From: Hyphochytrium catenoides
Taxonomy: Eukaryota; Protista; Hyphochytriomycota
DNA: 61,013 nucleotides
Assembly: GCA_900088475.1 (NCBI GenBank)
Contig: FLMG01000982.1
Location: 1-61,013 of the forward strand
Direction of reading: 5' to 3'
The position numbers and the translations under genes are program-made. Below are positions 1-61,013 of this stretch, in pieces; within the stretch, counting starts at the first letter, position 1; every line of letters starts with the position of its first letter. The notes beneath the pieces were generated by a model. The model was not told the origin of the DNA, did not search any database, and saw only the letters and a list, made by a program, of their open reading frames with translations.

Positions 1-1278
1 ACAGTCAACTTGCACAGAGACGAGGATAGTAACGGCTCTTCAGCTGCTGATGATGATAGGCCAGGAAACGACAGGGAGAGATGCCTCTTTGGTTGTTGCA
101 TGGGAAGATTGAGGGAGATTGTCTGGTACTACTATCGGAGTATAATGAATAATGGATCTAGCTTCTAGCACTACTCCTCGTACTACCGTTTTCCTTGTCC
201 AATTTTCTACCTCCTCCCTCTCCACTCTGCTGTGGACGCCCCACGCCTCACCATTATTGAGAAGCGTATTCTTCTTCTTCTGTCTGCCTATCTTTGCCCA
301 ATCCTTCCTTCCTCTTGCTCTTCAATGTTCCCACTCGTTGTTCTCTGTGTCTGCCCACTAACTCGTCTCGAGCGACAGCCTTTTCTTACTCTTTTGTTCC
401 GCTGTCCTCTCCTTTTGTCTCTTCCCTTTAACATTCTTACTCGTTCTGTCTCTGCGTCTTTCTCTATCTCTTCCTCATCCTCTCTCTCTTCTCCATCCTC
501 TCTCTCTTCGCGTCCCGGTCCAGACTCTCAAGCACGAATGGAATAGAAGCATCGGGGTGATGGGGACGGGATAGAGCGAGTGCACCTAATGATCAAGGAC
601 GAAATCAACCAGTCGCTGTCTACTGTTATGCTGTTAGCTTGTTCTTAGTTGACAGAACCCTTCCTCCTTTCCTAGTAGCGCGATTCCCCTACCTTACGCC
701 CTATTTCGTCATTCTCCAGCAAGGAGCTGATGCCTTTATCCCCCTCGCCCGCCCATCCTACATCGGTGCAACCAAAGCTCCTTCTTCCTCTGACATCATC
801 AGAGTATTCGTCTGCTACTTCCCTTCGTAACGTGCCTAGATGTCCGCTTAGCCGCCTGAGTCGGGAGAGATGCTGCACGTTAGCCCATGCTAGCCAAGAA
901 CGCGGAGACCCAGAAAAAGCAGCGTCCATCATCAGAGGGCAAGGACGGAAATAAAGTCAGCTTACACAGGAAAGACGGCATCGTGGTAAAAGCTGCGACG
1001 GAGCGGAGGAGATAGTTTATATAAGAAAGAAAGAGATCTGCGAAAAGGCGGCGTTGAAAGGCTACTGTCTGCCGCCGCTCAGCGGCGTGGAGTTAGTCAG
1101 GCTTCGCAGAAAGCTTCGAAAGGCTCTGGGTGACTTGAGGGCCAGGTACAGTCTTACAGCTCTCTCTGGAATGGAGGACAGGAAATGGGAGCTGTGTAGC
1201 TGAATGGCCTAAAACTCCGGCATTGAAAAGTACTGAGAGCTTCGAATCACACTCTTTCCCTGCTTCTCTTAGCTCACC

Positions 1279-3077
1279 ATGGCAGACGAGGGCGGACAGC
1301 GGCCCCTCTTTGAATGTTCTCCTCCGCCGGTAGCAAATTCTTCCTTCATTCATTCCCTGTCGGCCAACAGCCAACAACCGTCTAGCACCTGCAGCTGCGA
1401 AGCCCCTTCACTCTTACCTCATAAAAAACTATCAGCCAGCTCTGTTGCCCCCGCTCCCGTCATCTCAATTCCATCTAAAGAGGAACAAAATGAGCAATCA
1501 CTTCCTTCCACTGCGGCCCTTGGTGTTCTTCCTTCTCCTTCTCAATCCTCCAGTTGCTGTCCAAGCATAGCCGGGACAAGAACTTCATCCAAGGAATATA
1601 CTAGCTCCGTCCAGTTCCATCTCGGTCAAGGGTTCTCCCACACTCGTAGAGGAAGTGAGGCCATTGAAAACCACTGGGATGCCCTGAATGGCTTGTCACT
1701 AATGGCTCCTAACAGTACCCAGTCAAACGAGATAACGGAACAAACTGAAGATGGATCCAGCCTCCGCCACGTAGTAGAGGGAGAAGGTAGCAGGTTAACC
1801 AGGATTGACTCACAGAGTCTTATTTCTCCGTCTACACTGCTGCCTCAGGCGGCTGATCCTCAGGTTCGGCAGCACAAACGCTGCAAAGACTATCTAAAGG
1901 AGGCGGAACAGTACGTCAAGCAACAGCCCTACGCTAGACGTCCTGACGGGACTTATGGCAAGATCACCTGCTTGAAATGTGAGAAGAATGTATGTCATTC
2001 GGTTCTTTTCCCCTGCGGGCACATGTGTCTCTGTGATGCCTGCATACCAAGTGACATAAGGAAGGGGACTACTGAGGAGCCAGTAGTGCAAGAAGAGAAG
2101 AAGGAAGATCCCAATAAGCTGAAGTAAGGCGCTACGTCCGTGTGATACTGCCTTGCTTCTCTTCTCTCCTCGCTCTTTGGTTCCGGATCCATCGCTTTTG
2201 TTTCTCGATCTGTTTCCTCATCGTCTGACTTGTCTGCTCATGCAGCTCCTCAATCTCTCTTCTTGTTTGCCCCTGCTCAATCCTCGACATGCTTTCTCTT
2301 AGCTTCTATCTTCACTTCTCTTCTTGGCCTGTTGCTATAGGAACATAACGAGATGGCTACTCTTCCTGGTCCCACTTGCTTCTTCCTCTTCTGATCGTCC
2401 TCTTCTGACTCCTTTCCTTGGTCCTCTTGGCTTTAGCTTAGGTTATCCTAGAGTGTATTCATTTTGCTCTCTTACTCTCTCGACCAAGGTCCAGCCTTAA
2501 ACTTCTTCGTCTTACCTCTGCCCTGACTCCTGCATCTTTCTCCTCTTGCTTGCGTTGCTCTCTTGTTCTTCTCTTTCGCCTTTCCTGTCTTTTGCCTCGC
2601 TCTAACGCTTTGCACTCTTTACCCGGCCTCTCTTCCTTTTCAATATATTGCAGGGAATGCCCAGTATGCAAGCTAGCTGTGCATCGCGCACTAGCCTCCG
2701 ATGGAAAGGAAGCGGACAGATACTGGGATATCCTTACTGGAGAGCCCTTCAGGGTGCAGGCAAACATACGAGAAGGCTTCAAAAGAGTTCCACTCTGGCT
2801 GAAGACTAAGAAAGAAGGCGAGAAACAAGAGGAGAGAGCCAGGCAGAACAGCCTAGAGAATATTATGAAGGAGGCCGCAAGCCATGCGGCTAGTGCAGTT
2901 CCAGTTGAATCTCTTCTTCCTGAGCCCGGAGCTCGGCAACGAAGTACGAGCTCGTCAAAGGGAAAAGAGCTTGGAAGACAGAACTCTCAGAACAGAGGAA
3001 AGGTCCTCCCTTTCTCTCCTTCTCATCCTTCTCCTACTCGGCCCGTTAGCTCATCTTGTTCGTGCATTATCTCCTGA
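1279..3077 (+). CDS. RING (C3HC4-type) zinc-finger protein, putative E3 ubiquitin ligase, with C-terminal CaaX box; 2 exons (1279-2123, 2654-3077)
   Basis: Exon 1 has CLKC...PCGHMCLCDAC. A GTAAGG...TTGCAG intron (2124-2653) joins it in frame to ECPVCK, completing the RING. The N-terminus is Ser/Pro-rich and the protein ends SCSCIIS*. Confidence 0.8.
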
Positions 3078-3568
3078 TTGGGCTCATTGGCAGCCCGTCA
3101 GCAATGGTCCCATATTTATCGCAGCAAGACGAACTTACGTTCTTTCCATTGAACGTCTTCTCCTGCCCTTGCTCTTTGCATTTCTATCTTCTCATGAGTC
3201 CTCTCCCTTCTAGACTTACTTTCCCTGCATCACTCTCTTTTTCTCCCTCAGTCCATCCACCTCTCTTTTCTCTTTTGTTTTGCGTCCACTTCCGGACCCT
3301 TAATGTGTCTCCTTTCTTCCTGACTTTGTTCCAAGACATTGTGGGCTGGCGACCAGGTCGCCTCTCCGCTATGAGTCACCCCTCCCGTCTTCGGGGCCCA
3401 CCTTTTCCTCTGCGCACGGTTCCTTGCTCTTCCAAAGTTATTCACCTGAAAGAAGTAGAATCTCTTCTATTGCTTTTGAAAGCGTCACAAGCAAGCGCCG
3501 GAGACGCCAACAAAGTCTTTCATTTACTTTAGGCAAAGTTCTCTTTCCCTTACTCTTCCTCCTGCCTC

Positions 3569-6500
3569 TTATACATCTACCGCAATGCCGCTTTGTTGAG
3601 TCCCTTCTCGGCTGTTGTTGGCTTCCTCAAGCTCCAACGCTTTAGGTTTGCTTGGATGTCTGATCAGACTGAAGCAGAAGAGAGCTGCCAAGAGCTGACA
3701 AGACCCACAAACATAGAAATATGTCCCAGCAGCGTGTGCGTCCGGGGAAGAGGTAGACGGAAAGACCTAATAAACGCCAACAGTAGCATGACAAAGAGAC
3801 AACAAGGAGGAGAGCGATCATTAGTCCTCAGTCAACCATAAAATCTAATCCACATCGAGGAGAAGGGCTGCCAGAGTCACTTAGAAAGGCAGGAGAACGT
3901 ACATGAAAAGACTCGGCGGAACGAAACACTATGTAAAAGCGCTAACATCAGAACGAAGGCGAGAGAATGCATCGCAATTGATTGTCAAGAAGAGAGAGAG
4001 GCAGTCAAGAACTCACGGTGTACACAAAGATCGGCCCCATGACCGCTGCAGCCATGATGCACAGCCCAGAAAGAGCTAACGCACGCTCAAAGTTAACCGT
4101 TGGGCCCCAAAGCGTTAGAGCTGTAGGCACCAGCAGTGACTGATGTATGCCAGAGATGAGAGACACGTAGGGACAGAGAGAGAAAGAAGAAAGAGAGAGA
4201 GAGAGGGAGAGGGAGAAAGAGGATAAAGAGAGAGAGAGAGCAAACGAAATATTGTTCCCTTGTTAGTATCAAGCTATCAAGGTGGAGAGACAAGTATAGA
4301 GATAGATTCTAGGCTGCGCACAGAGGGAGAAAGAAAAGAAGAACCGAAGGGGCATTGTAAGGGTGTCGAAGCATATCAGATGCCTTTTATCCCCTCTCAT
4401 TGTGCTGCAATGCCTCACTGAGGTTTTACCTCCTCTACTCTCTCCTTCCTCTTTCCCTTGTGTCTCTCCCTCTCCATTTACTTCTCACCTTACCTTGAGA
4501 ATAGCAAAATAGAAGCCCGAAAGGCAGAAGAGCCCAGCGCAGAGGTAGTGAGAGGAGGAAGTGGTGACAGAGGGATAGGCTAGAAACAGAGTAGCAGAGA
4601 GAAGGTTTCCTCCAAAGAGGAGACGGGCAGGGCTCCAGCGATCTCCGAGAGCTCCCACAAGGCGCCCGAGGCAGTAGAACCCTAGATAACCCGTGACCAA
4701 CGCGCCTGCAAATGTCAATGCAAATAGAGCGGGAAAGGACGCGAGTAAGATCGAAGCGAGGCATCGGGGAAGAGAAAGGGGACGGAGAAGACTGATGGTA
4801 CGAATGATGGCCGTGTGAATTCAATCCACCCAAAGAGAAAAGCGGTCGGGAGAGAGAGAGAAACAGAGAGAGACACAGACACACACAGGGAGATACAAGG
4901 AGACAGAGGAGAGAGGCACGGTAAGCGTTGGAGACCGAGGGCGAGAGAGAGAGAAATGAGGAAGGAAAAGGCAAAATGAACAAGAGAGAGAGAGGGAGAG
5001 ATCGAGAGAGTGAAAGCACTCCTCCTCCTCTTTCCCTGTCCTGTTCTTTTTGACCTTCTTACCTGTTGTGACTACAGCGATGCTGTAGTTGTTGAAAACA
5101 AGCCTTGCCATCAAGAGCTTTGCCCCCCAAGAGGGAGAGAGAGAGAAGAAGAAGACACCGCAGAGTCGAAAGAATCTGCTACTGGTTAGAATGTCAAACC
5201 ATGCAATCTCTCCTTCCTGCTCTCTCTCTAATTCTTCCTTCCTTTCTTGAGCAAGTCGCTGTTCCTCCTCAGGCGTAGGATCAAAGTATATCCGGTTGTA
5301 TAGCGTTGATTCTGGCGAAAGAGAGGAGACAGAGAAAGTGAGGCAAAGAAGACACAGAGAGAAGGTCAATCTTTTGGCAGGGGGAAAAAAGAAAGTGTGA
5401 CGTCCCAGACCAAGAGAAATAGTGACGAGCCCAAGGTATCTCTTGCTTTATTCCCAGGCAATCTTTCCCCTAGTGAAAGTCCAGGGAAGACAGAGACCGA
5501 AGAATGGGTAACTATCCTCACAACTGAACGAAAGGCGCTGCTGTGAGACATGAGAGCGACCGACAGGTTCACGAAGACAGAGCGCGCGACAGGAAAGAGC
5601 GCAAGGAAGAGAGAAGGTTGAGAACAAAAAGGAGCTTCACCTTGCTTGGTAAGCAGTTCGTCACGCTTGGGAGCTTGGCGATAGAACAACACAGAGGGGA
5701 TGCTAGCAACCATCGTCACGGCTGCCAACTGCACTCGATGGAAGGAATAGAATGACATTAGGAGGTGAGGTTATGGGATAGAGTGATACCACGAGGATGA
5801 ACTACTACATAGCAGAGACACGCAAGCCCCGTGCAGAGACGAGTTGCAAAGTGGGCTGACAGATTGAAAGGACCGGCTCAGCTCTTTGTGAAGAATCAGC
5901 TCTAGGCTAGGCTAGAAGAGATAGGGAGCTGAGGGAGACAGCCTATAAAGGAAGCCCCGAACGGGTCAGAGAGCTACAGAACGACCACGGAAGGAGAGTC
6001 CCGGGAACCCACAGAGGCACAGGACAGCGACAGACATGGAACGAGCCATTTGCAGAGCGGAGAGAGTGGCAGACATCTAGCTCACCAGAAGAAGAGCTCC
6101 ATAGAGTGGAACTACAGAGAGAACTAGCGGAACCAAACGAGGAAGAGTCATTGCCCAGCCTGCGCAAACGAGACCCCAGAGCCCTGCTCCCAGACAGGGA
6201 CGCTTATAGCAAACATGGAACCAAGCAGTGGTCAGGACCAAAGCCCTAGACGAGAGAAGAGAGAAGGTAACATATCAGAGGCAGAAGGGTTCTAAGCACC
6301 TATGAGTCTGGGTCTGCGAGAAGGAAAAGTATCGCTGCAGAGACGGCGGGAAGCAAGAGAAGATCAGCATGCCACGTAGTAGGTTGGAGACTGAAAGAAT
6401 GGGACACGGGGAAGAGGTAGACAGTGCGTCTCACTTGAAAGAGATAACTCCAACAGCAGCGGCCCACAGCACTATCCCACCGTACACCAGGGGCTGTACC

Positions 6501-9436
6501 TCCCAAGCAGAGGCCGCTGCTAGCAAGATAAGACCCAGGGAAGAGACACAGGAGGTGATAATGACAAATAGCCTCTCGCCCTACGTGAGTAGAACATGGA
6601 AGGTTTGTTAGAAACAGAGAGAATTTGAGCAGAGAAAAAGATGCAGACAGTGACGGAAAGAGAAAGAACGAAAGAGAGACCGAGAAAGAGAGACCGAGAG
6701 AGAGAGACCGAGAGACACTGTGAGTGAGAGAGAGAGAGAGAGAGAGAGAACGCAGACAAAGATGACTCTGACAAGAGCGGAGAGAGGAGTAAATAGAAGA
6801 GAAAGAACGAGTGTGGAAAGAACAGCGAGGGAGGGCTGCAAGAATGGAGCGAAGCAAACGCCAGTCGAGTCGCGTCTACCAGGATATGCACTCGGTGACC
6901 CATGATCCCCATGAAGAAGATCGTGGAGATGCCTCCGACGAACAGAAAGACGTTAACGGAGTAAGCTTCCACTGAAGACCTGAGCAGAGAGGTCAGTAGC
7001 GCAGGTACGGGCAGACTGATGGGCAAGGTTGAAGTGGGAGTGGGAAACATAACTGGGCGCATGAAGAACGATCAAAGTACCAGAAATATCAAGATAAGAA
7101 AGGAGAAAGAAGAGAGAGAAGAGAAGTGATTCTCCGCATAGCGATAGAAGCGGAATGAGATAGCAGAGCGAGAGAGAGAGAGCAAAAAAGAAGACTGAGA
7201 AATCGGCAGAGAGAGAAAGAGAGAGGACGGGTCGATATACGCACATGAAGAGCACGCGGGAGAGAGAGAGAGAGAGAGAGAGAACGCTCTAAAGGCAGCA
7301 GACGTAATTAGGAAAGGGCACCATTATCGAAGGACGAACAGCAAGGTCAAGGATGGCGGTTAGGAAAGCATGAGTGGGAGTGGACGATTCTCAAAAAAGG
7401 TTTTCTTCTAATACTGCTTACCCTGGGAAAAGAGAGGTCATTTCCGCGGTGAACATGCTCCAGGAGTACGCAGCTCCACTGTTCGACGTGGAAAGAATAA
7501 TAGAGGGAAGCACCTTTGTCCAGAGCTCTTGCCTTCTCTCCTGCCTCCTTCTCTCTGCATATGAGATTGGTGGTGAAGATCCCAGCGAGATAACTGTCGC
7601 AGAGGCTGGGGCTACTTCTGCCTCGGCGTCGAAAGAAAGAGAGAGTTCAAGGTCCAGATCCTGACTCTGTCGCATCTCAGCCTCTAAGTCTGCGTCTCCT
7701 TCCTCTTCCTTCTCTTCCATGTAGTCCTCTACGTCCTTATCCTCTTCCAAGGTGCCGATTATGCTACGCATATCGACGTCAATGACCTCATCCAAGCTGC
7801 GCCTGGAGTGTAGAGACGCCAGACTTCGACGCTGATGATAAGGGGAGTATGAGAGGGGCACAACCCAGAAAAAGGATACTCTTGAGAAAGCAACTACGCT
7901 AAATAGGGGACACAAGGAGAGAAAACAGGGGAGAGAAGGCACAGCATGGCTTATTATCCTCTTCTCGCCCAGGATTCTACGCGAGAAAGTACACGGGGTC
8001 AGGTAGTGACGTTATAGTGAAGGTAAGACGAGCGAAGAGTAAGGAGTGAACCTTGACTAATGGGCGGAGTGACTTCATCTCTGACGGTTGAGGGGCCGGT
8101 ACTGCAAGCTTTAAGTAGGCCTTTCAATGGGAAGGGGAAGGAAGGTGAGCAGCGGTAGGATCAGAGGAAGGGTGTACACTCGCGGCAATCCTCTTCTGCT
8201 CTGGGACTTACCTCAAGGATTGCCGGGTCACTGACATCAAGGGCTGCAGTGCCTCCCGATTGCTGGGTGTACCGCGTCTGATTGTCTGCAATGCTAACCG
8301 TGTCGCTGTCTTTGTGCATTCCCTTCTCTCCCTTTTCTGGACCTAGCGCACTGTGCCGAGACCTAGTCTCGCTACCATTGTCCTCTGCTTTCTCAACCAC
8401 GATTGCCTTCTCTGCCTCCGCGTCTTCCTCCAATTGTATATCGTCAACACTAAGCTCACCAGGGTCATGAGGTGATGGCGGCAGAGAACTATTGCGAATG
8501 AAGGTCTCTTTGTCGGCCATTCGATGCGCGACCTGAGGAGAGTGGAGATAAGTGGAGGAAAGCACTTGCACTCCAAGAAAGGTAAACGAGGTGGGAAAGA
8601 GAGCGAAAGAAGAAGCGAGAAGAAGACTGATGGTGTACGACTAGAGCCACCCGTTGCTATGGACGTGGAGATCCAAAGGCTATAGAGATGGAGAGCCCTG
8701 GCTCACCTCCTCCTTCTGATTCTGAAGAACATCCATTCTGATCGTCTCATTGTTTCCTGGGACCTGCTACGTGGTGGGGAGAGAACGAGAGGACAGGTAT
8801 CAGGAGAATGACGCAAAACGCTCTACAGTTGGGCAAGACGTTGGGTTGATGAGAGACTGAGGAATGAAGCTAGGACCCAGGTAGCAAGTAGAAGAATAGA
8901 AGGAGAATGTAGAAAACGGTCTCACCGATGGCTGTGGAACCCTTGCCAAGAGACGGCGAATGAGAGAGCTGACTCCAGTTGCCTGGCTTTGTTCGGCGGG
9001 AGCGGCATTAGCTGACTCAGCCCCGCTGGATGGATCCTGAGCGGGGGGAGACTTCTCGAGGCGAGATTCGGTGGCCGCTTGGTCTAATTCATCTTCCTCT
9101 TCGCCGAGAGAGAAGTCCAACGCTCCCTAGAGTCACCATGCAGAGATTGCATGGAAGGTATATACATAAGGACGGGAGTGAGCTTTGCGATATAGAGAGC
9201 AGAGTAGAAGAGTTGAGAGCTAACGGGGAAGGGGCGGAGAGTTGCCCAAGCGCGCTGACGCGAACAGAGGGAGAGACCTGTACCTCCTTGGAGGGAAGCA
9301 CTGGATATTGGGAGACGGAAGAAGACGGTCCATCGTTCTCAGGGTTTGCTTGTTTGAGACGATCCCCGACCAAGGAGGACAGGGCTGCACCACCTATCTC
9401 ATTGTTTGGCAAGAGGAATGCTTCAGTATCTTCCAT
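3569..9436 (-). CDS. Multi-exon major facilitator superfamily transporter (oxalate/formate-antiporter-like) with long acidic N-terminal extension
   Basis: Spliced exons give hydrophobic helices and MFS-type motifs: SGAAYSWSMF, MGHRVHILGERLF, GRLVGALGDRWSPARL, GAYSSNAL. Last exon ends ...IAVDV* at 3569. The start and some internal boundaries are approximate. Confidence 0.7.
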
Positions 9437-10849
9437 CGCTCCTCGGTTTGTGCTGCTTCTCTCGCGTTTTGGCTCCTCTGTCTCGAGGGAAGGGACAGAA
9501 AAGTCAAGTGTGCTAACCTGCCTGTGGCCAGACAGTCGAGATGATAGCAGGAGACAGACGACGACGCGCTGGTAGGTGCTAAAGCTTAACGCTTTTTGCA
9601 GATTTGAGACCTCTGAATAGCAGATTGTTTACTATGTCTTATTTGTTTGATTAGCACCCTCTTTCTCTTCCTGAACCAGACAGCCTTCCGCCATCTCTGG
9701 GTGGACGTGCTGTCTACTTTACATACTTCGGTCCTGCATCTTCCACATGCTGGGTTGCACTCTTGGCTCATTTCTTCTTCGTGTCTTCTACCATCCCATC
9801 TTTACTAGCGATGATTTGCCGATCAATCTACGCCTTGCTCCTACATTTATGATAGAATTCTGCGGTTGTCCTCGCCTTGCATCTCGTTCTTTCCTTCCTC
9901 TTTCTTTCCCTTTCTTCTTCTCTTTCCTTTTCTTGGTCTATGTCTCTCCATCCCACCAAGATAGCACAGGTGCTCTCATACACGACCTAAACTCTTATAG
10001 AAGCCTTACCGAGTTGCCCGAGGTAGGTCATCTACAGATAGGCAAGCAGCTTAGACAGACATTCATTCAAGGAGCACCTAGCTCATAGCAGCTATAGTAT
10101 GGTGCTGCTTCTCTGCCTATAGCAATCTACCAAGGCCGAGGGACACGTCGAGGAATGATGCTATAGTTCTTCCAAAGGTAGGCGACGGTGATGGTGGCCT
10201 GGGTATCTGAGTCTTGGAAGAGAGAGAAAAAGGCAAAGAGAAAGAGACAAAGAGAAACAGAGAAACAGAGAAAGACAGAGAAAGACAGAGAGAAAGACCG
10301 AGAGAGTCAGATAGAGAGAGAAAGAAAGAGAGAGAGAGAGTGACCGAGAGAGAGAGAAGGGAGAGAAAGTAGTCGGATGCAGGTGATGATGAAGCCCAGA
10401 CTGCCAGATCCGTTACTCTTCCATCAACTTGCCGAAAGCTTCACTGGGAATCTATTTATTAATGATTCTTTCACATCTCAGATCCTCTGACTAAGTGGGG
10501 GCATCAGGCTCCGGCGGAATGTTTCATACAAAGGTTTTACGAATTAATAGAAAGACAAGAAGATGTGTGCGTTTTCCTCTCTTGTGACGAGCGTGATGGG
10601 CTCTCCCACTCGCCTTGTACGCACGTACCTCCTCCCTTTCCTTCCCTCGCCCATGTCCTCGTCACGCTAGCGAAAAGAATAGAGTAAAGCAAAGGGCGTG
10701 AAGATGCACGAGAGCAGGTCTTGACTAGGGCTGTCACTGAGACACAAAGAGAATAGGCAACATGAGGTTCAGTGGCCTACCTGCAACTAGAGAAGTGTGG
10801 CAGGATGTGTGGTACAGGAGACACGAGTAAGGGCCTAAGAGTCTTGACC

Positions 10850-12800
10850 GGCCGACATTGAAACGCAGTGGCGCGTCTTGTCTCGATATTGCGGACTACT
10901 CTGGGCACCAACCTGGCGTGCCATCACGGCAAAGATGTCCCTTCTACATCCTCGTCTGCATCATCTCCTGTCAAACCTACTCTTTACCACTTCCGAGGTC
11001 TTTACATCGTAGAAAGCCCAGCCGCCTTCATTGTCACAGAAGGCTGTTTATAATATAATATTTGAGTTTGTTCTACGTCGCCTTAAATGGCAATCCTTTG
11101 CCTTCTCCTCTTCTCCTGTTGCCACCGTCCTTCCTATAACATCAACTTCATCCTCATGCTATTAGTTGTCTTGGCTTAACCATTTATTGGCATAAAGCAG
11201 TCTCTATAGAGCCTAACCCAACATCATGACCCAACCCATCACCACTGCCTCCCCTATGACCAGGGCCATTGGCGGATAAGGGGCAGGACTCCCCAAAGGG
11301 GCGGCGTCAATGTAACCTCACTGGATCTCACTCACCACCCATACAGCCATCAATAAAAAAAAGAAAGCATAAGGCAGCAGAATACATTCGAAAGGTGGAA
11401 GAGCAAGGCGTTGAAGAAGATGTTAAAGGAGCGTCGACGGCGCGTCGGCCACACCATGGCCCGTAACCTTCCCAACGGTTGTGTCCACTACATTAAGCGG
11501 GGTGCTGGTAAGCAAGAGAGGCTGACTGCTAACACGAAGTTAAAAGGCGAGATCAAGCTGGCCAGGTGAGTTTTGGGCACTTCGGGAGAACAGCAAGACA
11601 ACATACCTCTCACGCCCCAATTCTGCCGTCCGGACTGAGCGCCGCACCCTCACCTGAAGGTAGTCATCTTATCAACCGGGTAATAAGCGAAGCGAGCGTC
11701 TTTGAAGAATCGATGGCAGACGATACAGCATGAGATCAGCAAAATTGCGGGCGCAAAGCGTCGCATTGACAGCTAAAAGTCAAGCGGAACACCTGACGAA
11801 GATTGAATCAACATGGGTCTTTCTGGAACTCCTCTATATAAAGAGTCAACGAGTTCCACCCAAGTTCCGCGTATAATATAAATCTTCTTCCTCAACTGTT
11901 CCCTTTGTGTTCCCTTTGCCTTTAAGCTGTCAATGCGATACTTTCGTGCCCGCGAATTTACTGCCATCATCGTACCGTATCGTCTGCCATCTATTGTTCA
12001 GTGACACTTCGCTTCGGTGATCATCATCAGGACGACCGCCACTGTTCTTATCGTGAGAGTGCTTGTAACTCTTTTGCTCCGCCGCGGTGATAGCATTCTC
12101 AGACCAAGGCCCAAGATCTGGTGACTCGCTGATCTTCCATTACTTTCCAGGACTTGCTGCCTCGCCCCATAGAAAAAACACTTGTTGGCTCTTTCTTCCG
12201 TTTGCCTCGCGGCTTGTCGTCCTGGCAGCAAGATGATGATTCAGCAAGGTAGTGGCCCGTTTGCGCCTGCTTAGGAGGAGACCAGGGTGACCTTGAGCGT
12301 TTTAAAAGCTTTAATGATTAGAAACCGCGCTGTCGCCGCCACGAGAACTGATGAGAGCGGCGGCGTCTGGCCGTCTGGCGGTGAGGTTGCAGACACGATC
12401 CCTGGCAGCCACTCCATCGCAATAGAGCCTCTAACGGTTACAGGTAGAGATCCATTCGACTCCTGGGGGAGATACTGTAACATTTAGTTTCTGTGGTAGT
12501 TTGTCAGGACAGTCCTTTCATGACTCCCTGGCACTATTTTCGGTCCAACGCTCTCCTGTCTAATATAATGGACTTTGGAATATTGTCAAGGCGCCCTTTG
12601 GACGGTCTGGCGTGGCAGCTAGCTCAGGCCGTGGGCCATACTTTTCCCATCGAGACAGAGTGGCGGACAAGCTGAAGATTTATACAAAATCCATTGACTT
12701 TGTATTGACTGTCAAACGCAGTGCAAAAGAGATTCTGCAGATGCTGCAGATACCCCGGGAGCGCTATCGGATTCTTCATTTGTTGAGTAGGAAAGGAAGT
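10850..12800. mobile_element. Decayed PIF/Harbinger-like DNA transposon remnants: two Myb/SANT-like ORF copies in opposite orientation plus transposase-like fragments
   Basis: Plus 11690-11815: SLKNRWQTIQHEISKIAG...SSGTPDED, with stops. Minus ~12150-11900: EDQRVTRSWALV/ENAITAAEQK...RSEVSLNNRWQTI. Plus ~12525-12720: WHYF...DFGILSRRPL and VAD..IYTKSIDFVLTV, resembling the Harbinger transposase WHxFxG...D...L..SPL and LADGIYP...FVKT blocks. All are frameshifted or contain stops. Confidence 0.5.
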
Positions 12801-12852
12801 GGACTAGCTGTTATACCTTCAATCTCTGGGTTGGACCAGCAGAATTAACATC

Positions 12853-14657
12853 ATGGCGTCGGCTCCATGGAGGATTGTAGGTAGTCAACTGCGCATGCTA
12901 GGCAGAGTTTTTGATGGAGCAGGAGCTATGATTCAGGGCCGACTGGCCTACACCGAACATCGTAAGTAAAGAGTCTCATATAGCATATTGGAGGGGACAC
13001 GGCTAGAGGGCTGGCGCTCAGTGAATGGACGACATGGAATGGGTGATAGAGTACTAGTAGATGCCGGCTTTGCTTGCTTGATGAGTGCCATGCACATTAA
13101 CCTTCGGTTTTCCGGCAGTGAACCTCTCGGTGCGAAATGTCAAGCATGGGAGCAAATCTCCTGCTATTCCACCCAGTACCTTTGTAGCTCCCAACGCTGC
13201 GGTTATTGGAGATGTGAAGATTGGCGAAAACTCTTCCGTCTGGTATGGAGTGACCATCAGAGGTAAGACCGTGGCCCTAATTTCGTAGCGTGTTCCATTA
13301 GAACGATAGACCGGGCAAGAGAATAGCACCTTCAATCCTACCGAGGAACATCGACCAAGAAGCCCTAATGGAACCCTCTTTCTCTCTTGCCTTAGGCGAC
13401 GTGAACACCATCAAGATTGGAGAGTACACGTCGATTGGTGATCACGCAGTCATTCACGCAGCCAAGATAGCCAATGACTTCCCTACTCACATTGGAGACA
13501 ACGTTGTTATCGGTGAGAAGTTAGGATGATGCAAATGAGGGGGAGGATGGCATATAGGGCGACAATTGGAACGACAAACTCTTCAATTGTCGCCCCAAGG
13601 GCTATAATAGTAAGGCGCCGTAAACTAGGCTTGCATGCTAAATAAGGAATGAAGGGAAAGGGGGTTAGGAGGGAGACTAGTTATGCCATTGAGGCAATAG
13701 AGGGGCCTAAACCCGCCACCGGCTCGAAACTATGGGGAAGTTCACGTCATCGAGCGTGAACCGACGAGCAGGGCCAAGATAACAACTGACAGCATAATCT
13801 ACAGGCCCCCGTGCTGTCATCCACGCTTGCTCGCTGGAGGACGACTGCATGATCGGTTGTGGCGCCAAGATTTTGGATGGGGCTAAGGTTGAGAAGAGGG
13901 CGATCGTAGCACCTGGATCCGTGGTTCCTCCTGGAAAAGTAGTGAAATCTGGAGAGGTAATAGACTTGCTGCTCACGTGCACAAATGAAACAGCGATGGG
14001 ACTCAAGAGAGGGACTATCTTCGTAGTCTTGGGCTTCGTCATGTCTCAAAGTCTATAATTCTGCGCTTATCTTTCTAAAGATCTCTAACGTATATGTCCG
14101 CTGTTTAGCTATGGTCAGGGGTTCCTGCCAAGAAGGTTCGGGATCTTGATACGGAAGAGATCGAGTTGATTGCTCTGACCGTCGATGAGCACTATGAGGT
14201 ACGTAGTAGATTAGCCTAACCTCACCCGTTGGTCGGAGAGGAGCCTCTTGCGTCTTTGTTCGAATGAAGCTGAGATAAACCAGATGGGAAAGCGACAGCG
14301 AGGAGAAAGAGTTGATCCTGAGACACCTCATAGGAAGAGCGAAGGATAGGGAAGATAAATAGAAAGAGGGGCGAGAGGGAAAGAGAGAGAAAGGATCAGG
14401 GCACTTGCCTTCAAGTTGGACTTTTCTAGGGTGCGCTTATCGTGCAAAATGGCCTGTTCTAACCTTCTCTTTTCGTTGAACAGCTTGCTAGAGAGCATGC
14501 CCTTGAGCTCTCCAAGTCCTTCGAGCAGCTGGAGAAGGAGAAGAAAGAGAGGAAATTTGGCCCAGACGACGAGGGCGAGGATATGAGGGAGTATAGACCA
14601 GGAGAGATCTTTAACAGTCAGCAGGCAATTGACAGAAAGCGCCTGGAAGGGGAATAG
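12853..14657 (+). CDS. Gamma carbonic anhydrase-like protein, mitochondrial complex I CA-domain subunit; 6 exons
   Basis: Hexapeptide-repeat motifs FVAPNAAVIGDVKIGENSSVWYGVTIRGDVNTIKIG, IHACSLEDDCMIGCGA and LWSGVPAKKVRDL. GT-AG introns: 12962-13118, 13263-13395, 13513-13804, 13957-14108, 14199-14483. N-terminus resembles a targeting peptide. Confidence 0.93.
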
Positions 14658-15182
14658 CTCGATCATTCTTCATTTGTTCCGCTTTGAACTCTGTTCTTCT
14701 TTCTCTTGTCCCACCTCTTGCGACACCCTTTCTCTGTCTGTCCTCCTTAGCCCACAAGAGATAGAGAGACTGAGAATATCATGCCCTGCTATTTATGAGG
14801 GAATAAATGATCAGATCATCTCGCTCTTTCACTTCAGTGGACCATGGCTCGCAAAGATTATATTCCGGAGTCTCTTAAGGATTTAAGAATGTGCTAGTCT
14901 GGTCTTGTCCACTGCAGTTCCCTCTCTGGCTCAACTCTTGCCTCTCTACCCATTCCCTCTGTCTGTGCATGCCAGACAAGTGAGTCCATCTCCCCTTCTT
15001 CCCTCCTTCCATCTCCCCTCAGCTGTGACTATAGGAGGTCTTGCATTCTCTCAATAGCTCACTAAGAACCATTGGACAAGGACAGCTATATTAGAAAGGA
15101 ATAAATAGTTTTGTGCATGTCAGCCGAAGGACGCTAAGCTAAGGAAGGATATAAGAGCTGATTTGGCCGAGAGAGGAGGACC

Positions 15183-18100
15183 CTACGATCCTTTGGCCGC
15201 GTGATATGAAAAATGAGAGGCGGACGAGGTCATACTCTTCCGTCCTATCATCGAGGAGCTCCTGCCGTTTTGTTTGGCAGTAGTAATCTCACTTAGCTTA
15301 GCCGTTCCCTCCCTAACATCTACCCAGAACCTCTCCATGGACCGACTGGGCTGTGTTAGCCACTCTAAGAGCCGCCGATGGAAGAGGCGATAGCGCCCAT
15401 TTCTTACTTGCACGAACGGGTAGAGAAGGGTAAGGATCTGGGAGCGCGTCACTTCATTCCAGCCGATCAGATCATTGGCAACGAACTCTGGGATAGGGTA
15501 CTAAGCATTAAGGGCGGGAGGCAGAACACAAGGTAGGAAGCGTTAGAAACATAGAAATGGATCTCCTCAGCACAGGATAGGTTATCAGGAAAGCTCGTAG
15601 GGCGGTAAAACAGCAGAGGAAGATGGAGCCAGGTTGACAACAGATCAAATAGGACTCCTGGTGCAGGTATCGGGGATACTTATTCCCAGGTGTCAGACAG
15701 AGAGAAAGACACATTAAGAGTCATAATAGAACCATTTGCGATGCTGCAGGCGTGTGAGAAAGATAAAGGACACAAAAGATAAGCCGCTCTCAGTGCTGCC
15801 ACTCTTACCTTTCCCCCGGCATCAGCTGCCGCCATAAGAGAAAGAAGGACCCGAGCACTATCCCACAGCTTGGAATGCATTCCAGAGAAAAGACGACCAA
15901 ACTCGGCATTGAAGGCCCCTTCCACTCCAGATGGGAAGCTGCTAATATGCTTCATCGTCACCTTGGCCATCTCATTGCCCTTGGTAACGTCAATAAGCCA
16001 CTGACGGACAAACATGTTTAGATAGAGGACATCTCCATCGCACTTCTGCAGCACAGTTAGAGAAGCAGCACTAAGGTCTCGGCTGTCCACAACTCCAGTA
16101 AGAAGCTCTGAGACTAGCGCAGCCATGTCCGCATTTGTCCTACTGTCACTGCCTTGCAATTCAGCAGCGTTAAGTTTCTTGATCGCCGTACTGATGTCTG
16201 GATGAGGCCGAGCCGTCACAAAGAACCGCAGCCAAGTAGGCAGCTTTCTGAACAAAGCCACTAGCATCTTAAGAATCATGTTCTGCCCGTTAACCAGTCC
16301 TTCATTCAGCCCGTCTACCACCACAATGAGGGGTTGTGTTGGCCGAGGTAAAGCCGATAAAGGTGTCTTCAAAACGGCGTTGAATAAATCCAGAACATTA
16401 GCATTTTCCAGCACTGCCATAAGATGTACAGAGAGTTAGAGACATGACGGGAGCAAAGGGAGTGTAATATGCTATGGGATGCTATAGAGGCTGTGAGGTC
16501 TCATAAGAAGAAGCACACCATCCAGGAAAGCATAACTAGCAAAAAGGGATGGTGAGAACCTGGAAACGAGACGCTGACAACATAGTGGTGGCTCGTACAA
16601 AGGCGGAGGAAAGAAACAATGATTCTCAAGGATATTTCCAGGCACGGGGCTATTACCTGAGTCGAGGTTAGTCCCTTTCAACAAATCTCTGTAGTTGGGC
16701 AGTCTTCTTGCCAGCTGATAGGACAGAGACCGGATAATCTGGCCAGGAGAGCTGTTCGCTATGTCTTCATGCTCTATAAAGTGGTAACCCACGACGGCAT
16801 GGGATAATTCCTGGATAATCTTAGATGCAATAACAGTCTTTCCAAAGCCTCCACCTGCCGAAAGAAAGAGGAACTGCGGCGCTGGGGAAGCTGAGGAGTC
16901 TCCACGTTCCGCCCACTGTCGGATCTCCGTTAGCACCCACGGGTGTACGGTAGGCGCGGAGCAGTTGTAAAGTTTCAGGGAGAAATAGTCAGTGAAATCC
17001 ACTGGAGAGAGAATGTCCCGCAGAGCGATGTCCTCCTACATGAAGCCCAAAGGGTTAGTACGTAGACGTCGAAGTGAGGGAATCTAACTCTGCCATGAAA
17101 CTGTAGACAACAGTGCTAGCAGTTGGCATGCAGAGAGCTAGAGTAAGGAGGATCTAAGCACATAATCTATGAAATGACGAGAACAAGAGATGGGAGAGCA
17201 CAGGAGCAGGACATTGATAAGAAGAGTCTAAGATTAAAGACAGAGGACAAGCGAGACACTTCATTGACAACGTACCACCGGCTCCGACGACACTTCCAGG
17301 ACAGATCCAAGACTTTCAAAGTTTTGCGTCGACGCGCTGCGACCGACAGATTGGACCTTGGAGGAAGCTTCCGCAACTTTCCCATCGCCGTCTTCCAGAT
17401 TTTCTATTTTGGACGCGCCAGACAGAAGAAAGCCAAAACGAGGTGTATTAGTGAGAGACGGAGAATGAGCTGCTCCATTTATCCTCAGCAAATAGGGCAC
17501 GAAAGGTAAGACGAGGAGAGTGTTTAACTATGAGAGTGGCGTTTGACTATGCTCAGTTCTGATGAGTTTCTGAACCCTACAGAAGCTCCGCTGGGAAAAT
17601 ACCTGTAGAGTTTGAGCTGTTGCTGGCGCTCTCCAAATGACGAAGAGAGCGACCCAAGCCGTCGATCTTCTTGTGTATCATCGTCTTCAGCGTAGAAATC
17701 TCATCCAGAACCCTTGTTTGTTCACTAGCAAGCTCCCGAAGGTCATTGCTGCTAACGGTCCGCGAAAGTTCTAGGCCTACGTAAGCACTCAATTAGCTTC
17801 TCAAACTCCCAGAGCTGCCCCTAGACAACCTTAGAGGTTTAATGGCGGTGCGGCAGCCCTCCCAAGTGCCATGAAAGCCCCTTAGCAATAAACCTTCCTA
17901 TGTATACTCATGCCAGCCTCTGGACTACATCATATGACTGTCTAGTCTCACACGACTCGTTTTCTGCTGTCTGTCGCTTCCCACCACTCGCTCTAACTGT
18001 ACGTCAGTCCGTATCAGTGTCTACTTTAGTACTTACTCGATTCAACGTTGTCCAATCTGTTCAGCAGAGACTCCGTAGCCCTCTGCCTAGCCAAGGCTGT

Positions 18101-20180
18101 CTTCTGGAGCGCGCCCAACTGAAGAGAGAGAGATTCCAACTTACTGGAGTCTACTTCCTGGTTGACATTAGCTGCAGCCGAGATCTTATCTTCTTGCTGT
18201 CGATTTACCGCAGTGGCGAGAGCTGACGCAAACGACTGCGAAAGCTCCTGCTTTTGCTCTCCGAGGGCGGAAGTGAAAGAAGTGATAACCTCTTCGCCTT
18301 GCTTGGTAATCGCAGACGCTAGAGCGGAAGATAGTTGTTCAGAGTGAAGTGCAACAGTGGAATTAAGGGACGAGGAAATTGAAAGAAGCCGGCTCTCAAG
18401 GTCTTCCTTTTGCGCTTGCAGCAGTTCCATGTATGCTCTTTGCGTTGCTTTCAAATGCTCTTGCAGACTATCTTGAAGATCACTTTCTCCAGTCTTAACA
18501 TTGCTGCTCTGAACAGCCTCCCTCAATGACTCCAATTTGCCTGCGAGCTCTTCCTGGAGCTTCTGGGCGTCACCTGTCCCCTGGCTTCTTTTACCAACCT
18601 CCTCGACCGTGTCATGGATGACGGATGAGAGTGACGCAGAGAGGGACGCTAAAGCCTCTTCTCGCTCTTTCTTCTGGTCCGCCATCGCTTTCATCAGGGT
18701 GTTAGACATTTTTATAACCATCTTCGTAATCTGATCCATGCCTTCAGTCATCTTGTCAGCGAGGTCTTTTTCTCCCTTCTCTCCCACAGTCATGTCCATA
18801 TCTCCTTGGTGATTTTTCAAGGCAGTAGAGAGCATTTCTTTCATCTCTTCCTTATGTCTTGATAACATCCCGCCAACACTTCGGACGATAGTATCCTCCA
18901 GTGTCTCTTCCGTGATGGCTGAAGGAGGTGGGGCGAAAGCTAAAGCAGAGCTATGCTTCTTGACCACTTCGTCTATAGAAGAAAGTGATATCTCTTTGGC
19001 GGAAGATAGTAGCGGGCTCAGATGTCTCTTCAATACGTCCTCAAAGCAGGATAACGAAGGGGCAGTGCCAGAAAAAGCGTGCAAGTTCCTCTGGAACATC
19101 TCATCAAGCCGCGCAAGAGTGTCATTGCCCAACGAGGGAGGCGGTAACGTGGCTAGATGCCTCTTTAGGACAACCTCTAGCACAGAGGCGTTGGTCTCCG
19201 GTGAAGAGGTAACATTGGACGACACTTCTAACTGTTTCTTGACCACGTCCTCAATGGAAGCCAAGGAGACATCTGAGGGCCGAGAAAGTGCACTCAGATG
19301 CTTGCTGAGCAGCTTCTCTACATCTGCAAGTGTGAGATCGGGCGGAGTTGAAGAAACTGACCTAATTGTCAGGTGCGTCTTCAAGGCGGCCTCAAGTGAA
19401 GCGAGGGAAAGGTCCGAGGGAGGGGCAGGAGGAGGAATGGCACTGAGGTGCCTTTGCAGGACCTCCTCGATCGAAGATAGGGAGACGCAAGGTGTCTGCG
19501 GAAGTTTGGAACTGTTCACTGCTTGAGATCTCGACAGGGTTGTGACAGAATCATTCAGATCGTGTAGCATCTTCTTTAGGGTCTGAGTCTCTCCCTGTAA
19601 CACTGATAGCCTCCTCTCTAGCTCCGGAGGGGAAGACAGCGAAGAGATAGCCTGGGTAGAGCCGTTTAGCTTTTCTTCATTTCTCATCTCTTTCACGGCC
19701 TGCTGCAAGAGCTGCAACTGTTCTTTCAGCTGGTGGAGTTCTGCACTTATGGGAGAAGCATTACCATCTTTCTTTGGCATTTCCAGGAGAACTCTCCTCA
19801 GGTCTTGTGACAAAGTAAGGCGAAGCTGCTCCAGACTTTTCTCGCTCAAAGAACTATGACTTTGCTTTGAGTCCGCGTCTGGAGCTGGGGAGCGGTTTCC
19901 GCTGATGGTGATCAATGAGTCTGACGCTGTCGGGGCAGGTCGGCTCTGGATTGCGCAGACTGCGGACTCGATCTTCTTCTCAAGCATCTCTTGATGCTTC
20001 TTGTTCTCGGTCCTCAACATGTCAATCATGCCTCTCATAATGGCAAGGTCATTAGCCAATGGTCCCCCCGAGGTCGCACTGGGATTAGGTATCGCGGCAT
20101 TGATCGGAGCAGAAAGAGGAGTGGCGCCGACACTGTTTGGAGTCGGAACTCTCTCTCTAGCGCTAGGTTGCAGACCGTTT
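15183..20180 (-). CDS. NACHT/STAND P-loop NTPase with long N-terminal coiled-coil and repeat region; 5' end hidden by an assembly gap
   Basis: Walker A FLSAGGGFGKT; VGYHFI...IIRSLSYQL; Walker B LIVVVDGLNE; LPTWLRFFVTARPH; winged-helix RYRLFHRRLLEWL. Six exons join in phase through GT-AG introns to the 738-aa ORF. Confidence 0.8.
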
Positions 20181-20217
20181 NNNNNNNNNNNNNNNNNNNN
20201 NNNNNNNNNNNNNNNNN
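20181..20217. other. Assembly gap (37 N)
   Basis: Run of N bases. Confidence 1.
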
Positions 20218-21504
20218 GTCGACTATTAGACCCAGGCCACAAGCATCAAGCACTTGCAGCCGGCAGCGTGCCTCGGCGTCACCCCTTATACAGCATAAGT
20301 CATCGTTCTTGACGTCCCTGAGCTCCAAGCCTTCGGTAAGATAGCACTATAGCAACAGTCACGAAGCTGAATCATCCGCGCTGAAGCTCAGGACTCCAGC
20401 TAACTACGAGGCCGGATCTGAAGGTCCTATAAATCCGCCTGAAGCGCGGACTGACCGAGGCAGGTGTCGCTGAAACGCAATGGTGGTGGCTGGGACACAG
20501 CTACAGGGATGCACTGACATGGGCTGATAAATGGGCGGACCAGGAAAAATTTGTGAGGGCGGTGAGTTGCGGGAATAAGAAGCGGCACTACTGATGAAGA
20601 GAAAAGACAGGAAGTGAGGGGCCTATGAAGCGAGAAAAAGAGTCGGTCATTTAGGGGAGACAGAGTGAGATTTTAGGGAGGAAGAGTGAGATGTTGTAGG
20701 GACAAAACCAAGGATATGTAGGAGGTGAGTGTTGATGGTGTCTGAAGAGATGGTAATTTCAGAGATGAGAGACAGGGGAAGGAAATGCGAAGCCATCCAT
20801 CATAGAAATGAAGCGGTTCACCTGTGTTCCGGGTGGTGTAGTCTGTGTACTGGCTCCAAGGCGGCATAGGTTGGGATGACGAAGGAAACTCCTTGGCTAA
20901 CAGAGCGGTGTATCTGAGGGTTAATGGCTTGGAATCTCCTATAAGTCGATTACATGGCCGGTGAGTTATTAGGTTTTGGATATGTTCTCTCTAGATTTTG
21001 GGGTTGCGGCTTATTATTAGGAAAACGGGAAGTCATGATTCTCTGACCCAACCCTCAGCCCTAAATCTGATGATGGGCGTACGATTACTGATTACTAACC
21101 TGATGGTCTAAAGGATAACCTCAGCATAAGTAGTTCTATGATAACCTTCGGATTTATCACAAACAGTGATCTGGGCATTACTGTTTGTAGTACACGTACA
21201 GTGTAGTTCCGATCAACCTCATCGGTGTGGTCCTACTCGTAAAGGAAGAAAGAGAGGGGGGTGAGGGCTTCCTTGTTTGAGCCAGTCACTCTCTCATCAC
21301 CACTGAAGGCCTTCAAAGGCGACTGCCAGAAATCTGTCAGCAGCTTGGCGGTCCGATTCTACAGCCGCTGCGTAGAAAGCTTTGGCGCGGCGCGCTGGGT
21401 GTCGTGTGCGGGTGTGTTTCAATAAGCTCTGATCATCACGGAGGCGGCAGACTTAGAGACCTATTAGGGCTGGCAAGAGAGGAGAAGAGCACGCTAGCGG
21501 AAGT

Positions 21505-22275
21505 ATGGCACTCAAGGCCCCTAAACCCAAAGCCCTCTGGCATCTGGTAGATGCTGAAGGCCAGGTAATAGCAATGGTTTTTAAGGCACAGCTTTCCCCG
21601 GCCCCTGACTTTGTCCTCCATCATCTGTATCAAGGTTCTCGGAAGACTAGCCACCCAAATAGCACAGATTGTTCAGGGCAAACATAAGCCGACCTATGCG
21701 CCTAATGTTGATTGCGGAGACTACGTTGTCGTGGTGAATGCTGAAAAAGTCGCACTCACTGGAGATAAATGGGCAAAGAAGCTGTACAGATGGCACACTG
21801 GCTACCCTGGGGGCCTCAAGTCCTTCACGGCTCAAAATATGCACGATCGCCAGCCCACACGGCTCATGAAGGAAGCTGTCAGTCGCATGCTTCCGAAGAA
21901 CAGGATGAGGGCCCTCTATGAAAAAAAGCTTCTGTACGTATCCTTCACTGGTACTGTCAGCTCTGGCTTTCAATGCATCACATTTCCCTTTTTCTCACCC
22001 TGTCGGAGAGAATAGCCGTCGTTTCTTTCTTATCCTTGCCCTGGGTAGAACGATTGGCCTTTGTGAGTCTTGAAACATACTAGCATTGACGCTCCCTTGC
22101 CTACAGCGTCTTCCCTGGTCCGGAGCATGACGTTCCCAACCTAAGCAAAGAAGCCAAGAGCATCGTCGAACCTCAGAGAGAGAAAGGAGGTTTCAAGTTC
22201 GAAAAGTTCGTTACCGAGGAGCTCACAATAGATGACCTCACACCAGAAGAGTTGGAAGCGCTGAAAAATGCATGA
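21505..22275 (+). CDS. MRPL13: Organellar (probably mitochondrial) ribosomal protein uL13; 3 exons
   Basis: WHLVDAEGQ|VLGRLATQIAQIVQGKHKPTYAPNVDCGDYVVVVNAEKV...YRWHTGYPGGLK...RMLPKN...L|VFPGPEH. Introns 21565-21634 and 21934-22106. Confidence 0.92.
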
Positions 22276-22735
22276 GCTTCTAGAAACCTTAGTCCTTGGC
22301 CAGTGTCTCTCCCTCCTCCCTTTGCACTTATCTACAGGCAACTCTGTGCTCTCCTCACAAATCACTCTGCCGTCTATGCCATTCCCCCTCGTCCCACCTC
22401 TTCGTGGTACTCAGGTTACAGTCATGTGGACAGCTGAAGGCGTGTCCTAAAGGCTAGGATTTGTTCACTATTTAAGCCATAATAACTCTCCGTACCTACA
22501 TTACTTCCGGCTGTATCTATTCTGTTATGGCTGTCCGAATAGCCCTCAAGCCCTTCAGCAGTCAAGGGACTACTAGGAGGGCATCCATGGTCGACCTGTA
22601 CTTGCTAAAGCCGCAGGTGAGGTCGAGAAAGGATTTCAACAGGAAAGATGGAAGCGGTGATGTGATTAGACTATCGATGGGCAGTTGCTGGAAGGAATAT
22701 CATTCCTGATTTCTAAATTAGTTAAAAGGCAAAAT

Positions 22736-24435
22736 CTATTGCCCTAGTGCCGCAGACTTTGCTTGGTCAATCTCCTTCTTGTCTTTGCTTCTCCTGTGCT
22801 GTCGGTTTGGCCGCGAGCTCCTCGTGGAAGTCAACGACTGACTATAAAACGGACTGGACTGGTGGACCTTGAAGCCATAGACTCTAGGGATATACATTTG
22901 GGTAGATCTGGTTGGAATCAGATCTGGATAGGTCATCAGGAAAATGTGTGGGAAAGAGGTCCCAAAGTAAGCCCCATCAATATCTGAAAGGACGCGAGAG
23001 TGAAGGAGGGCTACGCGCATGGGTTGACCCCTATTGTCTTTCCAAGGAGAAAGAACGATAGACAAGCCACGCAGATGATAACGCGCAAGTAGAAAAAATA
23101 TGGGAGGCAGCACATATCGTGAGAAGAAGCCTCTAGAAAGATATTGTCTTTTCCAAGGAGAAAGAACGATAGACAAGCCACGCAGATGAAATCGCACATG
23201 TAAAAAAAGTATGGAGGCAGCACATATCATGAGAAGAAGCCTCTAGGCTATTTAGAAAAAATGGTGGAAAGGATACTGCCTTGTCGACTGGACTTGGGAA
23301 AGTAAATGTCATGGCATTTGGGACAAAAGACATTGACAGTGGTGTTCCTAGGAATATCAGACTGGCCAACGGGTAGGACTGGCTGTCCTTGACAATAAAC
23401 TCGAAGACAGCGACCAAAGTCTACTCTACTATACTTCTGGAGCTGAAAAAGAAAGCAAACAAAGGTCAGAGCCACCACGTGCTGACAACCGGCAAAACTG
23501 TGTGGGATTCCCTCGTCAGTCGAGTAGCAGTATTTAGAGCTACAAAAAAGCGAATCGACATTGAAGCAGACTGGCTGCTCAATAAAGAAAGGAAACTGCG
23601 AAGGAGCACCCTATCAGCGGCATGCTCGCACCACCGAGGAAGAAGACTTAGCCACAACGACTGACTCAAGGACACTTACCATTGCTTGCATCCCTCTGCT
23701 TGTGAGGACGTACCGCGCATGAATAAGTCCGTATAGCATCTCAGCCGCGGATTCTACCATTTCTTGCTGCTGATCACTCAAGTTCTCTGCTCAGAGAGCG
23801 CAGGTCAAAAGTCCGCGTCGTTTCCTTACTCAACCTCTACCCATCTCTAATCTGATTCTAATCATATTTGGTCGTTAGACTAAACAGTCCGTAACTCCTT
23901 CCCTCATCTCTCATCTGGCCCCATCACTCTATTGCAATGACTTCTACGTCTCTGCTGACGCCTCACTCACCATACGGAGACTCCAGATCAAGGATCATGT
24001 CCATTGCGTAATCATAGTACGGGACCATACTGCTTAAACCGGTGAGATTGAAGTCGTCTTGAATAAAGTCCTCCTCCACCTCGCAGAAAAACTCATTTCC
24101 CCTAAGAGAGCAGAACCATTGGATCCACGAAGTTTCCTCGGAACCGCTTTCTCCGCTGCTGAGGAGGTACCGTCGTTCAGTCTAGGTGAAGAACGACGAA
24201 AAAGAACGATAGAAATGGAGCAAAAGAAGGAGACATAAATTAGAAGAGGAGAGAATTACCTTTCTGCCTCTTCGTCATCTTCCTCTTCTTCCTCCTCCTC
24301 CTCTTCTTCATCATCATCATCCTCTCCTTCTTCCTCCAGCTGACCGTCGTCCGGAGTTCGGTCTTTGGCCACACCATCAGGGAGGCTTGCTGCCTCTCCA
24401 TCTTTTCTCGCATCGTCATCTCCGCCAGCCTGCAT
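22736..24435 (-). CDS. CSNK2B: Casein kinase II regulatory beta subunit with acidic N-terminal extension; 5 exons
   Basis: [101 protein letters not shown]. Start at MQAGGDDD (24435) is tentative. Confidence 0.95.
22984..23276 (-). other. Probable U12-type GT-AG intron (last intron of CK2 beta)
   Basis: Donor GTATCCTTT is the U12 consensus. TCCTTCAC (branch-site-like, one mismatch to TCCTTAAC) lies at 23007-23000, about 17 nt before the AG. Splicing restores G-N-I-D-G-A-Y. Confidence 0.7.
23032..23247. repeat. Tandem duplication of a ~110-bp unit (2 copies) inside the CK2 beta last intron
   Basis: TATTGTCTT(T)TCCAAGGAGAAAGAACGATAGACAAGCCACGCAGATGA...GGAGGCAGCACATATC.TGAGAAGAAGCCTCTAG occurs at ~23032-23136 and ~23142-23247. 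Confidence 0.92.
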
Positions 24436-24784
24436 GTTTCTTTCTTTGACATCATGAAAGGCGTCAGAGAGGGTGAACAGGAGACAAAATGTGGATGTAG
24501 ATTCTCTACCTTATCCGACCCCCTTAGCCACTCCTTTCTCTATCTTCACACGAGCTAATCCCTAGAGCAAACTGGTAAAAGAGTCATTCTGTGCCTCCTT
24601 AGATATTCTTCCTACAACGAAGGTTAATTGGTTCAATGGTCGAAAGGGTTATGGTGGAGCTTATGCAGCAAAGCTTCAAAAATTGCCGTGCGCCTTGACT
24701 TACAGACTAGACCGGTATACAACTTATTATTTGAGTCTGTTCCAGATTTCTCCACTTGCGAGGTGACCCATTAGAATATCGCGT

Positions 24785-24840
24785 CTTCAGTCTGCAAACG
24801 GCACACCTTCAGTCTGCGAACCGCACACGTTCAGTCTACA
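24785..24840. repeat. Short tandem repeat, ~22-bp unit, about 2.5 copies
   Basis: CTTCAGTCTGCAAACGGCACAC / CTTCAGTCTGCGAACCGCACAC / GTTCAGTCTACA. Confidence 0.85.
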
Positions 24841-25777
24841 GATTGGCCAAGGCTCGAGTATCATCAACTCCGATTAATTAGCAGAGGATCAGATAAGATT
24901 GAGGGGATTGCAAGCGGTAACAAGCGGCAGGAGAGGTGAGAGAACCGACAGGCCGAACCAAAGTGTAGAGACAGACAGAGTGGTGAGAGACAGCACCTAG
25001 TGTGGGAAAGTATGGAAGAGTAGGAGGAAAGATAAGCCACACAAAGTTAGTGAGAGAGCCAGAGTAAACAAGACATTGAGCGAGAAAGAATACGAAAGAG
25101 ATAGCAAGTAAGGTATTGGCATTGAGGAAATAGAATAGAGGTAGACCGAAGACGGCTAGACAGAGCGAGATCGAGAGAGAGAGGTCTTGCCAAACTTGGT
25201 ATTTGGCTGTCCGAGGTGAGGTGAGCGGCGAGAGGAAGAGAAAGTACAAAATACCGCACTTTAGTGACCACTAGAATGTACGCATTGCTCATAATCCTAC
25301 AGGTCTTGTATCAGTTAACGCACATGCCGTTGCCACCAAATGTGCGGAGTCAACTGGGCACATGGTGGAGATGTGTGATCTAGAGGTGAAAAAGGACTTC
25401 TGATCGTGCTGGAGTGCACCACTGATCATGATGATGAAAGATGAAGCAATTGTCAGCACTATGCTTTGCTGTACGCTCGATGGCCATCATCGGCAACCCA
25501 ACGCAGGATAACTGCCCCGGAACTAAGGAGATTATTCGGTTTGTCTACGGAGCTTATAATAATCAGTTTAATTGCTTGCGCCACGCATTGACTGCTTTCA
25601 GCATCAGGCCCAACATACTTCGGGGAGTACGCCATACAGTAAACACGGCAGCCCTCCGGGTTTGCTTCCGGATGAGGTCCGTTTGACGGGCTCCCCTATG
25701 CAGGCTCCCCAAGGCGACATAAATGGCCGACCAACAACTAGGAGCTGCCAAGGCTGCACGCTAGCAACCACTGAAAG

Positions 25778-27091
25778 CTATCGGTGCCGCACCTGGACTA
25801 TCTCTCTGATGTTTGAATGGCCATCTTCAATGTGCTCAACTACTTCAGCCTTTAAACGTCCATCAGCTTCTATTAGGTCCATGAAGTCCTGAACACTGCC
25901 CCCTGTTCCGAAGTAATACCTCTTGGCTCCGATCAGGGCAGTTCCATTTTCACTTAGGAGGTCTAGTATGGCCTACAGGTGGGGCTTTGATTGGTTGACT
26001 TTGAATCTAAGGGGAGGATGTCAGTCATACCGTGAACAGTCTTCGAGTCGTCTCCTCAGTGTACAGCGTATCAGCACTCAATATCAGGTCAAATCTGAAG
26101 GTCCTGATAGTCCCCAGGTCTGCGGCAAGCTTCTCAGGCAGTCCTTTCCAGTCTCCAAAGTAATAGAGTGCTTCCGAGGATTGGCCTATGGCGTTCAGCA
26201 GCACGTTGGGATGGGTTGCCAGTGCAAGGACCTCCTTATTATAGTCCGAGAATACTGTCCTGGCACCTATTGCACAAATGTTCAGTCAGATGTCTTTCTT
26301 GCAAGTACACATCGCCTCTTTAGACCCCCGTCTAATCAATCAAGGTTGTCTTCGTCGTGTACCAGGGTCCAGCACCTCTAATTATCCCACTACCATCCTC
26401 CACCGCCCTCTTTCCTTCTCTCGGTGTACCTTGCTGTAGAGCGAAGATGCCAGGTAAGCCATGTCCGCATCCTAACTGCAAGGCAAAACAGGGAAGATGG
26501 TGGGTAAGATGATGCTTTTTTGGTTAACGCTTAGGAAAAGACCCCATCTCACCTCGATAGTACAGTTAAATGGCAGAGTGCTCTTGTGGCGTTGAAGATA
26601 CCGCAGCAGGTCGATGGAACATTCCCAAACCTTCAATCCGCCCTCATAGACGCCGTTTAGTATGTCTGTACGTGCGATCACTTCTGCCAACTCTCCAACA
26701 TCTAGAGACGAGGAAACGACCGCTAAACATAAATGCCCAATGCTTATCGTATCGTACTTCGTTTACCTTCATCCATTGCGTCTCCATCTCCGGCCACTTG
26801 ACCCCCAACCTGAACTACCTTAAAGGTGAGCCCATCAACAAGTAGCTCCTCGGCTCTTAGCTCCTGGCTAGATTTCGGGATAGGCACATACCTCTCCGCC
26901 TGTTTGGCGGAGGTGGTGTCCACGACCTTGGAGCCACCAGTCTCTTTACTAGACAATGTCGTCTGGCTCTCTGCCTGATTTGAAAGTAAGTTTTATCCAT
27001 AGATAAATATCAGCTCTGAACACTAGTAACAAGGCTGAGTAGTAACGCTTACATCATCAGGCTCGTTGAAGTTGAACTTGAAGGCGTCCAT
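25778..27091 (-). CDS. METTL18: Histidine protein methyltransferase 1-like (METTL18/Hpm1 family, SAM-dependent); multi-exon
   Basis: MDAFKFNF start; DILNGVYEGGLKVWECSIDL; E|LGCGHGLPGI; FSDYNKEVL; FDLILSADTLY; GAKRYYFGTGGS; SNIREI. Confidence 0.88.
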
Positions 27092-27998
27092 GCGTGATGT
27101 GCTGGAGACGTCCCAATCGATGCTCAGCTCACACCGCTAATTAGAACATGATGGGCATCATGGCCTCCGCCGCGTCTCCTAGTCGTTGAGTCCTAAACGT
27201 CGGACTGTCTGTACCACCAGACAAAGCCTCGACCGAGTACTGCAGATAGGACTAGATGGGCCTTTCCAGAGCTCTTGTGGGTAAAGGTAGGAGAGTTATC
27301 TGCTTTTGGAGGCTCTTGCCAGCTCTCTTGTTTCTGTTTCTGTCTCTCCATCCCATCAGCCATCAGAACAGATCAGAATCCTCTAGTTCTCGTAGTTTAT
27401 AACGAGATGACAACCGCCATCCAGGAACGCCAGACACAAGAGAATCAATAAGAACGGGACGAGACATGATTATCGATTAAAGATAATCCTTCTTCATCCA
27501 GCTTATCGGTGAATCAATTGGGTAAATCTTTAGGAGGAAATTCCTCGAGGTGGGTAGGGCTACAACACTTACCTAATAAGTGAATGGGCAATCCGAGGGC
27601 GGATGGGCCCATTCTGTTTTAGATTCCCGCCAAATTGCTGCGCGGGAATGGTAATCGGTTATCGGCGCTCTCAGACCAGCGACAGCTGCAGAGCACGCAG
27701 CAGAAAAAAGCTCAGAAGTCTTGACTAAGCCTCATTACTCGAGGATTCTCGGTAGAATCTCCTGATAATAGGGCTATGTGCCAAACTCTGCCTCTGACTA
27801 ACTATCAACCAGTCACCTCATAAAGTCACGACCATCTGCGAGCCATCCGAGATACTTGGATGAGCTTCAAATTGTGCGTCGACAATAGGGTACACTACGG
27901 ATACCATGTGAGAACGGTCTAAGGTTTACGGCTTCGATGAGCGCCATTCAAGTCTAGTACGAAAAGAGAGGAGAGAGAACTATAGAATCGTGGACCTG

Positions 27999-30900
27999 AT
28001 GACGTCAACAGTAGCGCTAGAGCTCGAAGAGCCTGAGCGAGGTGGTCAAAGCTCTTCTGCTTTCCATGTGATACTTGCGTAGCTGACTGAATCTTTGTTC
28101 GTACCCAGCCATTCTGGAAAGCCTGCGTGGTAACAGCAATAGCAATAGCAATCCTCCTATCGACGAAAGGAAGCTCAAGCTACTTTACAGCAGGATGGTC
28201 AAGACTAACACGTCTCAGGACTCAGTCTCAGATATCCCGCAGGACGAGGTACCATTTCTTCTTTCACTTCTGGGATTTGCACTTCTATATAATGTATGAG
28301 GCCTAAGCATGGCGGGCACTTTATAGGGCTCCAGCCACTCACAAATTGGCTTCACGAAGACAGGGCCGCCGGATAACGTTAAAGATCCTGCGGCCACACC
28401 TCTCCCCTGCGCTAACTCTAATGATAAGGGACCATCAAGCACCGACGAGAACAAAGCTCCAGATTTCCCCTCCGGATATGGTAATGCGCAGCCTCCAGTG
28501 GTTACCGAACCTCACAAAGCCAAGACTTTACAGAGAAGCGCTTCTCCGATACCATCTGGACCGATGGGCCAGCCTCTCGAGACCTCGATAGATAATGCGG
28601 GCAACTCCACACCTAACGCAAGTAGGGACGGGACGGTGCCCTTCGGTACGCTAAGCAGTGCCTTCACTCCTCAGGCAACTGTCTCAAAACGGAAGGCCGG
28701 AAAGGCCATGACCGAGCGGAAGGTGAGTTTGTTGCAGCTGCATGGGCAGAGACAGAAATCGACGTAGAGCAGTGACTAGTAGAATTTGGCATCAGGCAGT
28801 CAAACTAATACATTGGACGGAACTGAGCTAACAGCTTCTAATGGGCAGTGCTTAACTAGAATGACAAAATTACTAACTCTTCCCTTCTAGATTGAGACTG
28901 AGTACACGGAGTTGGCAAGCACGATGGGAACAAGTCTCAATCTGGCCGGCAATAAGAGGCCGAGAGTATCCGGACAATCTACGGACCATACGGCTTGCGC
29001 CTTATCCAGGACGAACTCCTTAGTAGAGTCCTCCACGGAAGCTAGGGTTAAGAGCCAGTGCGACGCGGACCCTCTCACTACAGGCAAATCCCCCCATCGA
29101 GTGCAGCAGAAAGACCTTCGCGCTTTCTTTCAATCCACCCCACTGGAAGGCTTCGCGCGGCGGAACAGCCGTAGAGTCATTAGTCATCCGCCTGCAGTTG
29201 TTCTAACTGACGTTGATGGACAAGGCGTTAGTCAGCGTACGACCCCTAAACATGAAAATGGAAAGATTGAGGTGCCAGAGGCTACGAAAGCTGAATTGGA
29301 AGAGCTCCGAATAGAAAATAACCTACTCAAGCAACAGATTCAGGAGCTGATGGGCATTAAGGAGGTGAGATACTTCCACAAAGATTTTCATTCAAAATCT
29401 TGACAGCATGATTCTACTTCTACTGCAGGATCGAGACAGAAAAGCGAGAGAGTTGGAGGATACCAAGCTCTTCGCGGAGGCCATACGGACAGAGTTGCAG
29501 AAGCAGGAAGAAGAGAATCACAAGCTCCGGGTAGCCACTTGCTCCAACGACTCCACCTAACGATTGCTCCCCTCATCTTTTCTCCCTCAATTGAGATCTT
29601 TTTTAACCTTGATGTTTACATACGTGTGCTCACATACCTGTGCTTTCGTCGATGAGGTTCAGCCATGAGTAATCTGCAGTCCCCTGGTATTCTCAGCTTT
29701 ACCCACCACTAACGCTTTCCTCCAGTCGGAGTTTGAAGCCAAGCAAGCTCGTGCGGCTAAAACGTTAGAGACCATACTTCGACGCGACGCACAGCATACA
29801 GTCAGAGAGACAAGAACTGCTGTGGCCAGAGATGAAATAAGGGTGGGGAGGATAGTCACTCAGCGGTAGGCTATATCTCTTCTTTATACCTTCGTGACGC
29901 CCGGAGTTGTATCTCGTGCCAATTTGCTGCATATCCATCTTGAATATCCTTACTAAAATGAACATCAACCTGTCAGGGCTGGCCATACTCTGGTGGACGT
30001 CTGGGAGGATGGGAGCATGGTAAAGGAGTTAGCAAAAAAACAGGCGGAGCTTCTTCAGCGAAAAGATAATTTTGAACGGCGGAAGAAGCAGCTAGCGAAG
30101 GAAAAGAAGGCAGTTTCCGGAAGTTCTTCTGACGGTGATCCTAGCCTCGCCGCTGTGAGAGAAGAGCTTGACATAGTGAGTACTACCTAATAGCCTCAGT
30201 GTCCTTTGCGTCTTGCTAATTACAACTAGAGTGAGGAAGATTGGGGTGAAGTTTTCCTGACTTGTCTGCCTGTCCGAGACCTGCCTGCTGATTTATCTGA
30301 ATCTGCTTCACCATGGCCCTTGTAGTTGGAACAGGAGGAATCTCTCAAAAACCAACTCGCGGTGTTGAAAAGAGATGAGCAAGCGCTGGTCGAGGAAAAG
30401 GCTAAGATTGAGGTAAGTGTTCGAGTTCCTACCTAACTTGTAACCCGCTTTCTTCGTTTACTTCAGCCATCTGTTTTGACTGTGTTGAGCTTACCCTAAC
30501 TCTATGCGCCTGTCTGAACCCCTTCAACAGTTTGAAAAGCGACTCTTTGCAAGGGAACTCAAGAGGGTCAGAGATGAAGAACGTAAGATATCCCAAGTGT
30601 CTACCTTGTTCTACCTCATTCTAATCACTAATGATGGCACTTGCGCTTGGATAGGGTCTCGCTTCAATCAGAATCCTGTTCTTCACAATCGGTAAGTGAC
30701 GGTATATGCAAAGGTGTCATTGAGGACGCCTCTCAGGGCATGTGATGAGAGTGCTTACGCACAAAGGGCGTCAAATAAGCGGGATCCGCAGCCATTCTCA
30801 CCCATACTTTCGTCCTAGTTATTTATTGCTGGAGCTACTGGGAAAGGAGGCTTCAGCGAAGTGTGGAAGGCGTTCGATCTTCTGGAATACAAAGAGGTGG

Positions 30901-32691
30901 CTGCAAAGATTCACCAGCTGAACACTCAATGGCCGGAGGTAAAGAAGCAGAACTACATCAAGCATGCAACAAGAGAGTACACTATACACAAGGTAAGGTT
31001 GAAAGTGTCCTGCATGCAATTGGCAAAAGACATCGTGTACCTTGGAACTGCCCGTTCTTACCTTTTCTTCACCGCTGCTTGGTTGACTGCTTAGTCGCTG
31101 GTCCATCCACGCGTGGTCCGATTGTACGATGTATTTGAAATTGACGTAAACTCCTTTGCCACGATAATGGAGTTTTGCAATGGTACCGATCTGGATAAAT
31201 ATATCAAGGTAGTAGAACATATCTCCTCCTTTCTCCAGACTCTTTTTTGAGTTATCGAAGCTATGCCTTGGTGTCTGCAGTCATCTACCTGCGGCTTTTT
31301 GCTTGCTGAGTCTTTAGCGACCCATGTCTCGCCCATACAGCACCACTCAAGTAAAGCAAACTAACCAGACCTTGTTCCTTTCAGACACACCGCCTCTTGA
31401 GCGAACGGGAGGCAAAGTCCATCTTGCTTCAAATATTGAGTGGTCTGCTGTATCTCAATACCCCAGATGGGAAAAAGGTGAGCAGCAAAAGAAGCCCTCT
31501 TGACACCGCCGTACACATTACTCTAGTATTTCACATACTTATCCAAGCGGGATGCCGAGTTGTCTCTCATTTGGCTTACTTCTACCTGCTCCATGCCACG
31601 CGGCAGCAATGCATCATACATTATGACCTGAAGCCGGGGAATATTCTATTCGACGAAATGGGGGAGGTTAAGATCACAGACTTCGGGCTATCAAAGATAT
31701 TAGAGAGTGACGACGGCGATGCGACCAGCTTGGAGCTGACGTCGCAAGGCGCAGGAACCTATTGGTAAGCCATGGCCTCTCCCTTCGCATGTAATTTCAC
31801 CTTTCTCTAGGTCACAACTACCTCCTTTCTTGATGATTTTTCTTTCTCTGCCTCAAACGGTTTACGTTATGGGGTTACCTCTTTCACGGAGCAATGTACT
31901 ACTTTCGTTCCTCGCCCTAAGCCTTAATTTTCGTCGTTCTTTGGAAGAGATAATCCGACGTTCGTTCTTCCTCGCCAGGTATCTCCCTCCTGAGTGCTTT
32001 ATGGTGGGCAGCACACCTCCCCGCATATCGTCGAAGGTCAGTTTCAACGGATGGCGTGTAACTCTCTTTGTCTTGATTCTGTAGACTCTTTTCCATGGCA
32101 AGCTCTTCTTTCAGCAACGAGCGCCCGAAAACGGTCCTACTTTATAGTGTGATAACTGCAATGATTGCTAACTGAACCCTTGTGACAACGCACATCTGAC
32201 TCACCATGCACCGTTGCTTTGTAGGTGGATGTATGGTCAGTTGGAGTGATATTCTACCAAATGCTCTATGGTCGCCGTCCTTTTGGTGAAGGTCAAACAC
32301 AAGACAAGATACTGAAGGAGCAGACCATGCTCAGAGCTGTACAAGTGGAGTTTCCACCAAAGCCAGCTGTTTCGTCAGAAGCCAAGGTAAGGTTGCCGAG
32401 CCGGTTGAGGGATGCGGAGGTGGCAAGTCCTGGGGAATATGTCGTGGTGCAGAAGGTTTCCTCTTCCAAGACGGAGGTTGCTTTGGTTCATTGAGCAGTA
32501 CCACTTAGGCGTGGTGAACATGCCCGGTGTGCCCTCTGCCTGTTGCTCCATCCGTTCTTCCACTGCAGCTTTATTGACAGCTGTTTCCTTGTAAATAGGA
32601 CTTTATCCGTGCGTGCCTGACCCATAGACAGATTGACAGACCAGACGTGGTGGCAGCATGCAGCTTACCATATATCAAGAAGAAAAAGTGA
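27999..32691 (+). CDS. TLK: Tousled-like Ser/Thr kinase, multi-exon; the assembled sequence has a -1 frame break at 30840-30846
   Basis: [12 protein letters not shown]; DVWEDG; [10 protein letters not shown]; [22 protein letters not shown]; [17 protein letters not shown]; [13 protein letters not shown]; KITDFGLSK; [19 protein letters not shown]; [25 protein letters not shown]. Confidence 0.93.
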
Positions 32692-32967
32692 ACCTTTGTA
32701 GATGTAAATAGACGCGACCAAGGACACGCCGTCGTTGTATAATAAAAGCTTGCATTATAAACCAGTGAAGATGATGGAAGCTTTAGGTCAGGTCTGGGCA
32801 GCTCACCCGCGATATGGAAGCCTTTCCTGGATCCCTCTTATTTGTTAAGCTACCCTCCTCCCACCTTGGACCAACTGGGCCTAACCACTATGGACAAACC
32901 TACTATACAGCCAAATTCACCCTACCCCTAACCATACCTAGATCCTTACTCCACAGCTTGCTCGAGG

Positions 32968-35900
32968 CTAGTGTAGCAGAGCTCGCATCCTGATTTCAAC
33001 CAAATCTGCTTCTGCCCTGTAAAGGATGAGGCCGCAAGTAGAAACGTTGCTCTCCAAGAAGAGAAGCAGTTCTTCTTCCGGGCCTTCCTTCTCACTCACC
33101 ATAGAAGACCACTTATGCATCAACTCCGGTGAACAAAGCGAAAGGAGTAGGCGAAGTGATGGAGAGAGTGTTGACAGATCGATATCGCTTCCATCTGTTC
33201 CAGGTCTATCCAGAGAGAAAGGCTGAGCTAGCTCTTCCTTCCTCACCACGGATCTAACAAACAGAGCCGGGTCGTTGACAGAATGGAGTTGGACCTTTAG
33301 CTCATATATCTCCTTGTCTTCCCTTCCTTTGCCACCTCGCCTTCTGCCTGATGGCAAGAAAGGGAGTACGCGGACCTTTGCATTGACCAACACTGGTATG
33401 CTTTGGCGGATATGAAGCTTCTCACACAGAGGAGAGATGTGCCTGCATGCAAGCGCAGAATGGTTTTGAGAGACGAGTTGCTAAGCAGTGCCTAGGGTTA
33501 GGGTTAGGGTTAGGTGAACAAAAAGTTGATATCTAGGACCAGCTTGCTGGCTATTTAGAAAAGGCAATAACCTTAGGCAAAGGCTTTAGCTGAGCCGTGG
33601 ACTGAGTTCAACGAAAAGAGTCAAGCGCTAGGGTTGAATAGTTTTGGGCGTGCAAAGTAGAGTCTTACTTGACAGCGTAGATCGGATGCTCAATTGCCGA
33701 AGGACTGTAGAAGACCTGCCTAAACTCCTTCACACTAGATGGTAGCTGAAGCAGTGTCCGTTCTGCAGCACGAAGGCCTGCCATTGCGCAGCAGTGAACA
33801 TCACATCAGACTTCAGTTTATGACCACAAATAGAGTCGACAAGACAGTAAGACCAAGCTAAGCAGGAGGGGAAAGGACATAGGGTGTAAGAGGTATACAG
33901 AAGCAGAAAGAGCTGAGTGACCAGGACGGCAACTGCCAAGAGACAGCAAGAAATCTCAAACGACATTCAGAGAAAAAAGGGGCGATTCTAAGCCTAGGCT
34001 TGGCTCTTGACAAAGCCATGTAGACCTAAGGTTGAGTCTATATAAGGGCAGCAGATTGGTTTACCCCGGAGCCTGTGGCCACCTTCCATCTTCTCTATCA
34101 GAAGTCCCGGGAGACCCCTTTTCGTTTGCTCTCCCCACCACGCCAGACAGTCTGACACCTGAGGCAAGAGAGAAAACGCAGTTGGCCTTAATGAAAGTCA
34201 TAGAAGCCCGGATGCATAGCTCCCAGTGGTATGAAACAGACGAACGAAGGTAGGATGCGGTAGGTAGTTGTCCCTAAACAGCTCCTTGTGCGGCATCCTC
34301 TGCAGTCTTACCTCTTTAATCCCACCTAGCTTGGCAAGGGTGGGAGGGATGAGATAGCGAGAGAATCTTGAGGTTCTAAGCATCAATGTGGGCTGCTGCT
34401 GCTTATACTCGTCAAGATCAGGGTGCGATACCACAAGGCACGTGAGGCCAAGAAGATCACCGGGTTGAACTCTGATATAAGAAGAGAGATGAATGTAAGA
34501 GACAAAGGCAAGTGTTGTAACACCAGCTCTCTGATCCTTCCTGCCTTGATCCTCGGATGATACTGCCCCTCATCTACCCTTGGATCTGTTGTCTGGCTCT
34601 TTACTGCCTCTGTCTCTCTTCTCCATGCACTAACAAGCTCTTATGCTTTGGGGCTTAATTTTGAGCTTTGCCCGCACGGGTCCCTCTACCTTTCAAAAGC
34701 TTCAGGCTGTGAGTTGCTGTACGCCTTCACTACCAGGGACCAATCGGAGGTGTGGTCTGTCATACTGATCCAACGGAATTCGTAGAACTGGCCACGGAGG
34801 AAATCGCAATCAGCTCCGGGGCTGCATAGACGACAAACAGCCGGCCAAGTCGACATAGAGTATCAGCTATTGCGGAAGGTTAACTACAGGATTAGCAAGA
34901 ACTGGTGAATCGGCAATCAAGCAAGGTGTCAAGGATTGCAGGTTCGGCGGGATTGCAACGGTTCAACAATAAGGTAAAATCTCTAAGTGACAATCGAGAA
35001 AATGTCAAGGCCGTGAGACCAAGAGAAGGACGATAGCCCCTGACAACCCTCAGAATCCACTGTCTTACTGATATTTGCTTCTCACCTTTCCTCAATCTTA
35101 TGATATTCTCTTTCCACTCTGGAGACGAAGGTGACGACTCCAACTAGACTAGCCATGCTCATCTTCGGACCAGGGTCCTGTCGTAGCTTTGCTAGCGACT
35201 TGAACCTATAGTCCAGTAAGTTCACGACCCTTTCGGACTTGCTTATCTGAGGGAACGATGCTAGAAGGATGAGGAGAGTAAGCCCAAAGGGGCGGTGGTA
35301 GAAGGATGAGCAAAGTAGATATAAGTGGGCTCTTAGACTTGAGGACAGAGTGAACACAGAAAGGTCAGTGGTCCCTCACCTTTTTTAGCAAGATGTAGTG
35401 AAGACAATTGCTCTTCTCTCTCCTCGCCCGTTGGCATGAAGTGCTCGTCAGGTATATACTCCATTGGGTTTTCTATCAACAAGATTGAATTAGACTAGAC
35501 ACGAGCCCAGCAAAAGGCAAGCTCAGCCTTTGTCGTGAGAAGTAGAAAAAAGGCTCATGGCTATATCGACAGAAGGATCACCATTCACTCTCCAAGGACA
35601 GACTTAGATACCCGTGAAGCTCACCTTCCACTCTGTATATGGTTCCTACCGGGTTCGAAGGGTTGACAGAAAGCTCGATGTTGCCAAGGTAGGTGAAGGA
35701 GAGAGGGTTAAGGAGGAACGAACGATCAAAATGAAGCAGTCTCGCCATGAAGAAGCAATTATCGAGAGACAAGGAGACCTAACGCACTCAGCAGACCTGG
35801 ACGGGTATCCGTCTGTTGAACGGCCAGGGAACTAGACCTCCCAAAGGGGAAAGATACAGAGATTAAAGGATTGAGAAGGATATCTTTTAACCACATATCC

Positions 35901-38553
35901 GACTACAGCCACAAGCTGTCCTTCTTCGACAGTGTGATAGAACTTTGGGACCGCAGTTGACCAGACGAAGACAGAGACGGACCGTGACTTATCGGCTGCA
36001 TGAGCGGAAGAAGGAGGGGGATCAGAAGTACATCTTCAACTATAATATATTGATAACGGACATTTGAAGCAAGTTGAGATCACATTATAAGAACCCAGTG
36101 AGACTTGAGCCACGCGGAACGCGAGGTATACAACTGAGAAGGACGAAGAGTCCGGAATCGGCTTTAGTTCCGACGTACCGATCTCAAAGGTAAAATTTAC
36201 TGGGAAAACACCTTTGGTGTTGGGTTTCCCATAATGGTTGAGTCTACTCTTCCACTTTACTCGGCCCATTATGGGAAGATGCTTCTGTTTATTTCCAAGA
36301 GCTTGCTGGATTGTGTAAATCTCCCCATCAGGACAAAGGGAGCGCACTGCTTTTTCCACCTCTGTGGCCGGAAGCAAGTTGACCGCCTCCCAGACAAGAG
36401 TGCTAGACCTGACGACACGGAAGAAGACCCAGGAAGAGAGCAACATGGAGGTGTATGAGCAACGCTAAAACTATCAACAGATTGGGCAATAGTGGTGTAC
36501 AAGAGAATTTGTGGCTTCCAACAGGAAAAATAGGGAATAGGGAAGCAAGAGGTAGACTGTGACATGGAAGGTCAAGGGTATGGATCGTGCCCGATCCGTA
36601 GGGCAGCTCTAAGAGAGAGATGGCAATGACATGTACTACGAGCAAAGGAATCGTACTCTTTCTGCTCTTCGGTCCTGTCACTCTCGAAAGGAACCGCTTC
36701 CGGTTGCTTGACTAGTGCGTCTGAATTGTATAGAGGGAGATAGTATAGCCGCTTGCCAAGGAGAGGGCGATCTCTCTCCATCACTTCTCTAAGCTCCGGG
36801 ATGTAAGCTATTGTCGACTGTATTTTGTGCAGGGCGGGGGATGATAGTATTGGAAAGTGAGTATGAGTTAGCCGTTGTTGTTGAGAAAGACGTCACCAAA
36901 ACCCTGCACCTGTTCCGCAGCTGGGCTCTCTCTTAGGACTGTCAGCTCCAGGATGACTCTGAAAGTCTGGGGACATTCCGATAACTCGTCCATAAAGGAC
37001 CCGGCCTTGACGACCTACCAAGTGCGAAGACGGTGAAACGTCAGATATCCGCTTCCTAAGTGAAGCCCTTGCTAGCGACCTAGCAGCTTAAAACGGCTCT
37101 AGCGACTTTGATCGCACCTTTATGGTGGCACCGGGGCTTAGGGCGCCATTGTAGACTAGCGGATGAAGACCTGGAGCCAGTAGGCACTTGATCTAGAGCG
37201 AGACGGGTATCAGAGTGTGAAGCATAGCGGTAAAAGCTGAGGACCTAAAGGGAGGAAGCAGACAAGACCCAAGATTTATAACAGTGCCGAAAAGGTACAA
37301 CTTTCCAAGGGTATCAGGTTATGCAGAGGGGAAGGAGAGAGTGTGAAGAGCAGGAAGAAGCGCTCTCTTATTGCTGCATCGTATCGATTTCTTACCTTGC
37401 ACTGACCATCGGTGAGGACGATGTCAAAACCGTCCCAAGGGGAAGGGACTTGGTCGCTCGTAAGACCCAGGGTACTAATTACCTCTTGATAGCTCTCATC
37501 AGGAAGGACTAGTTGAGAAAGAGGGAGCGCAACAAAGTTTATGATCAGGATGCTAGGGTCCTCAGCACCGTGCTTTTCCATATCCCTTCGTCCAACCTCG
37601 CCTTACGTCAGGGCTCTCTTGCATATGACTGTCCCTTTCTGCTTCTTCTTCTTTTTGTACTCTTTCCCTCTCACCGCAGTGGTATGTCCCTCTCGGAAAG
37701 ATACTTTGCTCTCTTCTGCTTACATCTATGTACATTCACCACCCTAAGAACCATAGACAGCTTTGAGGCGATCCCCTTTTCTGTCAATAGCAGCTTAATG
37801 GCATCTTCCGTCAAATGAACTTGTGCTTCTCCCTCTTCCTTGGCTTCTTTTTGTAGCGCTTTCGCACCTGGAAAGCAGAAGATAAGCCTCGAGACCACCT
37901 GACTTGTAAACCAAGCTCGCTTACCGCGTTTTCTTGACGCTTTTGCATCTCTAGCAGCCGCTTGAGAGAGCGACAAAGGGAGAGGAACGGGCAGTAAAGA
38001 ACGAGCAGCTCTTCCCCTCTGTAGCGCTGCGGCTGCCACACTCTCGAGAGTCTCCTGTGAGCCAGGAACGGGTAGCGTAGGAGCTGGTACATTTCGAGCT
38101 TCTGAAAGCTCAGCCTCCTTTGTATTGCGCTGATGCACCGCTGCGTCCTTTCCTTCCTTCTCCGCCACGTAGTCTGCCGCAGGGGTTTTTCCTTCTTCAA
38201 TAAGACGCCGTCTCCGATCAAGCCTTTCAGTTCTTGATATTTTGCTGCTTGGGGACGGAGAGTGCCTCTTCTTGCCGATCCCTTTTGCTGCTCGTTTGAC
38301 ATTTCTAGTGGATAGGTTGCTCTCTTTGCCCAATTCGTTTTCGAAATCCACGACGTGGTGCCTGACTCTAGTGCTTCTCCGCAATGGAACCTCCTCATTC
38401 TTGTCCGCGGAATTGCGTTTTCCTTTTGCTTTGCCGATTCCTCCATCACGGACGGACCCTGCGCCTCTGATTGTTCCTGCCTTTCTCTTTCCTTCTTCCT
38501 TTGTCGTTCCCGTATCTGCAGAGGTCGCATTTAGCTTACGAAGGGGAATGCAC
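32968..38553 (-). CDS. RADX: RADX-like (RPA-related, CXorf57/DUF5521-type) multi-OB-fold ssDNA-binding protein; multi-exon, true start further upstream
   Basis: Collinear RADX-type blocks: FDIVLTDGQCKIKCLLAPGLHPLVY; RPLLGKRLYYLPLYNSD; RVKWKSRLNHYGKP...EIADKSRSVSVFVWS...FYHTV...GYVVKSY...IELSVNPSNP; VGVVTFVSRVER; FRWISMTDHTSD...AYSNSQPEAF. Confidence 0.75.
33493..33514 (+). repeat. Short interstitial telomere-like (TTAGGG)n tract in an intron
   Basis: TAGGGTTAGGGTTAGGGTTAGG. Confidence 0.75.
35693..35883 (-). other. U12-type AT-AC intron (191 nt) in the RADX-like gene
   Basis: Donor ATATCCTT (35883-35876). Perfect branch site TCCTTAAC (35714-35707). Acceptor TTCAC ending at 35693, with no AG between branch site and exon. 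Removal gives in-frame GYVVKSYLGNIELSVNP. Confidence 0.88.
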
Positions 38554-38597
38554 CTGCAGAGAAAGCAACAAACCTTTGGGTTGTGCTCTAGTTGTTA

Positions 38598-39390
38598 ACC
38601 TTGCTCTACCGCCAAGTCGCGCTACGACAGTCCCAGAGCGAAGTTTACTGGGCTTGCCACGTTGCAAAGGCCCTGAAAGAGACAACAAGGCAGCCATAGA
38701 CTCAGACCATCATCAGAGATATGGCTGACAGTAGAATACATCTGAATAAAAAGAAGGTCCGGGAAAGCGGGACAAGTTCATCCCTTCCTCCATCAGAAGA
38801 ATCGTTACATGTCCCATTGCAAGGAAGAAGCCCTGCAGTAACCCTCTCTCCGTACTTTGTCAAGTGGCGAAGTATATGGCCCACCCCTGTCTTGCTGGCG
38901 GAAGAGGTGCAGCATGGGGCTGCCTTCCATGGCGAGTCTGTTAGAAGCCGCCGTTGTAGCAGCATCCGACTTACCCGTTCTGCGTCCAGGATCTGGGACG
39001 CTGCTTCTAGTTTCTCTTCCTGTCCTTGTCGTCGTGACCTCTGTGTGCCGCGTCTCTATGCGAATCTTCTTCTCGGGAGTCTCCAGAATAGCGCTAGTTC
39101 GCACCCTCTTCAGTGACCCGAGCACGATGCTGATATTAGAGTCCGACAGAAGTTTCCTATCGTTGGATTTTAGGTGCATGCGAAAGATATGCATATCAAA
39201 GGTACAACGGAGGACAGATATGGTCGGATACTAGGTGGAGGAGTGAGAGCAAGGAGAGGGTGAGGTAGGATGCCACAAGGCAACGACATTCAGCTTTAAG
39301 TAATAAAGGGCTAGGAGCAAGAGGCAAAAGCGGAGGAGGACGTCCTGGCGCTAGAGCCTGAGGTGCCAAGACTCCATCAAACGACAACTA
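38598..39390 (-). CDS. Probable upstream coding exons (low-complexity, charged), likely the 5' part of the RADX-like gene
   Basis: Same-strand open frames flanked by AG/GT, e.g. 39194-38855 ...ETPEKKIRIE...SPLDK|gtacgg. Phases could not be fully reconciled. Confidence 0.35.
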
Positions 39391-41558
39391 GTGGTAGCGT
39401 TTGCGTGAACATTCACGTTCAGAGAGTTGATAGCGACAACATGTCATTGTAAGAGACCAAGCGTACCTCCTTCGGGTTGAACGGCGCGGTGTCAAATCAA
39501 TTTTCAAAGTGGAGCTCATGGTCTCAGGGATATCCCTGGGAGGTGAACAGAGTGATTAGCTGGGCTGTCCTCCTTTCTTCCTCAAACTGGACGGGTTCTC
39601 TCTACCCACTGCCTTGCCTGGCGACTTCCTGGACCTTGTTTATGGTAGTTGGCTCTGCAAAAGAGAGTTAGGACCTCCCGCTTGGTAAAAGGTTGGAGGT
39701 AACTTACTCATGCTATTCATCTATCTTCCTATAGACAACCGTCACTCGTACATCACGAACTTTTCTCTTCTGATTAATCCCGTCAGATGACGGCAATGCG
39801 TAGCCCTTCTGCTGGTTCGCTTTGTTCACGAGCTACAGGGCTCCAAGTCTGAGCGGTATTGAGCGGAGACGAGGAAGCAAGCGACGGGCGTCCAAGAGAA
39901 AGCAAGCGACACGCCAGGCAGGAGAAGGTACCAGTATGGTAAGAGAGGAGAGCAGAGGAAAGAGCTCTTGAACATTCCAAGGCGACTTCCCTTTATCTTT
40001 TGAATTCCCTATGTTCCTGTCCTTGAGTTCTGAGAGACGAAAGATCTTGCCCAAAGCTTTGAAAAATGATCGCACACAGATCTTGGCTTGTCCCCACTCC
40101 AATACTCCCCCAGAAGCTAATAGATCACTCCTCATCCACCCACCTCAGATTGATATTGATAACCTTATCATAGTTATCAGCCGATACAAAGAACACACAC
40201 TCATAGATGTGGCAAAGTTGATGTGAGCTGATCGAGAGCCGAGCTGTTCTGTTCCCGCTGATCATCAGGGCACTGAGACATGATCAAGCTACATCCTTCC
40301 ACACGTCGACATGTCCGAGGCAGAACATGTCCGCATCGGATCTGCGGACAGACCATAGGAAGAGAGGAAGACATGTCGCACAGCACAGGCGCACCGGTTT
40401 CTTCCATCCGCTATAAACTCTAGCTGAGCTTCACTTCTACTGACCGCACCGCTAGACAAGGCGGGGTGTGAATTCCACTAGCGCGCAACCGAAGTAGCGT
40501 AAGCGGCTTACAGCTTTTCCGGAAGATATAATGAACCTCAATATATTTGGAAGAAGAGACAGACGAGGGGAAAGAGCAAATGCAAGGACAGAGGCCTCGA
40601 GGACATCGCCATCATCGGCAATAACCTTTACCATACGGCTCCGTACGTGTCCATAAAACGCTAGTAGTAGTATTTATGGGCCCCATCTAACACTTCCAAC
40701 AGCCACTGGAGACCGCCATGTGACGGCGGGAGATAAGAAAACTATTGCCGAAGTGATACAGGAGGTGAGGAAAGGCCTGCAGTATAAATGATGGTCCCTG
40801 TCAATGATAGCTTCCTGCCGCTTGATTCTTGTCGGTTCCTGCTACCCTATTCTTCCCCCTCACCCCATCTTTCGCATCTCCTTGCCTTCGATCTACTGGA
40901 GACTCCTTCTATGAGTTAAAGTCAGCCAAGCCCTTTCTCTACTTGCTAGTTGAAGTTCGCTTTCCGGCTTTCTGGGTGGGCCCTGGCTGACAGTTGTTCT
41001 CAGAACTTCCCATCAGAACTTGCTACTGGGAAGAGGGTCAAACTCGTGTTGTCGGTGAGAACCTCGTGACGTTACTTTCTGTCATTGTCAAGGCTCGGTC
41101 ACGTTTGTTTATCTAGTCGGACTCCAACCTCTGCTTAGCTGTCTGCAATGGCGCTTATGCCTCAACTCTTCTAGGGAAAGTCCTTCATTGTCATGATGCT
41201 CGCTCTTATACCTTAGTCTCTTCCGTTGACTTTCTGGTGACCCCACGTCCTTGTTCTACTATTATTCGTTTGTTGTTGCGACTTGCGCTCTCTTACAGCG
41301 ACTATGACGTGAGCGCCACACTTAATACATTGCTTTACATGCATTTCTGTCTGTCGTAGGGGAGAGTGCTGGAGGAAAGAGCAGCGGTGGGAGCAGTTCT
41401 TAAGGAGAACTCCGTGGTTCTATGCTCGATTGCTGAGCGTCAAGTTCCAGGGAGTAGGAGCGGTGGCGACCTGCCCAGATCGGATGAGGAAGATATAACA
41501 GACTATGTCATCTTTGCCCTTAGTGCATCAGGTCAGACAGTCTGTTGATGGTCCTTGG

Positions 41559-44380
41559 CTATAACTTCCCAGTACAGTCAGTCATGGGTCTCCACTTCAT
41601 GTCCCCTACTTCGTGTCCTCCTTGGCGTATCTGCGTCTCCTTCCCTTCGCACTCTTGAGCACCACCGTCTAAGACGTATTCTGCGCAGGCTTCATCCTCT
41701 TTTCCTTCTGGGCTGCGTTATGGAAGTATCCGCAATACTTTACCTGGGGAGCGGTCTTTTTCCTGGTTTCTCTCTCTTTCTTTTATGGGATGGCTTTGAA
41801 TTATACGCTCTTTGAGGAGCATAGTCCCACGAGAGAGAGAGTGAGAAGAAGGTTGTTTCCCCGGCTTCGAGGTGCCCGGCAGCGATAAACGTTCCCGGTA
41901 TATTTATATGGAGAAGACTTGGCTTTATCGGAGGGGCTATTCCAAGGGGAAGAGACCCTCGAAACCGCCCACGCATCAGCCTATAGGTTGCCAACTAGGT
42001 AGCTCTGCCAACTGGGTAACTCACTAGGGGCTCTTAGCCAAGCGGGCCTGGTGCCTTGCTCCTTTCACTCAGTACTGTGAGATGACGAGTGCCTGCAACT
42101 CCTCCAGACTGAGGTGGCTAGTTGAACGTTGAGGATGCTGTTTCCTTCCTCTGGACTTCGTAGCCTTTGTTCCATTGTCTACCTCTCTAATCGCACTGCT
42201 GGGCTTGGAAGAGAGGAGAGGCTCCTTCATATCTTCCAAGCCGACTCTCACCTCTTCGGCAGCCTCTACCTTGTTCCCTGACGCTCTTACTTTTGGTGGC
42301 CACTTGTGAAAGGGCGTGAGAGGATAAATAACAGCTGGAGAGCCTTGCTCAGAGAACACCTTAGTTGTGCCGNNNNNNCCCTACGCCAGACTCCTCTGCC
42401 TCCTCTTGGTTATCCTCTACCTGATGGGTTGCTCTTAATCCTGAGTCGACTCGCGCCTTAACATAGCTGAAGTCCTTAGGTCCACATTTGGCCTGGCGGA
42501 AAGAAATTGCGTAAGGGAAGCACGCATTTGAGTGCAACGCATCATCAGAATCCTTCTTTCTTGTCCAAGGTCGATCGATGCTACTCAATAACTTTGTGGT
42601 CAAAGGAAGAGATAATGGAACAGAACAGTCCGTACTTACCAAGTGTACCGGTGATGAAACCCGAGTCCCAATATCATCAAATACCCTCAAGGCAAAGTCT
42701 GCTTCTTGTGGCTCCAATGCATCCTCTGTTCACATGCGCTAGATTGTGAGTGTGCCTAACCGTACTGGAAAGTGCGGTCAGCTTCATTGACCAAACAGTC
42801 CTTACCCTTGGTCAATATGTCTTGGAGGCGAAGACCAGCGACTCTTTTCTTCTTAGGGTTCATCGTTCCTCCATAGTTTGACTTCTTGCCCTCTTCCGGA
42901 CTGCTGCCAACCTTCGTGAGGTAGTTATTGAAGGTTCTGTCACATAGTGTAATGGTAGACCATGAGGCGGTGGCTGTGCTCTAGACTCAGTCTTCCATTA
43001 TTGCGTTCTTCCACCTTTAAAGTGCGAACTACTCATTATAGGCATCCTTTCCCACTGTCTCGCGCTCAGCACCTTCCTTTTTCTGTTCAATGAGTAGGCT
43101 ACTTACTGACTTCGACCCTGGAAGGAAGTATCAGGCTTCCTAGGTTTAGACACCGGTGCATTGCAGCTAAGCTTTGTTCGCGAGTGAAGGGTTCCACCTC
43201 CGATCCTCAGAGAACGGAAGAGTTCTTTTCCAGTCAGCCTTTCTGGGCTGCTACTTGTGTCCGCTCCCTCTTCGGTCGGTGGCAGCGTTGAGTTTGGCTG
43301 CACATAGTGGCGGAGAGGAAGCCAGTTGGTAAAGAATATTGATTGTGCATCTACCGACTTCTTCCCCACTCACCTTCTTCGCGGCCTTCTTCTTGATTAT
43401 CATGGGGCTCTTGCTCTTCGATAGCAGTTTTCTTCGAGGCGAACGATGAGGAGAAAGCGGTACCGTTGCATCTTCTATTGAATCCTCGCTCTCCTCATTA
43501 TTCCGCGCTTCGGTAGTTGCTGTCACCTCCTGACGTTTGTTCGTCCCGTCAGTCATGCCATTGCGCCATAATAGGGAAACTACAGAGAAACAGAGTGCGG
43601 TACGTACCTTGTAAGACTGGCATGGAAGGTTGACCGAGAGCAAGCTGAGGGCTTTGCCTATTATAACTTGCGCATCAACAATGTACCTAACCAGCAGGCG
43701 CTCAGATTGAGCTAGTCTCTTCTTTCTCTCTTCAATACCCGCCTTCTCATCCTCTTCTGTCTCATCGACACGTCGTCCTTTATCTATCTTTGTGCTTCTG
43801 AACTCTTCGAGCTCTTCTTCCTCAATGTCTCGAGATAAGTTATCATGGATGCGAAGGACAAGTCCTTGCAGTTGCTTGGCTGAGAGTCCAAGGTGTGCGG
43901 AGCACTTATCTAGCTGAAAGAGGTACGACAGAGCACTTTTAGGGAGGAAGGATACGACAGAGAAGGGCCGCAATATACGTAGCGAGAGAAAAAGGAAGTG
44001 AGCAGGCAGGGAAATAAATGTCACCTGCTGTTCCCTGAGTGTGATTGCTGCCTCCCTCCGTTCAAGGTCCTTTTGAAGACTTTCAAGGATTCCGAGTCTC
44101 TACGAGATCCAAACAGACCAGACAGAAGCGACCACATAATCGCCATAGATTGACAAAAAGTGACAAAAAACAAAGAGAAAAGATGGAGTCAAAAGACTGT
44201 CTTCGGAGAAGGATGAGACCTCGCGTCTCTCTTCCTATTAATATGCATGCCCGTATATCCGGCTCCCTCTTTATTTCTAGCTTCTTTGGCTCTTACATCA
44301 AGAAGCATCGTCTCCACCTCATTGTGTGTCCGGTCCACTGCCACCGTCATCCGCTTCTTGACGCGTTTGTCCTCCTTCAT
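41559..44380 (-). CDS. Hypothetical multi-exon protein (charged, coiled-coil), no family recognised; contains a 6-N gap at 42373-42378
   Basis: A series of minus-strand open segments (44380-44200, 43915-43610, 43530-43105, 42360-42070, 41990-41745) bounded by GT/AG signals, with E/K-rich composition. Confidence 0.45.
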
Positions 44381-45017
44381 TCTATCTGTAGAAACTGCAC
44401 ACTGATCGCCGAAGTCTCTAAGTGGTATCGCTCCCGAATGCAGTAAACTTTTCCCCAGCCTTCAGATCAGATTCTTCAGTTCATTAATCGTCGTAGAGAG
44501 AAGAGGAATTGCAAGCACAGGAAAGATAAGTTATTGAGGGCCATTTTTCTCTATTTTTTGACGGGTATATACTGACACCTCTCGGTTAGCAGATGTAAGA
44601 GCTTGCTCTACTTGGAGATGAGTGAGGGGCCCCTTCTAGCTCTAGCTCTTCTCGGTCTCCATTGTTCTTCATCACCTTCTGCATCTCCTCTCTCTCTCGC
44701 TCTTCTCCGCTCTCTCTCTCTCTCTCTTGCTCCTACTTTCCTCCGTCCTTTGCAGGCTGATTTCCTCTTTTCAAAATATGTCCCCATCCAGAGAGCCAAA
44801 TCAGGGACCTCGAGAAGCAGAGAAAGAAAGTAAGAGCGAGAGAGAGAACTATCACCAGAACAACGACGAGTGCATACTGAGGACAGCAATCAGGAAAGTA
44901 AGAGCAAAGCATGGGGCTCAGGTGGTGAGAAGACGGAAGGACTAGATTGCCGACCGACCACCACTGCTGATGAGCCAGTGCTGGTGGAGCAGTTTACTGT
45001 TTTCCCCTCTTCTCGCC

Positions 45018-45133
45018 TTCACTCTCTCTCCCCTCTCTCTTGCTCTCTCTCTCTCTCTCTCTCTCTTGCTCTCTCTCTTTCTCTCTCTTTCTTGCTCTCT
45101 CTCTCCCTCTCTTGCTCTCTCTCTCTTGTGCTT

Positions 45134-45168
<35 letters not shown>

Positions 45169-45279
45169 TTCTCTCTTGCTCTCTCTGTCTCTCTCTCTCT
45201 CTCTTGCTCTCTCTCTCTCTCTCTTTCTCTCTTTCTCTCTCTCTCTCTCTGTCTCTCTCTCTCTCTCTCTTTCTTTCTC
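45018..45279. repeat. Long imperfect (CT)n microsatellite
   Basis: About 260 bp of CT dinucleotides with periodic CTTG/CTTT interruptions. It produces spurious LSLS/ERER ORFs. Confidence 0.97.
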
Positions 45280-45980
45280 AAGTGGAGCTGAGGGTGGTCA
45301 TGGCCATCAACTCTCAAAGGAAAGGCTTGGTAAAAGAAGGATGGGCCGTTACAAACCACCGTGATCCAGTTACTGACCTCAGAAGTTATCGATAACTAAT
45401 TCATTACCCACCTTCGATATTTGATGTTTGATCTTCGTGTGGGTTCTGATGCGACTGCTACTTGTACAGGTACGGCTGGTCCCATCATCCCATCACAGCT
45501 GCTGTCCCATCAACATGCCACAGCTTCCTCACAGGCACACTTCATTTCGATCAGTGTGTGCTTGCGACCTTCTAAGCCAGATCGCCACCTGAAGATTGGT
45601 CAAGCGTCAGCTCCAGTGACTAGTAGAGAGCAAGCGACCAGGTAGGCCAGCTTGCTGAGACTAGGGCGAAGGCTAGAGAGCATTGGTCCAGCATCTGAGA
45701 ATATCGAGAAGGCTCAAGGTCCAGCTTCTAAGCTGGGAACGCAGGCCATACGGCATTGGTCCAGGGTCCAGCTACTGAGACTGCAGGACACTGTGGCCAG
45801 CCAGAGGAAGGGGAGAAACAGCTAAAGAGTGGTGATTCCACCTACTGGAACTAGAAATGCGGGTTAGGTCAGGAGGATCGTGAGCTGGTGTAGTAAACTT
45901 TCGATAGAGCATCCTTCAGGCAGACACACGAATCGAGCTCCTCCAAGGCAGACTTCGGTTGGAGAGAAATTTCCAAAGCG

Positions 45981-47808
45981 ATGAAGGGGGAAAGCTGTGA
46001 AATTGCTGAGGTACCGGATTATTCCGCGATCTCTGAACAGCTTTCACACATCTATGAGCCTTCAGACGATACCTTCTTGTTCCTGGACGCTCTCCTGAAA
46101 GAGAAAGAGACTATCGTGTCCTCCGATCCTACGGTGTGCGTAGAACTAGGGTTCGTATGAGATATGCTGTGTGCTGCTGGCTACTCGGTCTCTCTTTCAC
46201 TCTGTGGGCTGACAGCTTATAAGCGGCAGGTCGTGCTTTGGGAGTCTAATTCGCGTTATTTCCCCACATGCTCTGTCTTTTGCTCTCCTCCTGCGTATCT
46301 CTCTGTGTCCTTTCATTCTCTTGTGCAAACCAATACTCTCTGTGTCTCTGTCTTCTGCTTAGCATACAGTCTCCTCTTGGCTCTCAGCTCCTCCCGAATA
46401 TCTTCTTAAGTAAGTTTGCCATGCCTCTCTTTAACACTTCCAACCTTTATGTGTAGAAGCGGCTCGGGGGTGGTCCTCACATATCTGGCAACGGAACTGG
46501 GCCTAACTTCCTCGTTTTTTCTTGCGCTTGACGTCAACATATTGGCTGCCCAAGCCACAATCAAAACTGCGAGATCAAACGGGGTAAGCCTAAAGGCGGC
46601 GGCTGGGTGCTCCAAGCCCTTCAGACGAGTTGTCCTCTTCTCCTCCATCCATTTGGAAGTATACCCTTTGGTATCCAATAAAGTCTTCCTTCCCCTTGCA
46701 GATTCCTCTTCGACACCTTCCATTCTCTCCAGGCCTCAAGTTCTCTCTACTAGGATTCTGCTTCACCTCTCAACTAGCGCGGACCCTCTTTCAAATAGTT
46801 CATGTCCGCGTCTACATTTTCTAACAGTGGACTCTGGATGAACCCCTCTCTTTTTAAAGGCTCATCTTTCTCTGTCTTTCTCACTACCCTTTTGTCTGCC
46901 TTTTCGCGTAGGCATCACACCTCGAAGCGGTGGTAACCGATCTCTTCTCCGCGCTGGGCACCCGCCTGCAGGTAGGAAGTCTGACCCTCCAACAGAGAGT
47001 ATATGACGATGCTCAGACTAAGCGTGTACAGCAAAAGGTGGATGTGCTGCTGTTCAACCCACCCTACGTACCAACTCCTAGCGAAGAAGTGGGCAGTAGG
47101 TGGGAAGCATCACATCTATCCTGTACCTCATGTGTTTGTCTCCACAATCGCTCTGCCATATGCCACAGTCCTGTAGAAGCCTTTAGGGCGTTCAAAACAT
47201 TGTTACTCTTGCGTTTTGTTGCCGTCAATCCCTTCATTTTACGTTTATAGGCCTGTGTGCTTGCTGACACTATCACCTTATAGAGATATTGCTGCCGCTT
47301 GGGCAGGGGGAAGAGACGGCAGGGAAGTCATAGACCGAGTCCTTCCCTTAATCGATGTAAGCTAATCTCCTATTTGTACGCCGTCGAACAACCCACAGAT
47401 GGAGCAGTGACTGAGATGCTCTGCCCTTCTCTTCTTTGTATAGAACTTGCTTAGTGCAGATGGTCTTTTCTATATGATCGTTGTCGAAGAGAACAAGCCC
47501 TTGGATATTGCTAGAATCATGAAAGCTCAAGGCTTTCGCACACAGGTATGGGACTTGAGACAAACGCGTGTCAGCGTCACGAACAGATCACGATGGATGG
47601 GGCGGAAGAGGTGGAGAACTTTTTAAATACAGTCATCAGCGGATGCCAATAGAGATCACTCCGTGGTCTGTAATATGGTATCTTATGTCTCTTTGATCTC
47701 CTCTCCTTGGGATAGAGAATCCTTCGCCGGCGTGCGCACAATGAAGATCTCTCGGTGCTGAAGATGTCTAGGCTCAAGGGCTCCCTAAAGGAGCCTAAGC
47801 CATCCTGA
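45981..47808 (+). CDS. N6AMT1: eRF1 glutamine methyltransferase catalytic subunit (N6AMT1/HEMK2/Mtq2); 7 exons
   Basis: IYEPSDDTFLFLDAL; VELG|SGSGVV; ALDVN; DVLLFNPPYVPTP; AAWAGGRDGREVIDR; GLFYMIVVEENKP; RRAHNEDLSVL. All introns are GT-AG and in phase. Confidence 0.93.
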
Positions 47809-47929
47809 CGCCAGCGGTTAAAAACACGATAGGACCTGCCTTCTTCCCCGGCAGCTTGGCGATCAACGATAGCCTGCACCAGATTGCTTCGATCTAACTT
47901 CGGGACGCCTCTTGTGAGGCTGGAGGTCT

Positions 47930-50900
47930 TCATCCTTTGCAAGGAAGATCTCTTCTTCCCTCAATACTGTCAAGTGTCGCCTGCAGGCCGTACATTTCAT
48001 AGGACTTCAATGCCCGTTTGAACCCTACTCCATACACCTACGTACGGAAGGAAGACCTAGATGAGCGATGACGAGATAAGGACAGGCCCGTACACGCAAT
48101 ATATCTTCTTGGACCATATAGGCATACGGAGAAGAGAATAAGAAGTTGCCACCAGATTGGTTACCGGTACTCTTCCTCCCCAAGTGCGGAAAAGAGTCAA
48201 AGCAAAATGTTTGTCGACAAGGACAATTCCAAAGTGCCATCAGTACTTCGAAAGCCCGGCCAAAAATGTATGAAATGTACGGGTTTCGATGTCCTGGATT
48301 ACCTCGCTCTTGTCCTCCTCAATCTCGTGCATATAGAATCGACGTAGAGAAGCTTCATCGACAGCTCTTTGTCGCTTCCCTCCTATCTGGGATGGAAGGT
48401 CTGGATCTCCTTTCAAAGCTGCGCGATGCTTGAGCCATAAATAAGCGATAAGCTGGCAAACTCCTTCCTCTACCTAAGTTTTCAAACGTGTTTAGAAGAG
48501 GGCATTCGGGCTTCTTCTTTGTTTTTTTCCCGTCCCTCCTTCTCGCCTTCTCTCCTGCTCGTTGACCTGGCGATCCTCTTCTTAGCTAGCCTCATCACAA
48601 CCTCCAACGTCACGAAGAAACACTTACGACCTCTGACGAATAGCGTTCCTTCATCGTATGAGGATAGGCTACATACCTGAGGCGGCAGTTCTGAATGCAT
48701 CCTCTGATTCTGCTTGACCCACGCGTGAGTCAGTTCATGGGCTAGCACAGACCCACACAGGTCATAAGGAAGGCTGTGAAGAACCAGGATGGCAGTAACT
48801 TCACGCATCTAAGGAGACAGGAGGCACATCACGTTATCAACAGATCGGACATTGTCTCATGCTGATATTGCTTTTGCTTCACGTGTCGCGTGAGGGGTAC
48901 TGTGCAAGTGCAAGTATTGCCAAACATGATATTGTGCACCTTTCCTCCTGCCTATTTGCATCCTCCTCCCTTAGCTTACGTAGAAGTAAGTGTGGGGTGC
49001 TAGAAGTTATATTGTCATATCCAAAGGGACGACGTCGCCGCCCACAACGGCTAGATTTACCTCGAAAGTTTGACTTTGTCCTATTGGAATAGGCCCCAGT
49101 CTCCTTGTATGTGTCGTTCGGATGGTCTATTGAGAGAGCTTGTCATTAAAACTGGACGGACTGATAGATAGTACCATATGAAGTAGGATGACGGGATGGA
49201 AGATAAGTGTGCTCAAACAAGGAAGAGGCAACGAATGGAGCTGGCTGACTGGTTGATGCACCTCTGTTAGGCAAATGCCCATTGTAGTGGGCCGATTGCT
49301 GCAGGACACGACGTGCTCGTTTAGGGTCGTATGGTCCACTAGACTGATCGGGAATCTCTGCAGGCATAGAGCACAGAAAAGCAGGGGTGGCCAATAGAAA
49401 GAACGAGAATTGGATTCATCATACGCCACGGTAAAGATTGACCGAAGAGCGAGGAGATCTAAATCCACGTGGGAGTAGACAGCGGGCGAGTAGTGGGAAC
49501 AGAAGACCAGAATAGACACATCTTTAAAGTGTTCGAGTAGCCACTGCCCGAGGATGTAGATGGAGGAAAGCATCAAGCGATGGTGATTGCACCACATTCT
49601 ACCTTGTCCAGCCTCATGTTGAGTGCGCTAAAGAACTCCATCACGTCGTTTATGACTGGTTGAGCCTAAAGGTAGGCACAGTAGTTCATCTTAGAATACT
49701 GCTTCTCACACGTCACAAGGATGTCGGAACACAGAAAGCCAGAAGAGAGCCGGGTACAACGTTCTGATCGTGGTGAAGAAAGACATACAGGGCAACAGTC
49801 TATCCATCGTTGAACGAAGCATGGGATGGGAGAGAGAGTGCGAGAGTGCTCGGTGAAAACAAATCAAGCAAGAAAGAAGGCAGAAGCAGATATTGCATGC
49901 CTACCTCCTTGGTGTCAAGTACAATGTTTAAGGAGCAATCATGGCAAATTGTCCTTCCGTCTGAAAGGGTCACTAGAAGCTCGTTCTGAGTCTATTAGCC
50001 AGTACACAGTTAGTGCGGGAAGACCCTGCTGTAAGGGAGCTATCATGATCTCCGTACAGCTGCAGCCGCTGCCATCCTCCTTTCTTCCACTCACACCAGC
50101 CGCTTTATGAATCCTGCCCATCGTGTCTACAGTCTTGCAATCTCCCAATAGGAGAGTTTTTTGTTCTTTCCAAATCACATCACTTGACACTCTTCACTCG
50201 CCGCGAGCTGCATCATAAGACTTGTCCTCAATGGCGTACCTCTAGGCGCTTGCAGCTAAGACAGTGCCGCAGGTTCTCATGAGATGGACAGACTTTGTAG
50301 TTCCAAAAGCCATTGTGCTAAACAACAAAAGGGATTGGTCAATGCGGAAGCAGAAAGCGCACGTTCCTTCCATCCATCCCTTTCTCGCCTGTACTCTGGC
50401 ACTCTACTCTTCGTCGGTCACTCCTCTTGTTCTTGACGCTTGGTTACACCAACCTTGAATATGCAGGCGCCATCCTGTCTCCTTGGTAGAGGCTGGTGGC
50501 ATACGTAACATCTGCGGGAAAGAGTGCCCAGGCTTAGTACACAGACAGCGAGCAATCAATCACATCAGAGACGAACAAACCAACGGGGAGGAGCGGGGAT
50601 CTGGGGACTACGATTCAGGCTCTAATCGTGATAGAATTGCAAATGATAAAGGGTGTGGGATGCCTTCTAGATGATGACGGATGTATGTCGTTAATCTCAA
50701 AGAAGGATTTTAGATCGTCTGAGAAGGGGCCAGGCCATACTAAGCGATCTGATACCTCTCAAAGAAGAGCTCTCTATAGCAAATAGGGTGATACATTTCC
50801 CCATCGTCTCCAAGCTGGAACTGACCACCACTAGAGTCGAAGGACCGATGACAACCAACACAGACAAAGCAGTGTGGATGAAAGACCTTCCCTATGGCAC

Positions 50901-51242
50901 TGACAGAGGAGAACCTGCATAAGAATAGTTTTATCAGCAAACCATGATACGAACCGTACTGGTGCATCTTCTCTGACAAATGTGAAGAACTGACCCTAAA
51001 GGCCGGTGGCATCTGTCACAGAAGCTGGAACCGGGGACGGCGGCTGGGACTGCTCGCCGCGCCATCTGAGGCTTGTTTGACCTTATGAAGTATCGTCTGA
51101 CTTCTAGCCTTGGTTATCTTCTACGCTTCTGTCTCCTATTCATCAAAGATAAGCATACAAGATGCAGAAGTTGCAAGGACGAATGCTCCCGAGCACTCTG
51201 ATCACGTTATCTACAGTCCAGAGATAAATGGATACCTGGCAT
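47930..51242 (-). CDS. DA1-like LIM-domain zinc metallopeptidase; about 11 exons
   Basis: LIM: CDRC...FHPHCFVCVGC...YHPIC. LIM-like: CYVC...FWNYKVCPSH...CLSCKRLE...DGRTICHDC. Peptidase: EVTAILVLHSLPYDLCGSVLAHELTHAW, VEEGVCQLIA, VYGVGFK. The start micro-exon is tentative. Confidence 0.88.
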
Positions 51243-52426
51243 TTCCCAGTCCGTCCCCTTAGACTTTTGTGCCCTTCTCGCACTTCCTGGCGTCGGACTT
51301 CACCGTCCTCTAGCAGTCAGAACCTCCCACATGAGTGAGCTTTGAACGCCCTTCCTCTACCAAGAACCTTCCCTTCACCAGCATGAGATCTCTATCTAGC
51401 GATGGTTACTTGGATGTCTGCGGGAGTCCTTTAATGATCACTGTTAACCAGAAGCCAAGGGAGCCACAAGGAAGGCGCCAGCGCGAAGCAAGAATCGAGT
51501 GCGCCTGCTCATGATGTTGGCGGGAGGACTATAAAAACACGAAAAGTCAGAAAGAGTCAGAATTCATCGACCTACGACTCCTGATCCTATACCGCCTATG
51601 AGTGACTCTAATCCTTTGACGTAGGGCAAGAGAAAACATCGTTATCTGAGGATAGTCCGGCCAGCAAAAAGTGAACGGCCCACTGTGCCACAAACCCTAA
51701 GCCTGGGCGCTTATTATCTTCGGTACTAGAACTCTAATAATAAATAACCATGAATGTCACCCCAACTGACAAGACTTTTCACAATGTACAGGCGCCTTGT
51801 GGAAATGGACGGGAAGTTGATGACGAGACGCAGACGTGGAGGACCCTTGGGTCTATCCCTTCAAGGGCTAGTATACTTCGCGCGCTGAGCCATCGAGAGC
51901 AGCCGATACGAACGACACCTAAAGTGGAGGCTTATCTAGTAGATAGGTAATACGAGTCATAGAGAGTGCTCTGGAGCCAAACAACTCGTTTCATTCAGAA
52001 GAGCAAGGTTGATAACAATCGAGGAGCAATCCTGCTCAGGTTTTCAAAGCCATAATGCGTGCATGAGCGTCTCCCGATTGCTACTGTTCTAGATGAAAGA
52101 GAGAGGACTCCTTCCGGACCGAGAGTGCTATAAAGTGCGCCAAGCCAAGGTCGCCACCAAAACGAGAACAGATAGGGAACAGCGTGCAAATGGACAGTGA
52201 TAGTAAATGCCTTTTTATATATGCAAATCAAGATTGAGGATGGGGGACGATGTGCATCGTCCAACCATCGGCAAGCCCCATCCTGTGATTGAGAGCCAAC
52301 CAATATGACAATCCTCCCTTGATGTGTTGGTCTACTCTTCCATAGAGATCCAGAGCCAAAAACTACGACCGATGGAAGACCAATGCCTCCACACATAGAT
52401 CACACGTGTTGGTCCGCCATGCCCCT

Positions 52427-53211
52427 CTATTCAGCTTTCTTGGTTCGATCCAGCTGTTGCCTCTTCACTTCAGCTTCCAGGTGCTTTTCGTGATCCTTGA
52501 GCTTGAGAACCTCCTTCTTCATGCTTTGAAGTCGGTAAAGGAACCAGTAGATCATGAACGTGAAGGTCGAGATCCAAAAATTTCTCTCCTGGCGCCATCT
52601 CTTGGCTTTGTTCTAAAATACCAGGGGGTAAGGCAATAGCTAAGAGGTGTATGAAGACTATAAGAGACACGTACAGTGATGTCAGTGAAAGCCGTATCTA
52701 CATGTGGGGACTTGTCCTTGTCCTGCTCTAGTTGCTTGGTGTAGAGCACGTAGAGGTCAGCTGCGGGAGAATAGAGAAAGGAGGGGTGAGCCATGAAAAT
52801 ATCTATACGTATGGAAGCCTGCTAACAAAAGGAACAAACGGCTTACATGCTGCATAGAAGAAGAGTCCGTATGTTATCACTGCGAAAAGCGACACCTGCC
52901 CAAGCTAGATGAACAGAGATGAGGAGCAAAGGTTAGTGTAACAATGGAGGGAAAGTACTACCTCACCTGCTTATAAATCAACTGGCCATCTCTGGAAGAC
53001 GACTCACCTTGATGCTCATAAGGAAGTCAACAAAGCGCAGCAGACCTCTGGACACACCACTTGGCAGTGGAAGAGTCAGCAGCAGCAGCCTATTGCAAAA
53101 TTCCAACCATTAGCCTCCAAGTAACACAATGACACTCAGTACACACGGCGCTTACAAGACTAGTGCCGGGGGTAGAAGCCCGTAAACAACGAAGGCCCAT
53201 GAGGTCATCAT
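52427..53211 (-). CDS. BAP29/BAP31-like ER membrane protein; 5 exons
   Basis: Three hydrophobic segments (LLLLLTLPLP...), KRWRQERNFWIS, a C-terminal coiled coil and a terminal KKAE* (KKXX ER-retrieval motif). Confidence 0.8.
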
Positions 53212-56200
53212 CTTTCCCAGGCTATCTTAAGGTGGAAGGAGCTGGTTTATCACTACTCTGATTGCTTGATGAGACTGGATCGTGCTAAGATGTCGGAGTC
53301 AAAGATCTTGTCCTGAAGATTGCCGCAAGCTCGGTAAGTTGAGAAATGGTTGAGAACATGCATGTCAGTCTCTAATGACAGCAAGATCAACACCAAGAAA
53401 GAACACGCGACCACGCTTATGATCGGAACAAAAGATACCGCCACCTGTATACAAAAGCTGGCCGAGCGCGAAGACGAGACAGAGCATGACTGCAACAAGA
53501 CAGAGCTAGTGGATATAGGTAGGGCTCGCCCAACCCCTGGGAAGATAGATATTGCGATCGTAAGTATGAGATATTTGACGTGGACTATCCTGGGAACAGT
53601 GCGACACAAACGGATCCGGTAACGCCGAATAATGCAGCTTTGAGAATCCTATTCTGCGAGCGTGGGCTCTGTCTGGAGTCTGGAGCATCATCCACACATA
53701 CCGGAATAACAATGAACATAACAAGGACGGCATCACCAAAGAAGATGTGCTACATTCATGATGATGAAGAACCTCCATGGGTTCCCACATCAGACATGGA
53801 AGGGAGGAAAGTCGACATGGTGTCAATGTAACAAGAATAAATTTGATCAGCAGCAGCATGACTCTTCTACTATTTTATCATTATATAAAAAAACATGTGG
53901 CAGGTTAATTATAGAAAGCATCGACACCATTCAACATCGAGTGATGGTTGTCACGTTCATATTTTGCTAAATAAAGAGTTCATGGTCCATGGAGTACATA
54001 TGTATGGAGCATATAATATATTATAGCACTAATATTTTGCTAAATAAAGAGTGGATCCGCTGTTCTTATCGGGCACTGGCCATTGCAATCAATAAGAAGG
54101 CAGTACCCTTTACCGGACCTCATAGCTATCGTCGCCTAACCTAAATCGCTTGTCTCCCTTTTTTAAACCATTAGTAGGTTATCTCTAATCATCATTCTCT
54201 CATCTTGCTTTGCCACGCTCTGGTACCGCCGCTTAGATGATGATGATGACGTACTAGTTACTAAGTCTCGTTAACAGTGCTAAGTGTAGAAGAAGAACGG
54301 TGGATATACCGAAACGATGGTGATGTAGTACCCTGCACGTTGGAACTGGTTACATTTCCCGTGGCCCTTGGCCTCCACTTGGGACTCTTGTTGGTGATGA
54401 TTATACAATAACCACTACGCAGTCAGTAAATTGGCCTTCGCTGATTATTAATGATAAAATATTCTGAAGATCCTGTCTATTACCGCTTCCACAACAGTCA
54501 CCCTACGACTTTGTGAGTGCTGGTCCCGGCCTCGATATGGCAAAGCATTATGTAGAAGAACTGCTTCTGGAAGTGAGCACCACTCGAGGCTGCACTTCTA
54601 GTAGCATAAAACCTGCATCTGATCGTTTCAAGGAGCTCGAGAGGTTATTCTTATTGTGGACTCTGCTGTCCGTTAGAGCTGATAGTAGTTATGTAACGTG
54701 ACTTCCTCCTGCTGTCTCGCTCAACGCCGTTGCTCTAAGCCTCGAACGATTAGAGATGGAGAAAAGATAGGAAGATAAAACCTCCTTCGTCGCGTTAGCC
54801 TGGCAGGGATTGACATCACTTCAGGTGTGAGATGCATCCTCACCTTCATTGTCGTACACGACCTAGCTATGAATAGGGAGCTCTCGCGACTCGCCAGCAA
54901 AGAGAAGTCCCTATCAAGATAAGTCAGACTCCTTCAAGAGTCCTCCTCATCAGTATCAAGTGAATACCACCACATTCTTCAATTGCTGGTCAAGAATCAC
55001 TCCCTTCTCGCTGATGCACAACTAGGTGGATTGAAAGTGTATATACATTTCCCGTTGTTGCAGATATTTCCATGTTGTCTCCCTCCAAGGACTTGATGTG
55101 AACAGTCGAAAGTGCTCATGTGACCGAGCGTGATGCATTAGCACATCATCATCTTCACGTAACGCCCGCCGCTAATAACTCCTGGAACATCAACTGGACT
55201 TGTTCAGCAGAAGCTTCCCTACCCAGCAGTAGGGTGGCAAACTCACACAACTCACGCATAGAACGGCCAGGACAGGACTAGGACTACTGTCTCTTGGATA
55301 GCCCCCAACTTCTTCTTGATCATCATTAGTTACACTGCGTACTTGTAGAACTACAATAGACCATCTCCATCTCCAACAATGCCTTATAAATTACCTGGTA
55401 GGCAACCACTGGGTCTGAGAGCATTTCACTTGCCGCTGTGGAACACAATGAAACTCCTAGCCTCAACACTTCCATTGCAAATCTCAATCTTTGGGCTTTC
55501 TGGCAGCATGCGCTGACCGCGCAAGTTTAGAACGACCAGGCTCTATTGCCACTACTTGCCACCTCTATTATTACCTCTGAGATGCAGTTCAGGTCTTTCA
55601 CTTTTAACCTGGTCCTGCTTTCACCCACAGCAGCCTTCTAAACCCTCATAGTAAAAGGAACAGACCTTTTCTTCAGCCTCTTGGAATGTGGGAAAGAAAA
55701 TGTGCGTCCCAGCTTCTTGGCTATCATCATCTCAGGATAGCTCTCAGGATGCTTCCTACCTCCTTGGGAGAGCCAGTCCTTTTCTGCCTCTTGATACTTT
55801 CACAGCTGAAGACTATCCACTGAAATCTTTCCCAAGCCACCGAGAGCAGCGGCTGCGGGAGAAGAAAGAAAGAGGAAACTTTCATCGTGAAGGTTTACAC
55901 AAAAGTGCCTGTCTATGGAGCTTGTACAAGTTGTACAAGGGGCGGGACAATTCCACCAGTTCTATCGCTCATGACTTTTTGATCCTGAACTGACTCTTTT
56001 ACTACTCCTAGTTTCTTCTACTTCAGGCCTTGTCTGCATGCAATGCCCGACCCAGCCCTGCTCTAATCTAGAATGAGAGAAGGGTGTTTCATCTTCTGAC
56101 TCTTAATCTACCGATACTAAAGGAATGTTCCCGAATCCTAGTAGTGATTGGAATCGAAGTAGAAATGCTGATATCTTTTATTTACTGGCATCGTTTGTGA

Positions 56201-57000
56201 ATTCAATCTGTGTTTCATCCGGTTCTAGAGTGAGACCCAAGAATAACCGGATGGCTGTCTGCCAATGTAATCCTGAGAAGTGCCGTTGTTCTTAGGCTAC
56301 GCAAGATAGGAAAATAGATTGGCCAATAAGAGGACGGGGCTAAGCTGAAGCCTGCGTACTCACCCTTATAAGTGCACTAATTCGAGTGTAGTAATATCCG
56401 CGTAACGGATAACTCAATAGACTCAGAACACCCTGTATCCCTTTCTGGCATAGTAATACTCAGGGGGTGAGATCTGAGATAGCCCAGGCCAACTCATCTT
56501 TCCTTGGCGACAGGGCAAGGTCGGACGTTTCTGATGCTGGAGCTTCGCTTCCGTCGAACTCTGGCACCACAGGGCCAGAGACCCAGACCCTGAGAGCCTG
56601 TGGATGGGTCTTAGAGCAACCCTGTTAGATCACAGTGGAGGCCTCCATTGAAAGGAGACGGGTCGCTCTAGAGCCGAATATGAACCTCTCGAAACTATCT
56701 ATGTTCAGAGCTGGTCGGTGCTGGTGTCATCAGCTTATTATTCGTTAGAAGAAAAGCTGGACCCAGCTTCGATGGCACTTAGCCTCTTTCCCGCTCCATC
56801 CTCCATCCAGGACAGCGCCACTTACCGCAGACGCTGTCCTGCTTCCCAATCTCCTTTCACTTTCACAGCTGACAATACTATTGCAGACAGGCTTAGAGTT
56901 AGATTAGATTGCTCAAGGTGATGTTTTAGGGCGGCTGGCGGTATTCCAGACTCCAGCAGTTAAAGATCATCGGGGAGCCGCTACGCCGCAATATTGCAAG

Positions 57001-58605
57001 ATGGCTCTAACGCAGGCGTGTCTAGCTGCAGTATGGGTCCTGCTCTTGACTACATCGAAATGCTCGGCGGTGGAGACGCTGATAATGACCTACAACCTTA
57101 GAACGCCCGTCGACAAGGGAGACAGGGACTGGAACGTAAGAAGACCGAACGTCGCAGAGATTATCAGGAAGTACAAACCTGACATTATCGGCACCCAGGA
57201 AGCTCATAAGTTCATGATTGATCAGCTCGTTGGTGATTTAGGCAATGCAGTCCCCTACGCCGTTGTTGGTAGAGGACGAGAAGCTGGCGGCGGTGGGGAA
57301 ACCTCCTCCATTCTCTATAACAAAAACGTCTGGCACCAGTCAGGAGACTCTGGCACGTTCTGGCTCTCAAACAGCCCTGATGCCGAGGGCTCTAAGCTAG
57401 GCAACTTCAACTGGCCACGTATCTGCACTTACGCTAGGTTGTGCCTCAACAGCAATTCGGAGCAGTGCATCTGGTTCTTCAACACGCACTTTGACTTTCA
57501 AGGGCTGTTTGAAAAACAAGCTCAGATCATCGTGAACCACAAAATGAAGGGCAAGTCTGAGCCTATGTTCCTGACAGGAGATCTCAATGTCCCTGATACT
57601 GTCAATGGAAACGAAGCCTTAAGCGTCTTCTCACAAGTAGGCTTAGCGGATACCTTCCGGGCAGTACATCCTGACAAGGTTATGGGCAGCTTCAACAACT
57701 TTGCTGGCCTTGGAGCAACAAAGTTTGACTATGTTCTGGCTTCTCGAAGGGATGACCTCGTTGTCAAATCGGCCCAGGTTGCTAGCGATCAGCCTGGTGG
57801 CAAGTTTCCTTCCGATCATTGTCCTGTCCTCGCCACAGTCTGCCTGTTTTGCAATCCTCCTGCCCCTACTACCCTCCCTCCTCAAGCTCCCACACCAGCT
57901 CCTATTAGCGCTGAGACAGAAGCTCCGCCCATGACAGCAGGGGCGGTACAAGTTCCTGCCTCATACCTTCCTGAGAACTCCTCAAGTCCGGAAACAGTCG
58001 TCCCCGAGATTGCAGGGGGCCCGATCGCGAGCGAAACTTCACCAGAAGCGACCCCATCTCCTGGATCGGAGCTCCAAGGGCTAATCTCTGAAGCTCAGGG
58101 GGCTTCTGCCGTGGGGATCTCAGGAAATGTCGAGGCCGACAGTAACGATCAAGGCACTAACATTGTTATGGTTGTGTTCGGCATTGCTGGCGTTCTAACG
58201 CTGGTCGTCGTTGGTGGGCTCTACACCTATCGGAAGAGACAACAGGCTAGAGAACGTAGTTCCTCCGCTACCGGCCTGCTCAGCCCTCCCTTCGCTGTCG
58301 GTGGGAGTCGACGGGTGTGGTGGGCTAAGGCCACGAACGTAACACCGACGCCAACCCAGCCACTTGCCGGAACGGTCCAAGGGAGTGACCATATGGCTCT
58401 GGAGATCCACGATGGCCGTCAAAGCTCCCGCACCGAGGTCCGTGACAGCTATGAGGCGGTGATCACTCCCGTCAACACCGACATCCGGACCTTTTCTCTC
58501 TCTGATAGAGCTCCGTTGCCTTCCATCCTAAAGAAGGACATGGCTTCTTTCGATTCTCCTAGAGAAGAAAGTGATGAGAGTGGCGTTGTTCGAGGAGTGA
58601 TGTAA
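57001..58605 (+). CDS. Intronless type I membrane protein with extracellular endonuclease/exonuclease/phosphatase (EEP) domain
   Basis: Signal peptide; EEP motifs MTYNLR, PDIIGTQE, GTFWLS, PRICT, FNTHFD, LTGDLN, FDYV, PSDHCPV; Pro/Thr/Ser stalk; TM IVMVVFGIAGVLTLVVVGGLYTY followed by RKR; cytosolic tail. Confidence 0.88.
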   Translation: MALTQACLAAVWVLLLTTSKCSAVETLIMTYNLRTPVDKGDRDWNVRRPNVAEIIRKYKPDIIGTQEAHKFMIDQLVGDLGNAVPYAVVGRGREAGGGGETSSILYNKNVWHQSGDSGTFWLSNSPDAEGSKLGNFNWPRICTYARLCLNSNSEQCIWFFNTHFDFQGLFEKQAQIIVNHKMKGKSEPMFLTGDLNVPDTVNGNEALSVFSQVGLADTFRAVHPDKVMGSFNNFAGLGATKFDYVLASRRDDLVVKSAQVASDQPGGKFPSDHCPVLATVCLFCNPPAPTTLPPQAPTPAPISAETEAPPMTAGAVQVPASYLPENSSSPETVVPEIAGGPIASETSPEATPSPGSELQGLISEAQGASAVGISGNVEADSNDQGTNIVMVVFGIAGVLTLVVVGGLYTYRKRQQARERSSSATGLLSPPFAVGGSRRVWWAKATNVTPTPTQPLAGTVQGSDHMALEIHDGRQSSRTEVRDSYEAVITPVNTDIRTFSLSDRAPLPSILKKDMASFDSPREESDESGVVRGVM

Positions 58606-58860
58606 AGGTGCCTCCCATTGTAGCTTTACAAAGTCAATATTTATTTTTTCAGTGCATTGTCTCCTCTTCCATAGATTAAGACGGTCACTGTGCAGTGCGT
58701 TCAACCTCATCGTAGGTAGGCAGCGACAGTTCTATTCAAAGCCTAAAGCAGTCCTGTGTAATTTTCCTAGTAACTGTTATAAAGGTGTCGCTTTTCCTAA
58801 GCTTTCTCTTCGGGATCCTAATAGCAAGGGCTTTACTAGTCCTATATGTAGATGACTACT

Positions 58861-58962
58861 ATGCATAAACAGTCTTGTCCTCTAGATGTTACAATGCATA
58901 AACAGTCTTTCTCCTCTAAAGTTAGATGTTACAATGCATAAACAGTTTTTCTCCTCTAAAGT
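58861..58962. repeat. Three tandem 33-40 bp repeats between two convergent 3' ends
   Basis: ATGCATAAACAGT(C/T)TT...TCCTCTA occurs three times; the copies are joined by TAGATGTTACA. Confidence 0.88.
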
Positions 58963-59051
58963 AGGGGTCAGTTGAGGACTCGACATGCCAAGGGCACTCA
59001 GAAGATACAGCATAGTCAAGGAAGAACTATTTTTTAGTTTATATAGTACAT

Positions 59052-60533
59052 TTAACCAAAGAAACCTCCGTCAGTCATTTTGACCTTCCTAGAGACAAGC
59101 CTCTTTAGAAAGTTCTCGTTGCTTTCGGTGTATGGGGGATAGCGCGCTCCAACCACGCGCTCAACTACGTGCTTCTCCAGCATAGCAGACTTGTATACTA
59201 CGGAACGTGTGTGGCTGAAGCTGTCAAAGGAATACTTCCCGTGATAACTTCCGGTACCACTAGGACCGACACCGCCAAATGGAAGGAGGTGGGTAGCAAT
59301 CTGCATTATGCAGTCATTCACACAGACACTCCCCGACGATGTATTGGATAGCAGCTTCTGGACGACTTTATCGTCCGACGTGAAAGCGTACATCGCCAAT
59401 GGCTTATCTCCTGCTCTGATGATCTTGATGGCTTCGTCAATAGAGCTTACAGGAACAATTGGAAGTACTGGGCCAAAGATCTCATCTTTCATTACTTCAT
59501 CCTGAACTGTCACGTTCTGCAGCGCTGTGAACTCGATGAACAGGTCTTCCTCGTCGTAACGGCCGCCAATAGCAATCTTGTTCTGGGCTCCGTCTACCAG
59601 CTTTCTTACACGCTCAAAGTGACGACGGTTGACGATCCGTGAGTACGAATTGGATTTCTGCTGGTCTTCGCCATAGAACTTGGTAAGCGCTGCCTTCATC
59701 TCAACCAAGAGCGCCTCCTGCATTTTTGGGCTGCACAGTACATAGTCTGGAGCCACACATATTTGTCCAGCGTTGACAGTCTTTCCCCAGACTAGACGAG
59801 TAGCTGCTAGCGCTGGATCAATATCGTCACTGACATACACGGGACTCTTTCCTCCTAGCTCAAGGATGACTGGAGTGAGGTGCTCTGCAGCGGCTCTCAT
59901 GACAATCTTTCCAACCGCGCCATTGCCGGTGTAGAGAATTTTGTCAAACTTTTCCTTCAGTAGCGTTGTGGTCTCCTCTACGGCACCGTTGATAACGACG
60001 ACTTCCTTCTTAGGGAAGTATTTGGGGACGATTTCAGCAAGCAGAGAAGCGACAGAAGGAGTTACTTCAGAGGGCTTTAGCACAGCAGTATTTCCAGCCG
60101 CTAAGGCGCCGACTAAAGGACAGAGAAGCAGCTGGAAAGGGAAGTTCCACGGCCCGATAATCAGAACTGTTCCAAGAGGCTCTTTAACAGTGAAAAGATC
60201 CTCCGCTTTGTTTGCCAGAGGAACGCCTGATGCCTTTTCCTTAGCAGTCCATGTAGCAAGGTTATCAATAGCAATGGCTATCTCGTCCTGGACAAATGAT
60301 AGTTCATAGAGACTGGACTCCAGGCTGGGCTTCCTGAGGTCATTGTGCAGTGCCGCCTTGATTGCATCGGCTTCGTTGACGACGAGCTTGTTCAATGTGC
60401 GAAGGAGCTCTTTCCGACGCTGAACATTGTTGGCCTCGCCGACGACCCACGAGTCTTTACATTCTTGCACAAGCCGAGGGATATCGGCGACGGGAGTGAA
60501 TATCAGGTCAACTTTGTTCTTTGGACCATTCAT
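59052..60533 (-). CDS. ALDH3: Intronless aldehyde dehydrogenase, family 3 (fatty/long-chain aldehyde dehydrogenase-like)
   Basis: EPLGTVLIIGPWNFP, LKPSE, YTGNGAVGKIV, ELGGKSP, NAGQICVAPDY, EIFGPVLP, PFGGVGPSGTGSYHGKYSFDSFSH, RYPPY. Likely start is MNGPK at 60533; the ORF extends to 60602. Confidence 0.96.
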   Translation of the reverse strand: MNGPKNKVDLIFTPVADIPRLVQECKDSWVVGEANNVQRRKELLRTLNKLVVNEADAIKAALHNDLRKPSLESSLYELSFVQDEIAIAIDNLATWTAKEKASGVPLANKAEDLFTVKEPLGTVLIIGPWNFPFQLLLCPLVGALAAGNTAVLKPSEVTPSVASLLAEIVPKYFPKKEVVVINGAVEETTTLLKEKFDKILYTGNGAVGKIVMRAAAEHLTPVILELGGKSPVYVSDDIDPALAATRLVWGKTVNAGQICVAPDYVLCSPKMQEALLVEMKAALTKFYGEDQQKSNSYSRIVNRRHFERVRKLVDGAQNKIAIGGRYDEEDLFIEFTALQNVTVQDEVMKDEIFGPVLPIVPVSSIDEAIKIIRAGDKPLAMYAFTSDDKVVQKLLSNTSSGSVCVNDCIMQIATHLLPFGGVGPSGTGSYHGKYSFDSFSHTRSVVYKSAMLEKHVVERVVGARYPPYTESNENFLKRLVSRKVKMTDGGFFG

Positions 60534-61013
60534 GGTTGGCTCTTGGAATCCAAGGCGCGGGCGGAAGAAGTGCCGTCGCTTGCCAATGCGTCTTCTAAGC
60601 ACTGGGTGTTAGGGGAAGTAGCTTTTGATGGGTAGAAGAAAACGGAAAGTGAATGTGCGAATGTGTGAGTACTAGGAAGAGCGCTTTCTGGTCAGTCTCC
60701 ATCCACACAAGAAAGTTATAAGGTAGCTCGCTCCACAGTTCTACTAGCAACTCCTCTGCTTGTCCTCGCTCATAGGAGAGAATGAGCTCGTATTTATATT
60801 GACAGAGATCGTTAGTTCAGCTGGTGTAAGCTCCTCTTGATGAGAACCAAAACCGTGAACAGAGGGAAGAAGGAAGAGGGGAGAGAGAGAGTTTATCAAG
60901 TCTCGATCAGTTGAGGAGGAGATGATGGTGCCCTCAGAAACAAAGCTTGGGACATGCTTTTATGCCTGTTCTAACAGCTGGCTTCCGCATAGGACTACTC
61001 TCTCTCTCTCTCT

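Follow-up and report, generated by a model that had tools for sequence, protein, structure and literature searches.

The RADX-like gene examined here, from the hyphochytrid Hyphochytrium catenoides, is interrupted on the minus strand by a 191-nt intron (35883..35693) that starts with AT and ends with AC. We consider this to be a genuine minor-spliceosome (U12-type) intron of the AT-AC subtype with a probability of about 0.9, its excision being predicted from the DNA. The coordinates were read from the window, that is, the whole stretch of 61,013 nucleotides that was analysed, and agree to the base with the position and description given by an earlier sequence-only reading of the same DNA. That reading attributed the intron to the minor spliceosome, an assignment supported both by the presence of every sequence feature of this intron class and by four minor snRNA genes in the genome. 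The intron, its signals and the surrounding parts of the gene are as follows.

32968-38553, minus strand: host gene, RADX-like, collinear with OB2 and OB3 of human RADX and with the DNA-contact residues kept
35996..36178, minus strand: ordinary upstream GT-AG intron of 183 nt, GTACGT..C/T-rich tract..TGCAG, with Pfam RADX positions 229-267 on its upstream side and 265-306 on its downstream side
35884..35995, minus strand: upstream exon of 112 nt, (A)DKSRSVSVFVWSTAVPKFYHTVEEGQLVAVVGYVVK(S), spanning b3-helix-b4 in the second OB fold (human RADX 263-309; Pfam RADX 265-306; OB-fold family PF01336)
35693..35883, minus strand: probable U12-type AT-AC intron of 191 nt, phase 2 (Ser codon split AG/C); only with this excision are both the frame and OB-fold strands b4-b5 intact
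35876..35883, minus strand: 5' splice site ATATCCTT, 8/8 consensus positions, followed by CTCAAT
35707..35714, minus strand: branch-point sequence TCCTTAAC, matching GUAAGGA of the genome's own U12 by complementarity with one A bulged
35693..35695, minus strand: 3' splice site CAC, 15 nt past the branch A and preceded by a C/T-rich run
35625..35692, minus strand: downstream exon of 68 nt, (S)YLGNIELSVNPSNPVGTIYRVE, OB-fold strand b5, ending at a GTGAGC donor
35475..35624, minus strand: ordinary downstream GT-AG intron of 150 nt, GTGAGC..TTGATAG, the frame running on into ENPMEYIPDEHF..
34689..34793, minus strand: later exon, third OB fold of RADX (human RADX 396-430; Pfam RADX 396-430, 21.7 bits)

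A U12-type AT-AC intron is defined here by a donor of the form /RTATCCTT, a branch sequence TCCTTRAC located some 10-20 nt ahead of the 3' splice site, for which no long pyrimidine tract is needed, and a terminal AC that matches the AT start. All of these sequence features are present. The donor junction on the minus strand reads ..GGATATGTGGTTAAAAG/ATATCCTTCTC.., with 35883 as the first intron base (in codons ..GGA TAT GTG GTT AAA AG/ATATCCTTCTCAAT..; junction bases AAAAG/ATATCCTT), and the acceptor junction reads ..CTCTCCTTCAC/CTACCTTGGC.., with 35693 as the last intron base (in codons ..GTTCCTCCTTAACCCTCTCTCCTTCAC/C TAC CTT GGC AAC ATC GAG..). Within the branch motif the second A, at 35708, is 15 nt away from the last base of the terminal ..TTCAC/. 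The sequence-only reading had described the next coding block as lacking an AG acceptor in front of it, and indeed the last 48 nt of the intron (35740 to 35693) contain no AG dinucleotide. The AGs nearest to the acceptor are those of GCGAG at 35742-35741 and of CATCGAG at 35675-35674, the latter within the next exon. If unspliced, the frame hits a TAG at 35834-35832, again as had been proposed. Excision is predicted to give ..VVGYVVK S YLGNIELSVNPSNPVGTIYRVE, an unbroken OB-fold strand pair (..VVGYVVK-S-YLGNIELSVNP..). The earlier idea that splicing restores the SY motif carries less weight than it may seem to: ..VVK-S-Y.. does result from the excision, but read-through also places a Y there (RY), coincidentally.

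A script enumerated every GT-AG, GC-AG and AT-AC excision in this region that leaves the frame open from the one exon into the other. There are 34 of them, and the canonical OB-fold pattern ..QLVAVVGYVVKSYLGNIELSVNPSNPVGTIYRVE is produced by 35883..35693 alone. The explanation that survives best beside the minor-spliceosome reading, while still being very improbable, is that the major spliceosome uses GT-AG sites here and that the U12 motifs are coincidental. GT-AG pairs that keep the frame do exist (for example donors 35894, 35891 and 35837 with acceptors 35779, 35741 or 35674), and about 0.1 pairs of U12 motifs are expected per window by chance. However, the donors of such pairs are weak (GTGGTT, GTTAAA, GTCGGA, GTCTAG) and their acceptors lack a pyrimidine tract (GCGTTAG, GGCGAG, CATCGAG), quite unlike the GTACGT and GTGAGC donors and the pyrimidine-tract-AG acceptors of both neighbouring introns. 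Their products would lose or gain 5-43 residues, so that either residues of strand b4 or b5 are deleted or 18-43 intron-like residues are inserted. Slightly less probable still is that the stretch is retained, the gene being a pseudogene or the protein being truncated at this point. The failure to find either a close homologue or a second copy in the genome is compatible with this, whereas the flanking exons are open and match RADX collinearly across 200 or more profile positions, the DNA-contact residues are conserved and the splice signals are intact. Equally remote is a real intron with a misplaced 3' end or next exon (another AC or another downstream exon), since the further AT-AC combinations that hold the frame (for example with acceptors 35739, 35707 or 35689) use non-consensus donors or yield non-OB sequence, and the canonical branch distance is found at 35693 only.

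Judged by its homology, the host gene is predicted to encode a divergent RADX-like single-strand-DNA-binding protein, in agreement with the sequence-only reading: two collinear matches to human RADX and three collinear matches to the Pfam RADX profile were obtained. The searches were made exon by exon, and the RADX match reaches the AT-AC junction from the upstream side only. With PF17659 the exons gave 11.3, 16.9 and 21.7 bits at the collinear positions 229-267, 265-306 and 396-430. The exons were scored separately. Each is singly below the family cut-off of 33.4 bits, and the sum of about 50 bits, a rough one, lies above it. The contiguity of the profile across the first two of these segments also backs the junction of the upstream GT-AG intron. 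The third segment, the later exon at 34793-34689, was found by an RADX profile search of the whole genome. Human RADX (PDB 8u5y), an RPA70-like regulator of RAD51, aligns with the upstream exon over its residues 263-309, the alignment reaching the junction and including counterparts of W279, K304 and S306-Y307. In the human protein W279 and K304 contact DNA, and roles have been described for W279, K304 and Y307 (10.1101/2023.09.19.558089). The interrupted Ser codon corresponds to S306 of human RADX, which places the intron between b4 and b5, two strands of OB2. In PDB searches, 8u5y_B was the best match for the later (OB3) exon (E 6.8e-4) and the second for the upstream (OB2) exon (E 0.045), just behind archaeal RPA; in the searches with these two exons RADX, not RPA70, came out as the nearest relative of solved structure. 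In contrast to this collinearity of OB2 (263-309) and OB3 (396-430) and to the shared W279/K304/Y307 equivalents, the Hyphochytrium protein is otherwise very divergent from human RADX, and its N- and C-terminal parts had no match in Pfam when searched exon by exon. The 22 residues of the downstream exon matched nothing in Pfam or PDB, as expected at that length. No homologue across the junction came from a word search with a 142-aa piece, one exon searched against 1.8 billion representatives returned one spurious repeat protein and no homologue, and the genome contains neither a paralogue nor a second haplotype of the locus.

How often such motifs arise by chance was assessed with 300 dinucleotide-preserving shuffles of the window. 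A shuffled window contained on average 0.11 full sets (RTATCCTT donor, TCCTTRAC and a 3' YAC/YAG within 1500 nt), and at least one set was present in 31 of the 300 shuffles. RTATCCTT itself is found 10 times in the window on both strands, compared to 3.4 expected from the shuffles, and when donors were checked for pairing with a branch, only the site at 35883 had a full partner at an intron-like distance. Apart from this site and one at 23276, the RTATCCTT sites of the window are without a convincing branch motif and 3' site. Across the genome, donor and branch pairs in the length class of this intron numbered 9 versus 7 in a reversed control. The motifs alone are therefore weak evidence and not proof. 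It is the exact fit to a reading-frame break within a conserved domain that makes chance negligible. Genome-wide, ATATCCTT occurs 2489 times versus 1595 times in the reversed control, an excess that is mostly unrelated to introns, and for the exact extended donor RTATCCTTTCAAC there is no enrichment (5 matches versus 3 in the control).

The sequence-only reading had proposed searching for the minor snRNAs, and Rfam models of U11, U12, U4atac and U6atac each gave one match in the genome (61.0 Mb, 4759 contigs), U4atac scoring below its cut-off. The U12 match (55.9 bits; Rfam cut-off 53) carries the branch-site-binding sequence AUGAGUAAGGAAA, the U11 match (47.5 bits; cut-off 39) starts with AUAAAGGG, and U6atac scored 69.5 bits (cut-off 33). 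The U4atac candidate reached 47 bits (cut-off 53; E 1.6e-5). Its 5' end, UCCGUCCUUGUC..AGGGAG, is predicted to pair with CUCCCU..GACAAGGACGGGA of U6atac over 12+6 bp (dG -33 kcal/mol), and the pairing includes a compensatory two-sided change relative to the Rfam consensus. Because of this predicted duplex, two-sided change included, we take the U4atac candidate as genuine despite its score. Neither of the results for minor-spliceosome proteins is decisive: the zf-U11-48K domain is present twice in the genome and was not treated as specific, this zinc finger occurring in other proteins too, and searching the genome exon by exon did not reveal PDCD7/59K.

In animal U6atac the sequence AAGGA pairs with the donor. 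The sole U6atac gene of Hyphochytrium (contig C1895, 24516-24643, minus strand) carries GCCGA in place of the AAGGA of animals and most plants, and it reads GAGCCGAGAGA where the consensus is GAAAGGAGAGA. A U6atac without the donor-pairing AAGGA counts against the U12-type reading of the intron, but the change is a known one. Davila Lopez et al. 2008 (PMC2396436) reported this 'CC variant' from oomycetes, Acanthamoeba, Physarum and cnidarians and judged it hard to reconcile with donor pairing. We rejected the idea of a defective copy, given that the gene is the only one in the genome and matches the published variant (PMC2396436). The CC variant fits an oomycete-related lineage.

With these RNAs, splicing of the intron could proceed as follows. 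U11 snRNA would bind the ATATCCTT donor through its 5' end, and U12 snRNA (GUAAGGA) would pair with TCCTTAAC, leaving the branch adenosine bulged. The U4atac/U6atac.U5 tri-snRNP would join next. Cleavage between AAAAG/ and /CTACC would rebuild the Ser codon and bring together strands b4 and b5 of OB2, the predicted exon ends being ..GTTAAAAG + CTACCTTGG...

We also searched the genome for other introns of this type with the pattern RTATCCTT..TCCTTRAC at gaps of 40-225 nt, G-type donors being left out in the 133-163 class. In all, 53 non-redundant donor-branch pairs were obtained genome-wide, and their excess was greatest where gaps were short (19 pairs versus 5 in the control at 40-70 nt). Pairs were kept if they had a 3' site 10-16 nt past the branch A, a tail rich in pyrimidines and an open frame on either side, and 19 strict U12-type candidates of 75-211 nt passed. 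The intron at 35883..35693 is counted among them and, with its 191 nt, lies at the long end of this range. Since the coupled pairs number 53 and 19 of them pass the filters, the genome probably holds tens, not hundreds, of U12 introns, as does Saprolegnia; a genome rich in U12 introns was rejected on the same coupled counts of donor and branch. For several of the candidates, two almost identical loci are present on separate contigs (C563/C1640, C1422/C4673 and C29/C561), as would be expected if the haplotypes of a diploid had not been merged in the assembly. A further likely case, of the GT-AG subtype, lies within the window.

22984-23276, minus strand: likely GT-AG U12-type intron in a casein kinase 2 beta gene, with donor GTATCCTTTCCA and, about 17 nt upstream of TTTCAG, CTCCTTCAC

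The exon upstream of this likely intron ends with ..SSRQG, and its interior consists in part of two tandem copies of a unit of about 120 nt, the interior being that of the intron.

The filtered candidates also offer a weak lead on donor recognition. The 19 candidates (with window positions 35868-35883) show an extended donor RTATCCTT-Y-Y-C-A, in which positions +9 to +12 are Y-Y-C-A, and they have almost no G at +9 to +15. Complementarity to nt 7-12 of U6atac peaks one base off the animal register, at 3.68 of 6 pairs compared to 2.85 in the unfiltered remainder, in a small sample for which eight registers were compared and in which pyrimidine richness by itself favours pairing with a purine-rich RNA. 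The intron at 35883..35693 has CUCAAU at +9 to +14, a 6-bp match to GUUGAG (nt 7-12) of U6atac. It is conceivable, while in our view rather unlikely, that in lineages with the CC variant (GCCGA for AAGGA) the lost donor pairing has been replaced by one between +9 to +14 and U6atac nt 7-12, one base off the animal register. If true, such a substitute pairing would address the puzzle that the CC variant posed to Davila Lopez et al. 2008 (PMC2396436).

Phytophthora and Saprolegnia are known to have minor introns and the corresponding snRNAs, both of which ochrophytes lack (PMC2846911, PMC10639083). The U12-type AT-AC introns of these oomycetes resemble the present one in the donor and branch consensus, in being few per genome and in the accompanying U6atac CC variant (PMC2846911, PMC2396436, PMC10639083); the present intron differs from them in coming from a Hyphochytrium genome and in residing in a RADX-like gene. 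Our literature search found no paper linking Hyphochytrium with U12 introns. A U12-type intron is an expected and ordinary find for an oomycete-related lineage. It adds one more case for a hyphochytrid that probably has a working minor spliceosome, like its oomycete sisters, whereas diatoms and other ochrophytes have lost it. In practical terms, the gene would be broken by gene finders that allow only GT-AG introns. The more unusual part of the finding is the RADX-like identity of the host gene in a stramenopile.
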